Shown piece after piece: positions 1 through 64,000 of a stretch of DNA of 64,000 nucleotides. Under the pieces are notes generated by a model. It was not told the origin of the DNA. It saw only the letters and a list, made by a program, of their open reading frames with translations, and did no database searches. The position numbers were made by a program, and so were the translations under genes. This DNA is from Octopus vulgaris (lineage: Eukaryota), in NCBI GenBank assembly GCA_951406725.2, contig OX597821.1, positions 18,662,001 to 18,726,000 on the forward strand. Direction: 5' to 3'. The stretch's first letter is position 1. Each line of letters opens with the position of its first letter.

Positions 1-735
1 ATTTACACACAGACACACACACATACACACACGCACACACACACATGCACTTATGCATTTACACACAGACACACACACATACACACACACATGTATAAAA
101 AGTGAGTGGACAAAGGTAAGAAATCCAAGCCGGTAGATTACATGCAATCTAGTATAATCCAGGTTCTGATTAAGCGCATGGAATGATACAGAACAACGGG
201 GAATTGTTTAAGATAAACAATATAATGGTATTTCAACTGATGAGTACCTCCAGAGTTCGCTTCTTTAGATTTTATACAGTATACGGAATGTATATCAAAG
301 ACGTTCAAATAAAGATGGCGAATTGTACATCCATAAAGCTTATTTATTACAGCCTTACATGCAGTATCAAAAATAAAGACTAACCTCGGTCATAAACGAC
401 CGTGGGATTGTACCTAGAAAGTTCCTCTCCGATGTACAAGTCCGGGCAAAGTTGCTTATGGAAGGCCATCAGTTGCCCATGCACACCAGCCTCCCCTCTT
501 CACACCACCGATGTTATCCAAGGTAAAGGCAAAGACCGATGTAGCTTGTCAACCCGACGGTCTAATTACGGAGCCATCACCGCCACTATATACATTACAT
601 TATCTTTAAAACCCTGGCTATGTTTACCTTGGATGGAATCAATCCAACTAAAGCAATAGGTTACTATAGGATCCTAGTATATCTATGCAGTTGAAACACG
701 TTTATCAACATGTTTGCATGTATGTATATATATAT

Positions 736-950
736 GGAGGCGCAATGGCCTAGTGGTTAGGGCAGCGGACTCGCGGTCGCAGCATCGCGGTTTCGATTCT
801 CTGACCGGGCGTTGTGTGTGTTTATTGAGCGAAAACACCTAAAAAAGCTCTACGAGGCTCCGGCAGGGGGTGGTGATCCCTGCTGTACTCTTTCACCACA
901 ATGGCGGTGCCCCAGCATGGCCACAGCACAAGAGCTGAAACTGGAAAAAC
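736..950 (+). mobile_element. tRNA-derived SINE (head, body and a short tail piece)
   Basis: Follows a (TA)n run. A-box-like TGGCCTAGTGG and B-box-like GGTTTCGATTC. Ends in GGCGGTGCCCCAGCATGGCCACAG..CTGAAAC, similar to the family A SINE tail. Confidence 0.6.
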
Positions 951-1299
951 AAAAAACAAAAACATATGGTTTTGTGTTGCATTTAAGCACTCTTGCTTAC
1001 ATCGCTTGCGAGAAGCAATCACGTCCCGGCACCGCCTTAATCCGACTACCAGATCACGTGATTTCGGTCTTTCTTGGCCTAGCCAATAGTAGACACCCGA
1101 CTGCTGGAAATAGCAGCGACTGCTCCGCAAGTGATATACATAGAATCACAGTGCCTGATAAGGTGTTGCAAATGGCCAGTGGATTTATTAAAACAATTAA
1201 TAGTGACATAATGTTTTGTTTTCTAACAAAACATTCACTTTTAAGTGAGAATAAATATTAGCTTTTGGTATTAATCTGTCACTATCGATTACATACACA

Positions 1300-1405
<106 letters not shown>

Positions 1406-1603
1406 CGGACGTGCTGTCACTTCGGCTCCGAAGGTAATCGTTTATTTTGACTATTTATAGCACAATTTTTGTGTACATTTTTGTAAATAAGGTGTGTAAG
1501 GCACCCAACTTTCGTTTGAGTGCTTTTCCAAGGGGGGAATTCGCCCCTAGGGGCAGTTTCAACCCTATTTAATTTGTGTAATTTTCTTCTCGACATTTTG
1601 AAA

Positions 1604-3441
1604 ATGTCGAGAAATTGTATTGTAGAACGCTGGTCGCGTTCCTTTATCGACTAAAATTTTCCTAGTCTGGAAACGCTAGGAGAAGAAAAAAAGAACACAT
1701 ACACGCAAAGTGCAAACCTGAATGACGTGGCAGTAAACGCTGCAATCACTTGCGATAACAGCACTGTCACCACCACCACTAACAACAACAACAACGAGAC
1801 TACAACTGCTACCACCACCGCCTCCGCCACCACCACAACCGCCACCGCTACCTCATCCACTACCTCAACTACCAACAACAATAACAATGACAACAAGAAT
1901 AACAACAATTGCGCCACCATTTCGACATCTGCTGCCACGACTGTCTCTTCTGCCACTGACACCACCGCCAACACCACCAACAAAAACAACAATAACAACA
2001 ACAACAATTCCGTTCAGACCTTGTTTACTCCAACACCAAGAACTGAAGGGAATAAACAAAAGACTGTGACCACCAAACAAATTGACAAAAGCTGCTCGAA
2101 CACAGGAACAAACTATGCAAGTAATTTTCCACCCCTTCCTACTTGCACAATCAAACCAAATACACCGATTTTACCAACTGCAGCCAACAACAACATCACC
2201 ACCAGCAACAGCAATAACAAAACAACAACAAATTTCGCCGAGGCGATAAAAGAAAAAAAGACAACAGTATATTTTACTGCACAGCAGATAAAAGATACGA
2301 AAATTTTAATAACGGAAGTAGATGATATAGTAAAAATAAACATACCACAAGAAATATTAGACAATGAAAAAAAAAGAACAATTATATATAAAATAATTAA
2401 TAAGAAAACAAAAGGTCCAGAGAAGGCTAACACAAGCAACATCGAAAAATGCTTGAAACCCATCTGGAACTACAAAGAGTATGTGACCTGGTGGAACAAG
2501 TTCGCACACATACAAGTGGTCTTCCACACTGAAGAGTTAGCAAAACGTTTCTCAACGCTAACTCTTCATTCAGATGAGCTACAACTAACACCAAGCTATC
2601 GTGGACAGAAAGTGACTAAGATCACTTTAAACAATGTCCCAAAAATAGCGAACAATCTATGGCTAGTAAAGGCCTTATGTGTGGAAATGGAAGATTTCAC
2701 AATTTTAGAAACTACGGTCACGGAACACAAAAACTGGGTGGGAAAAAAAGTAGAATTTCTACTACACATAAACCAAGATGACATAAAGAAAATACCCACC
2801 CAGATATGTGTATCAGAAGACCACAAGTTGTATGTGGTCGTCGATGGCAGAAGACCACGTTGCTACATATGCGGTAGTGAGCAACATCTAAAAACAGATT
2901 GCAAATATGCCGCAAGAAAACAACAGCAACAACAACAGCAGCCGGAAAAAACAAAAAAGCCAGCTTTACTACCCACACCACCATTTGTACAAACAGGACT
3001 AATTACAGAAAATCAAAAAAAACAAACCTCACCAACCAAACAACCACATCAACTGCACCAAGAACAGAAGCAACACCAACAACAACCACCAAGAATAAAC
3101 CAACTCCCAAACCAAGGACATCTGCCAAAAAGACACTCATCGAAAATGAAGAAACAATTACTACTCCAAATCCCCACAAAATTGACACCCCAAACAACAC
3201 AACAATACCTACAATCACTCACACACAAAATACCCACACCCCACCTCCAAAACCGCATACACCACAACCTAACGCTCACCAACCAACACCAACAACAAAA
3301 TCAACACGGTCTACAATAGACCCCAATATTTTCCCTCTCCCAAGCTCTGATTCCTCTGATTTGTCATTAGACGAAGAAGACACAGAAGATTGGCAAATAG
3401 CCACAGGGGGAAGAAGAAAAAGGGGAAAGAAAATAAAATAA
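1604..3441 (+). pseudogene. Tx1 ORF1 (gag-like nucleic-acid binding protein), disrupted
   Basis: ATG at 1604 is in frame with ORF 1727..3319 but has a TAA at 1652. Contains a Thr/Asn low-complexity N-terminus and the knuckle CYICGSEQHLKTDC. A probable frameshift in the A-run near 3015 leads into the acidic/basic segment DEEDTEDWQIATGGRRKRGKK; the original ORF may have extended towards 3880. Confidence 0.8.
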
Positions 3442-3883
3442 AAAATAAACAAAGCAGGAAGATTCACCACTCCCGAAACAAAAACATCCACAGAAAACAA
3501 ACACATCATCACAATCACACCATCATCAAACCCCCCAACAATGTTGACAGCCATAAACACAAACAACCACGACCTAATGGAACACATTAGGTCAAACACC
3601 AACATAACTGAAAACGACATAAAAACAAATAACGCACAACACCACCACAACACATCAAAATAATACACGTAACACAGAACACATACAGCACCATGAAATC
3701 TCTTTACCCTGATGCAGTAGGGAGATTTCAAAAATATTCATCAAAGAAACTATATAAAAACCTCATGGAAGAAGACTGTGAGGTGAAAAACAAAGGACTT
3801 TCGGACAACAAGCAACCTTTTCTCTCTCTCTTTCCTTTTTTGCACTTTCTTTTCGTGTGTAAAACACAATTTTTTATCGGAAC

Positions 3884-6800
3884 ATGCTCAGAATAGGCAG
3901 TATAAATGTACGTGGCTTGGGGTCGCCTTGCAAACAAGGCTACCTGTTAACTGACATCAAGTCACTAAATCTGAATATCATAGCCGTCAGTGAGACCAGA
4001 CTCCACAGCTCGCGGGTACTCCAGCACAGTTTCGGTACACATTTCAACATTTATTTTTCTCCGTGTCTACCGAGAATGGGCGGAGGTGGCACCGCGGTGC
4101 TTCTCCGGAAGAGTCTGGATCTCAAAGTAAGAGCAATTTTCCTAGACCCGGAGGGTAGTCTGGTCGTTTTGGATGTCGATGTCAATTAGTGTGCTTTTCG
4201 ACTGATAACAGTTTATGCTCCGTCCTTAACAGGCCGACCAAATTTCTTTCGACGTCTAGAGTCTTTCATGGGAACGTCTCGTCCTTTACTTTTAGTGGGG
4301 GATTGGAATGCCACCCTGAACACGCATCTAGACTACGTGTGCAGAGATAGCAATAGAAGGGGATGCAAATGCCTGAAAGACCTGCTCAGACGTTTCCAAC
4401 TGTCTGACAGGTACCGACTGGACCACCCGAATGTGCCAATGTGGACATGGAGTAACCGCATCGGGTCGTCCAGATCATACTTAGATAGAGTATTCTGTAG
4501 GACAATAGATAAAAATAGTGTAGGTTGTCCACAATTTCATATAGTCAGTTACACAGATCACAAGTTTGTGACTTGTACACTTGACTTAGATAAGACACAT
4601 AGGCAGGGTCCTGGTTACTGGAAACTGAACGCGTCTTTTACAGCACGACAGGTTTACAGGGACCGGATCAGCACATTAGTTAAGAGAGCTTTGACGGGTA
4701 CTATCATCAACAACAGATGGTGGTATGCCCTAAAAAAAGCAATTAAAGCAGAATCAGTCAGATACAGTAAAGCCCTAGCATTAGACCGAAATAGAATAGA
4801 GGGAGAATTAGTTAAGGTTTTAGAAGAGGCACTTAGAACTGGCATCGCGTCCAACGTGCTGGCGGCGAGATTGGCCCTCGACCAACACCTCAACGTCAAA
4901 CACGAGGGATGCGTTGTCAGAGCTAGGATGCGTGCTCTGAGGAACGAAGGAGTTGGAGCCGAACAAGAGGCCCGAGTGGTGGGGACGCAACGAGGCAACA
5001 GAGCCACCATCAAGTCTCTTATAGATGAACAGGGGCGCGAATTGCTCGAGCCTAAAAGGATGTGTGGGGCTTTTCAACAACACTTCACCCAACTGTTTGG
5101 GACAAGTGGTGGGTCAGAACGCAGAGTGGACTTTAGTGCCTACCTGCATGCCTTGCCACAACTCTCAGCAAGAGAGGTGGAGTCTTGTGAAAGGCCTATC
5201 ATAGCTGCGGACGTACAGGATGCGATGGGGGGCTGAGCGAGAGACAAGTCACCAGGCTTGGGTGGTCAGCCCTACGAACTTTATTGTCATATGCCAGACT
5301 TGTTTGGAGGCGTCTTGGCAGCTGTCTACTGCAACTGGCAGCAAAACGGGAGTATTCCTGCTTTTGTAAAGCGAGGAGCAGTGGCACTGATTAAGAAAGA
5401 CCCAAACAAGGGGGACGTCATAGATAATTTCAGGCCCATCACTCTGCTCAACGCAGATTTGAAAATTTTGGCCAAGGTGTTAGCCGAGAGGTTGGCGCTT
5501 GTCATCAAGAAACTAATCGACAAGGCGCAAACATGCGCCGTGCCGGGTAAAAGTATTCATGACCACCTCCATCTGATGCGCTACATCATAGACAGGGTAG
5601 TTAAGAATCCTGGCATGGGTGGGGCGCTGATCAATTTGGATCAATCAAAAGCTTTCGATAGGGTAGACCATCACTACTTGGAGGCTGTCCTTAAAGCGGC
5701 TGGTTTCGGTCCAGTTTTCCGCGGTTGGATCGCTGCCTTATACAGCGGCATCCGCTCAGTAGTTCGCGTAAATGGTCATCTATCCAGACCTTTTAACATC
5801 ATGCGTTCGGTTCGTCAGGGATGCCCCCTCTCATCGCTGCTGTATGTATTGACTCTTGAGCCACTACTGCGGAAACTGGCGACGCTGAGGGGCATCCCAC
5901 GAGAGCTGGGATGCGGGAGGAGCGTGTCTGCATACACGGATGACGTCACCGTCATAGTGTCGAGCTACCAGCACATCGAGCTGGTTGGCGAGATACTAAA
6001 AGAATACGAAGCGGTAACGGGAGCAAAAATTAACCGGGAAAAGTCAGTGGGCTTGCGGCTCGGCACCTGGAGAAGCAGGCCCATGGCGTCCAACAGCGTC
6101 TCCATCGTGGGACGCTGGATGGACGGACCGGTTAAATTGCTCGGGGTCTTGTTCGGTCCGGACCTCCAAATGGAGAAGAACTGGGGCGAGATAACGACTA
6201 GGGTGGCTACTCTCACCCAGAAATGGGCTGAGAGAAAGCTATCCCTAAAAGGTCGGGCGGAGGTGGCGAACGCGTACATCGCATCCGTCATCGAGTATCG
6301 TCTGACCGTCGTGCCTTGTCCCGACCCTACCATCACCAAACTGGAACGTATTCTCTTCCGCTTCCTGTGGAAGGAAAACGTTCCGATGGTTAGGCGATCC
6401 ATTTGCTGTCAACATCCGCTAAATGGAGGGCTGGGCATGCCGTGGTTGATGATGCGCAGACATACGCTGAGGCTGCGACATCTCCGGCGCTTCATAGACG
6501 ACGGTGAACAGGTGTGGTCGCCTTTTGTGCGGCGCGCTTTCCTGCAGCTCGTCTCCTTGGACGAACTACAGTCATGGATCAAGCAGAGACCGAGGCTAGG
6601 CGAATGGCACCGCGAGTGTCGCGTTGCTCTCAAGCAACTCTGCCGTCCTGGGTCGAACTTGTGCGACTCCATCACAACAAAGGCATTCTATAGAGGATTA
6701 GTGGAGGGGAGGTGCGACGACGAACTCGGGCAGAGTCTGGGCGTCGACGAGGAACACCTGACCCGCCTGTTCAGGACAACTTTCGGGCCGGGACCTATGA

Positions 6801-7317
6801 ACAATCACCAAAGATCCCTGGCCTGGCAGTGCTATCGAGAAGCATTGCCTGTTCGGGATAAGCTCTACAGACACGGTTCCAGACACACTGGACCGACTTG
6901 CCCGAGATGCGGTCAGAGCGACGAAACCGTTCTGCACGCACTCGTGCAATGTCCAACCATTTCAGACCTATGGGCTTATGCCGAACGGCTGCTGTCACGT
7001 GTGGGACGAATCCGCCTATCGGCCGAGTCTATCGTGAGAATTGCTCCGCCCCCTTCCCTCAACCGGGAAGATAAGGCAGTTTTCATCGTACTGGTGGCCA
7101 TGGTGAAAGAATGTGTGTGGTGGACCCGAGCGAAAGGATTAGAGACAAACACTTACCTCTCTGGCCAATCGCTCATAAACTTTTTCAAGTACCACTTGAA
7201 AAGGAAGGTGAGAATGGAGAGGGAAGTTTTGTCTCGCGAAAGATTAAAAAAAGATGGGTGAATGTTGCAAAGATGGTGCGTGCGAGTGACGAAACCATTT
7301 TGAGCATGACCCTGTAA
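3884..7317 (+). pseudogene. Tx1 ORF2 (APE endonuclease + reverse transcriptase + zinc finger), two in-frame stops and a terminal frameshift
   Basis: ORFs 3884, 4268 and 5258 share one frame. APE motifs: INVRGL, SET, GDWN, SYLDR, TDH. RT motifs: NFRPITLLNADLKI, LDQSKAFDRV, VRQGCPLS, YTDD. Zinc finger: CPRC..ETVLHALVQC. Stops at 4187 and 5234; frameshift in the A-run near 7246. Confidence 0.93.
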
Positions 7318-7593
7318 ATCGTAAAAAAGAAAGAAAGAGAGCATTTTGCTCTCATGTGGTTATTTCCTCCCTGACTGAGGTTCCCGTGGTCTTTTCTGTA
7401 GGCTTTTCTTCCCACGGATGAACCCAATCTTGTTTTATCAATGTTTTTATCAATGTTTCTGTGATACACGATTTCTTTCCTTTTTTTCCCTCTCGATCCC
7501 TTTTGATCGCACTCTTACATTTATTTCCTTTTTTCCACCCTCGAAAAGAAAAGCTCTACATTTGTATTTGTCCCTTCTGTATTCAGCCCTCTG

Positions 7594-7682
<89 letters not shown>

Positions 7683-7683
7683 G

Positions 7684-7710
<27 letters not shown>
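7594..7710 (+). repeat. (TCTA)n microsatellite, 3' flank of Tx1 copy 1
   Basis: Tetranucleotide array directly after the element 3' UTR. Confidence 0.97.
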
Positions 7711-7714
<4 letters not shown>

Positions 7715-7733
7715 ACAGACGCACACGTATATA

Positions 7734-7776
<43 letters not shown>

Positions 7777-7802
7777 TATATATATATAATATATAATAAA
7801 AA

Positions 7803-7959
7803 TGTGGCAGTGTGGTAAGTAGCTTGCTTACCAACCACATGGTTCCGGGTTCAGTCCCACTGCGTGGCACCTTGGGCAAGTGTCTTCTACTATAGCCTCG
7901 GGCCGACCAAAGCCTTGTGAGTGGATTTGGTTGATGGAAACTGAAAGAAGCCCGTCGTA

Positions 7960-8013
<54 letters not shown>

Positions 8014-8238
8014 TGTGTGTGTTTGTGTGTCTGTGTTTGTTCCCCTAGCATTGCTTGACAACCGATGCTGGTGTGTTTATGTCCCCGTTTAACTAGCGGT
8101 TCGGCAAAAAAGAGACCGACAGAATAAGTACTGGGCTTACAAAAGAATAAGTCCCGGGGTCGAGTTGCTCGACTAAAAAGCGGTGCTCCAGCATGGCCGC
8201 AGTCAAATGACCGAAACAAGTAAAAGAGTAAAAGAGTA
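7803..8238 (+). mobile_element. tRNA-derived SINE family A (abundant)
   Basis: Head TGGC.GTGTGGTAAG...GGTTCAGTCCC, internal (TA)n/(TG)n, tail CTGAAACAAGTAAAAGAGTAAAAGAG. Many near-identical copies in the window. Confidence 0.85.
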
Positions 8239-9154
8239 TATGTAAATCAGTATCATATTAATCTACCTAGCTCTCCGTCACATCTGATATTCTCTCTCAC
8301 TTTTTCCATTATGAAAATCAATAGAATCGATTGTTTAACAGTCAAAACATCACGTGATGAAATAATATTTTAATTACAGTATTTTTATTAATAAAATATT
8401 CATAAAACTGTTTATAAATATATTACATCCGATCTGATGGAATTCTTATTTCTGTCATATATTTTCTTCGCTTCTCTTTTCACTTCCTATCACTTACTTT
8501 AATCTATGTCATATGAATTTCATTCTATTCAGTTATATTACGTATTAAATACACTTTACAGGTTTTCGTTTTATTTCAGTATATATATTAGTTATATTGC
8601 ATATCAATATATTTTAATTGGTTTTATAATGCATACATACATACATACACATGGCATATATTGTATGTTCATTTATATTTTACTTTCTTTGCTACACCAT
8701 AAAACACTTTTTGATAGTATAATTGTCTTAATAATTAGTAAAATATTCCTTTATCAAATATCTATGTTTTATTTGCAGTGTAATCGTTTAAAATTTTATT
8801 TGGACGTTTCAGAAATATAAGCTATAAAATGCAATTGAGTGTTATCTATAAAACTAACAGTAATTATAAAGTATTTATATTCTTGAAAACATTTTAATGA
8901 TAATATTGATATCGTCGAAAATGATGATGATGATGATGATGATGATGATAACAGCAACAACAACGATAATAGCAAAACTAACAATAATAAGTAAGCCCAC
9001 GCTCTTAAAGATTAATAATGTTCAAGAACCAGATCCATCATTTTGAACATTTCAGTTTCGTATCATATTTCATTGTTTCTGTCCAAGTTTCTGTACAGAT
9101 ACACAGCAACATAAACATAAGTAAACACCCCCACCACTCTGAAAACACGCACGC

Positions 9155-9247
<93 letters not shown>

Positions 9248-9639
9248 TACATTATTTATTTGAAGCTAAAATTTCTCTAGTCGCAACATTGAATTTCACG
9301 TCTCGGTTCCTCGGGTGGTGAAGTAAAGCTTCTATATTTATGCACAAAGTAAAAAAGAAAGAAAAACTCATTGAAAATAATCATGTTAAAGAAATGTTAA
9401 AGAAGTAGGTAAACAATTGAAAGGCATTCGATTGATTGGTAGCGTTTAGGAGTATTATACACGGTGATAGGTTGTTTATACATCAACCATTTTGGAATAT
9501 TTTATCAATTTAGTTTTATGACTAAAGACGTATAGTTTACAATGAGTATTAAGATACGGACAATTTAGAATAATATGCAAAACTCTTCAGAAATGCAAAA
9601 ATAAATAATAGTTACTCAGTTAGCATAATCTATAAGTTC

Positions 9640-10833
9640 ACTTACTTCTATAATGCTTGATCTAGCTGAAATTTTGCGTGTGCAATCATTTGTATCTCTA
9701 TAGATTAAGTAGAAAATTACAGCTCTGAACTAATTGTGGTTTCTGATTTACAGGTGTTTGAACTGAGTCAAGTGTGAAATGGAGCCTGTTGAGTGTCGAG
9801 TAGTGAACCGGGTTTTTGTATTTGAAAGGACGCACATCACGGGAGACTTTTGATGAAATGAAAGTAACTTATGGTGATGATGCCCCATCATATGACCCAT
9901 TGTGAATTCAAACATGGTCGGAACTCTGTGGAAACAGCTCCCAGATCTGGTCGCCCCCCTTTTGCCATTGATGAGGCATCTGTCCGTCAAGTTGAGGCTG
10001 CCATTTTGGACGATCGACGCATAACTATTCGCTAAATAGCCCGTGAGGCCAAGATTAGTACCGGGTCTGTGGAAACTATCATTCATGACCATTTGCATAT
10101 GCAAAAGGTGTCTGCCAGATGGATTCCCAGGTTGCTCACACCTTTCCAGAAGCAAGAACGCGTCGAGTGCTCGAGGATGAATTTGGAGATGTGCCAAGAA
10201 GATGAGTCAAAATTTTTCAAAAGACTGATTACACAGGATGAAACCTGGGTCCATCACTATGATCCAGAGACCAAAGCCCAGTCAATGCAGTGGAAGCACC
10301 GTGACTCACCTCCTCCAAAGAAGGCAAGGGTGCAGCCCTCATGCTCACAGTCTTCTGGGACCAGGACGGAGTAGTGATGACAGATTTCCTGGCAAAGGGC
10401 ACCACAATTACAGGAGCCTATTATGCTTCACTTTTGAGGAAATTAAGAGAAGCTATCAAAATCAAGTGGCGGGGAAAGCTCAGCAAAGGCATCCTCCTCC
10501 TGCAGGACAACGCGGCTACGAACTCCTCCCCCATCCCCCTACTCTCCTGACCTTGCACCCTCTGATTTTCACCTCTTCCCAGCCATGAAGCTGTTTTTGA
10601 AAGGAAAGCGTTTCCCAGATGATGCAGCCTTGATTTCTGAAGTCACGCCGTGGTTGGAGGACCAAGCTGGGGTCTTCTACAAAAACGGTCTCCAGAGTTG
10701 CATCAAACGATGAGAGAAATGCGTTACTCTGGGTGGTTCCTATATAGAAAAAGACTAATAACTGTGCCCAGTTTCGTTGCTCTATTGCTATGGGAAGTGG
10801 GTCAGGGGCATTACTTATTGAATGCCCGTCGTA
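9640..10833 (+). mobile_element. Decayed mariner transposon (D,D34D type)
   Basis: Frameshifted transposase from ATG 9779 with HTH, WIPRLL, ITQDETWVHHYDPE, LLQDNA (followed by a deletion) and PYSPDLAPSDFHLF-like motifs. Right end ..TTATTGAATGCCCGTCGTA; left TIR not recognisable. Confidence 0.88.
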
Positions 10834-11630
10834 AATATAGTTAGTGTAAGCATTTTAGATAGGAACATCCTTAAAATTGATAAAATAACTATCCGTATTT
10901 CATAACAATAAACCCATTTCAGAAAAATTACATTAATTATTTTTTTATATGTTAACTCAGTTAAATATGGAACTGTACCATTCGATAATTAAATAAATCT
11001 CTACATTTTGCGACGAATCATGTCAATCAGTAACTCCGAAGCTAAAATGATTATGCACTAAAAAGATAGTCATTTTCATAAGGTTGACGCTAATTGTTTT
11101 AATATAAGATGAATAGTTTAGATTCTGTTGAAGTAAGTGAACTTATAGGTTTCCACATTTTGCATTTATTGCGTAACAAATTTAATAATTCACAATTTGA
11201 AATGTATATATATAAAAAAAAAACTTCTCATTGCCATACAATGAATGTGTAATAGTTACATAATTTTAGAAAAAAAATCTCAAAGCTATTGAAAGAATTA
11301 GATGTAAAGGTTACAAGTTATACAAACTTGTATATTGTTATTTTTTCTTAGGCGTTACAACATATCGAGAATCCAATGAATATCTATTTAGGAAATTAAA
11401 TTTGAAATAAAAATACAGAAATATTGGTTTTAATCCATCTCCTATTTCTAAAAATGATTTGCTTAAAATTATTAGCATATGCATATCCATAATTTCATTT
11501 AATAATTTCATCATTGCCCACGAATAAGAAAAGAGGAACTCAGAATCGTGCTTTATGAAGTTTCATCTTCAAATGAATATCTTGCTCTATTTTGTATTAT
11601 GGAGTACTCTTTTCTGAGGTATGTATTTCT

Positions 11631-11734
<104 letters not shown>

Positions 11735-11803
11735 CATACATACATACATACATACATACATACATACATACATACATACACACACACACATACACACACA
11801 CAT

Positions 11804-11965
11804 ATAAGGTGCAGTGAATAAACTGTCATCTAAATTACGCAAAACTGAAAATAACACTGACATCTCATTGAAATACTAAAGAGTAAATTCATTCAATAAA
11901 ATCGCCATTGACTTCAACCACAGCCTCCAGACGACTTCGGAATCTCCTGCAACTCTTCTGGACGT
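11804..11965 (-). mobile_element. 3' end fragment of a Tc1/mariner-superfamily transposon
   Basis: Minus strand reads VQKSCRRFRSRLEAVVEVNGDFIE*, a typical Tc1/maT C-terminus, followed by a TIR-like end. Confidence 0.6.
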
Positions 11966-12666
11966 AGTGTTCAATTCTAATGTTCAACTTAATACTTTTA
12001 CAACGTTTTTGCACCAGTGCATTCATCTCCACTAGCTGGCCTCTTTTTAATGAGATAAAAGTAATGGGCTATACCATACATACAAGCTGTTAAAATCACC
12101 AGTTGCTGTGGTAGAAAACAAATGATAAAACAATAGAATACAAGCCAAGCCTTGATGTTCAGTGTTGGTAAAATATCAGTGTTGGTCTTATATCAGACAC
12201 AGAAATATAAATGAAATAACGATCTGGATGCAAGAATGGAGAGGAAGTATTTTATGATTGAAATTTGTAACAGGGTTCAGGTCAGTTGAATTAGTGCATT
12301 CCCAAATAAGTTAAGAAGGTATCGAGATGGAAGCAGCTTGAAAAATATGATGGTAGCAGTAAAAAAATAGAAGGCCTGTTGAATTGGTGCACGCAAAAGC
12401 GAGATGGAATATTCGAAGAGAACATGCAGGCGCAGACGAAGTTGGAAAAAGACACTCACTGCCAACAAAAAAACACGAACCGTGATTTTCAAATGATTAA
12501 AAATTTTTGAAATGATTACTGTCTACCCAAGTGTCCATTATGGTGAAATTATAGGCTGTGTCATGTAAATGGTCTTACGTAACGAATTGTTACCAGTGTA
12601 ACCGTAACCAGTGTTTTGTCATGTAGGGCATACATCGATTTTTACCTACTGAATATTTTTCTTCTT

Positions 12667-12725
<59 letters not shown>

Positions 12726-12865
12726 GCTACTGCTACGACGACGACTACGATAATTATATTTTTTCTGTTAACGGTCTTAAAATCTAGAATGTTCTATGTC
12801 AGATTTGAACTTTCAACCTTTCAAGTTCAGATTCCGTCTAATACGATATGTTATGCTAAGTTCTA

Positions 12866-13002
<137 letters not shown>

Positions 13003-13224
13003 CTCACACACACAGACAGACGCGCGCTCACAAACATATACACATACAAACACATACACGCCAGCACTCATATATGTATATATGCATAATTATATACACA
13101 GACATACACACGAACTCATATAGATATATGAGCTATTTTCGGACTTTCTTATCGTCTAATCTTTTATATATACACACACATATATATAAACGTACGTATG
13201 TATATATATTCATATATATATATA

Positions 13225-13286
<62 letters not shown>

Positions 13287-13520
13287 TATATATATACATA
13301 CATACATATAATGCTACGTACTTTTTATAGACAACACAGGCACACACGCACACATATGTATATATATCTATGTATACACATATATACACATACATATATT
13401 AATATGCGCATATGTATTGATGTATGGACAAAATAGATAGGTTGGCAAATTTAGGGCAGTGTTATCGTCTTATCTTTTCTATAGACTCTCAACTCTCAAC
13501 TATATATATGTATATATAAA

Positions 13521-13584
<64 letters not shown>

Positions 13585-14007
13585 TAGATAGATATAGAGA
13601 AACATACATACGTACATACATATGTATATATATATTTATACACACATACATGTACATACACATGCAGACACACTTATATAAACATACATATGAATATTCA
13701 TACATATTTACGCATATATTTTAATATACATTGACATACCTATAACTTTATAACATAAACTTAGTCACACTAAACGAATCTCCCATATGTGTAGATATAT
13801 GCTGCGGTGTGTATATATATTGACATATATCGACAAAATTAACGCAGAATCGATCATATATCGATTAGGTTGGGGCATTAGGAATTTAATAACTACTGAA
13901 ATAGTTATATTGAGTGATATATACATAAAATGTATTTATATACACTGTCCTCTATAGATGTAAGTACAGCATTTATGTGTATGTGAACGCGCGTTTGTGG
14001 GCAATGT

Positions 14008-14046
<39 letters not shown>

Positions 14047-14217
14047 TTTCTGGCGTTGGTGTCAGTGCCTGTATTCGTAAGTATGTGTTTCTACCTATTA
14101 ATAGAGAAATACACACTTTATGAATATACGATTCATAAACATATATGAATGTATAATAGTGTATAAATATATGCATATGCATGTGTATTTGTGCATATAT
14201 ATCGATATATACGTTTG

Positions 14218-14249
<32 letters not shown>

Positions 14250-14610
14250 TATGGATATATGGACACTGAAGTGGACATATGAGGAAGTATATTATACTGA
14301 TAATAGGGTTATATAATATAATTTATCGGGAGCCGAACATTCACAACTTCTTACTGTTTTTTCTTGTATACAAACTTTCAATGATTACTCACGCACACAA
14401 ATTACCATACGCACATACACACGCACACACACACACGCGCCCGCGCGCCCGCATACACATATACTTTCCACATACATTCTTGCTCACTCGCCCATATAAT
14501 ACATACATATACATATACATACATATATATATATATATATATGCATACATACATAAATACAGAGAAGTATACATATGTAGATATACATATATACATATGC
14601 ATACATGGAT

Positions 14611-14667
<57 letters not shown>

Positions 14668-14961
14668 GAAATGAGGTAATCAGAAGATCGGATGGTTCAT
14701 ATTTATAGATATTTATTTATATATTACATTTTTTACATATATATATCATATCATTCAGATCATATCATTCAGATTATTAGCACTTTCTCCCATTCTAGTG
14801 GGGTTTTCAAAGTTAATCCAAACAAGAAAACAAAAAACAACAACGCAAAGAGCCTCTTTCATCTTCCCTTGGTGTACCTCTTCTTATTTACTAAAGGCAC
14901 TCTAAGGCTTTTGTAATACTGTTGTAATACGATAGCATAAGCTTACGTGTACTTCTCATAC

Positions 14962-15064
<103 letters not shown>

Positions 15065-15537
15065 TGTTTTTATTAATAACTTATTTATTAGTACAAATGT
15101 AACAACACTTCTAGATCACAGAATAAATGCTATGATAGAGCCATTATTGTTTTTTGTATTTCATTGTATTTTTAAATACCTCAATATATGTAAATCGTTC
15201 TGATCCTGTAATCCTGTCACGAAGAGCTCGTGAGATCGAAAATAGACTGTATGTTCGTATCAAGCATCGGTGGGTATGTTCATATGAGCGCGTTTATATA
15301 ATTATTGATTTATCCTTGTCTTAGTATGTTCCAAATATGATAATTCAAATATCGGGTGGAAGTCTGCAAAATTCATATGTCGTCTGATACGATTTAATGA
15401 CTGAAATTAGCTGATTCAAGCAGAGGTCCTGTGTTTGACTTACCATGGTTTGTTCTGATGTGTAGTCTGTTCATTATGTTCTGTATATACCAGCAAATGG
15501 AATAAGAATCTCTATTATATCTGTTATCTGATCATGG

Positions 15538-15636
<99 letters not shown>

Positions 15637-15885
15637 GTCTAGCTATGTATTTGTATATATATATGTATATATGTTTATATATATATATATATGCTTGTAT
15701 AATGTATATATACATATACATATACACAAACACGCACATGCACCCATATCCGTATATATACATATGTATATATGTGTGTTTATTTGTATATGTCTGTATA
15801 TATGTGCGTGTGTTTGTATATGTCTGCATGTATTATGTGTATACATACATATATACATACATACATATACATATATACATATATA

Positions 15886-16275
15886 GGGGTACTAGGTCTG
15901 TGGGTAGACCGTTCTTACGTTACAAGGATGTTTGCAAAAGCGACATGAAGGCCTGCAACATCAATATTAGAGGTTGGGAAGCAATTGCCAGCAACCATGG
16001 AGATTGGTGACGTACCGTAAAAGAGGGAATACAAAGGAGTGACAGAGAGAGAGAGAGGAGAAATGGAAAGACAAGAAAAGACGTCAACAAGGAACTATGA
16101 CATTACAACCAACCAGGAACAGTCTTCGCTACATTTGCGGTACCTGCCAGAGAGAGTGTTTGTCCAGGACAGGACTACACAGCCACAGCAGGAAATGTAT
16201 CAGGACATGAAATGTAAAAGCCTGACTAGACTATTTTATGCGCAACTCCATTGTCTCCCGAGACAAAAAGGATGC

Positions 16276-16287
<12 letters not shown>
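15886..16287 (+). mobile_element. RTE-clade LINE 3' end fragment
   Basis: GTRSVGRPFLRYKDVCKSDMKACNI..WEAIA..W, then a C-terminal C..C..GLHSH zinc finger and a (CAA)n tail. Sits inside (TA)n. Confidence 0.8.
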
Positions 16288-16368
<81 letters not shown>

Positions 16369-16529
16369 AATAAGTGTGCTACAAGTAGCACCACCACTCT
16401 AAAAATAGCAGTCAGAAGATACAACAACAACGAATACACATTAACTGAAATCGGGGGAATGAGCAGAAATTCTAAGTCCCCGTACCAATAATAAAAAGAA
16501 TCGTCAGGATTCAAAACTTTGTGAAAATG

Positions 16530-16980
16530 TTAGTTATCCTTAGCGAGTTGTACTGGCCCAAGGGTCATAGAAACAGTCCATTTCAACAATATGCGCTGTG
16601 ACCGTTTTTAATGCCACGGCAAATTTAAAAAGGTAATCGAAGTGAATGATATATATTATAAAAGATATATATATATATAACGATAATATTTTTTTACAAT
16701 AATAGCAAGTGGCATAGCGTACGTAAAAACCATAAAGGTACACCCTTACTTATTAATAATTTTTTTACCTTATGGTATTATCTTTATGGTTTTTTTCGTA
16801 TGCGATGTCATTCGATATTATTGTAAATAATAATAATCCTTATATATATTTTTATAATTTATTATTCACTTCGATCACCTTTTAAAATTTGCCGCGGCAT
16901 TAAAAACGGTCATCGCGTACATTGTTGAGATGGGCAGTTTCTATGACCCTTGGGTCAGCAAGACTCGCTGAGCATAACTA
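16530..16980. mobile_element. Foldback/MITE-like element with ~210-bp diverged inverted arms
   Basis: TTAGTTATCCTTAGCGAGT..CCCAAGGGTCATAGAAAC at the left is mirrored by GTTTCTATGACCCTTGGG..ACTCGCTGAGCATAACTAA at the right. Confidence 0.75.
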
Positions 16981-17089
16981 AGTGACACTTTAACATCTTA
17001 ATGAAAACAAACTATCACGGAGGAAAAAAAGAACAGATCTCCTCACAGAAGAGATTAGTGTCATCAAAAGATGATCTAAGTGCTTCAAA

Positions 17090-17670
17090 GACCTTTACAA
17101 TCACCAAATCACAATGTCAGACATAACATCAATATGCTGAATAATTCTAACAACAACAGAGAGCATTGGTGTACTGCAACTCTTCAGGGGGAAGTCGAAT
17201 AGTAACAACCAGAATACAGTAACCAACCTAATACTGAACGAGAGAGACTCGGAAAAGTGGACACTTTCAAGTACATAGCATCCACTTTGACCGAGGAGGA
17301 CAACTCTTAAAAGGAAATAACAAGAAAGACTCAGTTTTGCCTCTGCTACCATGACGAAGTTGAACATCATATGCGAAACCAACTACATTAGTTTTCCAAC
17401 GAGAATTAAAGTGTTCAAATCTTTGTTGACTTCACTCCTTCTGTATAGGTGTCAGAACTGGATTGGAAGAGTTCACATGAGATGAAGAATCCAGGCATCT
17501 GAGTACAAATAATACAGAAGGCTTCTACGCACCCCCTACGCAGAACACAAAACGAATAGCTTTGTCAGGTAACAAGTAAACACAAACGCTGGCAGACAGG
17601 AAGCATTCCTTGTGCAGATGAAAAGACGAAAGCTTGCCTATTACGGTCACGTATGTTACCACAACTCCAC
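17090..17670 (+). mobile_element. Old RTE-like LINE RT/thumb fragment
   Basis: Degenerate frames give KVDTFKYIASTL, TRIKVFKSLLTSLLLYRCQNW and KRRKLAYYGHVC. Confidence 0.6.
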
Positions 17671-18174
17671 ACCACATATAAGTACATTAAAAAAATATAT
17701 ATACTCATTTATGCTTTCATACATGTATACAAATACAAACATACTCATCCATATATGATGAGACAAATATGAGCTCAGAGTGACCAGTAGCTTGTATTTG
17801 AAAAATAAAGACGAATACAGAGTATATTGAATAACATAAGATGAGATTTTGATTTATTGGAACTGTCATCACTTAGAGAGAAGAGAGAGAAAAACGCTTG
17901 GTGGCAGTTGGGACTAGCTCCAAATGAGAAGGTGAGATAATGCCAAGAATCAAGACGTCTTCAAAACTGATATGTCATTAAGGAAAAGACAGTCTGTTTG
18001 GAGACAATAAATCTAAACTGTATGTATGTATGCTGATGATTACGATGATTATGGTAGTGGCTGGTGGAGATAATGATCATAATTATGTTGGTGCTGCTCA
18101 GTAGAATAAGAGTAAAATGATTACTGCACAGATACAGTGATACATAATTTATGTAAAATATGTAGTAGCAGATG

Positions 18175-18322
18175 GATATGTAGTTAAGACGTTCGCTTCG
18201 CAACCTCGTGGTTTCGGGATCGGTCCCACTTCACAACATCTCGGACAAATGCTTTCAACTATAACCGCAGGCTGACCAATACCTCAATACCTTGTGAATG
18301 ATGTGAGGAAGCCTGTCATATA

Positions 18323-18415
<93 letters not shown>

Positions 18416-18420
18416 GTGTG
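18175..18420 (+). mobile_element. Diverged SINE family A-like 5' part
   Basis: Degenerate tRNA head (GGTTTCGGGATCGGTCCCACT) plus CCTTGTGAATG..GAAGCCTGTC. Confidence 0.55.
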
Positions 18421-18448
18421 TGTATATATATATATGTGTGTGTGTGTG

Positions 18449-18486
<38 letters not shown>

Positions 18487-18573
18487 TATTAGAGACAAAA
18501 CCACTATTTTGCAAAACAAACAAGGAAAGACTTAATCAATATATAAAATTTTAATAAATAGTCAAAAAAACCG

Positions 18574-18616
18574 CCACTACAATTGTTTCTTGTCTTGATC
18601 GACAATCTTCAGGTGG
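18574..18616 (-). ncRNA. Minimal type I hammerhead ribozyme motif (left arm copy)
   Basis: Reverse complement of the motif at 21086-21128. Confidence 0.75.
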
Positions 18617-21085
18617 ACTTCCAATCTAAAATATCAATATTTTAAAATATAAAAATAATAATTTTAAAATAATTAAAGTATTAATAGCAATCCCTTTAAC
18701 CTATACATTCACACACAAATACACACACGTAAACCACACACCCATAACAAATACAAACACCCACCCCACTCACACACACCCACATGTACATATAAGCCTC
18801 AACATATGCACCAAACAAAATTACGTTACCAAGGAACTTAACATATGTATAAAAAGTATTTATTGTCTGTTATAATAAAGTACACACACCCATAACAAAT
18901 ATAAGTGCCCACTTCATTCGCGCGTACCTGGAATTGCATGTGAACCTCAACATATACACCAATCGGCCACTCCCGCCCCATACGGACAAATAAACATACA
19001 TCCCCCAAAATGGGCGTAATCCCACTCACACCAATCATATGTATACAATTATACACACTAGAATAATACATAACTAACCCAAATATACAGAACATATTAA
19101 AAATCACCAACAAACCACCATCACAAATGAAACCCACACCCATACAATGACAAAACTCCCCCCTCCATACCCAATTTACACCCACATAGCAATCCCAATA
19201 TATTTATCCATACATGGACGCACGTGCGTGAAGCACATGCACATAATAAATACGTACAACCCCCCAATACACACTTATATACATACGTATCAAGCTCGAC
19301 ATCCACAGCAATACGCTTACACCCACTCACACCCAGATGGGTGAATTGCACAACCAGGGAACGCACACACACACGTGTGCGTATTTTGATTGTGCAACTC
19401 GCCCATATGCATGTATGCGGGCGCGATTACATTGTTGCACATATCGAGCCCAACTAGCATGCATATGTACATGTGAGGGGGTACACGCAAATGCCGTGCG
19501 CGTGTACCCCCTGCATTTATACCCGTGCGTGAATATACACATGGAGACTACCACACAGGTACAAATGTGTATAGTAATGGGAGCCCCATCACTACACTCA
19601 ATGTATACTCTCACCCATCCGCACGGATGTGAAAGCGAATCTCCGGTGTATATGTTGAGGCTTATATGTAGCGCTGTGGAGGCGAACGTCGTTGAAATTG
19701 TGAATGAATGGGTGGAGTTGGGAATTGTAACCGGGTGGTGGGCTAGCGTTGCTTGGAATTGGGAATGGAATAGTGTAGTAGTAAGGCAGGCATCGAGAAT
19801 AGATTTGGATTACTGCAAGTTGTTTGTTAGAGCTGCTAAGATGCGCTAAAGCTCATAAATGTATATAATAATTTATTATGGTAGTTTTATTAAAGAATCC
19901 ATTCATAATAAATTTTTTTTTAAGTAGTGTTGGTTTGCCACGTGGATATAGTTTTTAGTTCCATTTATTCTATTTCTCCATTCATAATTTTAAATGACGT
20001 TTACTTTCCATGGCGCGTATTCTTTTTTTTACATAAGTTATATTTCTATGGTAACGTAATTTTGGTTTGATTTTTTTAACGGCTAAGAATTTAATTTCAC
20101 TTCATAATTTGAAACTGACTTGTAAGTATGTATTTTATTTCTCCTTATGTCATATTGTTATTTTTGATATTCTGGTTAATTACGATGTATTTAACGTTGT
20201 TTTTTATTGGAGTGTTTATGTATATGAGATTGTGTGTGAGTTTTTAGTTGTATAATTTATTTATCTGTATGAGTGTGGGTGTGTAAATATTGTTGTATAT
20301 ATCGAGTTTAGTGAGTATGTATATGCGTATATGTGAGGGAGTATATGTATCTGTTGTGTGTGTGTGTTATGCGTGTGTGTGTGCTTGTGTGTGAATGTGT
20401 ATATGGGTTTGTTATATAGGTTTGGGATGTATGTGTTAATTTGTCTGTGTGGGAGGGAGTGGGTTTTTGGTGTATATTGAGGTTTATAAGTTAGTATCGG
20501 TATGTGTGAGTGAGGTGGGTATTTGTATAAGTCGTGGGTCTGTGGTTTACGTGTGTGTATTTGTGTGTGAATGTTTAGGTTAGGGGGATTGCTATATAGG
20601 TTTGTTATAGAGATTAGCAAAGGGAGATTTTATCGTTATATGTTTTTAAGAGTTTTGGTTTATCATGGTTTTTTTAGGGAATTCGTGGTAATTTGTCTAT
20701 TTTCGATGTTTGTTGTTTTATTACATTGTTTCATTCATAATTTTTGAGTCGTGTTCGTTTTGCCACGTGAATATTATTTTTAATTCCATTTATTCCATTT
20801 CTCCATTCATAATTTTGAAAGATGTTAGTTTCCAGAGCGGTAATACTTTTTATACATATGTTAAGTTCCTTGGTAACGTAATTTTGTTTGGTGCATATGT
20901 TGAGGCTTATATGTACATGTGGGTGTGTGTGAGAGGGCTGGGTGTTTGTATTTGTTATGGGTGTGTGGTTTACGTGTGTGTATTTGTGTGTGAATGTATA
21001 GGTTAAAGGGATTGCTATTAATACTTTAATTATTTTAAAATTATTATTTTTATATTTTAAAATATTGATATTTTAGATTGGAAGT

Positions 21086-21128
21086 CCACCTGAAGATTGT
21101 CGATCAAGACAAGAAACAATTGTAGTGG
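21086..21128 (+). ncRNA. Minimal type I hammerhead ribozyme motif
   Basis: CCAC-CTGAAGA-TTGTC(gatcaa)GACAA-GAAAC-AATT-GTA-GTGG: intact core, 5-bp stem II, palindromic stem III, GUA site, 4-bp stem I. Confidence 0.78.
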
Positions 21129-21303
21129 CGGTTTTTTTGACTATTTATTAAAATTTTATGTATTGATTAAGTCTTTCCTTGTTTGTTTTGCAAAATAGTG
21201 GTTTTGTCTCTAATAATATTTTATAATATTTTACTATAAAATTGGATTTAATCCTAAATCTGATTTTTTCCCTGTAAATTTGGATTTATTCCCTAATATT
21301 TAT

Positions 21304-21349
<46 letters not shown>

Positions 21350-21415
21350 ATAAAAATGGTAAGACAACAAAAGAATGAAAGAGACCTCGGTGCGCGCTTG
21401 TGTGTGTGGGATTGC

Positions 21416-21464
<49 letters not shown>

Positions 21465-21818
21465 GCGAATGGTGCGGGTGAGGATGTGTACTTTTCAAGT
21501 AAGGGTGGATGAGTGTATACTTTTAGGCGCATGTATGTAGGTGTGCAGGCGCGCATGTATAGGTATGGACGTGCGAGCTTACGCGAATACTATGAACTTT
21601 TTAACCCTTACTTTTACTCCCTCCCCTCACTTAGCGGTCATTCAAATAGCTCTTTTGTCTTAATAACAGTCAATCACACAGAAATTTCCCTTTGTTTAAC
21701 GGTAATTTTCATAGCATTTTTTCCGATGGCCGGATAACTGAAGAGATGGCTGCGTGGATTTCCACCCCGGCATCCAAAACACTGAGCTTTATCATGGCAA
21801 CCGAATGTCACATATTAC

Positions 21819-21901
<83 letters not shown>

Positions 21902-22107
21902 AACATACACACACACACACACAAACATATATGCATATATACATATGACACAAAATACGAATACACAGGGACACTTGCATACATATGCGCACCGAATCGC
22001 GAAGCGAGAACTCAGTACTCAGTTTCTGTAAATCATGTATTCTACATGTATTGAGCACTCCTCGCTTTTGTTACGCACTATTCAACGTTCGTGTGCATGC
22101 ATGTGCG

Positions 22108-22149
<42 letters not shown>

Positions 22150-22579
22150 TATATAATATATTTATATATTAGAAGTTTTGGAAGTGATGTACAGGTATTA
22201 TATATTAGAAAAAATAACGTACTCAGACATCTGGAGATTCTACTAGAGTAGATGCAAGCGCTAATTTATGATTTATAAAAACATGCAACATATTAATAAA
22301 AATCTGTAAATGTACAACCAGATTTCTGAGTACCTTATTTTTTCTAAGATATATATATACAGGTCCAAGCATATACCAGTATAGCACTATATTATCCAAG
22401 CATACACCAGTGTAGCACAATATATCGATTAACGCTACCGGGAATTTTTCATGTGTATATGTGTATGTGTACTAGAGTTTTTCGTTGGTTCTTCTTCAAT
22501 ATTAATACGACACGTCTCTGAAATTCCAGTTGTCGCTACAGAGATTTCCATCATCTTCGATATCGGAGAAAAAGTATAA

Positions 22580-24470
22580 AAATTCAAACAAAATGGAGAA
22601 TACATACACAGAATGATCAATTTATTGTCATTGTCCAGTCAAATTAATGAGTTCACTGATATTGCCGACGCTGCGTTTTGATTGATTGCTGTCATTCATA
22701 TTTACACATTTATATGGTGCATTATGAAGTTGAAACAAGCAAAAAACCTCCTATTTTCACACCTTAATGGATGGAGAGTAAATCCCGATTGAATTGTAGC
22801 ATGTACGTCTTGGATCCTGTTCTAAAAATAACTAAAGGTTGATTTTTGTTTACCTTACTGGACAAGGGATAGGCATAGTTCAGAAGAACTAGGTTATGTT
22901 ACTATTCGACTCTTTTGGTAGTGCTGATTAACAATTTACAAACCTTCCACTATTTTTTATCCTATTCAGAATGTCCATAAAATATGGACAACTCTTAATG
23001 AGGATAACTCTGAAGGTATAGAATACAAGTACAACAATTATTTGTGAGGTAACAGAGAGCGCTTCTAAGAATAAAACTTGAGTTTGCGCCATAGGAAAGC
23101 GATGTACATTGGATTCTTTTTGTAGGAAAAAAGGGATTATATGTTTGTAAGATGGTATCTAAAGGACAGGATTACTACTAACTTTGCCTTTCATCCTTTC
23201 GGGGTCGATAAATAAAGTACCAGTTTCGCACTGGGGGCGATATAATCGACTCAATCCCTTCGTCTGTCCTTGTTTGTCCCCACTATGTTTAGCCCCTTGT
23301 GAGCAGTAAAGAAATATATATAGGTTCTACGGAAAATTATATAAAAGAAAGATAGGTAATTATGAAAACAGTTTTAGGGATAGAAAAAAGAGATTAGCAC
23401 CAGTCTAAGTAAACTAATTCGGTCGATTAAAGATAATAATAACGTCTATATAATTAAGTGGGAAATAATTAGCCGAGCAAAATCTTAAAGCTTTGGGAAC
23501 AAAAGATGTGAACTTTGTATCGAGGAAATTTATCAGGAAATTTACATGAAAACACAAATTGATCAACAACAAGAGGGAAAGAGGACGCTGTTGTGTTCTT
23601 AAAGTTAAATGTACATTTAATAAATTTAAATCGATATAATTAAAATAAATACTGTGTAAATAATACCTAAGAATAGTTTATAAAGTTAAAAATGCACTCA
23701 ATAAATTTAAATAGATAGTGTTAAAAATAAACAGGGTGTAAATGATACCTATGAATCGTGAATCTATACAATAAATTAAATAGATAAATATATATGTATG
23801 AACCCAAACCATCAACAAATATATTTGATTACATAATTGTATTTACTAGTAACTAATATAATTAAAAAAAAAGTAAATAAGAGTGTTGATATAAAATAAA
23901 TAAAAGTAACTGTTAGGTACACACCTAGATTTATTATATCAGTAATAAGGGCGCAGAAGAATATGTTATGGACATGGTGAATTGTATGGAAAGATTTAGC
24001 CTGTAAGGCTAAATCGTTAATCAGTTTGGCCAAATGGATGGAATAAGGACCCAGTGGAATGTGTTATGGGCATACTGAATAGGATGAAAGGTTGTGGCAG
24101 GCTTGTAAACAGTTAATCGGCATTACGAAAAGAGTGGAGTAGTAACATGACCTAGTTCTTCTGAACTATGATTATCTCTTGTCCAGTAAGGTAAAAACAT
24201 CAACATTTAGCTATTTTCAGAACAGAATCCAAGACGCACATGTTACAATTCAATCGGAAGAAACTCTCCATCTATTAGGATGTGATAACTATCAGTCAAT
24301 TATGCCCCGAGGAGGCTTTTTGCTTTTTTCAACTTCCTAATGCACCTTATAAATGTGTAAATATGAATGGCAGCAGTCAGCTGAAACGCAGTGTAGGCAA
24401 TATGAATTTGACTGGACAATGATAATAAATTGATTATTCTGAGTATGAATTCTCCGTTATCTTTGAATTA
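22580..24470. mobile_element. Old Penelope-like element with diverged ~400-bp inverted arms
   Basis: 22580-22985 is a diverged reverse complement of 24060-24470 (e.g. ATAGTTCAGAAGAACTAGGT vs ACCTAGTTCTTCTGAACTAT). Ends at (TA)n. A SINE is nested at 23181. Confidence 0.6.
23181..23316 (+). mobile_element. SINE family B, 5'-truncated
   Basis: CTTTGCCTTTCATCCTTTCGGGGTCGATAAA core plus tail CCTTGTTTGTCCCC..AGCCCCTTGTG..TAAAGAAATA. Confidence 0.8.
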
Positions 24471-24489
24471 TATATATATATATATAGAT

Positions 24490-25200
24490 CGATAAATAAA
24501 TAAAGAAATGGACTTAAACGCAGGTGCTATTCAACTTTTTATACTTCCAACATATGTGATCTTCACATCGGGAAAAAAGAGAAACAACGACAGTAAGTAA
24601 TTTAAACCGAACGTGATGACTGGATATATGATAAAAGGAACGCTGGCAAGTTATTAGAAAAAACTGCTAATAGATTTAACGTCAAATGCAATTTAGAGAA
24701 AGAGAAGGAGAGAAGAAAGAAAATAGCAGAAAACCAAGGGTGGAGATTTGTAGTGCGTTAGAGGAATGGGAATAAAACTCAAAGGCGTGGAAATAGATAT
24801 ATTTAGTGGAAATGAAATGTAAGAAGACAGTTAAAGGTCGAACTTTATAGATTGGTAGAAATTACTTACAGGAACTAAAGGTATGTATTTTTACCAATGT
24901 TTGCAACGATAAACGCATTATTTAAACGTGTTTACAAGAGAATTCTCTGAGAACAGGATGAGATAGAGTTCATCAATACAGAGCGGTCAAGGAGGTCTAC
25001 CTTTATAATATGGAAAGGACCTAGATAGCGTATCCCATTCCAAATCAAATTGTTTATTATGTTCCTTCAGATACCAAATTAATTTACTAAGCCCAGTATT
25101 GTTGCGTTTATTGATATGTCTAAATGTAGAGTAATGGTTAGATATTCTTTTGGACAACTGAGATGAAGAACTACCTATGTAAAAAGAAGTAGGGGCAGGC
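24490..25200 (-). mobile_element. Penelope-like GIY-YIG endonuclease 3' fragment (Neptune-like)
   Basis: FYIGSS..LSKRISNHYSTFRH..TGLSKLIWYLKE..LEWDTL..*PLCIDELYLI..VN...*CVYRCKH, followed by a 3' region ending at (TA)n. Confidence 0.75.
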
Positions 25201-25576
25201 ATGTAGGCCTAAATAGTTAAATAGTTTGGCCAAATGGATGGAATAAGTTTGCCGAAGCATATGCAATGTTTCTGTTGTAGTCTTTCCAAGTTCAACACAT
25301 TTTAGGTTGGCTCTTCGTTCCAATTCCCTGTCCACAGGAATCCCAAAAACACAAACTTCACAACTTGCGAAGTAAACGCAGCGATGTCTCTCGACACACT
25401 GCTAGTTTCCAATGCGCACTTAACCATGTGGTGCTATTCGTTGGCGTGCAACAGATCTAATCCGGAAACTTTTTGATACCACTCTGTTTTTTCGTTGTTA
25501 AAAAAAGTCCGTTTCCTAGTTTGTTTTTATGTTTTCGTTTCTCGTTGTGTTCTACGTTTATTTGTGGTGTCCTGTG

Positions 25577-25618
<42 letters not shown>

Positions 25619-25739
25619 TGTATATATACATATAGATGTAGGTACGTACATATATGTATGTATGCATGCATTTATTTTATTTATTAAATTATTATATGAC
25701 TGAGCGTCCTCGCGTCGTTTCGTTTCTTTTCTCTAAGTA

Positions 25740-25819
<80 letters not shown>

Positions 25820-25833
25820 TGTATGTATGTATG

Positions 25834-25903
<70 letters not shown>

Positions 25904-25940
25904 GTATGTGAGTGTGTGTGTGTGTGTATGTATGTATACA

Positions 25941-26836
<896 letters not shown>

Positions 26837-26852
26837 ACATTAATACACATCA

Positions 26853-27018
26853 ATGTCTCACGCTATGAGTTAAAACATATGAGTTAAAAAAGTTAAAACT
26901 ACCATAATAAATACAGTGTACCGAACGCGAGGGAATGCAAATCTGGAAGCGAGCTCCTTAAAAACTATGGTAGTTTTGACTTTAAGAGTCCCCCATAGCG
27001 TGAGGCATTTATATGTAT
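26853..27018. mobile_element. Small MITE-like inverted repeat
   Basis: AATGTCTCACGCTATG..AAAGTTAAAACTACCATA is mirrored by TATGGTAGTTTTGACTTT..CATAGCGTGAGGCATT. Confidence 0.55.
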
Positions 27019-27479
27019 AAATGCACTTAATATAAATAAATATATTTAAAGGGAATAATTATAATTTTTCCCTTATGAGGTTTTTCACAGCAAAATTCCG
27101 ATGTATTTGGAATCTATGCCATACGAAGCATATTTGTTGAAAATTTCATTTTTCTGAAAGTTATGAGGTAACAAAGTCAGCGGGACACGATTGTAGGGGT
27201 ATGCCCGTAAGATAACGGTATTAACGATGATATTGTGTTTAGTTGCTAATACTAACTGTATTAAACATTGGAATGTTTGTGTGTGTGTGTGTGTGTATTA
27301 AAATTTATTGGCAGTATTTAGATTTATTGGCAGTATTTATTGGCAGTATTTTCATTGCTTTATAAATGCACATCCTTTTTACATACTTGTATTGCATCTT
27401 ATAGCTAGCTCTATTTTATATTTTCTACTATCGACGTTTGAGCGCGCTTTATGTTACATGCTTTGCTAGCGTTCTTCCC

Positions 27480-28150
27480 TCATGGATGGCATTTGTATTT
27501 TATACAAGACAGAGAAAGTTAATCAGAGAATCTGTATCGAATTTTGCCAAAAACTTAGCGATACCTGCTCAGAGGCCTACGCAAAGTTTTCAAGAAGTTT
27601 TCATCGTTCCCGACATAATCAAGGAGATCTTGTGCAACTGAAATCCGAGTACCTTTTTGGTCAGCTGAAAGCAGTTTTGGCACAAACTTGGCAGATACGC
27701 GTCTCACCCAAATTTTCAGTCATAATGGACTGAACTGAATCGTAACTAACCTGCACATCCTCTAACTCACGAATGGTGATTCGTCGATTTCCCTTCACAG
27801 CTGCACGCACACCTGCGATGTTTTTCTCAGTTCTGCTTGTTGCGGGTCTTCCAGAACTTTCGTCACTATCGACATTTTTCGGCCATCTTGGAAAAGACTC
27901 AACCACTCGTACACTTGTGTGCAGCTCATCCACTCATCTCCATAGACTTTCTGCAGTTTTGTGCAGGCCTCTGAACAGGTGTTGCCATGACAACTTTCTC
28001 TGTAAACAGCGGAAGTGAGCCAGAATGTTAAATCTTAGTGCGCATGCACAGCAGAGTTCCAGGTCAATCTGTGCGAAGCGGCTTTACTCTGCATGCTTTA
28101 ACTTCGTTACTATTGTAACAGTTCGGATACTTATTGATCAGACCTCGTAT
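27480..28150 (-). mobile_element. mariner 5' fragment (HTH region) with one TIR and an inverted N-terminal piece
   Basis: Terminus TACGAGGTCTGATCAATAAGTATCCG (minus). Peptide DESSGRPATSRTEKNI..RRITIREL..VSYDSVQSIMTENLG. A plus-strand piece QRICIEFCQKLS..EAY lies at 27520-27590. Confidence 0.75.
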
Positions 28151-28170
28151 ATATATATATATATATATAT

Positions 28171-28528
28171 ACTCTTTTACTCTTTTATTTGTTTCAGTCA
28201 TTTGACTGCGGCCATGCTGGAGCACCGCCTTTAGTCGAGCAAATCGACCCCGGGACTTATTCTTTGTAAGCCCAGTACTTATTCTATCGGTTCTTTTGCC
28301 GAACCGCTAAGTGACGGGGACGTAGACACACAAACATATACACACACACTTATATATATAGACATATATACGACAGGCTTCTTTCAGTTTCCGTCTACCA
28401 AATCCACTCACAAGCCACTGGTTGGCCCGGGGCTATAGCTGAAGACACTTGCCCAAGATGCCACGCAGTGGGACTGAACCCGGAACCATGTGGTTTGTTA
28501 GCAAGCTACTTAGCACACAGCCACTCCT

Positions 28529-28531
<3 letters not shown>
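28171..28531 (-). mobile_element. SINE family A
   Basis: Reverse complement of the 7803 copy, including the tRNA head and the TAAAAGAG tail. Confidence 0.85.
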
Positions 28532-28559
<28 letters not shown>

Positions 28560-28561
28560 CA

Positions 28562-28794
28562 TTTTATCTTTTATTTGTTTCAGTCATTAGGCTGTGGCCA
28601 TGCTGGGCAGCGTTTTGAAGAATTTTTATCGAATGAATCGACCCCAGTACTTATTCTTCTTTTCAGACTGCTACTTATTTTATCGGTCTGTTTTTGTCGA
28701 ATCGCTAAGGTAGGAGGATGTAAACACAACAACACTGGTTGGCAAGCAGTGATGGGGGATAAACATAATTAGAAACAACGACACACACATACAC

Positions 28795-28869
<75 letters not shown>

Positions 28870-28970
28870 TATGTATACGATGGGCTTTTTTTCAGTTTCG
28901 GTCTAATAAATCCACTCATATGGCTTTAGTAGGCTCGGGGACCGAACCCGGAACCACATAGTTGGGAAGC
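28562..28970 (-). mobile_element. SINE family A, older copy
   Basis: Diverged match to family A with internal (CA)n. Confidence 0.7.
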
Positions 28971-29199
28971 ACACACACACACGCGCGCGCGCACACACAC
29001 ACGCACTCACACACACACTCACACTCGTGTGTGTGGGTGTGTGCGTGTGTCTGTTTATGTATATGTACGAATTAATGTATTTTAAACATACACATACCGT
29101 TACATTCACTTTTATTTTTCTTCATAATTAAATTGTATACTATTCATTCTTTCCACCATTTTAACCCCCCCCCCCCGTGTATTTTATCCTCAATGTAAA

Positions 29200-29830
29200 G
29201 AAACCAGTCAATAATATACTCTCCTACATAGTTTTCTTCTTTTTCTCGACATTCCTCAAGCTTGCCAATATCTTTGTGTTAGAAATGAGTGAATCTTGAT
29301 TCGAAAAATACATCGAGACCCGCAGGTGTTGGAATGCGATCGAAAAAGTTAATTATCTGAAAGTTCTATGTCAGGAGGACATGGTGGATGGGGCAGAACT
29401 TCCCAACCGAGCTGTTTATTAGTACTTTTGATCACATAGTGGCTGGAGGTTGTCTCTTTCGTTCCAGTACATGTGGCACCGAAGCACCGAGTTTTGGAAC
29501 CTTACTCATCAAGTGATGGGTAGAGATAACATGAGAGAATTCTATCTTCTAGGCTAATTGTGGAATGGATTAGCGGGGATCCACGTGGATAAACTCGTCC
29601 AACAGATCCTTATTAAAATAAAGGGCTCGGTCTGGACGTGGATAATCTGTGAAGTCGAATTCCACTTCCTTGCAGCGTAAGAAGAATTTCTATGCAATTC
29701 TTACAGTAATAATGCCTTCTCCAATACAGCCCAAGTGTCTTGAGTGGCTTTGACAGTTTTGAAAAAGAAGGGAGTCAGGTGTCGAATATACTGGCTTTTG
29801 CCAACTTGGTATTCCGTCGTCAAATGTCGG
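29200..29830 (-). mobile_element. Highly decayed, internally deleted mariner
   Basis: Minus-strand frames give FDFTDYPRPDR..DLLDEFIHVDPR, KVPKLGASVPHVL (WVPHEL-like) and QLGWEVLPHPPCPPDIELSDN*LFRS (YSPDLAPSD-like). Confidence 0.7.
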
Positions 29831-29943
29831 AAAGAAGGTAAAATTCATTCAAATTTAAAAAACGATGAAGAAAAGTTCTAAAGAAAAATAGAGCTACAAA
29901 GAAGAAAAAAACCCCAGAAAAAACAAACAGACGTCGGCGTGAC

Positions 29944-30112
29944 TGATGCTGGAGTGTTTATGTCCCCATAACCTAGCGGTTCGGCAAAAGAGAAAGTTAA
30001 AATAAGTACTAGGCTTACAAAGAATAAGTCCTGGGGTCGATGTCTTCAACTAAAACTCTTTAAGGCGGCGCTCCAGCATGGCCGGAGTCAAATGACTGAA
30101 ACACATAAGAGA
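29944..30112 (+). mobile_element. SINE family A 3' half
   Basis: GATGCTGG.GTGTTTATGTCCCC..GCGGTTCGGCAAAAGAG..CAAATGACTGAAAC. Confidence 0.75.
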
Positions 30113-30349
30113 ATATGAAAATATGAGAAAGACAAAAAAACACAACACTCCAATGAAAGTGCTTTGTTAATTCCAATAACATTGGAAGGAAACGAACAGA
30201 TTTCTTTGACAGTCAATATAAAGTTGGAAAAAATATGCAATGGAATTTTGTCACTGATCAGATTGAGTCCATATATAGGAAAGTTTTTGATGATTATAGC
30301 GGAAAATACTATCACAAAATAAAACCAGCCAAAGTGAATATAACGGTAT

Positions 30350-30670
30350 ACGATAATGGCATGGCAAATATGATGGCGATGATGATAAGGCTGTTGCTAT
30401 TGTTGTTGTTGTTGATGATGATAATGATGATGATGACAATGATAAAATGAAAGATACTACTGTTGTTGTTGCTGCTGTTGTTGCTGTTGCTGGTGATGAT
30501 GGCGATAATAGTCATTAAAGTGATAATTGTGATGATGATGATGATGATAGCAATGTTGCTGAGGTTGATAATTATAAGTGTTACTATGACAATGATGATG
30601 ATGATGACGATGATGATAGTGGCGATGATATTGTTTTTGTTGATGATACTAAGGGTGATGGTGGCAGCGA
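30350..30670. repeat. Degenerate (GAT/GTT)n low-complexity tract
   Basis: Imperfect trinucleotide repeats. A similar tract lies at 31400-31635, and (GTAT)n at 30855-31190. Confidence 0.85.
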
Positions 30671-32280
30671 AATAAATTTTCCACTTTAGATAACAATTTT
30701 TCTCTTCTGGATTTTTTTGCGTGTGAACTTAACCAATCAAAACATCGATGGAAATCAATATGGCCGCTGAAGATAGATTGGAAGATAAATTAAAATTTCT
30801 TTCTTTCTTTCTTTCTTTCTTTCTTTTTCTTTTTTCTTTTTCCCCTTGTTTCATCTATGTATGTACGTATGTATATATGTATGTATTTATGTATGTACGT
30901 ACGTATGTATGTATGTATGTATGTATGTATGTATGTATGTATGTATGTATGTATGTATGTATGTATGTATGTATGTATGTATGTACGTATGTATGTATGT
31001 ATGTATGTATGTATCTATGTATGTACATATGTATGTATGTATGTATGTATTTATGTATGTACGTAAGTATGTATGTATGTATGTATTTATGTATGTATGT
31101 ATGTATGTACGTATGTATGTATTTATGTATGTATGTATTTATGTATGTATGTATGTATGTATTTATGTATGTATTTATGTATGTATGTATCTATTTTCTT
31201 TCTTTCTTTCTTTCTTTCTTTCTCCTTTCCTTTCTTTTATATTTCTTTTTGCCATTCTGTCGTATATCAATTATCAATCCCCACCCCACACCATAAATCA
31301 ACAAATTTTGACGGTAACGTTTTCATGATATCACTCATTCTCAAATAAAATTCTTGATAATGATTATTGATATAAAATTCAATAATTTATCATCCTTTAT
31401 GATACTGACGACGACCACGACGACGACAATGAAGATAATGATGGTGTTGATGATGACGATGTGGATGATAACGATCATGAATATAATAATGATAGTGATG
31501 GTGTTGGTGATGATAATAGTGATGATGATGATGATGATTTTAACTGTAGTGGTGGAGGTGGTGTCGATGGTGATTGTGGGGATGATGATGATGATAATGA
31601 GGGTAACTAAGATGACCCAGTTGATAATGGAGTATTAATTCATGAGGAGGCCTGTTCGGATTCTTACACTCGCTTTTATCATTATAGTCAGTCGATCATC
31701 TAAAAAATAACAGCCAAATCTCCGTCAAATCAAATCCTAACGTCCTGGGGGGGGGGGGGAACGTATTAAGTACTAGTGTCGTAGGTGAACTGTGCATAGA
31801 GAAAAAACAAACAAAATAAAACTGGATGGTCAACGCTTGGAACGGCCGAAATGTGAGGTACTTGTATACAGAATCAAAGCTGCCATTGAACAAAGCAAGA
31901 GCAACAAAAGCTACGGAGTTTCCATGACTTTCTAGAGACCATTTCACTTAGTTCTAATAAGGAACAGCCAATTGATTTGTATATTACTACTATAGACACA
32001 ATCACAAATTAATATATAGATATTTATATACAAAGCTCCCTCTCGCAATATTTGTGTACATACAATGTAAAATTTGTACAGTCAACAAATGACAATCTTA
32101 GTAGTGCTAAAAGGATTCAAACTTAGACTCCGATGTCTTTACATGGATCAATTCCACGGAGTAAAGAATGTCTGTAAGATGAGGGATCAAGTTGAGCAGA
32201 TATGGAGGCAATTATGCGGATAAATGAATTAGATATATTAAATATAACAGTTTGGACATGAAACACAAAATATGTAAATA

Positions 32281-32499
32281 TATTTCTTTATTACCCACAA
32301 GGGGCTAAACATAGAGGGGACAAACAAGGACAGGCAAACGGATTAAGTCGATTACATTGACCCCAGTGCGTAACTGGTACTTTATTTATCGACCCCGAAA
32401 GGATGAAAGGTAAAGTCGACCTCGGCGAAATTTGAACTCAGAACGTAGCAACAGACGAAATACCGCTGAGCATTTCACCCGGCGTGTCAGCCCGCCGCC
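32281..32499 (-). mobile_element. SINE family B, full length
   Basis: tRNA-like head with B-box GAGTTCAAAT, core CTTTCATCCTTTCGGGGTCGATAAA and tail ending GGTAATAAAGAAATA. Confidence 0.85.
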
Positions 32500-32502
32500 T
32501 TT

Positions 32503-32787
32503 TCTGCCAGTTGGGTTGGGTGGTTTTCAGTGTAATGTTGTCTAGTTCTTTGGCGCGTTTTATTCCATACTCTATAAGGGTGGAGGGATATTGGCATTGT
32601 AATAGTGTTTTTTTGAGGTCTTGAAGGCGTATTTCTTGAATTTTTGGATCCGAGACAATGGTGCATACCCTTTTAGCTAAGTTGAAAGAGATATTTGTCT
32701 TGGTGTGTTTTGGGTGGCATGAACTAAAGAGGAGGTATTGTTGTGAGTCTGTAGGTTTGTGGTAGATGTCTGTTATGATTTGGTTCT
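32503..32787 (-). mobile_element. Penelope-like RT thumb fragment
   Basis: Open minus frame [61 protein letters not shown], the classic PLE T..Y.KPT...YL.F.S.HP motif. Confidence 0.85.
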
Positions 32788-32923
32788 TACGTATATATAT
32801 ATATATATGTATATATATATGTATATATATATAAGAAATATATATATATGTATATATGTATGTATATGCATATATATATCTATCTATCTATATCTATCTA
32901 TCTATCTATATAATATATATATA

Positions 32924-32982
<59 letters not shown>

Positions 32983-33107
32983 CATTAACAATCAAGGAAC
33001 GGCCATAATAGGCCATTCACCCACTAGAAATAACAGCCAAAAGCTTTAACCGCAAAATAACGTCAATTCCGTAAACCAGGAGAAAATTGAAAAACATTTA
33101 CCCTGTA

Positions 33108-33214
33108 ATTTCTTAGACGATGCACCGTTTCATCTTCTGTTTAATGGAAAACTAACCTGATTAAATTAAATCAAGCCAATCTACCATAGGCCCTTAGATT
33201 CATCAGTAAGAAAT
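33108..33214 (-). ncRNA. Type I hammerhead ribozyme, copy 1
   Basis: Minus strand: ATTTCTTA-CTGATGA-ATCT[long extension]AGAT-GAAAC-GGTGCATC-GTC-TAAGAAAT. 8-bp stem I, intact core, stem III with TGCA loop, GUC site. Confidence 0.88.
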
Positions 33215-33599
33215 AGCCAAACCGGAACAGATATTTTTCACGAGGCATTCTCATTGCTACCTCGTCAATATCTGACCTAAAATTTTCAAATCGTCGCACT
33301 CGCGCCAAATTTATCGGCAGCAAATAAATATAAGCCGCCGATTCCATTACGGAATTAACCAGAAAATTCATAATTAATCAATATAGGGTGGCAAAAAAAA
33401 TTTTGTAGAATTCTTTTGCCTCCAGCGGCCTAGTGGGAAAAAATTAAATAGTCATAAACCATTTTTAAGTTCAACATTAACAATCAAGGAACGGCCATAA
33501 TAGGCCATTCACCCACTAGAAATAACAGCCAAAAGCTTTAACCGCAAAATAACGTCAATTCCGTAAACCAGGAGAAAATTGAAAAACATTTACCCTGTA

Positions 33600-33706
33600 A
33601 TTTCTTAGACGATGCACCGTTTCATCTTCTGTTTAATGGAAAACTAACCTGATTAAATTAAATCAAGCCAATCTACCATAGGCCCTTAGATTCATCAGTA
33701 AGAAAT
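33600..33706 (-). ncRNA. Type I hammerhead ribozyme, copy 2
   Basis: Same sequence as copy 1, 492 bp away. Confidence 0.88.
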
Positions 33707-33929
33707 AGCCAAACCGGAACAGATTTTTTCACGAGGCATTCTCATTGCTACCTCGTCAATATCTGACCTAAAATTTTCAAATCGTCGCACTCGCGCCAAA
33801 TTTATCGGCCGTTCCTTGATTGTTAATGTTGAACTTAAAAATGGTTTATGACTATTTAATTTTTTCCCACTAGGCCGCTGGAGGCAAAAGAATTCTACAA
33901 AATTTTTTTTTGCCACCCTATATTGATTA

Positions 33930-33999
<70 letters not shown>

Positions 34000-34094
34000 A
34001 TTTGTATACATACGTACTTGTTTGTGTATGCTTGTATGTATACGTGTATATGTACCTGTCTGCGAGTGTCTGCTTAAAGTATACAGAACTCACG

Positions 34095-34446
34095 TTCTGG
34101 GTTCAGTCCTATTGCGTGCACCTTGGGCAAGTGACTTCTACTATAGCCTCGGGTCGATCAAAGCCTTGTAAGTGGATTTGGTAGACGGAAATTGAAAGAA
34201 TTCCGTCGTATATATGTATATATAGATATATATATATGTGTGTGTTTGTGTGTCTGGTTGTTCCCCGCCCCCATCATCGCTTAACAACCGATGCTGGTGT
34301 GTTTACGTCCCCGTAACTTAGCGGTTAGGCCAAAGATACCGATAGAATAAGTACTAAACTTTCAAAGATTAAGTCCTGCGGTCGATTTATCGACTAAAGG
34401 CGGTGCTCCAGTTAAATTACTGAAACAAGTAAAAGAGTAAAAGAGA
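34095..34446 (+). mobile_element. SINE family A (5' clipped)
   Basis: GGGTTCAGTCC..CACCTTGGGCAAGTG..CTGAAACAAGTAAAAGAGTAAAAGAG. Confidence 0.8.
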
Positions 34447-34976
34447 TATACCTATATCTATATATATATATTTAAAACACTTGAAATAGTTTTATCTTGA
34501 AAGCCGTGGTCATGCTGGAGCACCACCATTGGCTTTGCTACACATTCTCTATTTGAAACCTCCTCTGATATGTGACATTTAGTGTATGAGGGAGTTTGAT
34601 GCTGCTACCTTCATCTGTGTTTCCTGCCGTGAGGTAGGCTCATCCGAAAGTGATCAAATTCTGTTATGAAGGCACCTACACCATGCAGCTCACTCTGGCA
34701 TTTTGAAAGGATATTGAAGAATTGAGGCTCTTGAAATCCAAGCTGTTACAGTATCTACTCATTTTGATAGCAATGTCGTGACCCAAGGCACTATATAGTG
34801 GCGTTCTGCTGTTTGCGTAATTTCCTAGGCCAAAGTTTGGTACAAGTTCTTCCATTTATGTATGTATGTATGTATGTATGTATGTATGTATGTATGTATG
34901 TATGTATGTATGTATGTATGTATACGTGTGTATGCACGTCCGTGTTTATATGTATAGACATATGTATGTACTTGTA

Positions 34977-35060
<84 letters not shown>

Positions 35061-35485
35061 CATCTATCTATATATATACACACACACCCCTATATATGTA
35101 CACAAACAGACACAAACGTCTGAGCAGAATACTTTGGTTAATAGTTTGCAGAGTGAACCAATGCCAAACCATCGATGAAAATAATCTATAGAGTTAGAGA
35201 CAAAAAAACAAACATAAAATAAATATATAAGCAATTCTCACAACAAATAAAGCCAAATCACAGACAGAGAAATGCCATGCCTCCCTCACCGCTTCCCATC
35301 ATTCTATGCAAGACCAATAAATTGCTGCAGTGTTATGAATAGCAATCAGGTCTGCGACAGTCTTGGCACTGTAAAAGGTACCAAAATAAGGAACCTTAAA
35401 TAACAATGCTGCATTTCCATATTTTATTGCTTCTACCTTTGTTTTATTATACATACATACATACATACATACATACATACATACA

Positions 35486-35519
<34 letters not shown>

Positions 35520-35557
35520 CATACATACATACATACATACATACATGCATACATATG

Positions 35558-35589
<32 letters not shown>

Positions 35590-35725
35590 GTTATATATAT
35601 ATATACATAATTATATATATATATATATACGTATGTATTTATATATATATATATGCATGTGTGTATATATATATATATATATATATGTATATACACTCAT
35701 ACACACAGGTATTCATACATATACA

Positions 35726-35774
<49 letters not shown>

Positions 35775-36619
35775 ATATGTATGTATACATACATGCATAT
35801 ATATGCATGCATATATATGTGTGTGATTGTGTATGTAAATACAAGCATATATGTATAAATATACATATATATATGTTTGTATACATACGTACATTTTTGT
35901 GTATGCTTGTATGTATATGTGTATATGTACCCGTCTACGAGTGTCTGCTTAAAGTATACAGAATTCACGTTTTATCTGTTTTGTTTTGTAAAAAAGTTTT
36001 CGCATTTTTGTATTACTCCACTTCAATGCGTTAGGAAGAGAATATCGTCCTTTCTATAAGCATAAAATTGTCTTGACATTCGCGCTTTTTTTTGTTCTGG
36101 ATAAAACAGATTGTTATTTGTAAGATTTCTCTTTCATTCAAAGTAGGTATCATAACTCACGGTTGGTTATTGTTGGGCAAGTGTCACACTGTTGGCGATA
36201 CGCTACAGAAGTCATTATCGTCAGATTTGAAATTTCCACAGGTGTCCTATCCGGAATTAGGAACTAATTCTTGTTTGTTACCTGGGTGCACTAACTATGT
36301 GTACGTTTTAAGCTTTCTATTTTGTTTATAAATCGTTCTGAGTATCTTATTTGAAGATGCGTCATCTTTTGGTTAGATTATCGAGTTCGAGATCGTAAAG
36401 CCATGGGTTCGATTTACGGACTTGCCGCCAAGTATATTACTCATTTCACGTTGCTCCAGTCCATTAAGTTGTAAATGAGTACTAGCCACAGCAGCACCTG
36501 AGCATTAAACTTACAACTGGTTGTCGTCCTATCCAGCAAAAGAGTTTAAAGACATGAGTAGCAAGTATCCGGTTCTCCATTTCGCTATATTAAGTCTATC
36601 CTTGTAACTCTAGTTGGTG

Positions 36620-36718
<99 letters not shown>

Positions 36719-36770
36719 CATCTATCTATCTATCTGTCTGTGTGTGTGTGTCTGTCTATTAGTCTGTCTG

Positions 36771-36840
<70 letters not shown>

Positions 36841-36843
<3 letters not shown>

Positions 36844-37057
36844 TCCTTTTCTTTTTATTCTTTTTATTCTTTTTATTTATTATTAAAAAAAAATTTTTTT
36901 TTTGTTCTTTTCTTCCCTTTTACGATCCCTTTTGATCGAAAACCTACGCCACCCCTTTTTTTTTCTTTTGTTTTTAGTTTTTTTCATCCCCCAAAAGAAA
37001 AGCTCTACCTTGTAACTTGTCCCATCTGTGTGCAGCCCTGTGTGGCCAATAAAGAAA
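36841..37057 (+). mobile_element. Tx1-like element copy 2, 3' UTR only (~215 bp), inside (TCTA)n
   Basis: Near-identical to 42710-42922 (GATCGAAAACCTACGCCACCCC..AAGCTCTACCTTGTAACTTGTCCCATCTGTGTGCAGCCCTGTGTGGCCAATAAAGAAA). (TCTA)n lies at 36620-36840 and 37060-37138. Confidence 0.9.
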
Positions 37058-37058
37058 C

Positions 37059-37139
<81 letters not shown>

Positions 37140-37148
37140 GAACTCTGC

Positions 37149-37179
<31 letters not shown>

Positions 37180-37804
37180 GATATACTATTTAACTCTCTC
37201 TCTCTCTCTCTGTCGCTCACTTTGTTTGGACCAGTAAATGTTTCGAACCCATGCATTTAGTTAAATTTTGTATAAATGTTGCAAAATAAGAAATCTGTTT
37301 TCTAAAATGTAACTTAGTTTTTGATGCTTTGACATTGGAATTTCAGTATAGAGTTTTCCTGACGTCTATGATAACATATTTTATTATTCATTATAAAATT
37401 AGGTCGAAGTTGTCAAATTCAGAAGTTCATTCTCTATAGATTGTGAATAATTTACAGCATGAAAATACTCAGGTCTTGATATTGACAGGGAAGATTTTAT
37501 CTGGATTTAATTTTATGCAAAGAGACAATAATTTAACATCTTGATTGATTAAGTTGATACAAAATTTATGCTTCTAAATGATATTCGATTATATATTAAA
37601 ACATAAGATATTATATAAGAAAAGACAGGGATTTTAGTCATACGAACATCTTTTTAATATGAAAATAAGGATAGAATACATCGCACTGAGATTTGTTGAA
37701 GCTTTTCTAATGTACAGTAGCAAAATAATATCATAAACAGATAATCTGATTTTATTCAATAATTACGATTTTTAAAAAATTCTTGACATAAAGGTAATAA
37801 TAGA

Positions 37805-38086
37805 TAACTACTGAAAGGTGAAAAAGTATCTGGCACTCCATCGGTTATGACGACGAGAGTTCCATTTGATCCAATTAACAGAACAGCCTACGTGCAAGTG
37901 GCTGAGCACTCCATAGACGTCTGTACCTTTAACGTAGTTCTGAGGGAGATTCAGTGTGACGCAGAATGTGACAACACTAACTCTTTGAAATAGGAGGTAC
38001 TACACATTTTTGCCAGCTGAGTGGATTGGAGCCAAGTGAAATAAAGTGTCTTGTGTAAGAACACAGCGCGTTGGCAAGAATCGAAT
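37805..38086 (-). mobile_element. Third SINE family (C), diverged
   Basis: Minus strand TTCGATTC..CAAGACACTTTATTTCACTTGGCTCCAATCCACTCAGCTGGCAAAAATG. A related motif is at 36440-36485 (+). Confidence 0.55.
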
Positions 38087-38087
38087 T

Positions 38088-38310
38088 ACTCTTACTCTTT
38101 TACTTGTTTCAGTCATTTGACTGTGGCCATGCTGGAGCACCGCCTTTAGTCGAGCAAATCGATCCCAGGACTTATTCTTTGTAAGCCTAGTACTTATTTT
38201 ACCGGTCTCTTTTTCCGAACCACGAAGTTACGGGGACGTAAACACAACATCATCGGTTGTCAAGCGATGCTGGGGGGACAAATACAAACACATAAATACA
38301 CACACACACC
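38088..38310 (-). mobile_element. SINE family A 3' half
   Basis: Reverse complement of the family A tail and body. A head remnant lies at 38575-38680. Confidence 0.8.
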
Positions 38311-39333
38311 TACTAAATGGAGTTGAACGCAGATGTTATTAAAATTCTTTTACTTTCGACATACAATAAACGGTGTAAAATGCAATCTTCTCATCAGGAA
38401 AGAAAGAGAGCCTATCTCAACAACTAGACACTATAACAATTACGATGACTGCATACTATATTCCTTTGGAATAAAACCAATGTTGTCTTCGAAACATGTA
38501 TCGAAAGTAAAAGAATTTTAATAACATCTGCGTTCAGATGTTATTCTACTATAGATGTTCTTCTACTATAGCTCGAGGCTATAGTAGAAGACACTTGCCC
38601 AAGTTGCAACGCAGTTGGAATGAACCCGGAACCATGTGGGTGGTAAGCATGCTACTTACCACACAGTCACTCCTGCACCTATACGATCGTGAGCCGAATT
38701 ATCCTGACCACTACGCCACGCGCCTTCACAGTCGAGGAAGTGACAAGTGTATAACAAAAGCAATAACTTTCAGAGATGTTGTCTCCTAAGAGTTGACATT
38801 CAATACCACCTTTGTGGACTTTTAAACTGTCTCAAGAATAAAATGGCGCGAACCAAATACAAATTCAGAAGTTATATAAGAAAAGGAGACTCCGAAAGAA
38901 TGAAAGGTAAAATTGATTTAGGAGAGGGCTAAACTCAAGGAGTGGAGGGTTTGAATGATTACTGTGTTTCTGTCACTCGACCGTGTTAAGCATATGTATA
39001 TTATAGCTTAGACGTAATATACTAAGTTTCACGTAGCCAAGCTAAATCCGATCAATTCGTGGCGCGGAAAATAGATAACTACTCACATGTGTGTATCAGC
39101 GAGAAAAGGCGTGAAATCGACTCAAGTGCAAAGGGTAAAAACAACAGGAACAACAAGAACACGACAACTACGACAACGACGACAACGACGACGACGACCA
39201 CCACCACCACCACCAACACAACTACAACAGCTTTTGTCTTACTGAAACACTTATATATGGCGGGTAGAGGCATGACATAGTTAGTTTTACTTCGTGTTCG
39301 GTAAACGTAAAATCAGGCTGCCGGTTCATTAAA

Positions 39334-39423
<90 letters not shown>

Positions 39424-39425
<2 letters not shown>

Positions 39426-42400
39426 GGGAACGTCTCGTCCTTTACTCTTAGTGGGGGATTGGAATGCTACCTTGGACACGCATGTAGACTACGTGGGTAG
39501 AAATAGGAATAGACGGGGATGCAAATGCCTCAGAGACCTGCTCAGACGCTTTCAACTGTCTGACAGGTTCCGACTAGACTACCCGAATGCGCCAACGTGG
39601 ACATGGAGCAACCGCATTGGGTCGTCGAGATCGTATCTAGATAGGATACTGTGTAGGACAGATAGCATAGGATGTCCACAATTCCACATAGTCAGCTACA
39701 CGGATCACAAACTTGTGACATGTACGCTAAACTTAGGTAAGACACTTAGGCAGGGTCCCGGATACTGGAAACTAAACGCGTCTTTCCCGTCGAGACAGGT
39801 TTTCAGAGACCGGATTAGCACATTAGTAAAGAGGGCTTTGACGGGAGCCATCATCAACAACAAATGGTGGTTTGCCCTCAAGGGAGCAGTAAAAGCAGAA
39901 GCGATTAGGTACAGCAAAGCACTAGCCATAGATAGAAATAGAGTAGAGAGTGAGCTAGTTAAGAAGCTAGAAGAGGCAATTAGAAGCGGCATCGCATCCG
40001 ACGTTTTGGCGGCGAGGTTGGCCCTCGACCAACACTTCAACGCCAAACACGAAGGATGTGCTGTCAGGGCTAGGATGCGTGCTCTAAGGAACGAAGGTTT
40101 TGGAGTCGCGAGAGAGACCCGGGTGGCAGAGGTGCAACAGGGCAACAAAGCCACCATTCGGTCCCTGGTAGATGAACAGGGGCGCGAATTGCTCGAGCCA
40201 AGTAAAATGTGTGAGGCCTTTCAACAGCATTTTGCCTGACTGTTCGGGACGAGTGGAGGGCAAGAACGTAGGGTGGACTTCAGTGCCTACCTACATAGCC
40301 TACCACGACTCTCGACAAGAGAGGCAGGGTGCTGCGAAGGTGCCATCACGGCGGCGGAAGTGCAGGACGCGATGGCAGAATGCTCGAGGGACACATCACC
40401 GGGTTTGGATGGTCTACCCTACGAGCTTTACAATTGTATGCCAGACTTGTTTGGAGATCTCTTGGCGGCGGTGTACTGCAACTGGCAGCAAAACGGGAGC
40501 ATTCCTGGTTTTGTGAGCCGAGGAGCCGTAACACTGCTGAAGAAAGATCTAAACAAGGGAAATGTAATAGATAACTTTAGGCCCATCACTCTGCTTAATG
40601 CAGACTTGAAAATTTTGGCCAAGGTGCTAGCCAAGAGGTTGGCGCTTGTCATCGAGAAACTGGTCGACAAGGCGCAAACATGCGCCGTGCCGGGCCGGAC
40701 CATCCATGACAACCTCCACCTGATGCGCTACATCATAGACAGGGTAGTTAACGAACCTGGCATGGGTGGGGCGCTGATCAATTTGGATCAATCGAAAGCT
40801 TTCGATAGGGTGGACCATCGATACTTGGAGGCAGTCCTCAGAGCGGCTGGCTTCGGTCCCGTCTTCCGCGGCTGGATAACCGCTTTGTACAGAGGCATCC
40901 GTTCGGTAATTCGCGTAAATGGACATCTATCGAGACCCTTCGACATCGCACGTTCGGTCCGTCAGGGATGCCCCCTCTCGTCGCTTCTATACGTATTGAC
41001 TCTCGAGCCATTATTGCGGAAGCTGGCAACTTTGAGGGGCATCCCGCGAGAATTGGGATGCGGGACGAGCGTGTCTGCATACGTGGACGACGTCACCGTC
41101 ATAGTGTCTAGCCACGAGCACATCGAGCAGGTCGGCGAGACACTGAAAAACTACGAAGCGGTGACAGGAGCGAAAATCAACCGGGAAAAGTCAGTGGGCT
41201 TGCGACTAGGCACCTGGAGAAGCAAGCCCATGCCGTCCACCAGCGCCTCCGTCGTGGGACGCTGGACCGACGGCTCGGTTGAGTTGCTCGGGTTCTGGTT
41301 TGGTCCGGACCTCCAAGTGGAGAAGAACTGGAACGAGATAACGAGTAGGGCGGTCACTCTCGCCCGGCAATGGGCCGAGAGGAAACTGTCCCTAAAAGGT
41401 CGGGCGGAGGTGGCGAACGCGTACATCGCGTCCGTCATCTACTACCGCCTGACCGTGGTGCCTTGTCCCGACCCTACCATCACCAAACTAGAACGCATTC
41501 TCTTTCGCTTCTTGTGGAAAGGATGCGTCCCGATGGTCAGGCGATCCATTTGCTGTCAACACCCGTTAAAAGGAGGACTGGGCATGCCGTGGTTGATGAT
41601 GCGCAGACACGCGCTGAGACTGCGACATCTCAGGCTCTTCGTAGACGACGGTGAACAGGTGTGGTCGCCGTTTGTGAGGCACGCTTTCCTGCAGCTCGTC
41701 TCCATGACCGAACTGCAGTCGTGGATCAAAAAGAGGCTGAGGAAGGGCGATTGGCACCGCGAGTGTCGCGTTGCTCTCAAGCAACTCTGCCGTCCTGGGT
41801 CGACCTTGAGTGACTTCATTACAATCAAAGCATTCTATAGGGGATTAGTGGAGTGGAGGTACGACGACGAGCTCGGGGCGAACCTGGACGTCGACGAGGA
41901 GTACCTGACCCGCCTGTTCGGGACGACTTTCGGGCCAGGGCCCATGGACAACTTCCAGAGATCCCTGGCCTGGCAGTGCTACCGAGAAGCGCTACCCGTT
42001 CGGGATAAGCTCTACAGACACGGCTCGAGAAACACGGGGCCGACCTGCCCGAGATGCGGTCAGAGCGACGAAACCGTTCTGCACGCACTCGTGCAGTGTC
42101 CAACAATTTTCGACCTGTGGGCTTATGTCGAACAACTGCTGTCACGTGTGGGACGAGTCGGTTTATCAGCTGAGTCTATCGTCAATATTGTCACGCCTCC
42201 TTCCTTCAGACGGGAAGGAAGAGCTATTTTCATCATCCTTGTGGCTATGGCGAAAGAATGTATCTGGTGGACGCGTCTGAAAGGATTGGAGACAAACACT
42301 TTCCTCTCTGGTCAATCTCTCATCAACTTCTTCAAGTACCACTTGAAAAGGAAAGTGAGAGTAGAGAGGCAAGTTTTGTCTAGCGAATGTTTAAAAAAAA

Positions 42401-42465
42401 GATGGGTGAATGTAGCAAGGATGGCACGTATGAGTGACGAAGCCACCTTGAGCATAATCCTATGA
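39424..42465 (+). pseudogene. Tx1 ORF2 (partial APE, RT, zinc finger) with a single stop
   Basis: ORFs 39424..40239 and 40273..42465 are in one frame, separated by TGA at 40237. Motifs SPGLDG, LDQSKAFDRV, QGCPLS, YVDD, CPRC..H...C. Confidence 0.93.
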
Positions 42466-42921
42466 ATCCAGAAATTGAAAACAGAGGGTTACCCACTTGC
42501 AAACAAATGTGGTAACATATAACAATATTGACCAAGGTTACCATGGTCTTTTTCGTAGGCTTTTCTTCCCACGGATAAACCTTACTTGCTTTCCCCTTTA
42601 CACCATATATCATAACACTGTGATACACGATCCCTATTAATCGTTTATTTTTCCTCTTCCCCTTTTTCCCCTTTTTTCTTCTTTTTTCATTTCTCTTTTC
42701 TTTTGTTCCTTTTCCTTTCCCTCTTTTTTTATTTTTATTTTTTTATTTTTTATTTTATTTTTTTTTGTTCTTTTCTTCCCTTTTACGATACCTCTTGATC
42801 GAAAACCTACGCCACCCCTTTTTTTGTTTCTTTTGTTTTTTGTTTTTTTCATCCCCCAAAAGAAAAGCTCTACCTTGTAACTTGTCCCATCTGTGTGCAG
42901 CCCTGTGTGGCCAATAAAGAA

Positions 42922-42922
<1 letters not shown>
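39424..42922 (+). mobile_element. Tx1-like element copy 3, 5'-truncated within the APE domain, inside (TCTA)n
   Basis: Colinear with copy 1 from position 4268. (TCTA)n lies at 39334-39423 and 42923-43103. Ends AATAAAGAAA without a poly(A) tail. Confidence 0.95.
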
Positions 42923-43015
<93 letters not shown>

Positions 43016-43016
43016 A

Positions 43017-43103
<87 letters not shown>

Positions 43104-43139
43104 TTGTTTGCCTGTCTAGCTATGCATACTTTAGTGTTT

Positions 43140-43500
43140 ATCTTTTATTTGTTTCAGTCACTGGACTGCAGCCATGCTACGGGTACCACCTTGAAGTTTT
43201 TAGCCAACCCCAGCATTTATTTTTGAAGTCTGGTACTTATTCAATCCTCCTTTCTCTTTGCCGAACCGTAAAGTTTCCAACGTTAAGAAGCCAACAGTGG
43301 TTGTCGAGCGGTGGTGGGGGACAAATAGAGGACACACACACTGTTTTCTTTCAGTTCCTGTCTATCAAATCCACTCACAAGGCTTTAGTTGGCCCGAGGC
43401 TATAGCAGAAAATAATTAACTTAGGTGTCACGGAATGGGACTGAACCCGTGACCATGAAGTCGGAAAGAAAGCTTCTTACTACATAGTCTCGCCCGCCTT
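43140..43500 (-). mobile_element. SINE family A, diverged
   Basis: TTGTTTCAGTCA..GCCATGCT..AAATCCACTCACAAGGCT..GGACTGAACCC. Confidence 0.7.
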
Positions 43501-43525
43501 TCTATACACACACACACACACACAT

Positions 43526-43593
<68 letters not shown>

Positions 43594-43734
43594 TCTTTTA
43601 TTCTTTTACTCGTTTCAGCGATGCAGCTGCGGTCATGATGGAGCACATACATACATACATACATACATGCATACATACATACATACATACATACATACAT
43701 ACATACATACATACATACATGCATGCATACATAC

Positions 43735-43771
<37 letters not shown>

Positions 43772-44720
43772 CACATGTGTGTGTACATATATGTGTATGT
43801 GTATGTAAATGCATATATGTGAATATATATACATGTCAGTGTATTTTTATATGCAGACACACACATACACACACATACATACACACACATACATAGACAA
43901 TAGTATTCACTCATTTACTCACTCACGCACTCACTCATACACATACGCACTCATTTCTATACACACGCATGCACGCGTGTGTATGCAAGTGAAACCATGT
44001 ATGTGTATGGGTATGAAACGGACCGATATGAATACGTGGAGGGCCCACGTCCTATACCTATACTGTAATTGTCACCTTTTTAATTGAAAACAGACACCTG
44101 CCACAAGTGATGCCGATGTTTCAGAGAAGAATACAATAGATTACTTTTAGATAATTAGTTGTGTTGTATATGTGTGACAGTGAGTTATTTCTAGCCATAA
44201 TACAACACTAAACAATTAGCAGAAGCAGCGGTAAACACAATAACACAGGGAAGAATAAAAATTGTGAGAGAAAACATTGTAGCTTTAGAGAAGTGTCTGA
44301 TGTATTAGTTGGTAATTATTTGGAAGAAATTGGTTATTTATTGCTATGACGTCAATAATGGAGATAAAAGAAACGGGTCTTGATTTAGATGTCTTTGTAT
44401 TGTATGTGCTTTAGAGGTATAGACTTTTTGATTTAAATCCTGGTTTGTTATATTTTATATTTTTATCTCCAGCTCTCCATTGTCAGAAACGGTAATTAAA
44501 ATGAGCCAAGGGTTTGCCCAACTGTTTCATCTTATACTATAGTACTCTATTTGTTAGAAGTTCTTCGTGTTTGATAATTAGAGTACGATATTTAAAAAAA
44601 AATGCTTTATACTTTTGAGAGGTAAATCGATGTTGAATGCGAGGAGTAGTCTTAGCTTTTTAGATGCGGTTTCAGATCTAATCACATCTATACATTTGGG
44701 TCAATATTATAAGCTCACGA

Positions 44721-44932
44721 AGACGGCGAGCTGGCAGAATCGTTAGCACGCCGGGTAAAATACCTGGTGGCATTTCGTCTGTCTCGACGTTCTGGGTACA
44801 AATTCCGCCGAGACCAACTTTGCATTTCATCCTTTAGGGGTCGATAAAATGAGTACCAGTTGAGTACTGGGGTCGATGTAATCGACTTACCCCCTCTCTC
44901 TGAACATGCTGGACTTGTGCCAAAAATTTGAA
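44721..44932 (+). mobile_element. SINE family B head and core with an alternative 3' tail
   Basis: GGCGAGCTGGCAGAATCGTTAGCACGCCGGG head and TTTCATCCTTTAGGGGTCGATAAAATGAGTACCAG core, but the tail is CCCCCTCTCTCTGAACATGCTGGACTTGTGCCAAAAATTTGAAA. Confidence 0.8.
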
Positions 44933-45369
44933 AGTTATATTATAAGCTCATGCAAGTCAAACGCACGCACACACACATACGAACACAAATAATAGACAAC
45001 ATATCGAATATAGAATACAGCTATACATATTATACACTCTTTCACGCCCTCATGTATGCATATGGGTACATAAGTGCGTTTTTATTTATGTTATTGTTGT
45101 TTAGCTACCAGACCAACCCTAATTGAGAAGGCCTGTGTGTAGCGCGTGTTCCAGCCTTCACTATTCTCCACTTTATTTTTCAGATAGAGTCTATCAGGAT
45201 TAAATTTTCGAATGTGCTCCTGCCACCTTTTAAAGACAGCAGCAAATGATGCGAAGGAGGCTCGACTACTACTTTTAGCAGGTCAGGTATTCGCATTAAT
45301 GCTATCTAGCTTTCTCAATCCATGCGCCTGTGTGTAAGTGATTATGTAATGTTATATATACATAAACGT

Positions 45370-45740
45370 ATATAACATCCATTAGCATCCCACAGAGACC
45401 TACATGAAACCGTGGTATGGACTAAATGATTAAGTTATCTGCATACCTGTAACAGGACTCGTTCCATACTTAAAAAATAAAAAACCGAATCATAAAAATG
45501 TACTTCAATGATGAAATATACAAGCTTAGGCATTACGCATTTCCATTGAAGTATCCCCAATAAAATAAAAGTAAGTTAGGAATGCAACGCTACAGAACAA
45601 CTAGCGAATGCATAACATCTAACAGCATTACTCAGAGACCGACATGAAACCGCGGTATGGACTTGATGATTAAGTCATCTGCATAAATGTAACAAGACTC
45701 CTTCCATACTTAAAAAAAACAAAAACACATCATGATGAAA
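45370..45740 (+). repeat. Diverged ~240-bp tandem repeat; second unit interrupted by a PLE
   Basis: CAGAGACC.ACATGAAACCG.GGTATGGACT..TTCCATACTTAAAAAA occurs at ~45393 and ~45632. The unit resumes at ~46790 (CTTAGACATTACAAATTTCCATTGAAG). Confidence 0.7.
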
Positions 45741-45742
45741 CA

Positions 45743-46514
45743 TTATTTACATTTGACGGATATTTGTCCTCATCTTGTTTGTTGTTATCACAACATTTCG
45801 GCTGATACTACGCCATGTGCCCGTGGGCAATTATGGAGTGAATTTTAGGGCTTATAAATCTAATATTCTCCTATCCTTCCTTAATACCAGTTCCCATATG
45901 CTACTCATATCTGCACTCGGTCTGCTTAGGAGGTTGTTGGGACCTAGCATACGTGCTGCTTCTTTTAGTTTTCGCATTTTCTAGTGGTGTTCTCTGTCTA
46001 TTATTTCAACTTCATCCCACAAGAGGTAGTGGTCTCCATTTATCCATACATGATCAGCTATACCCGATTTATAAATACCCCCTCTAGTCACAGCTTTGCG
46101 ATGTTCGTCTACCCTTATTTTGAGGGGTTGGGATGTTTCGCCTTTGTATAACCTACCACAGATGCATGGGATGGAGTACACGCAGTTCTTGGTTATATTC
46201 TCTTCTATTGGTGGTTTTACTCGAAGGAGATATTTGCGAAGTGTTGTATTAATTTTGAATACTGTCCTGATATCATATGGGCCGCATATCTTTTATATCT
46301 TTTCGGAGAGGCCTTTCATATAGGGTAGACAAACTGTGGACAGTTTATCGGTTTCATCCTCTCTTCTCTTCATAATTGGAGCGGAGAGTATGCTTTTTGG
46401 AGTAGGATAGGAGAATATTGGATTTATAAGCCCTAAAATTCATTCCATAATTGCCCACGAGTATATGGCGTAGTGGTTAAGAGTACGGGCTACTAACCCC
46501 AAGATTTCGAGTAA

Positions 46515-46595
<81 letters not shown>

Positions 46596-46790
46596 CAACA
46601 ACAACAACAACAATAATAACAACAACAACATCGAAAAATACCTTAGGAATGAGAACCTAGGTTCGAAATTTCCCCAAGACACCTGATAAAGGCTGGAGGA
46701 TATATCAGCCGAAACGTTGTGTTAATAACAAACAAGATGAGGACAAATATCCGTCAAATGTAAATAAAAAATGTACATAATTCCTCATCT
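45743..46790 (-). mobile_element. Penelope-like element: GIY-YIG 3' fragment with inverted terminal repeats
   Basis: Minus frame KNCVYSIPCICGRLYKGETSQPLKIRVDEHRKAV..SGIADHVW..WDEVEIIDRE. 45743-45877 is mirrored by 46403-46472 plus 46703-46767. Confidence 0.88.
46678..46723 (+). ncRNA. Minimal hammerhead motif with a core substitution
   Basis: GACAC-CTGATAA-A-GGCTG(gaggatatat)CAGCC-GAAACGTT-GTGTT. The core reads CTGATAA rather than CTGATGA. Confidence 0.6.
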
Positions 46791-47347
46791 CTTAGACATT
46801 ACAAATTTCCATTGAAGCAAAGGGAGGTTTTATAAACGAACATACTCCCGTAATATAAAATGTCGATCAATGGAACCTGAAACTGCAGGATGTACATTCC
46901 TAAAAGGTTTCAACTATACCACTCAACCGTAGATTAGAAGTATTGTTAAGTTGTCAACATTGGTGACAATACATTTTGAGCCAGTTCTACACGCTCCGAA
47001 ATGCACGGCTTAGAGATTCAAGCCCGAGGCAGTTAGATTAATGTCGCAAAGTTGCTGTCCTTTGATAAGGATCACACGCATCGACTGAATAGTTTCTTTT
47101 AAACATAGAAGAGAATCTTCTACATGTTTGACAACAATCACTCGCTCTGATGATTGAGATTCAATGCAATTGGTGCGTTGCAGATATATTGCTTCATTTA
47201 TTTACGAAGTATTCTCTGACCGAATGAACGTCCATTACACACGTTAAACTCTGAGCGTTAATGGAGCGAATCTTCAGCTGATTCTCAAATAAATCAGGTA
47301 CTAAATATTATTTTCTATAGTTTGAAACCACAAACGTGCGTGGATGT

Positions 47348-47391
<44 letters not shown>

Positions 47392-47425
47392 GCACACGCA
47401 CCACATGCGCGCGTGTACACATACC

Positions 47426-47653
47426 TATTTCTTTATAACCCACAATGGGCTAAACATAGAGGGGACAAACAAGGACAGACATAGGTATTAAGTCGATTAC
47501 ATCGACACCAGTGCGTAACTGGTACTTAATTTATCGACCCCCGAAAGGATGAAAGGCAAAGTCGACCTCGGCGGAATTTGAACTCACAACGTAACTACAG
47601 ACGAAATACGGCTACGCATTTCGCCCGGCGTGCTAACGTTTCTGCCAGCTCGC
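47426..47653 (-). mobile_element. SINE family B, full length
   Basis: Close match to the 32281 copy, inside (CA)n. Confidence 0.85.
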
Positions 47654-47657
47654 GTGT

Positions 47658-47715
<58 letters not shown>

Positions 47716-47980
47716 TCACGACGCACACACACATACAAAGTTGCAGGGGCGCAATGAAAACGCGAACGCTAGTCCAGAAAACGCCAATCAAGAACCAACT
47801 CTTCGCCTTCAGTCCCAGCAGACCACCAGTACCCGATCCACAGCAAAATTTTCCGAAAACGCATTGGCCTGACCGGCCATAGCCAGACACATTGTGACTC
47901 GTCTTCTCCTATGTGATGTCCTTGGTCAACGTCGACAATATTGGACGAACTAATAGTAATAATATATACACATATACATG

Positions 47981-49210
47981 TAGGGGTTGGACAAAATAAT
48001 GGAAACACCTTAAAATTTCTAACAAATTTATTTTAATATGGGGTAGGACCGCCTTTGGCAGTAATTACAGCTTGAATTCTACGAGGTATGGACTCGTACA
48101 AAGTTTAAATTGTTTCCAAAGGAATTTTTGTGCATTCTTCAGCTAAAACAGTCTCCAGATCTTGTAGTGATGATGGTTATGGATATCGACTCCTTACTTG
48201 TTTTTCTAAAATGCATCATAAATGTTAAATAATATTGAGATCTGGGGACTGTGGTGGCCAGATAAGATGTTCAACTTCACTAGAATGTTCTTCGTGCCAT
48301 TCAGTAACAACTTTAGTAGTGTGAATTGGTGCATTACCATCCTGAAAGATTGCGTTTCCCCCCAGAAACAGTTCCGTAACCATAGGATGAATTAGATCAG
48401 ATAAACTGCTTAAATAGTCTTGACTATTAATTCTGCCATGAAGGGAAACTATTGGACCGGCGGATTTCCAAGATATAGCCCACCCTCCAGATAATCACAG
48501 ATCCTCCTCCATGTTTAACAGTTAGAACAAGGCAGACTGGGTCAAATGCTTCTTTCGTCTGTCTCCACACGTATACTCGGCTGGTGGTCAGAAATAAGGT
48601 AACATTCCTTCACTGCTCTAAGGACGAATTCTGTAGGTTTTTACTCCACTCTAAACGCTTCGCAACGTTTGTTTTTGAAAATAGTGGTTTTCTGATTGCA
48701 GCACTCCCATGAAACCCGGCTTTGTGCAGCTCCCGGCGAACAGTTTTTGTGGAAACTGTGTTCTCAAGGTGGTCATTAAGCTCTGCAATAATTTTGGGAG
48801 CTGTACTTTTGTGATAATTTCTAACAATTCACGTGAGTCCGACGGTCCCTATCTGAAAGTTTTGCTTTTCTTCCGGAGTTTTGTTTCTCAAAGCTGTGAT
48901 TACTTTCGAGACAGTACTTCTTGATACACCAAACATTTCGGCTGTTTTCGTTACACTAGCGCCTGCCATACGAGCACCAACAATTTGACCTCTTCGAAAG
49001 CCCAATAGATCTGTCATTTTAATGAATTTTACTTACCTTTCTCTGATGATATCTGAACAGAAACAGCAATTTTAGCAAAACATATTAAGCAATACTAATA
49101 ATAAGTAAAAAAAACATAAAAAGAAACAAGCTTTTGACGGTTTTATTGATATTTCATAATTATGATGCTATGACGCTAGGGTGTTTCCGTTATTTTGTCC
49201 AACCCCCGTA
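47981..49210 (-). mobile_element. Tc1-like transposon with both TIRs, transposase decayed
   Basis: TIRs GGGGTTGGACAAAATAATGGAAACACC and GGTGTTTCCGTTATTTTGTCCAACCCC. Peptides RGQIVGARMAGASVTKTAEMFGVSRSTVSKV, IFQDGNAPIHT and WPPQSPDLNII. Confidence 0.9.
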
Positions 49211-49244
49211 CATCTCTTTTACACTCTCCCTTTATACAGTATAT

Positions 49245-49614
49245 ATCTCTTTTACTTCTTTTAATTGTTTCAGTCATTAGACTGTGGCCACGCTGGGATC
49301 CCACCTTGAAGAATTTGTAGTCGAATGAATCGAACTCTGAATCTTTTTTTTTTGATAAGTCTAGTACTTATTATAGCGACCTCTTTTGCCGCATCGCTAA
49401 GTCATGGAGATGTAAATACACCAGCACTGGCTGTCAAGCGGTGGTATGGGACACACACACCACACACACACACACACGCAAACACTCATATAAATAAATA
49501 TATATATATGTACATGTATATATATATATATAAATTATATATATATATATATATAATACTATATTTGTTCCACGTCCTCGCGTTGTTGTGTTTTTTGTGT
49601 TTTCTTGTTTGGAT

Positions 49615-49688
<74 letters not shown>

Positions 49689-49870
49689 AATATATATATA
49701 TATATATATATATATACGACCGGCTTCTTCCAGTTTCCGTCTACCAAATCCAACCACAAGGCTTTGGTCAGCCCAAGTCTATAGTAGAATACACTTGCCG
49801 AAGGTGCCACGCAGTGGGACTGAACCCGGAACTATGTGGTTAGGAAACAAGCTTCTTACCACACCCGCAC
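49245..49870 (-). mobile_element. SINE family A with expanded internal microsatellite and a small insert
   Basis: Tail at 49245-49300 and head GGTGCCACGCAGTGGGACTGAACCCGGAA at 49803-49860. Confidence 0.75.
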
Positions 49871-50443
49871 CTATATATTTATATATAAAGTATGTATCAA
49901 TAATGTCTGTCTTCCAGTATCAGCTTCTGCATGATATCCTCTCGTTTACATATGTTTATGGAGTGTAGATAAATAGGAGGCTGTGATGTTCAACATTTCT
50001 CAGACTAATAGCAGAAAAGGAATTAAACAGCTTTAAATACAAGACCAAACTGTAGACTTTTCTATTAGCCATTTTTACTTATTATGCTAATCGTATTGAA
50101 TATGTAAACGACCTAGCAGTATATAGTGAGACAAGTCTGATAAAAGGAAGAGAGTGAAGTGTTGGGTAAGGGAAATTTTCTGTGAAGAATTTCGAAGAGG
50201 AAGGAAATTATAGAACCATATTTTGTCACGAATTCAATCAAAATAGTTTACCCTTTGTTTTTCAGTCATTTTGAACTTTTACCATTCGCGTCTCTTTGTG
50301 ATTCTGTATGTAATTTCTATTATTGAAAACTTTCTGTATAATTTGTGCTGTTCAATAATACTTGTATGTAACTTCCGTTATTTAACCATTCGCCATTTCA
50401 ATAGGTGCAAATATCTATTTTAATCTAACTTATCCTTTACACA

Positions 50444-50503
<60 letters not shown>

Positions 50504-50770
50504 GCACACACACACATACACATGCACGCACGCACAGACACACACACACAAGCAAACAAACACACACACAAACACAACTTTTATCTTTTACTTGTTACAG
50601 TCATTAGACTGCGGCCATGTCTCCTAATATCCGATGAAATGGACGAATCCTACGATCCTACCAAACTGTAAGTCTTGTGGAACTAAATCAAACTGATGAT
50701 GCACAAACATTATATACATATATGTATGTGTGTGTGTGTGTATGTGTATATATATACAAATATATATATA

Positions 50771-51090
50771 TATAATGGTTGTATACTGTCAATCTAACAA
50801 GAACGTGACAGTAGGGGGTACACCACCGTTATATAGCCCTAGGAGGCATCGAACGCCTCCTGACAGCTTCGACACATTTTATCCTGTGTCCTTATATACA
50901 CATACGAAGGGGAGACAAACACCCCCAACTGCCGATGAAGGACAATGATCCTGAAACACGGTGTCCCTAGATGCAGTTCCGGTGTACCCCCTACTGTCAC
51001 GTTCTTGTTAGATTGACAGTATACAACCATTATATCGCTCCACCACCGTACACCTCTCTACGAGAGATTTAGAAACTCAATATTTCTTAT
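50771..51090 (+). mobile_element. Short PLE-type insertion: 54-bp inverted repeat, hammerhead-like motif and tail
   Basis: 50771-50824 is the perfect reverse complement of 50981-51034, followed by a ~55-bp tail and (TA)n. A hammerhead-like motif lies at 50927-50978. Confidence 0.7.
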
Positions 51091-51101
51091 ATATATATAT
51101 A

Positions 51102-51771
51102 TAATTAATCAATATAGGGTAGCAAAAAATTCAGCAGAAATTATTTGCCACCAGCGGTCTAGTGGGAAAAAGGAAATAGTCAAAAACTATTAATAAATAC
51201 AACAGCAAAATTAAGGAACGGCCATAATAGGCCGTTCAACCCACTAGAAATAGCAGCTAAGGCTTCAACAGCAAAAAAGTATTAATTCCGTAAACAAGGA
51301 GAAAATTAAAAAAACATTTACCTGTTATACTTTATACAATGCATCGTTTCATCTATTTTTTAATGGTAAATCAGCCTGATTAAATTAAATCAAACTAATC
51401 CTCCATAGGCCAACAGATTCAGCAGTAAAGTAAGCCAGACGGGAGAGATATTTCCACGAGGCAGCACCACTACTGTCTCGGCAATATCTGACCTAAAATT
51501 TTCAAATCATCGTACTCGCGCCAAATTTATCGGCAGCAAATATAAGCTGCCGATTCCATTTCGGAATTAAACAGAAAATTTATAATTAATCAATATAGGG
51601 TAGCAAAAAATTCAGCAGAAATTATTTGCCACCAGCGGTCTAGTGGGAAAAAGGAAATGTTTTTTAAATTTTCTCCTTGTTTACGGAATTAATACTTTTT
51701 TGCGGTTGAAGCCTTAGCTGCTATTTCTAGTGGGTTGAACGGCCTATTATGGCCGTTCCTTAATTTTGCTG

Positions 51772-51773
<2 letters not shown>
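51102..51773 (-). mobile_element. Second, diverged locus of the hammerhead tandem unit (481-bp period) with terminal inversion
   Basis: TAATTAATCAATATAGGG recurs at 51102 and 51583. Colinear with the 32983 unit. 51658-51773 is inverted. Flanked by (TA)n. Confidence 0.85.
51328..51432 (-). ncRNA. Type I hammerhead ribozyme homologue (core variant CTGCTGA)
   Basis: Minus strand: TACTTTA-CTGCTGA-ATCT[..]AGAT-GAAAC-GATGCATT-GTA-TAAAGTA. Confidence 0.75.
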
Positions 51774-51830
<57 letters not shown>

Positions 51831-51926
51831 AGTAGTTGAATGAATTATCTTATTAATGATAATTCGAAAGATAACCGATACCTGGGTAGCAAATTCACAT
51901 CAGAAAGAACACAGTTGAAACTACGT

Positions 51927-53760
51927 CCCTAGGGCAAAATCGCGGCAAATGCCAGTAGCAATCCAAAAACCTTCTTTGCCCATGTCCAGCGGAATTCCCG
52001 CTTGAACAACCAGATTGCAACGTTGGTGGACTCAACAGGCGTATCGATTGAGGACCCTTATCAACAGAGCCAATTATTTGCCGAGGCTTTTTCAACTATT
52101 TTCAAACAAGATGATGGTCGTGAACCCCTCAATTTGATAGATCGGTACCTCCAATGCTTCGATTGGTCATCACGCGGGACGAAGTCAAACGTGTTATTCA
52201 AGGCCTCAATGTCAACAAGGGTCACGGCCCTGTCGGCCTACACCCACGGGTTATCAAAGCGTTGGCTCCGGTCATCTGCGAGCCCTTAACACGTCTATTC
52301 AATATGTCATTGGCGACGGGTGTTATACCTGCAGACTGGAGAACAGCGATAATCTGCCCAATTTTCAAGAAAGGGAGCCGGGAAGACCCGCTTAACTACC
52401 GACCGGTTTCCCTTACATCAATAATCAGCAAGATGTTCGAAACCATCCTTAAGAAAAGTATGATGCTCCACCTCCTAAACACAGCCTCTATCTCTGATTC
52501 CCAACACGGCTTCGTGCCGAAGAGATCATGCTTGACCAACTTACTAGTAATGGAAGAATTGGTGACGCGCATCCTCGATGATAGTGATGCTGTTGACATC
52601 GTTTTATTGGACTTTGCCAAAGCTTTTGACTCGGTAAACCACCGCCTATTACTTGCCAAGCTTCAAGCATATAGTTTCCATCCGGATATTGTACGATGGG
52701 TTGGTGCCTTCCTCTCAGATCGCTCCTTCCAAGTCCAAGTTAATGGTTCGCGGTCCGACGTCTCCAGTGCGAGCAGTGGCGTGCCTCAAGGTTCAGTGCT
52801 TGGGCCCTTGTTGTTCTTAGTCTTCATAAATGACTTGCCAGACGACCTCACGCAACACACCCTTCTATTTGCCGACGATATCAAACTGGTCGCTCCTCGC
52901 GGTGATATAGAGGATCTTCGTCGATGCCTCCACCAAATTTGGAAGTGGTCTAACGATTGGGACCTGTGTCTGAACGTGTCAAAGTGCTGTCATCTGCCTG
53001 TTGGCTCTCCTCCTGCAACTCAACTTGATTTCGAGCCGGGTCGTCTGCTGCTGGAGAGGACCGATCAGGTAAAGGACCTGGGTATCTTGGTGGATTCCTC
53101 ATTTTCGCCTTCGGCCCAGTGTGTCCATGCTGCAAACAAAGCACGCGGAATTCTGTTCTTGATTCGACGGTCATTCGGAATGCTCACAGCAGCCATATTC
53201 CTACAACTCTATGTCACGCTGGTGAGACCCATATTGGAGTATGGGATTCAAGCCTCTTCTCCTTATCTCCTCAAAGACATACAGCATCTCGAAAGAGTCC
53301 AGAAGCTGGCTACCCGCATGGTTCATGGTCTCAAAAATTTGTCCTACGAAGAAAGGCTGAGGACGCTCGACCTTTATTCTCTTGAAAAACGCCGCCGCCG
53401 TGGTGATTTCATTCTCGTCCACAACATCATAAGCGGAAAGTGTAACCTCTCGAAAGAGCTGTTCTTCACTCCTGCTCCAGAGCGTCGGCTGCGGGGTCAT
53501 TCCGAAAAGCTCTACCTGCGACGATTTCATCTCAATCGAAGGAGAGGAGCTTTCTCCGTCCGGGTTGCGGATCCGTGGAACAAGCTGCCAGACGAGATGG
53601 TGAAGATGCCGACGACCGCTTTGTTCAAAGCCTCCCTGGACCTCAAGTGGCCTGAACTCTTTACATGAACACCACCCTGTACTTAACTCCATGTCCCCCT
53701 ACATGGCCTTGCTATTTGCTTTTGAGCCAAATTAACTAACTAACTAACTAACTAACTAAC
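51927..53760 (+). mobile_element. 5'-truncated CR1-type LINE with (TAAC)n tail
   Basis: Linker NPKTFFAHV, RT ORF, short 3' UTR and (TAAC)7 tail. AACTACGT is repeated at 51919-51926 and 53758-53765. Confidence 0.9.
52154..53668 (+). CDS. CR1-type reverse transcriptase (open, N-terminally truncated)
   Basis: NYRPVSLTS, QHGF..RSCLTNL, LDFAKAFDSV, SGVPQGSVLGPLLFLVFINDL, FADD, KDLG, LERVQK, YEERL..L.LYSLEKRR.RGD. Confidence 0.9.
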   Translation: MLRLVITRDEVKRVIQGLNVNKGHGPVGLHPRVIKALAPVICEPLTRLFNMSLATGVIPADWRTAIICPIFKKGSREDPLNYRPVSLTSIISKMFETILKKSMMLHLLNTASISDSQHGFVPKRSCLTNLLVMEELVTRILDDSDAVDIVLLDFAKAFDSVNHRLLLAKLQAYSFHPDIVRWVGAFLSDRSFQVQVNGSRSDVSSASSGVPQGSVLGPLLFLVFINDLPDDLTQHTLLFADDIKLVAPRGDIEDLRRCLHQIWKWSNDWDLCLNVSKCCHLPVGSPPATQLDFEPGRLLLERTDQVKDLGILVDSSFSPSAQCVHAANKARGILFLIRRSFGMLTAAIFLQLYVTLVRPILEYGIQASSPYLLKDIQHLERVQKLATRMVHGLKNLSYEERLRTLDLYSLEKRRRRGDFILVHNIISGKCNLSKELFFTPAPERRLRGHSEKLYLRRFHLNRRRGAFSVRVADPWNKLPDEMVKMPTTALFKASLDLKWPELFT

Positions 53761-53801
53761 TACGTGTCTTCGTGCGGAAATTTGTATGTTTATTCTAAAA
53801 T

Positions 53802-53890
53802 TATAAGTATATGAAAGAATGGAGTTGAACGACTAGTTAACAAATAAAGGATATTTGTTAACTAGTCGTTCAACTCCATTCTTTCATATA

Positions 53891-53895
<5 letters not shown>
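53802..53895. repeat. Perfect ~44-bp inverted repeat (hairpin) ending in (TA)n
   Basis: TATAAGTATATGAAAGAATGGAGTTGAACGACTAGTTAACAAATA-AAGGA-TATTTGTTAACTAGTCGTTCAACTCCATTCTTTCATATACTTATA. Confidence 0.9.
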
Positions 53896-53942
<47 letters not shown>

Positions 53943-54139
53943 TTATAAAATATTATAAAATATTATTAGAGACGATATATATATATATATTGTATATAAA
54001 TACATATGTTTATTGTATATTTAGATAAGCCTGACAAATGCAACTGAACCGAAACTTGGAAGTCACTTATAACTTTTATACGCACACATGACTGTGGTAT
54101 CGAGAAAACAAAAGGCGTAAAAGAGCAATGCTATGTTCT

Positions 54140-54830
54140 ATACCACCACCACCTACACCACCTGAACACAATCACCGCAACTACTAATCTCGCCACCACA
54201 CACGCATCCTTTCATACATCTACAGCAAAACGAAACCCATCACCATCACCTCTACAACCACCCGCACCTCCTCCACCATCACTACCACCGCCGCCACCAC
54301 CACCATCACCAGCACAACACCCATTGCCACCACCACTTACACCAGCATCGCCAAACCTACCAGCAGCAGCAGCAGCACCACCACCACCACCACTACCACG
54401 TTCTCCTCGACGAAGACCATTACACCACCCTCCCCATTGTCACCATCCCCTCGAACTCCATCACCTGCACCAGCACTACCACCGTCACCACTATCTCCTA
54501 CACCATCAGTTTTACTGCCACCATTTACTGTCATTACCATCACCACCACCACCACCGCCACCACCACCACCACCACCACCACCGCACCCATAGCCACCAC
54601 CACAACCTACACCAGCATTACAGCCACCAGCATCACCAAACATACCAGCACCACCAGTACCAGCAGCAGCACCACCACTACTACTACCACCACCACCACC
54701 ACCACCACCACCACCACGAATACCATCACTACAAACACCATGTCCACTTCCATCATCCACCACCAGCACCATCTGCACAACCACCATCAGCACCACCACC
54801 GCCCTACCTCACCCCTTACAACAACGCCAT
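54140..54830. repeat. Degenerate (CAC/CAG)n low-complexity tract
   Basis: Imperfect trinucleotide repeats producing spurious Pro/Thr/His ORFs. Confidence 0.85.
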
Positions 54831-55143
54831 CCTATTATTTCCTTCCCATATTTTGATTTGTATACAACAGATGTTGAGTCCATTAAACTGGTTCAAGGAT
54901 GTCAGAGTCAACACATTCAGATATTAATTACGACATGGTCTTTAAATACTTTATGTAGTTTTTATGCAAATTACTGGAATATTTTAACATTGTTGCAATA
55001 TGTTCTTTTGTTACTTTTGATCTGTTATTCCAGAATGGAGTCTATATTAACCGTGAGTTTGAGCGAAAGGTGAAAATACACACGTAAACTCCTTTCCACA
55101 TACGTACATTCTATCACAAACATACGCAAGCACCCTCATTTCA

Positions 55144-55298
<155 letters not shown>

Positions 55299-56165
55299 CG
55301 TCTGCCTATCTGTACTGCCGAAAAAGGCATTTTTTTTCCAAATACGCCAGCTAAACTAAGTTGTACTGTCTACTGTCTAAAACAGTGAAATTCAAAATAG
55401 ATTAAGCTGTAGATACTTTACATAGAAAAAGGAGAAGGATTCGCATGTGTAGGACACAAACCCGCATCTTCTGTAAAATGCTAGACGTTCTACTATATAT
55501 AGGACCAGAGCAATCTTTTGAAATTCACTTATAAGAAGTCCATACTTTCCCGCCCGAATTGTATGTCGTTGCCGTCCTAAGAATTGAGGAACTTCGAGAG
55601 AATGTGAAATAATTATTTCTTAGCTGTGGAACTTGAAGTACATAAGGCTATAAAAAATAATATGGGATGTAAATATTCAGTTATCTACGTATTACTATTT
55701 ATAAGTTAATCTATTTAAAATTTCACCCTTCCAACAATGAATTATTTCAAATTCTTTCGAAGTTTCTAAATCCCTAAGACTTGAACTATCCACACACGTA
55801 TTAAATCTAACTATCTATATATTCGGATACGCACATATGTATTTTTATACAAAGACGAATAGAGGTTTGTCAAATAACATACACGTTAAATTCCTGGTTT
55901 CTTGAAATTATCTCAGATTCCAGATAGTGTAGACCTAGTCTACTTTATTTAGAATTCATATCAAATCTAAATAAGTAAGAGGAAATAATAGCAAGAACCC
56001 AGCATCTTCTAAAATTGACATGCCATTAAGGAAGACAAGAAGATAGCAGTGAACACGTTTTTCTATTTTTATAGGGGTCATTATCACAACTGTGACCTAT
56101 GCAAATTGTAAGAATGAAACGAATATAAACGGAGAGAAATAACTGTGACAACTGTGATTATATAA

Positions 56166-56505
56166 CAATTGCAGCGTGGAAGGTGTTTATAAGCCATTTA
56201 AGAAACACACAAAACCGCTAGATTCACTTCAACATTTAAGTGTAATTTGTCAAAATATTTTCGTTGCTTTGAGACCGCGACCTGTTCACTGAGATGCAGT
56301 ACAAAGCTTTGTCAGTGAACAGGTCGCGGTCTCAAAGCGACGAAAATATTTTGGCAAATTTAATTTAAATGTTGAAGTGAATCTAACGGTTTCTGTGTGT
56401 TTCTTAAATTGCTTATAAACACCTTCCACACTGCAATTGCTTTCGTTCCAGCACACGATCTCAGATCAAGTCACTCGCTATGCAAGTACATCTCTGTGAT
56501 TATAT
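56166..56505. mobile_element. ~125-bp-arm hairpin with a one-sided tail (PLE-type inverted terminus)
   Basis: CAATTGCAG..GACCTGTTCACTGA (56166-56293) is mirrored at 56312-56439, followed by a ~65-bp tail. Confidence 0.7.
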
Positions 56506-56516
56506 AGTTTTATATG

Positions 56517-57480
56517 TATTGGGTCATCCTATAAATAATGGAGGGGAACTACCTGCATCAACTTGCTATAAAAGGTGGTAATTTTACCCTGTATTTATTC
56601 TTGGTGCAAGTGCTGAAGAGTGCAGTTCGATTTTAACAGATATTTTTTCAAAGCTATAATGGAAGTAGACAAAGGATTATATTTGGCATATTTTACTTAT
56701 GATTTCAATAAAGGCAACAACGTGACGGAAAGTGCGGGGAATATTAATGCAGTATATAGGAATCGGACGAAAAGCATAAGCCAGTGTCAACTATTGTTCC
56801 AGAAATTCCGAGCGGTAAACTACAGCCTAGAAGACGAGCCTCGTCCTGGAAGTTTTGTAGAGCTCGACGATGACGTCCTGCAAGCCCTGGTGGAATGAGC
56901 CGTGATTTGTGAGCTTGTAGTTCAGTTGGACTGTGGTCACAATGCAATGCAGAACATGGTGGAAAACCTTGTGTGTAGAAAAGTGATTGCAAAGTGGGTA
57001 CATCGGCAGTCAACATTTAATATGATTTGAAGCAGAGAAGGGTGGAAGTTTGCTCTGATCTGCTGGAAGCCTTTGAAGACAGACAGTGTTGTTACCAATC
57101 TTGCGACAGGGGATGAAACAAAGGGCGTGTTTTGATGAACAGGAAATGGCGTAACATCTCTTCTCCAAGGCTGAAGTTCAAGAACTAGAAATACATGGTG
57201 AATGTTTTGGAGGATGACAAGGTACTCACTGTACCTGATTTTCTGCAGCGTGGTTGTACCATGAATAGCGAGCGGTACAACGAGGCACCTAAAAAAAAAA
57301 AAGCTCGGAAAACTATTTGAAGGAGAAATCGAACCACGATCCACATTCGCCACGACAGTGCGGAACCACACACATATTTTGCAACAAATCAAGCAATCGA
57401 TAAATTGTGTGAGTCAGCGGCCACACAATCTACCGCACAACCCTAATCTGGCGCACTTTGACCACACTTTCGGTCTAATG
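56517..57480 (+). mobile_element. Decayed mariner element(s)
   Basis: Start TATTGGGTCATCC. Peptides YDFNKGNNVTESAGNINAVY..FQKFRAVNYSLEDEPRPGS, then ATGDET, HDSAEPH and PHNPNLAHFDH remnants. Confidence 0.75.
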
Positions 57481-57501
57481 AACGAAACTCTTTGGAGTAA
57501 A

Positions 57502-58156
57502 CTAGTGGTTTTCAACCGGTGTCCACATGGCCCTTTGGGGGCCCGTATATGATGTTAAAATGTGCAATATATTGGTTATGCTTCTATAATACACAAACTA
57601 TTTTAACAATTTTTTTCAATACAATTCCTGGTAATATTTAATCATAAAAATATAATATGATTCTTTAAACATTGTTTGGCTAGGAGGCCCATCCGATTAA
57701 AAGAGAAATCGAAGGGGTACATAGGTGTACCCCTTCGAAGGCGCAGGAGTGACTGTGTGGTAAGTAGCTTGTTTACCAACCACATGGTTCCGGGTTCAGT
57801 CCCACAGCGTGGCACCTTGGGCAAGTGTCTTCTAGCCTCGGGCCGACCAAAGCCTTGTGAGTGGATTTGGTAGACGGAAACTGAAAGAAGCCCGTCGTAT
57901 ATATGTATATATATGCGTGTGTGTGTTTGTGTGTCTGTGTTTGTCCCCCTAGCATTGCTTGACAATCGATGCTGGTGTGTTTATGTCCCCGTTACTTAGC
58001 GGTTCGGCAAAAGAGCCCGATAGAATAAGTACTGGGCTTACAAAAGAATAAGTCCCGGGGTCGAGTTGTTCGATTAAAGGCGATGCTCCAGCATGGCCAC
58101 AGTCAAATGACTGAAACAAGTAAAAGAGTATAGGTCAAAATGGTTGAGAAACATTG
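57502..58156. mobile_element. hAT/Charlie-like MITE interrupted by a SINE
   Basis: Ends TAGTGGTTTTCAACC and GGTTGAGAAACATTG. Confidence 0.55.
57740..58130 (+). mobile_element. SINE family A, full length
   Basis: GGCGCAGGAGTGACTGTGTGGTAAG head through the CTGAAACAAGTAAAAGAG tail. Confidence 0.87.
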
Positions 58157-58607
58157 GAGTGAACGATTTAATAACACAGTCGAAGTGAAAATACCTGTGA
58201 AGAAGTGAATAAAACAGCGCACACCTGAATTTTTCAAAGTGAATTCTAGATTTGGGTTTAAAGATGATGCAAATGTATCGTCTGTGACAGAGATTGTTCA
58301 GCAGTACTATTGTATTGCGGAATATTTTTTTTTCTGCCAGTATATGAATTTCGAATGTCAGATAATAAAAAAAGTTAGGCCAACTTTTGCATTACTTTCG
58401 GTATATACACATATATTTCTTCTTCAAATAGCAAGCTTTTATACAAAGAAATATTCTGAACATAATTGATTTTAATTGATTTATTGATAATAATATAAAT
58501 ATTTGATAATCGATAATAAAATTAATTAAAGGTTTTATATTCCTTTTTAATAAGGTGTTATCTCTTTTTCCATTTCTCAATCTGCCTATCTGTCTGTCTG
58601 TTAAAAT

Positions 58608-58695
<88 letters not shown>

Positions 58696-58707
58696 GCATG
58701 CCCTAAA

Positions 58708-58818
<111 letters not shown>

Positions 58819-59775
58819 TGTGTTTGTGTGTGTGTCCTTCTATGCATACACACACACATATATACGTGTGCGTGGGTTTGTTCTTGTGAATGTTTGTATA
58901 TTGTGATTTTGTGCGCCTTTATATATCTGTTTATGAAACGTGGAGGGAAAACAATAATACACATGTGCATACATGCATATAATATAACACATATACATAT
59001 ATATATATTCACACACACACACACACACACGCACATATGAATAAATGTATATATATATATCCATATGCATATGTATATATGTGTGTGTGCGTGTGTATGC
59101 ATTTGTGCTCGTGTATATGTTTGTGGGTGTGTGTGTTCGTGTATGTGTGTATGTGTGTGTATAAATCATAGATTGACAGACAATGAAGTACAGGTTGGCG
59201 GGTGAAGTTGAAAAATTATATTGACCAGTAAATTCAATCACCTTATTTATATCTGTTCAGTAATAGGAAATATATCGATATCAATATCGATATATATGGC
59301 TATTGTAGATAATAGATTATTTCTTCATTGAAATATAGTTCTTCATTGGTTTATTTTAGCAGGGATTAAAATAGAAAGAACTGTAATTCCATTGAAATAA
59401 TCGACATCCTTATAGAAGATAAAACAATTCGAAAGAGTTTATTAATTATCATATATTGTATTGGGTTTAGGATAAAGTTATCGGAGAATCTGATAGCAGG
59501 GTTCGAAACTTAGCAAAAGTATATTCTATATCAATACCCAGTTTATATTCTAGGAGCCTGATTGAACCTTACAACTTCACAATTGTGTCATGACTTAGAG
59601 GTACAAGTATGTTATGGGTTGTTAACAAAGGAAAAAGTACTAACTGGGTGATAATATTTTCCTCTGTTCCGAATTATATCTTTATTTTCTCTATGTAACG
59701 ACTTATTTATACCTTCGTATGTGTATATAAGTGTGTGTGTGAGTGTGTGCGCGTGTGTGGTGAATGTGTGCGTAG

Positions 59776-59877
<102 letters not shown>

Positions 59878-60025
59878 ACTACACTAATATAATTTTGCGT
59901 TTGTATGTATGTATGTATGTATGTATGTATGTATATATGTATTTGCAGATTTGTATGTTTTATGTATGTATTCTCATGCATATAGTTGCATATTTAGACA
60001 TGTTCAAATTAATATATAAATATAT

Positions 60026-61160
60026 TTAAATTATAAACTTCTGGAAAGTTTCACAGATTTTTACAATTCCTGTGATGGATTGGATCTGTAGTATTCGAAT
60101 TAGCTTTCTCCTTTCTGGTTTTGAGAAGCCTACTTTCTCAAGATTGGTATTTAGGCAGTGTGTTACGTATCCCAGGGTCCCAATAATTACAGGTATAAAT
60201 ATGAACTTGTAATCTGGATAGTGTAACTGCAGATTTCTCAATAAGTCAGCATAGGTGTTCTCTTTTTCACTGATCTTCAGTTTTGCTAACATTCACTAAT
60301 TTCCACAGCTAATTTCCACAACTGTGCACAGTTTCCCTTCTGTATCCCAAATCACTATATCAGGTCTGTTTTGCTTACATTTTATTGAGGTCTTCACTAG
60401 TACATTCTATCAGCATTCCTATTTATTATGAGTGGCTATGACTTCTACTATATTGTGGGCTTTTATTTCTTTGTTCTCGGGATTATCCTTCCGACGAATT
60501 TCATTATAGTGTCCTAGATACAACGTCATGTCTCATCGGTAGATAATACCGTGATGACATTTTCAGACAACTGCTTATGATGTGGGTGATATCTTCAGTG
60601 TGAACTCCACAAAGTCAGCATCGGTTGTCACACTTACGGTTTTACCTGCATCATTATCCCTTTTGTGTATCAGGTACTTGGCTGATATTTCCTGTTCCTG
60701 GATTGCAAACGCATGCCCTTCAAAGTGGGAGGTAGTAATCCGGTTGTTGGTCCATGATAAATTGCTTTGATGGCCGATGTTACTATCATCACAGAGCTTT
60801 CTAGTAACATATCCATGCATAGTCTTCTGCTCATATAGGCTCATCCTTTCATCTGATGCCTTCCAAGTCTTATGATGTTATCAGCCTCAAGTATGCAAAT
60901 TTGATCAAGGGATGCACTTCGACACTTGGTGGTTAAAAGATGCTGCCGAAGGGATATTACGCAACATTCAAAGGCATTTTGGATTGATGTTAAGCCGTTT
61001 CCGCCTTGTTTTCATTTTAGGTAGAGGCGGTCTACATCACAGCTTATGTGGAAATTATGTGTGCTTGTTAGTATTTTTCGGGTTTTCACATCAATGGCTC
61101 GGATCTCATCAAGCGTCCAATCAAGCAGCCCAAATTTTGGTACGAGTACTCGCACTGCAA
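60026..61160 (-). mobile_element. R4/Dong-like non-LTR retrotransposon 3' fragment (restriction-like endonuclease)
   Basis: Minus frames: WTLDEIRAIDVKTRKIL..DVDRLYLK*KQGGNGL; MHGY..EGHAFAIQEQEI; CRLCGVHTEDITHIISSC..Y..RHD; RPDIVIWD..VEIS..KISEKENTY..IPVIIGTLG. Confidence 0.85.
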
Positions 61161-61820
61161 GCACATTTTAGTCCACTGTTTTTTTGAATGCAGGGAGTTC
61201 TGAGGTCCAAATTTTCTTTATTCGGCTGTAATATTCTTTAGTGTTTTGTTACAGGTGCCACTGAAAGATATATTTTTATCCACCCCTATATACTTTTGTA
61301 TGTATGTATGTCCTATTCCTTTTTTAATTATTTCAATTTTTCCTCTGGGAAACAGCTGGTCTCTAATAAAGATACACAGCTCCAACGTTGGAATTTAGAC
61401 AACAGAAACAATATTACATTTCAAACAACTATATTTGGCCAGTTGTGTTTTAACTTGGTGGCTGGTTTTAATTTTTAGATTGTTCTTCAATTGCATGGAG
61501 TTAACCAATGCTTGTTCTTCAAAGTGAGGTTACATAAACTTGTTGGTACGCCATACGGTGTATGTGTTTGTATGTGTGTACTGTTTTACATTAAATGAAT
61601 TGGAATACAAATATGGAAAAACATCAATCTCAACTTTCAGAAATAGCAGCCAAATCATCATCAAATCATATCCTATCGCTTCATAAAAGTACAAACGTAT
61701 TGGATACAAGTTGCGTGTATAAAAAAGGCGGACAGTCATGATTAGAATGTTTTTGATCATTGATTTGTTCAGTTTTGACTGACCTGGGGCAAATAACAAC
61801 CACCACCACCACCACCACCA

Positions 61821-61893
<73 letters not shown>

Positions 61894-62069
61894 GAGTGCT
61901 TGAAGTGATGTATAAATATTGGATATTGAGAAAAAGAGGGAAAAAATATCAAAATTTTGATTTTGATTTTGTCTTGACGACTTCGTAAACGAACGAAAGC
62001 GCTATTAAAGAATTATCCAAAATTCTCCTTTTTCTTAATATAATACACACAAACATACATTCATATCTA

Positions 62070-62200
<131 letters not shown>

Positions 62201-62283
62201 ACATACATACATACATACATATATACATACATACATATATACATACATACATACATACATACATACATACATACATACATACA

Positions 62284-62318
<35 letters not shown>

Positions 62319-62320
62319 GC

Positions 62321-63243
62321 GAGGATGATCCGGATCTTGACTGAAGATTAGAGGCTTCGAATGACCCGTCCGTTTTTTTTGTGTCGTCTATTTGAATGTT
62401 TTGCGTTCTTGTCCCATTTTGTATTTTCATATATATTTTTTATACATATATTATTGCGGCGTAGCGTATACCTTGTTCTCTTCTATGTATGTAAGCATTC
62501 CACTACTTGTACGACTTCTACACACACTTTCTCTATACTTCACTGGTCTCTGTCTTTCTCTTTTCTAGCCTCTGATTCTTTGGTCTCCTCTTCCCCCACT
62601 CTCTCACATTTCTCTGTCTTTCTCACTTTGCACCTCACTGACCCTGCCTTTCCGTTGTCCCGCCAATCCTTGGCACGCTCTCTTTCTTCTCCCCTCTTTA
62701 ATTCCTTCTTTCTCTCTCTTCTCCCCCTCTTTGGTGCCTTTGTCCCTCTTTTTCTCTCTCTCTTTGATTCCTTTGCCCCTTTTTTTACTCTCTCTTCTCT
62801 TCTCACGTGACCGCCGGTCAACTAGCCTTTCGGCTTCTGAGCACCGCCACGACAACATCGATTTCTTCGTCTGCCGTAAGGCATTATTTTCCAAATACGC
62901 CAGCTAAGCTAAGTTGAACAGTCTAAATCGAAAGGCACCTGTTGTTTTTGTCCTGTTATTATTATTATTGTTTTTTGTATTTATATTCGTGTGGCATCGT
63001 CCGTTTTTCTGTCCTTGTTTCGTATACATTCGATCCTTTTTCCAAGAAATTTAATGCTCATAGCTTAGTTTTTCCTTGGGGCTGGCCGGATCGGAGCGAT
63101 CTCAAGATTAATCAGCCGAAATTATGAGGATGATCCGGTTCTTGATTGAAGATTAGAGGTTTCGAATGACCCGTCCGTTTTTTGTGTCGTCTATTTGAAT
63201 GTTTTGCGTTCTTGCCCCATTTTGTACTTTTATATATATTTTT

Positions 63244-63248
<5 letters not shown>
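62321..63248 (+). mobile_element. Non-coding element with ~120-bp direct terminal repeats (805-bp period), PLE pLTR-like
   Basis: GAGGATGATCCGG.TCTTGA.TGAAGATTAGAGG.TTCGAATGACCCGTCCG.. occurs at 62321 and 63126. Microsatellite flanks. An internal motif at 62885-62925 recurs at 55330-55372. Confidence 0.65.
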
Positions 63249-63307
<59 letters not shown>

Positions 63308-63351
63308 CATACATATACATATACATATATATTTATATATATATCTATACA

Positions 63352-63617
63352 TGCGACGGGTTTCTTTCATTTTCCGTCTGACAATATGAATGTGTGTTTG
63401 CATTTGCGCTAGTGTTTGTCTCCCAACACTGCTTGACAACCTGTACAGGTTTGTTAACGTCCTCGTAATTTAACGGTTCGCTATATGAGTGCGATAGATT
63501 AAGTAACTAACTTTAGAAAAAAAAATACTGGGGTCGATTCGTTCGACTAAAGCAATTCAAGATGGTGTCCCAGGATGGTCGCATTACAATGACTGAAACA
63601 AGTAAAATATAAAAGAT
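63352..63617 (+). mobile_element. SINE family A, old 3' part
   Basis: TGCTTGACAACC..GGGGTCGATTCGTTCGACTAAA..AATGACTGAAACAAGTAAAA. Confidence 0.7.
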
Positions 63618-64000
63618 ACAAATCATACTATAGCCGAATAAAAATATGGGATGGTCACGGCTAGAAGCGATAATCTGGTATTAAGCGAAAAGAATTATCA
63701 AAAACATAAGTATTTTCTCATCTAAAAGAATTCAATAATCTTATTTTACATTTTTAATTTAATTTGTCGAAACTGAGTATAAAATTCCTTAGAATTATTC
63801 AGACAATTTATTGATTGTTCTAAAGCGTATTGTTTCCTTGTATCTACGAAAGAATAAAATATTTTAATAATTCAATAGATTTTAAATATTTTAATTAAGG
63901 ATTTCGGTATTGGCAAAGGATTAGAACTGGATATACTCATTAAACCTTTCTCTACCCCAGTATTTTAATTATATATGTATGTGTACGTGTGTGCATGTGT

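Follow-up and report, generated by a model that had tools for sequence, protein, structure and literature searches.

A long-stem-II type I hammerhead motif in a mutated non-coding repeat of Octopus vulgaris, probably a non-autonomous Penelope-like retroelement

Several described systems are close to the locus analyzed here. Animal non-LTR retrozymes are non-coding head-to-tail units with one type I hammerhead per unit, a short loop 2, a low GC content, strong self-pairing, a high copy number and several subfamilies (PMC7229834; bioRxiv 10.64898/2026.07.22.740005). Insertions of Penelope-like elements (PLEs) consist of a partial tandem, an inverted 5'-truncated copy and a one-sided tail, and are biased towards (TA)n (PMC8557442, PMC3846280). 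In one PLE, PAc, two internal starts of reverse transcription after nicking of AT-rich DNA define the tail, and hammerhead mutants showed no loss of in vitro insertion (PMC11167929). Hammerheads have been reported for molluscs (PMC7229834) and in the assembly of a squid (PMC6962438), and covariation within Penelope-associated hammerhead families has been published (PMC4209133). Covarying hammerheads in Penelope-derived repeats and decayed single copies are already in print, and what is gained here is one family with an atypical arm.

The window analyzed is a stretch of 64,000 nt of the O. vulgaris assembly GCA_951406725.2 (contig OX597821.1, positions 18,662,001 to 18,726,000), and all coordinates below are counted from its first letter. 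It is AT-rich, with 123 tandem-repeat rows (microsatellites) and with LINE-type RT fragments. The locus of interest, locus B, begins with a full non-coding unit of 481 nt on the minus strand (51102-51582, subfamily B), whose "long" 3' terminus lies in (TA)n. On the sense strand, this unit is preceded by a 5'-truncated head-to-tail repeat of its final 76 nt (51583-51658, minus strand; 76 of 76 positions identical at period 481) and by an inverted arm of 118 nt (51655-51772, plus strand), which is a copy of 51319-51202 and ends at the "short" 3' terminus. The direct and inverted arms overlap by 4 nt (51655-51658), and the locus is enclosed by a left-end (51088-51103, from the repeat scan of the window) and a right-end (51773-51827) (TA)n tract. 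The letters quoted for 51102-51773 in a first-pass annotation of this DNA were all present, on the minus strand; the 76-nt partial repeat and the 118-nt inverted arm had been omitted from it. The sister locus, locus A (32983-33931, minus strand, subfamily A), is also flanked by (TA)n and has a period of 492 nt, with 1.68 tandem units (33809-32983) and an inverted arm at about 33807-33931. The 481-bp unit had been described as clearly diverged from the 492-bp unit, and both the periods and the divergence were confirmed: loci A and B were 81-82% identical (357 matches, 74 substitutions and 11 gap columns). The tandem copies inside locus A differed by one indel over 336 columns. Within the window, a 21-nt probe matched the three unit copies only.

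The GC content of the units is 35-37%, with 35% in subfamily B. No ORF was found in the 481- or the 492-nt unit, the longest stop-free stretches being 53 and 68 aa, respectively. Self-pairing of the unit RNA was predicted to be high (fold z -7.4 for B and -5.5 for A, with 0 of 100 shuffles as stable), and the minus strand folded 31-41 kcal/mol better than the plus strand. A putative retained GT-AG intron of 163 nt (51159-51321, minus strand) was recognized by consensus match only, through a donor, a branch-like motif, a pyrimidine tract and an AG. The GT-AG interval is kept in locus A at 164 nt and lies 3' of the ribozyme in both subfamilies; judged from these signals, it may be a retained intron of the kind known for PLEs.

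Further copies were sought in public sequencing data. Part of the stretch was present in 20 of 24 listed runs (9 studies, 4 organism codes), none of which is registered as an RNA run. Four public runs (X1, X2, X5 and X6) were aligned to 51180-51582 at 80% likeness, giving 4407 contigs; contig variants were read from 32 of 4433 pieces and from 24 of 177 loose ends, the loose ends were reverse-complemented by hand, and sums of contig depth were not taken as copy numbers. The head-to-tail junction had the same position in A, in B and in the loose ends of three contigs each in X2 and X6. This fixed junction, together with the lack of an ORF, indicates a defined non-autonomous monomer and not a random truncation. 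Exact-pattern scans for more copies gave no hits in viral contigs, metagenomes or prokaryote genomes. Judged by the highest depth bins, sharing across the contigs was most uniform not in the hammerhead but in a hairpin region upstream of it (51474-51543), which is a candidate promoter or protein-binding site.

The layout of PLE insertions, i.e. a partial tandem, an inverted 5'-truncated copy, a one-sided tail and an AT-rich target, was found at both loci. Each has a more-than-unit arm (1.16 units in B, 1.68 units in A) joined to the inverted arm over 3-4 nt of common sequence, and on both sides of each locus the insertion ends are sense-strand 3' ends. Two 3' termini recur, 133 and 233-237 nt downstream of the predicted ribozyme cleavage site. 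The long and short termini are swapped between the long arm and the inverted arm in A compared with B, which excludes fixed terminal inverted repeats; a MITE or TIR DNA transposon was rejected, since the two loci carry different parts of the unit as their inverted arms. At the short terminus, a C is found at 32983 and at 51772 where the internal unit copy has a T (2 of 2), and this terminal C was possibly added or mispaired at priming.

Compared with PLE insertions and with PAc (PMC8557442, PMC3846280, PMC11167929), the octopus loci share the partial tandem, the inverted truncated copy, the one-sided extension, the (TA)n target and two putative RT starts downstream of the hammerhead. They differ in the tail, which measures about 100 nt between the 3' termini at both loci instead of 30-40 nt, and in having no RT or GIY-YIG ORF. 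With animal non-LTR retrozymes (PMC7229834; preprint, bioRxiv 10.64898/2026.07.22.740005) they share all the features listed above except the short loop 2, in whose place stem II carries an 18-bp hairpin. The unit size of 481-492 nt exceeds the 150-450 nt given in PMC7229834 and falls inside the 51-972 nt of the preprint. The inverted arm with its tail resembles PLE insertions and differs from those retrozymes, and of the two hammerheads by which the preprint defines an "active" copy, locus A has both and locus B one. By analogy of architecture, on which membership rests, the element would work like an animal non-LTR retrozyme or like a pLTR-only PLE derivative.

The hammerhead of locus B lies entirely on the minus strand. 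The 5' strand of stem I (51426-51432) pairs with 51334-51328, and is followed by the catalytic core C3-A9 (51419-51425), which carries an A6C substitution at 51422. Stem II, an internal loop and an 18-bp extension hairpin occupy 51351-51418, with the 44-nt hairpin at 51406-51363. G12-A14 and a 12-nt near-palindromic stem III span 51336-51350 (stem III itself 51347-51336), and H17 with the 3' strand of stem I spans 51328-51335. H17 is the A at 51335, and cleavage is predicted between 51335 and 51334. The letters of the motif had been given correctly in the first-pass annotation, without mention that 68 nt separate A9 from G12 and that these include the hairpin prolonging stem II. Helix I is open (type I), and the helices around the core measure 7/7/4 bp in B and 8/4/4 bp in A, the outer three stem II pairs being present in B only. 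Both helices have internal loops, between which a loop 1 - loop 2 tertiary contact might form, and both window copies carry A-U in place of the usual G-C at 10.1-11.1. In locus A both hammerheads are intact, the cores lying at 33698 and 33206 with predicted cleavage after 33608 and 33116, and both copies match the type I consensus C3U4G5A6N7G8A9, G12A13A14, A15.1-U16.1 and H17; in locus B, 10 of 11 positions match, A6C being the exception. The hammerheads of PLE pseudo-LTRs are minimal (PMC4209133). Those of the octopus loci differ in a helix I of 7-8 bp, a helix III formed by a 12-nt palindrome, the 68 nt between A9 and G12, the lack of a bulged base after A9, the A-U pair and the absence of an ORF.

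A descriptor scan of both strands of the window gave nine matches. Three belong to this family (33698, 33206 and 51425), two to an unrelated element (18612 and 21090), and four are weak, with one mismatch. Since ten block-shuffled windows together gave no exact-core match and no strong match (one match with one mismatch was obtained), the motif exceeds chance. A second hammerhead, proposed at 51536/33320, was rejected because of one core mismatch and a stem III of just 2 bp. The Rfam hammerhead was absent among the matches at each locus (E up to 10; 5 and 3 matches) and, over the whole window, among the best 150 of 174 matches. This is likely due to the long stem II, which serves as a warning that Rfam and short-loop descriptors overlook such ribozymes. 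A thin literature search (hammerhead with octopus or cephalopod) returned no description of a long stem II of this kind in the available text of its hits, whose supplementary alignments may already include long-stem-II hammerheads or the present family.

Stem III was predicted to be unstable as an isolated hairpin (-0.2 kcal/mol in A, 0.0 in B) and stable as a self-duplex (-17.5 in A, -14.5 in B). Relative to the ensemble, the active monomer fold was less favourable by 4.2 kcal/mol in A and by 2.7 kcal/mol in B, and the minimum-energy fold of the full B unit was without stem I. According to these predictions, stem III would be stable only as an intermolecular duplex, which would suit the double-hammerhead mode described for PLE ribozymes (PMC4209133).

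Taken together, we consider with good confidence that locus B represents one mutated member of an abundant non-coding repeat of 480-490 nt with at least two subfamilies. In this reading, the repeat is likely a Penelope-like retroelement of the non-autonomous, animal non-LTR retrozyme type, and its long-stem-II type I hammerhead motif is likely kept by selection in propagating lineages. As a mechanism, we propose that an autonomous Penelope-like element would supply an RT/GIY-YIG protein that binds a tandem or circular transcript of the unit. This protein would nick (TA)n and begin reverse transcription internally, at one site 133 nt and another about 235 nt past the ribozyme site. The arm longer than one unit would stem from one of these starts and the inverted arm from the other, with microhomology of 3-4 nt where they join. 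In a tandem transcript, two hammerheads would excise unit-length RNA by pairing through their palindromic stems III, and A6C would have arisen in the present copy during or after insertion, leaving it weak in Mg2+. Regarding a source of the protein inside the window, the domain scan covered nine of the 32 ORFs with 150 aa or more; none contained GIY-YIG and three contained RVT_1. An RT fragment at 52124-53665 and two endonuclease-RT LINEs were rejected as partners, as they show no link to the element. The two LINE copies, at 4190-7424 and 39268-42581, are 83% identical and contain endonuclease, RVT_1 and zf-RVT domains, each copy being split by a stop.

Because the long arms cross the cleavage site, their template must have been either a tandem transcript left uncleaved or a circle closed again by ligation. 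It is quite possible that the unit arose by deletion from a Penelope-like element and is propagated from tandem transcripts that stay uncleaved, with no circular RNA intermediate, in which case the hammerhead would be conserved through inheritance from autonomous parents or as a fold for protein binding. The cDNA arms do cross the site intact, once in B and twice in A, and the putative retained intron follows the ribozyme. Likewise, the PAc mutants mentioned above insert normally in vitro and no RNA ends were found at the site (PMC11167929), and only one of nine Xenopus retrozyme dimers cleaved in vitro (bioRxiv 2026.07.22.740005). Copying without circles is harder to reconcile with a fixed head-to-tail junction common to both subfamilies and with the strong self-pairing of the whole unit, which is like that of retrozyme circles. 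The close similarity of the tandem copies in locus A would fit copying from one circle, and a recent origin as well.

More specific is the proposal of a family of intron-bearing, Penelope-mobilized RNA circles in which the conserved 18-bp stem II domain hides the hammerhead from Rfam and from standard descriptors and cleavage occurs only in dimers, via the palindromic stem III; in this complete form we regard it as rather unlikely. If it were true, long-armed hammerheads would be an abundant and uncounted class of ribozymes in animal genomes, and private versus subfamily variation would provide a natural mutational scan of circle versus uncleaved template in PLE replication. A loose end in X6, behind 51322 (7 contigs, median 13 letters), enters a simple repeat 3-4 nt upstream of the cleavage site, which is a weak hint of a copy bounded at its 5' side near that site.

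Under the preferred reading of a mutated copy of a non-autonomous retroelement, the A6C substitution is a matter of this copy only. The core had been noted as CTGCTGA and as probably inactivated, with the suggestion that the family consensus be checked for the canonical A. The core letters are indeed present, and position 51422 reads A6 in 69 of 69 crossing contigs (6, 19, 28 and 16 by run), so A6C is private to this genomic copy. "Inactivated" was too strong: in two tested ribozymes A6C sharply lowered cleavage in Mg2+ and Mn2+ activity stayed, and in one ribozyme the rate at 0.3 mM Mg2+ was 3.55e-6 per min with A6C compared with 0.3 per min for the normal form (PMC7151607). By analogy, "crippled" rather than dead seems a fair word for the hammerhead of this copy. 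The Bcep176 A6C variant carries the same core substitution as 51422 (PMC7151607, PMC3088659); however, in Bcep176 it is a core variant, whereas here it is confined to one genomic copy. Its private occurrence (0 of 69 contigs) points to decay, and a maintained Mn2+-sensing or Mn2+-preferring variant was rejected. Moreover, with one hammerhead at locus B, monomer release is impossible regardless of A6C. An error of sequencing or assembly as the origin of the C at 51422, which its absence from all 69 crossing contigs could suggest, appears improbable: Logan contigs lose rare variants, no run is known from the individual of the window, the copy has other near-private letters (51270 and 51394), and two inner positions of its inverted arm do not match the unit, a sign of real decay.

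The first-pass annotation had claimed compensatory changes between the subfamilies in stem I, in stem III and in the cleavage triplet, and had argued from this covariation for selection on ribozyme structure. We compared the pairing of the two copies, using conservation tests that were picked after the motif had been seen. Pairing is kept between the subfamilies, as stated: with the structure taken from A, 10 of 110 pairs were broken versus 21.4 expected (P <= 0.0001). With the structure taken from B, 15 of 111 were broken versus 20.0 expected (P 0.067), with no pair-keeping double change. The stem I changes are true double changes, with pairing retained in both B and A, and affect three of seven pairs (three of eight in the hammerhead alignment) versus 0.08 expected. 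The corresponding P values are 0.0001 by permutation over the unit, 0.009 given 3+3 changes in the two strands, and 0.029 under a 2+2 reading, with one pair inserted and one flipped. They cluster in three adjacent pairs and are readable as two events instead of three. The unit as a whole shows no excess of double changes (3 versus 1.45 expected with the structure from A, P 0.17). In the extension helix, six one-sided changes across 18 pairs left none broken (P 0.006). A two-sequence shuffle control was not significant (61/500), as expected because the alignment has two rows only.

The other two components of the covariation claim failed. Both stem III changes are one-sided (G-C to G-U and G-U to A-U), and their alleles segregate among copies, 51338 at 39, 33, 63 and 30% and 51344 at 0, 30, 33 and 59% of depth. 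The change from GUC to GUA affects an unpaired position, and GUA is also found with an A-type stem I in an X2 loose end; GUC/GUA was thus rejected as a subfamily marker as well. The covariation claim thus holds in part: the structure is conserved, and between loci A and B covariation in the strict sense is seen in stem I only.

The contigs were also used to follow stem I in other copies. A B-type contig (X5 record 22) spans 51321-51439 with nine differences and no gap, whereas the A type over the same interval would give 26 substitutions and two gap columns. Similar B-type contigs are X5 record 23, X6 record 30 and X1 records 5 and 7, and those bridging both stem I strands show 0-9 differences, compared with 16-26 if they were of the A type. 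No variant at 8% or more was listed at 51329-51334 and 51426-51433 in the four runs, which leads us to regard the B-type stem I as a trait of its subfamily. Position 51328 varies (U-A to U-G, 0-29%). Among the loose ends, those of X1 contain a stem II starting with G-C plus a second swapped pair (one contig per strand), those of X2 and X5 a stem I 5' strand ending in G, that of X6 a 3' strand starting with C, which together would make a G-C first pair, and single contigs of X5 and X6 a stem III that is perfectly palindromic around another centre. These complementary variants of stems I, II and III sit on separate contigs and are unlinked. Position 51351 varies (7-22% of depth) with no corresponding row at its partner 51418, which counts against kept pairing. 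Among the copies, N7 is U, C or A and H17 is C or A, i.e. the variation falls on positions that hammerheads leave free. The preservation of the structure across subfamilies suggests that the hammerhead fold matters in propagating lineages. It bears on a puzzle of PLEs, one of which inserts in vitro without the ribozyme, the motif being conserved nonetheless (PMC11167929).

That pairing is instead maintained at the DNA level, by template switching between short inverted repeats or by a single-stranded hairpin of a MITE- or Helitron-like element, the likeness to a hammerhead being secondary, might draw on the hairpin-rich unit, the mostly one-sided helix changes and the possibly few events in stem I, and is nevertheless very improbable given the unpaired core letters kept at exact hammerhead spacing, the variation at N7 and H17 and the inverted arms that differ between the loci, which leave no fixed terminal repeats.

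Other elements of the window have similar features. An unrelated 2.8-kb element in (TA)n (18472-21308) has inverted arms of 389 nt that are 99% identical. One of its ends is extended by about 80 nt, and each arm contains a compact type I hammerhead that is intact, with the cores at 18612 (minus strand) and 21090 (plus strand); the element is a second Penelope-type family. Directly to the left of locus B, and sharing a (TA)n tract with it, lies a small element (50770-51087) with perfect inverted arms of 55 nt, about 50 nt of extra sequence on the right and, near 50932 on the plus strand, a degenerate motif resembling a hammerhead, with U4C and a poor stem I. The long 3' termini of three families, at 21291, 33916, 51076 and 51118, have a similar AT-rich motif of 14 nt before (TA)n. 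A pattern built post hoc from this motif matches, in the window, these termini and internal unit copies only, and the motif may be a common RT start signal. Finally, a weak hammerhead-like match at 24307 (plus strand), with a stem II region of 69 nt and one core mismatch, lies inside a 420-nt inverted pair (22581-22980 / 24064-24469) of 79% identity.
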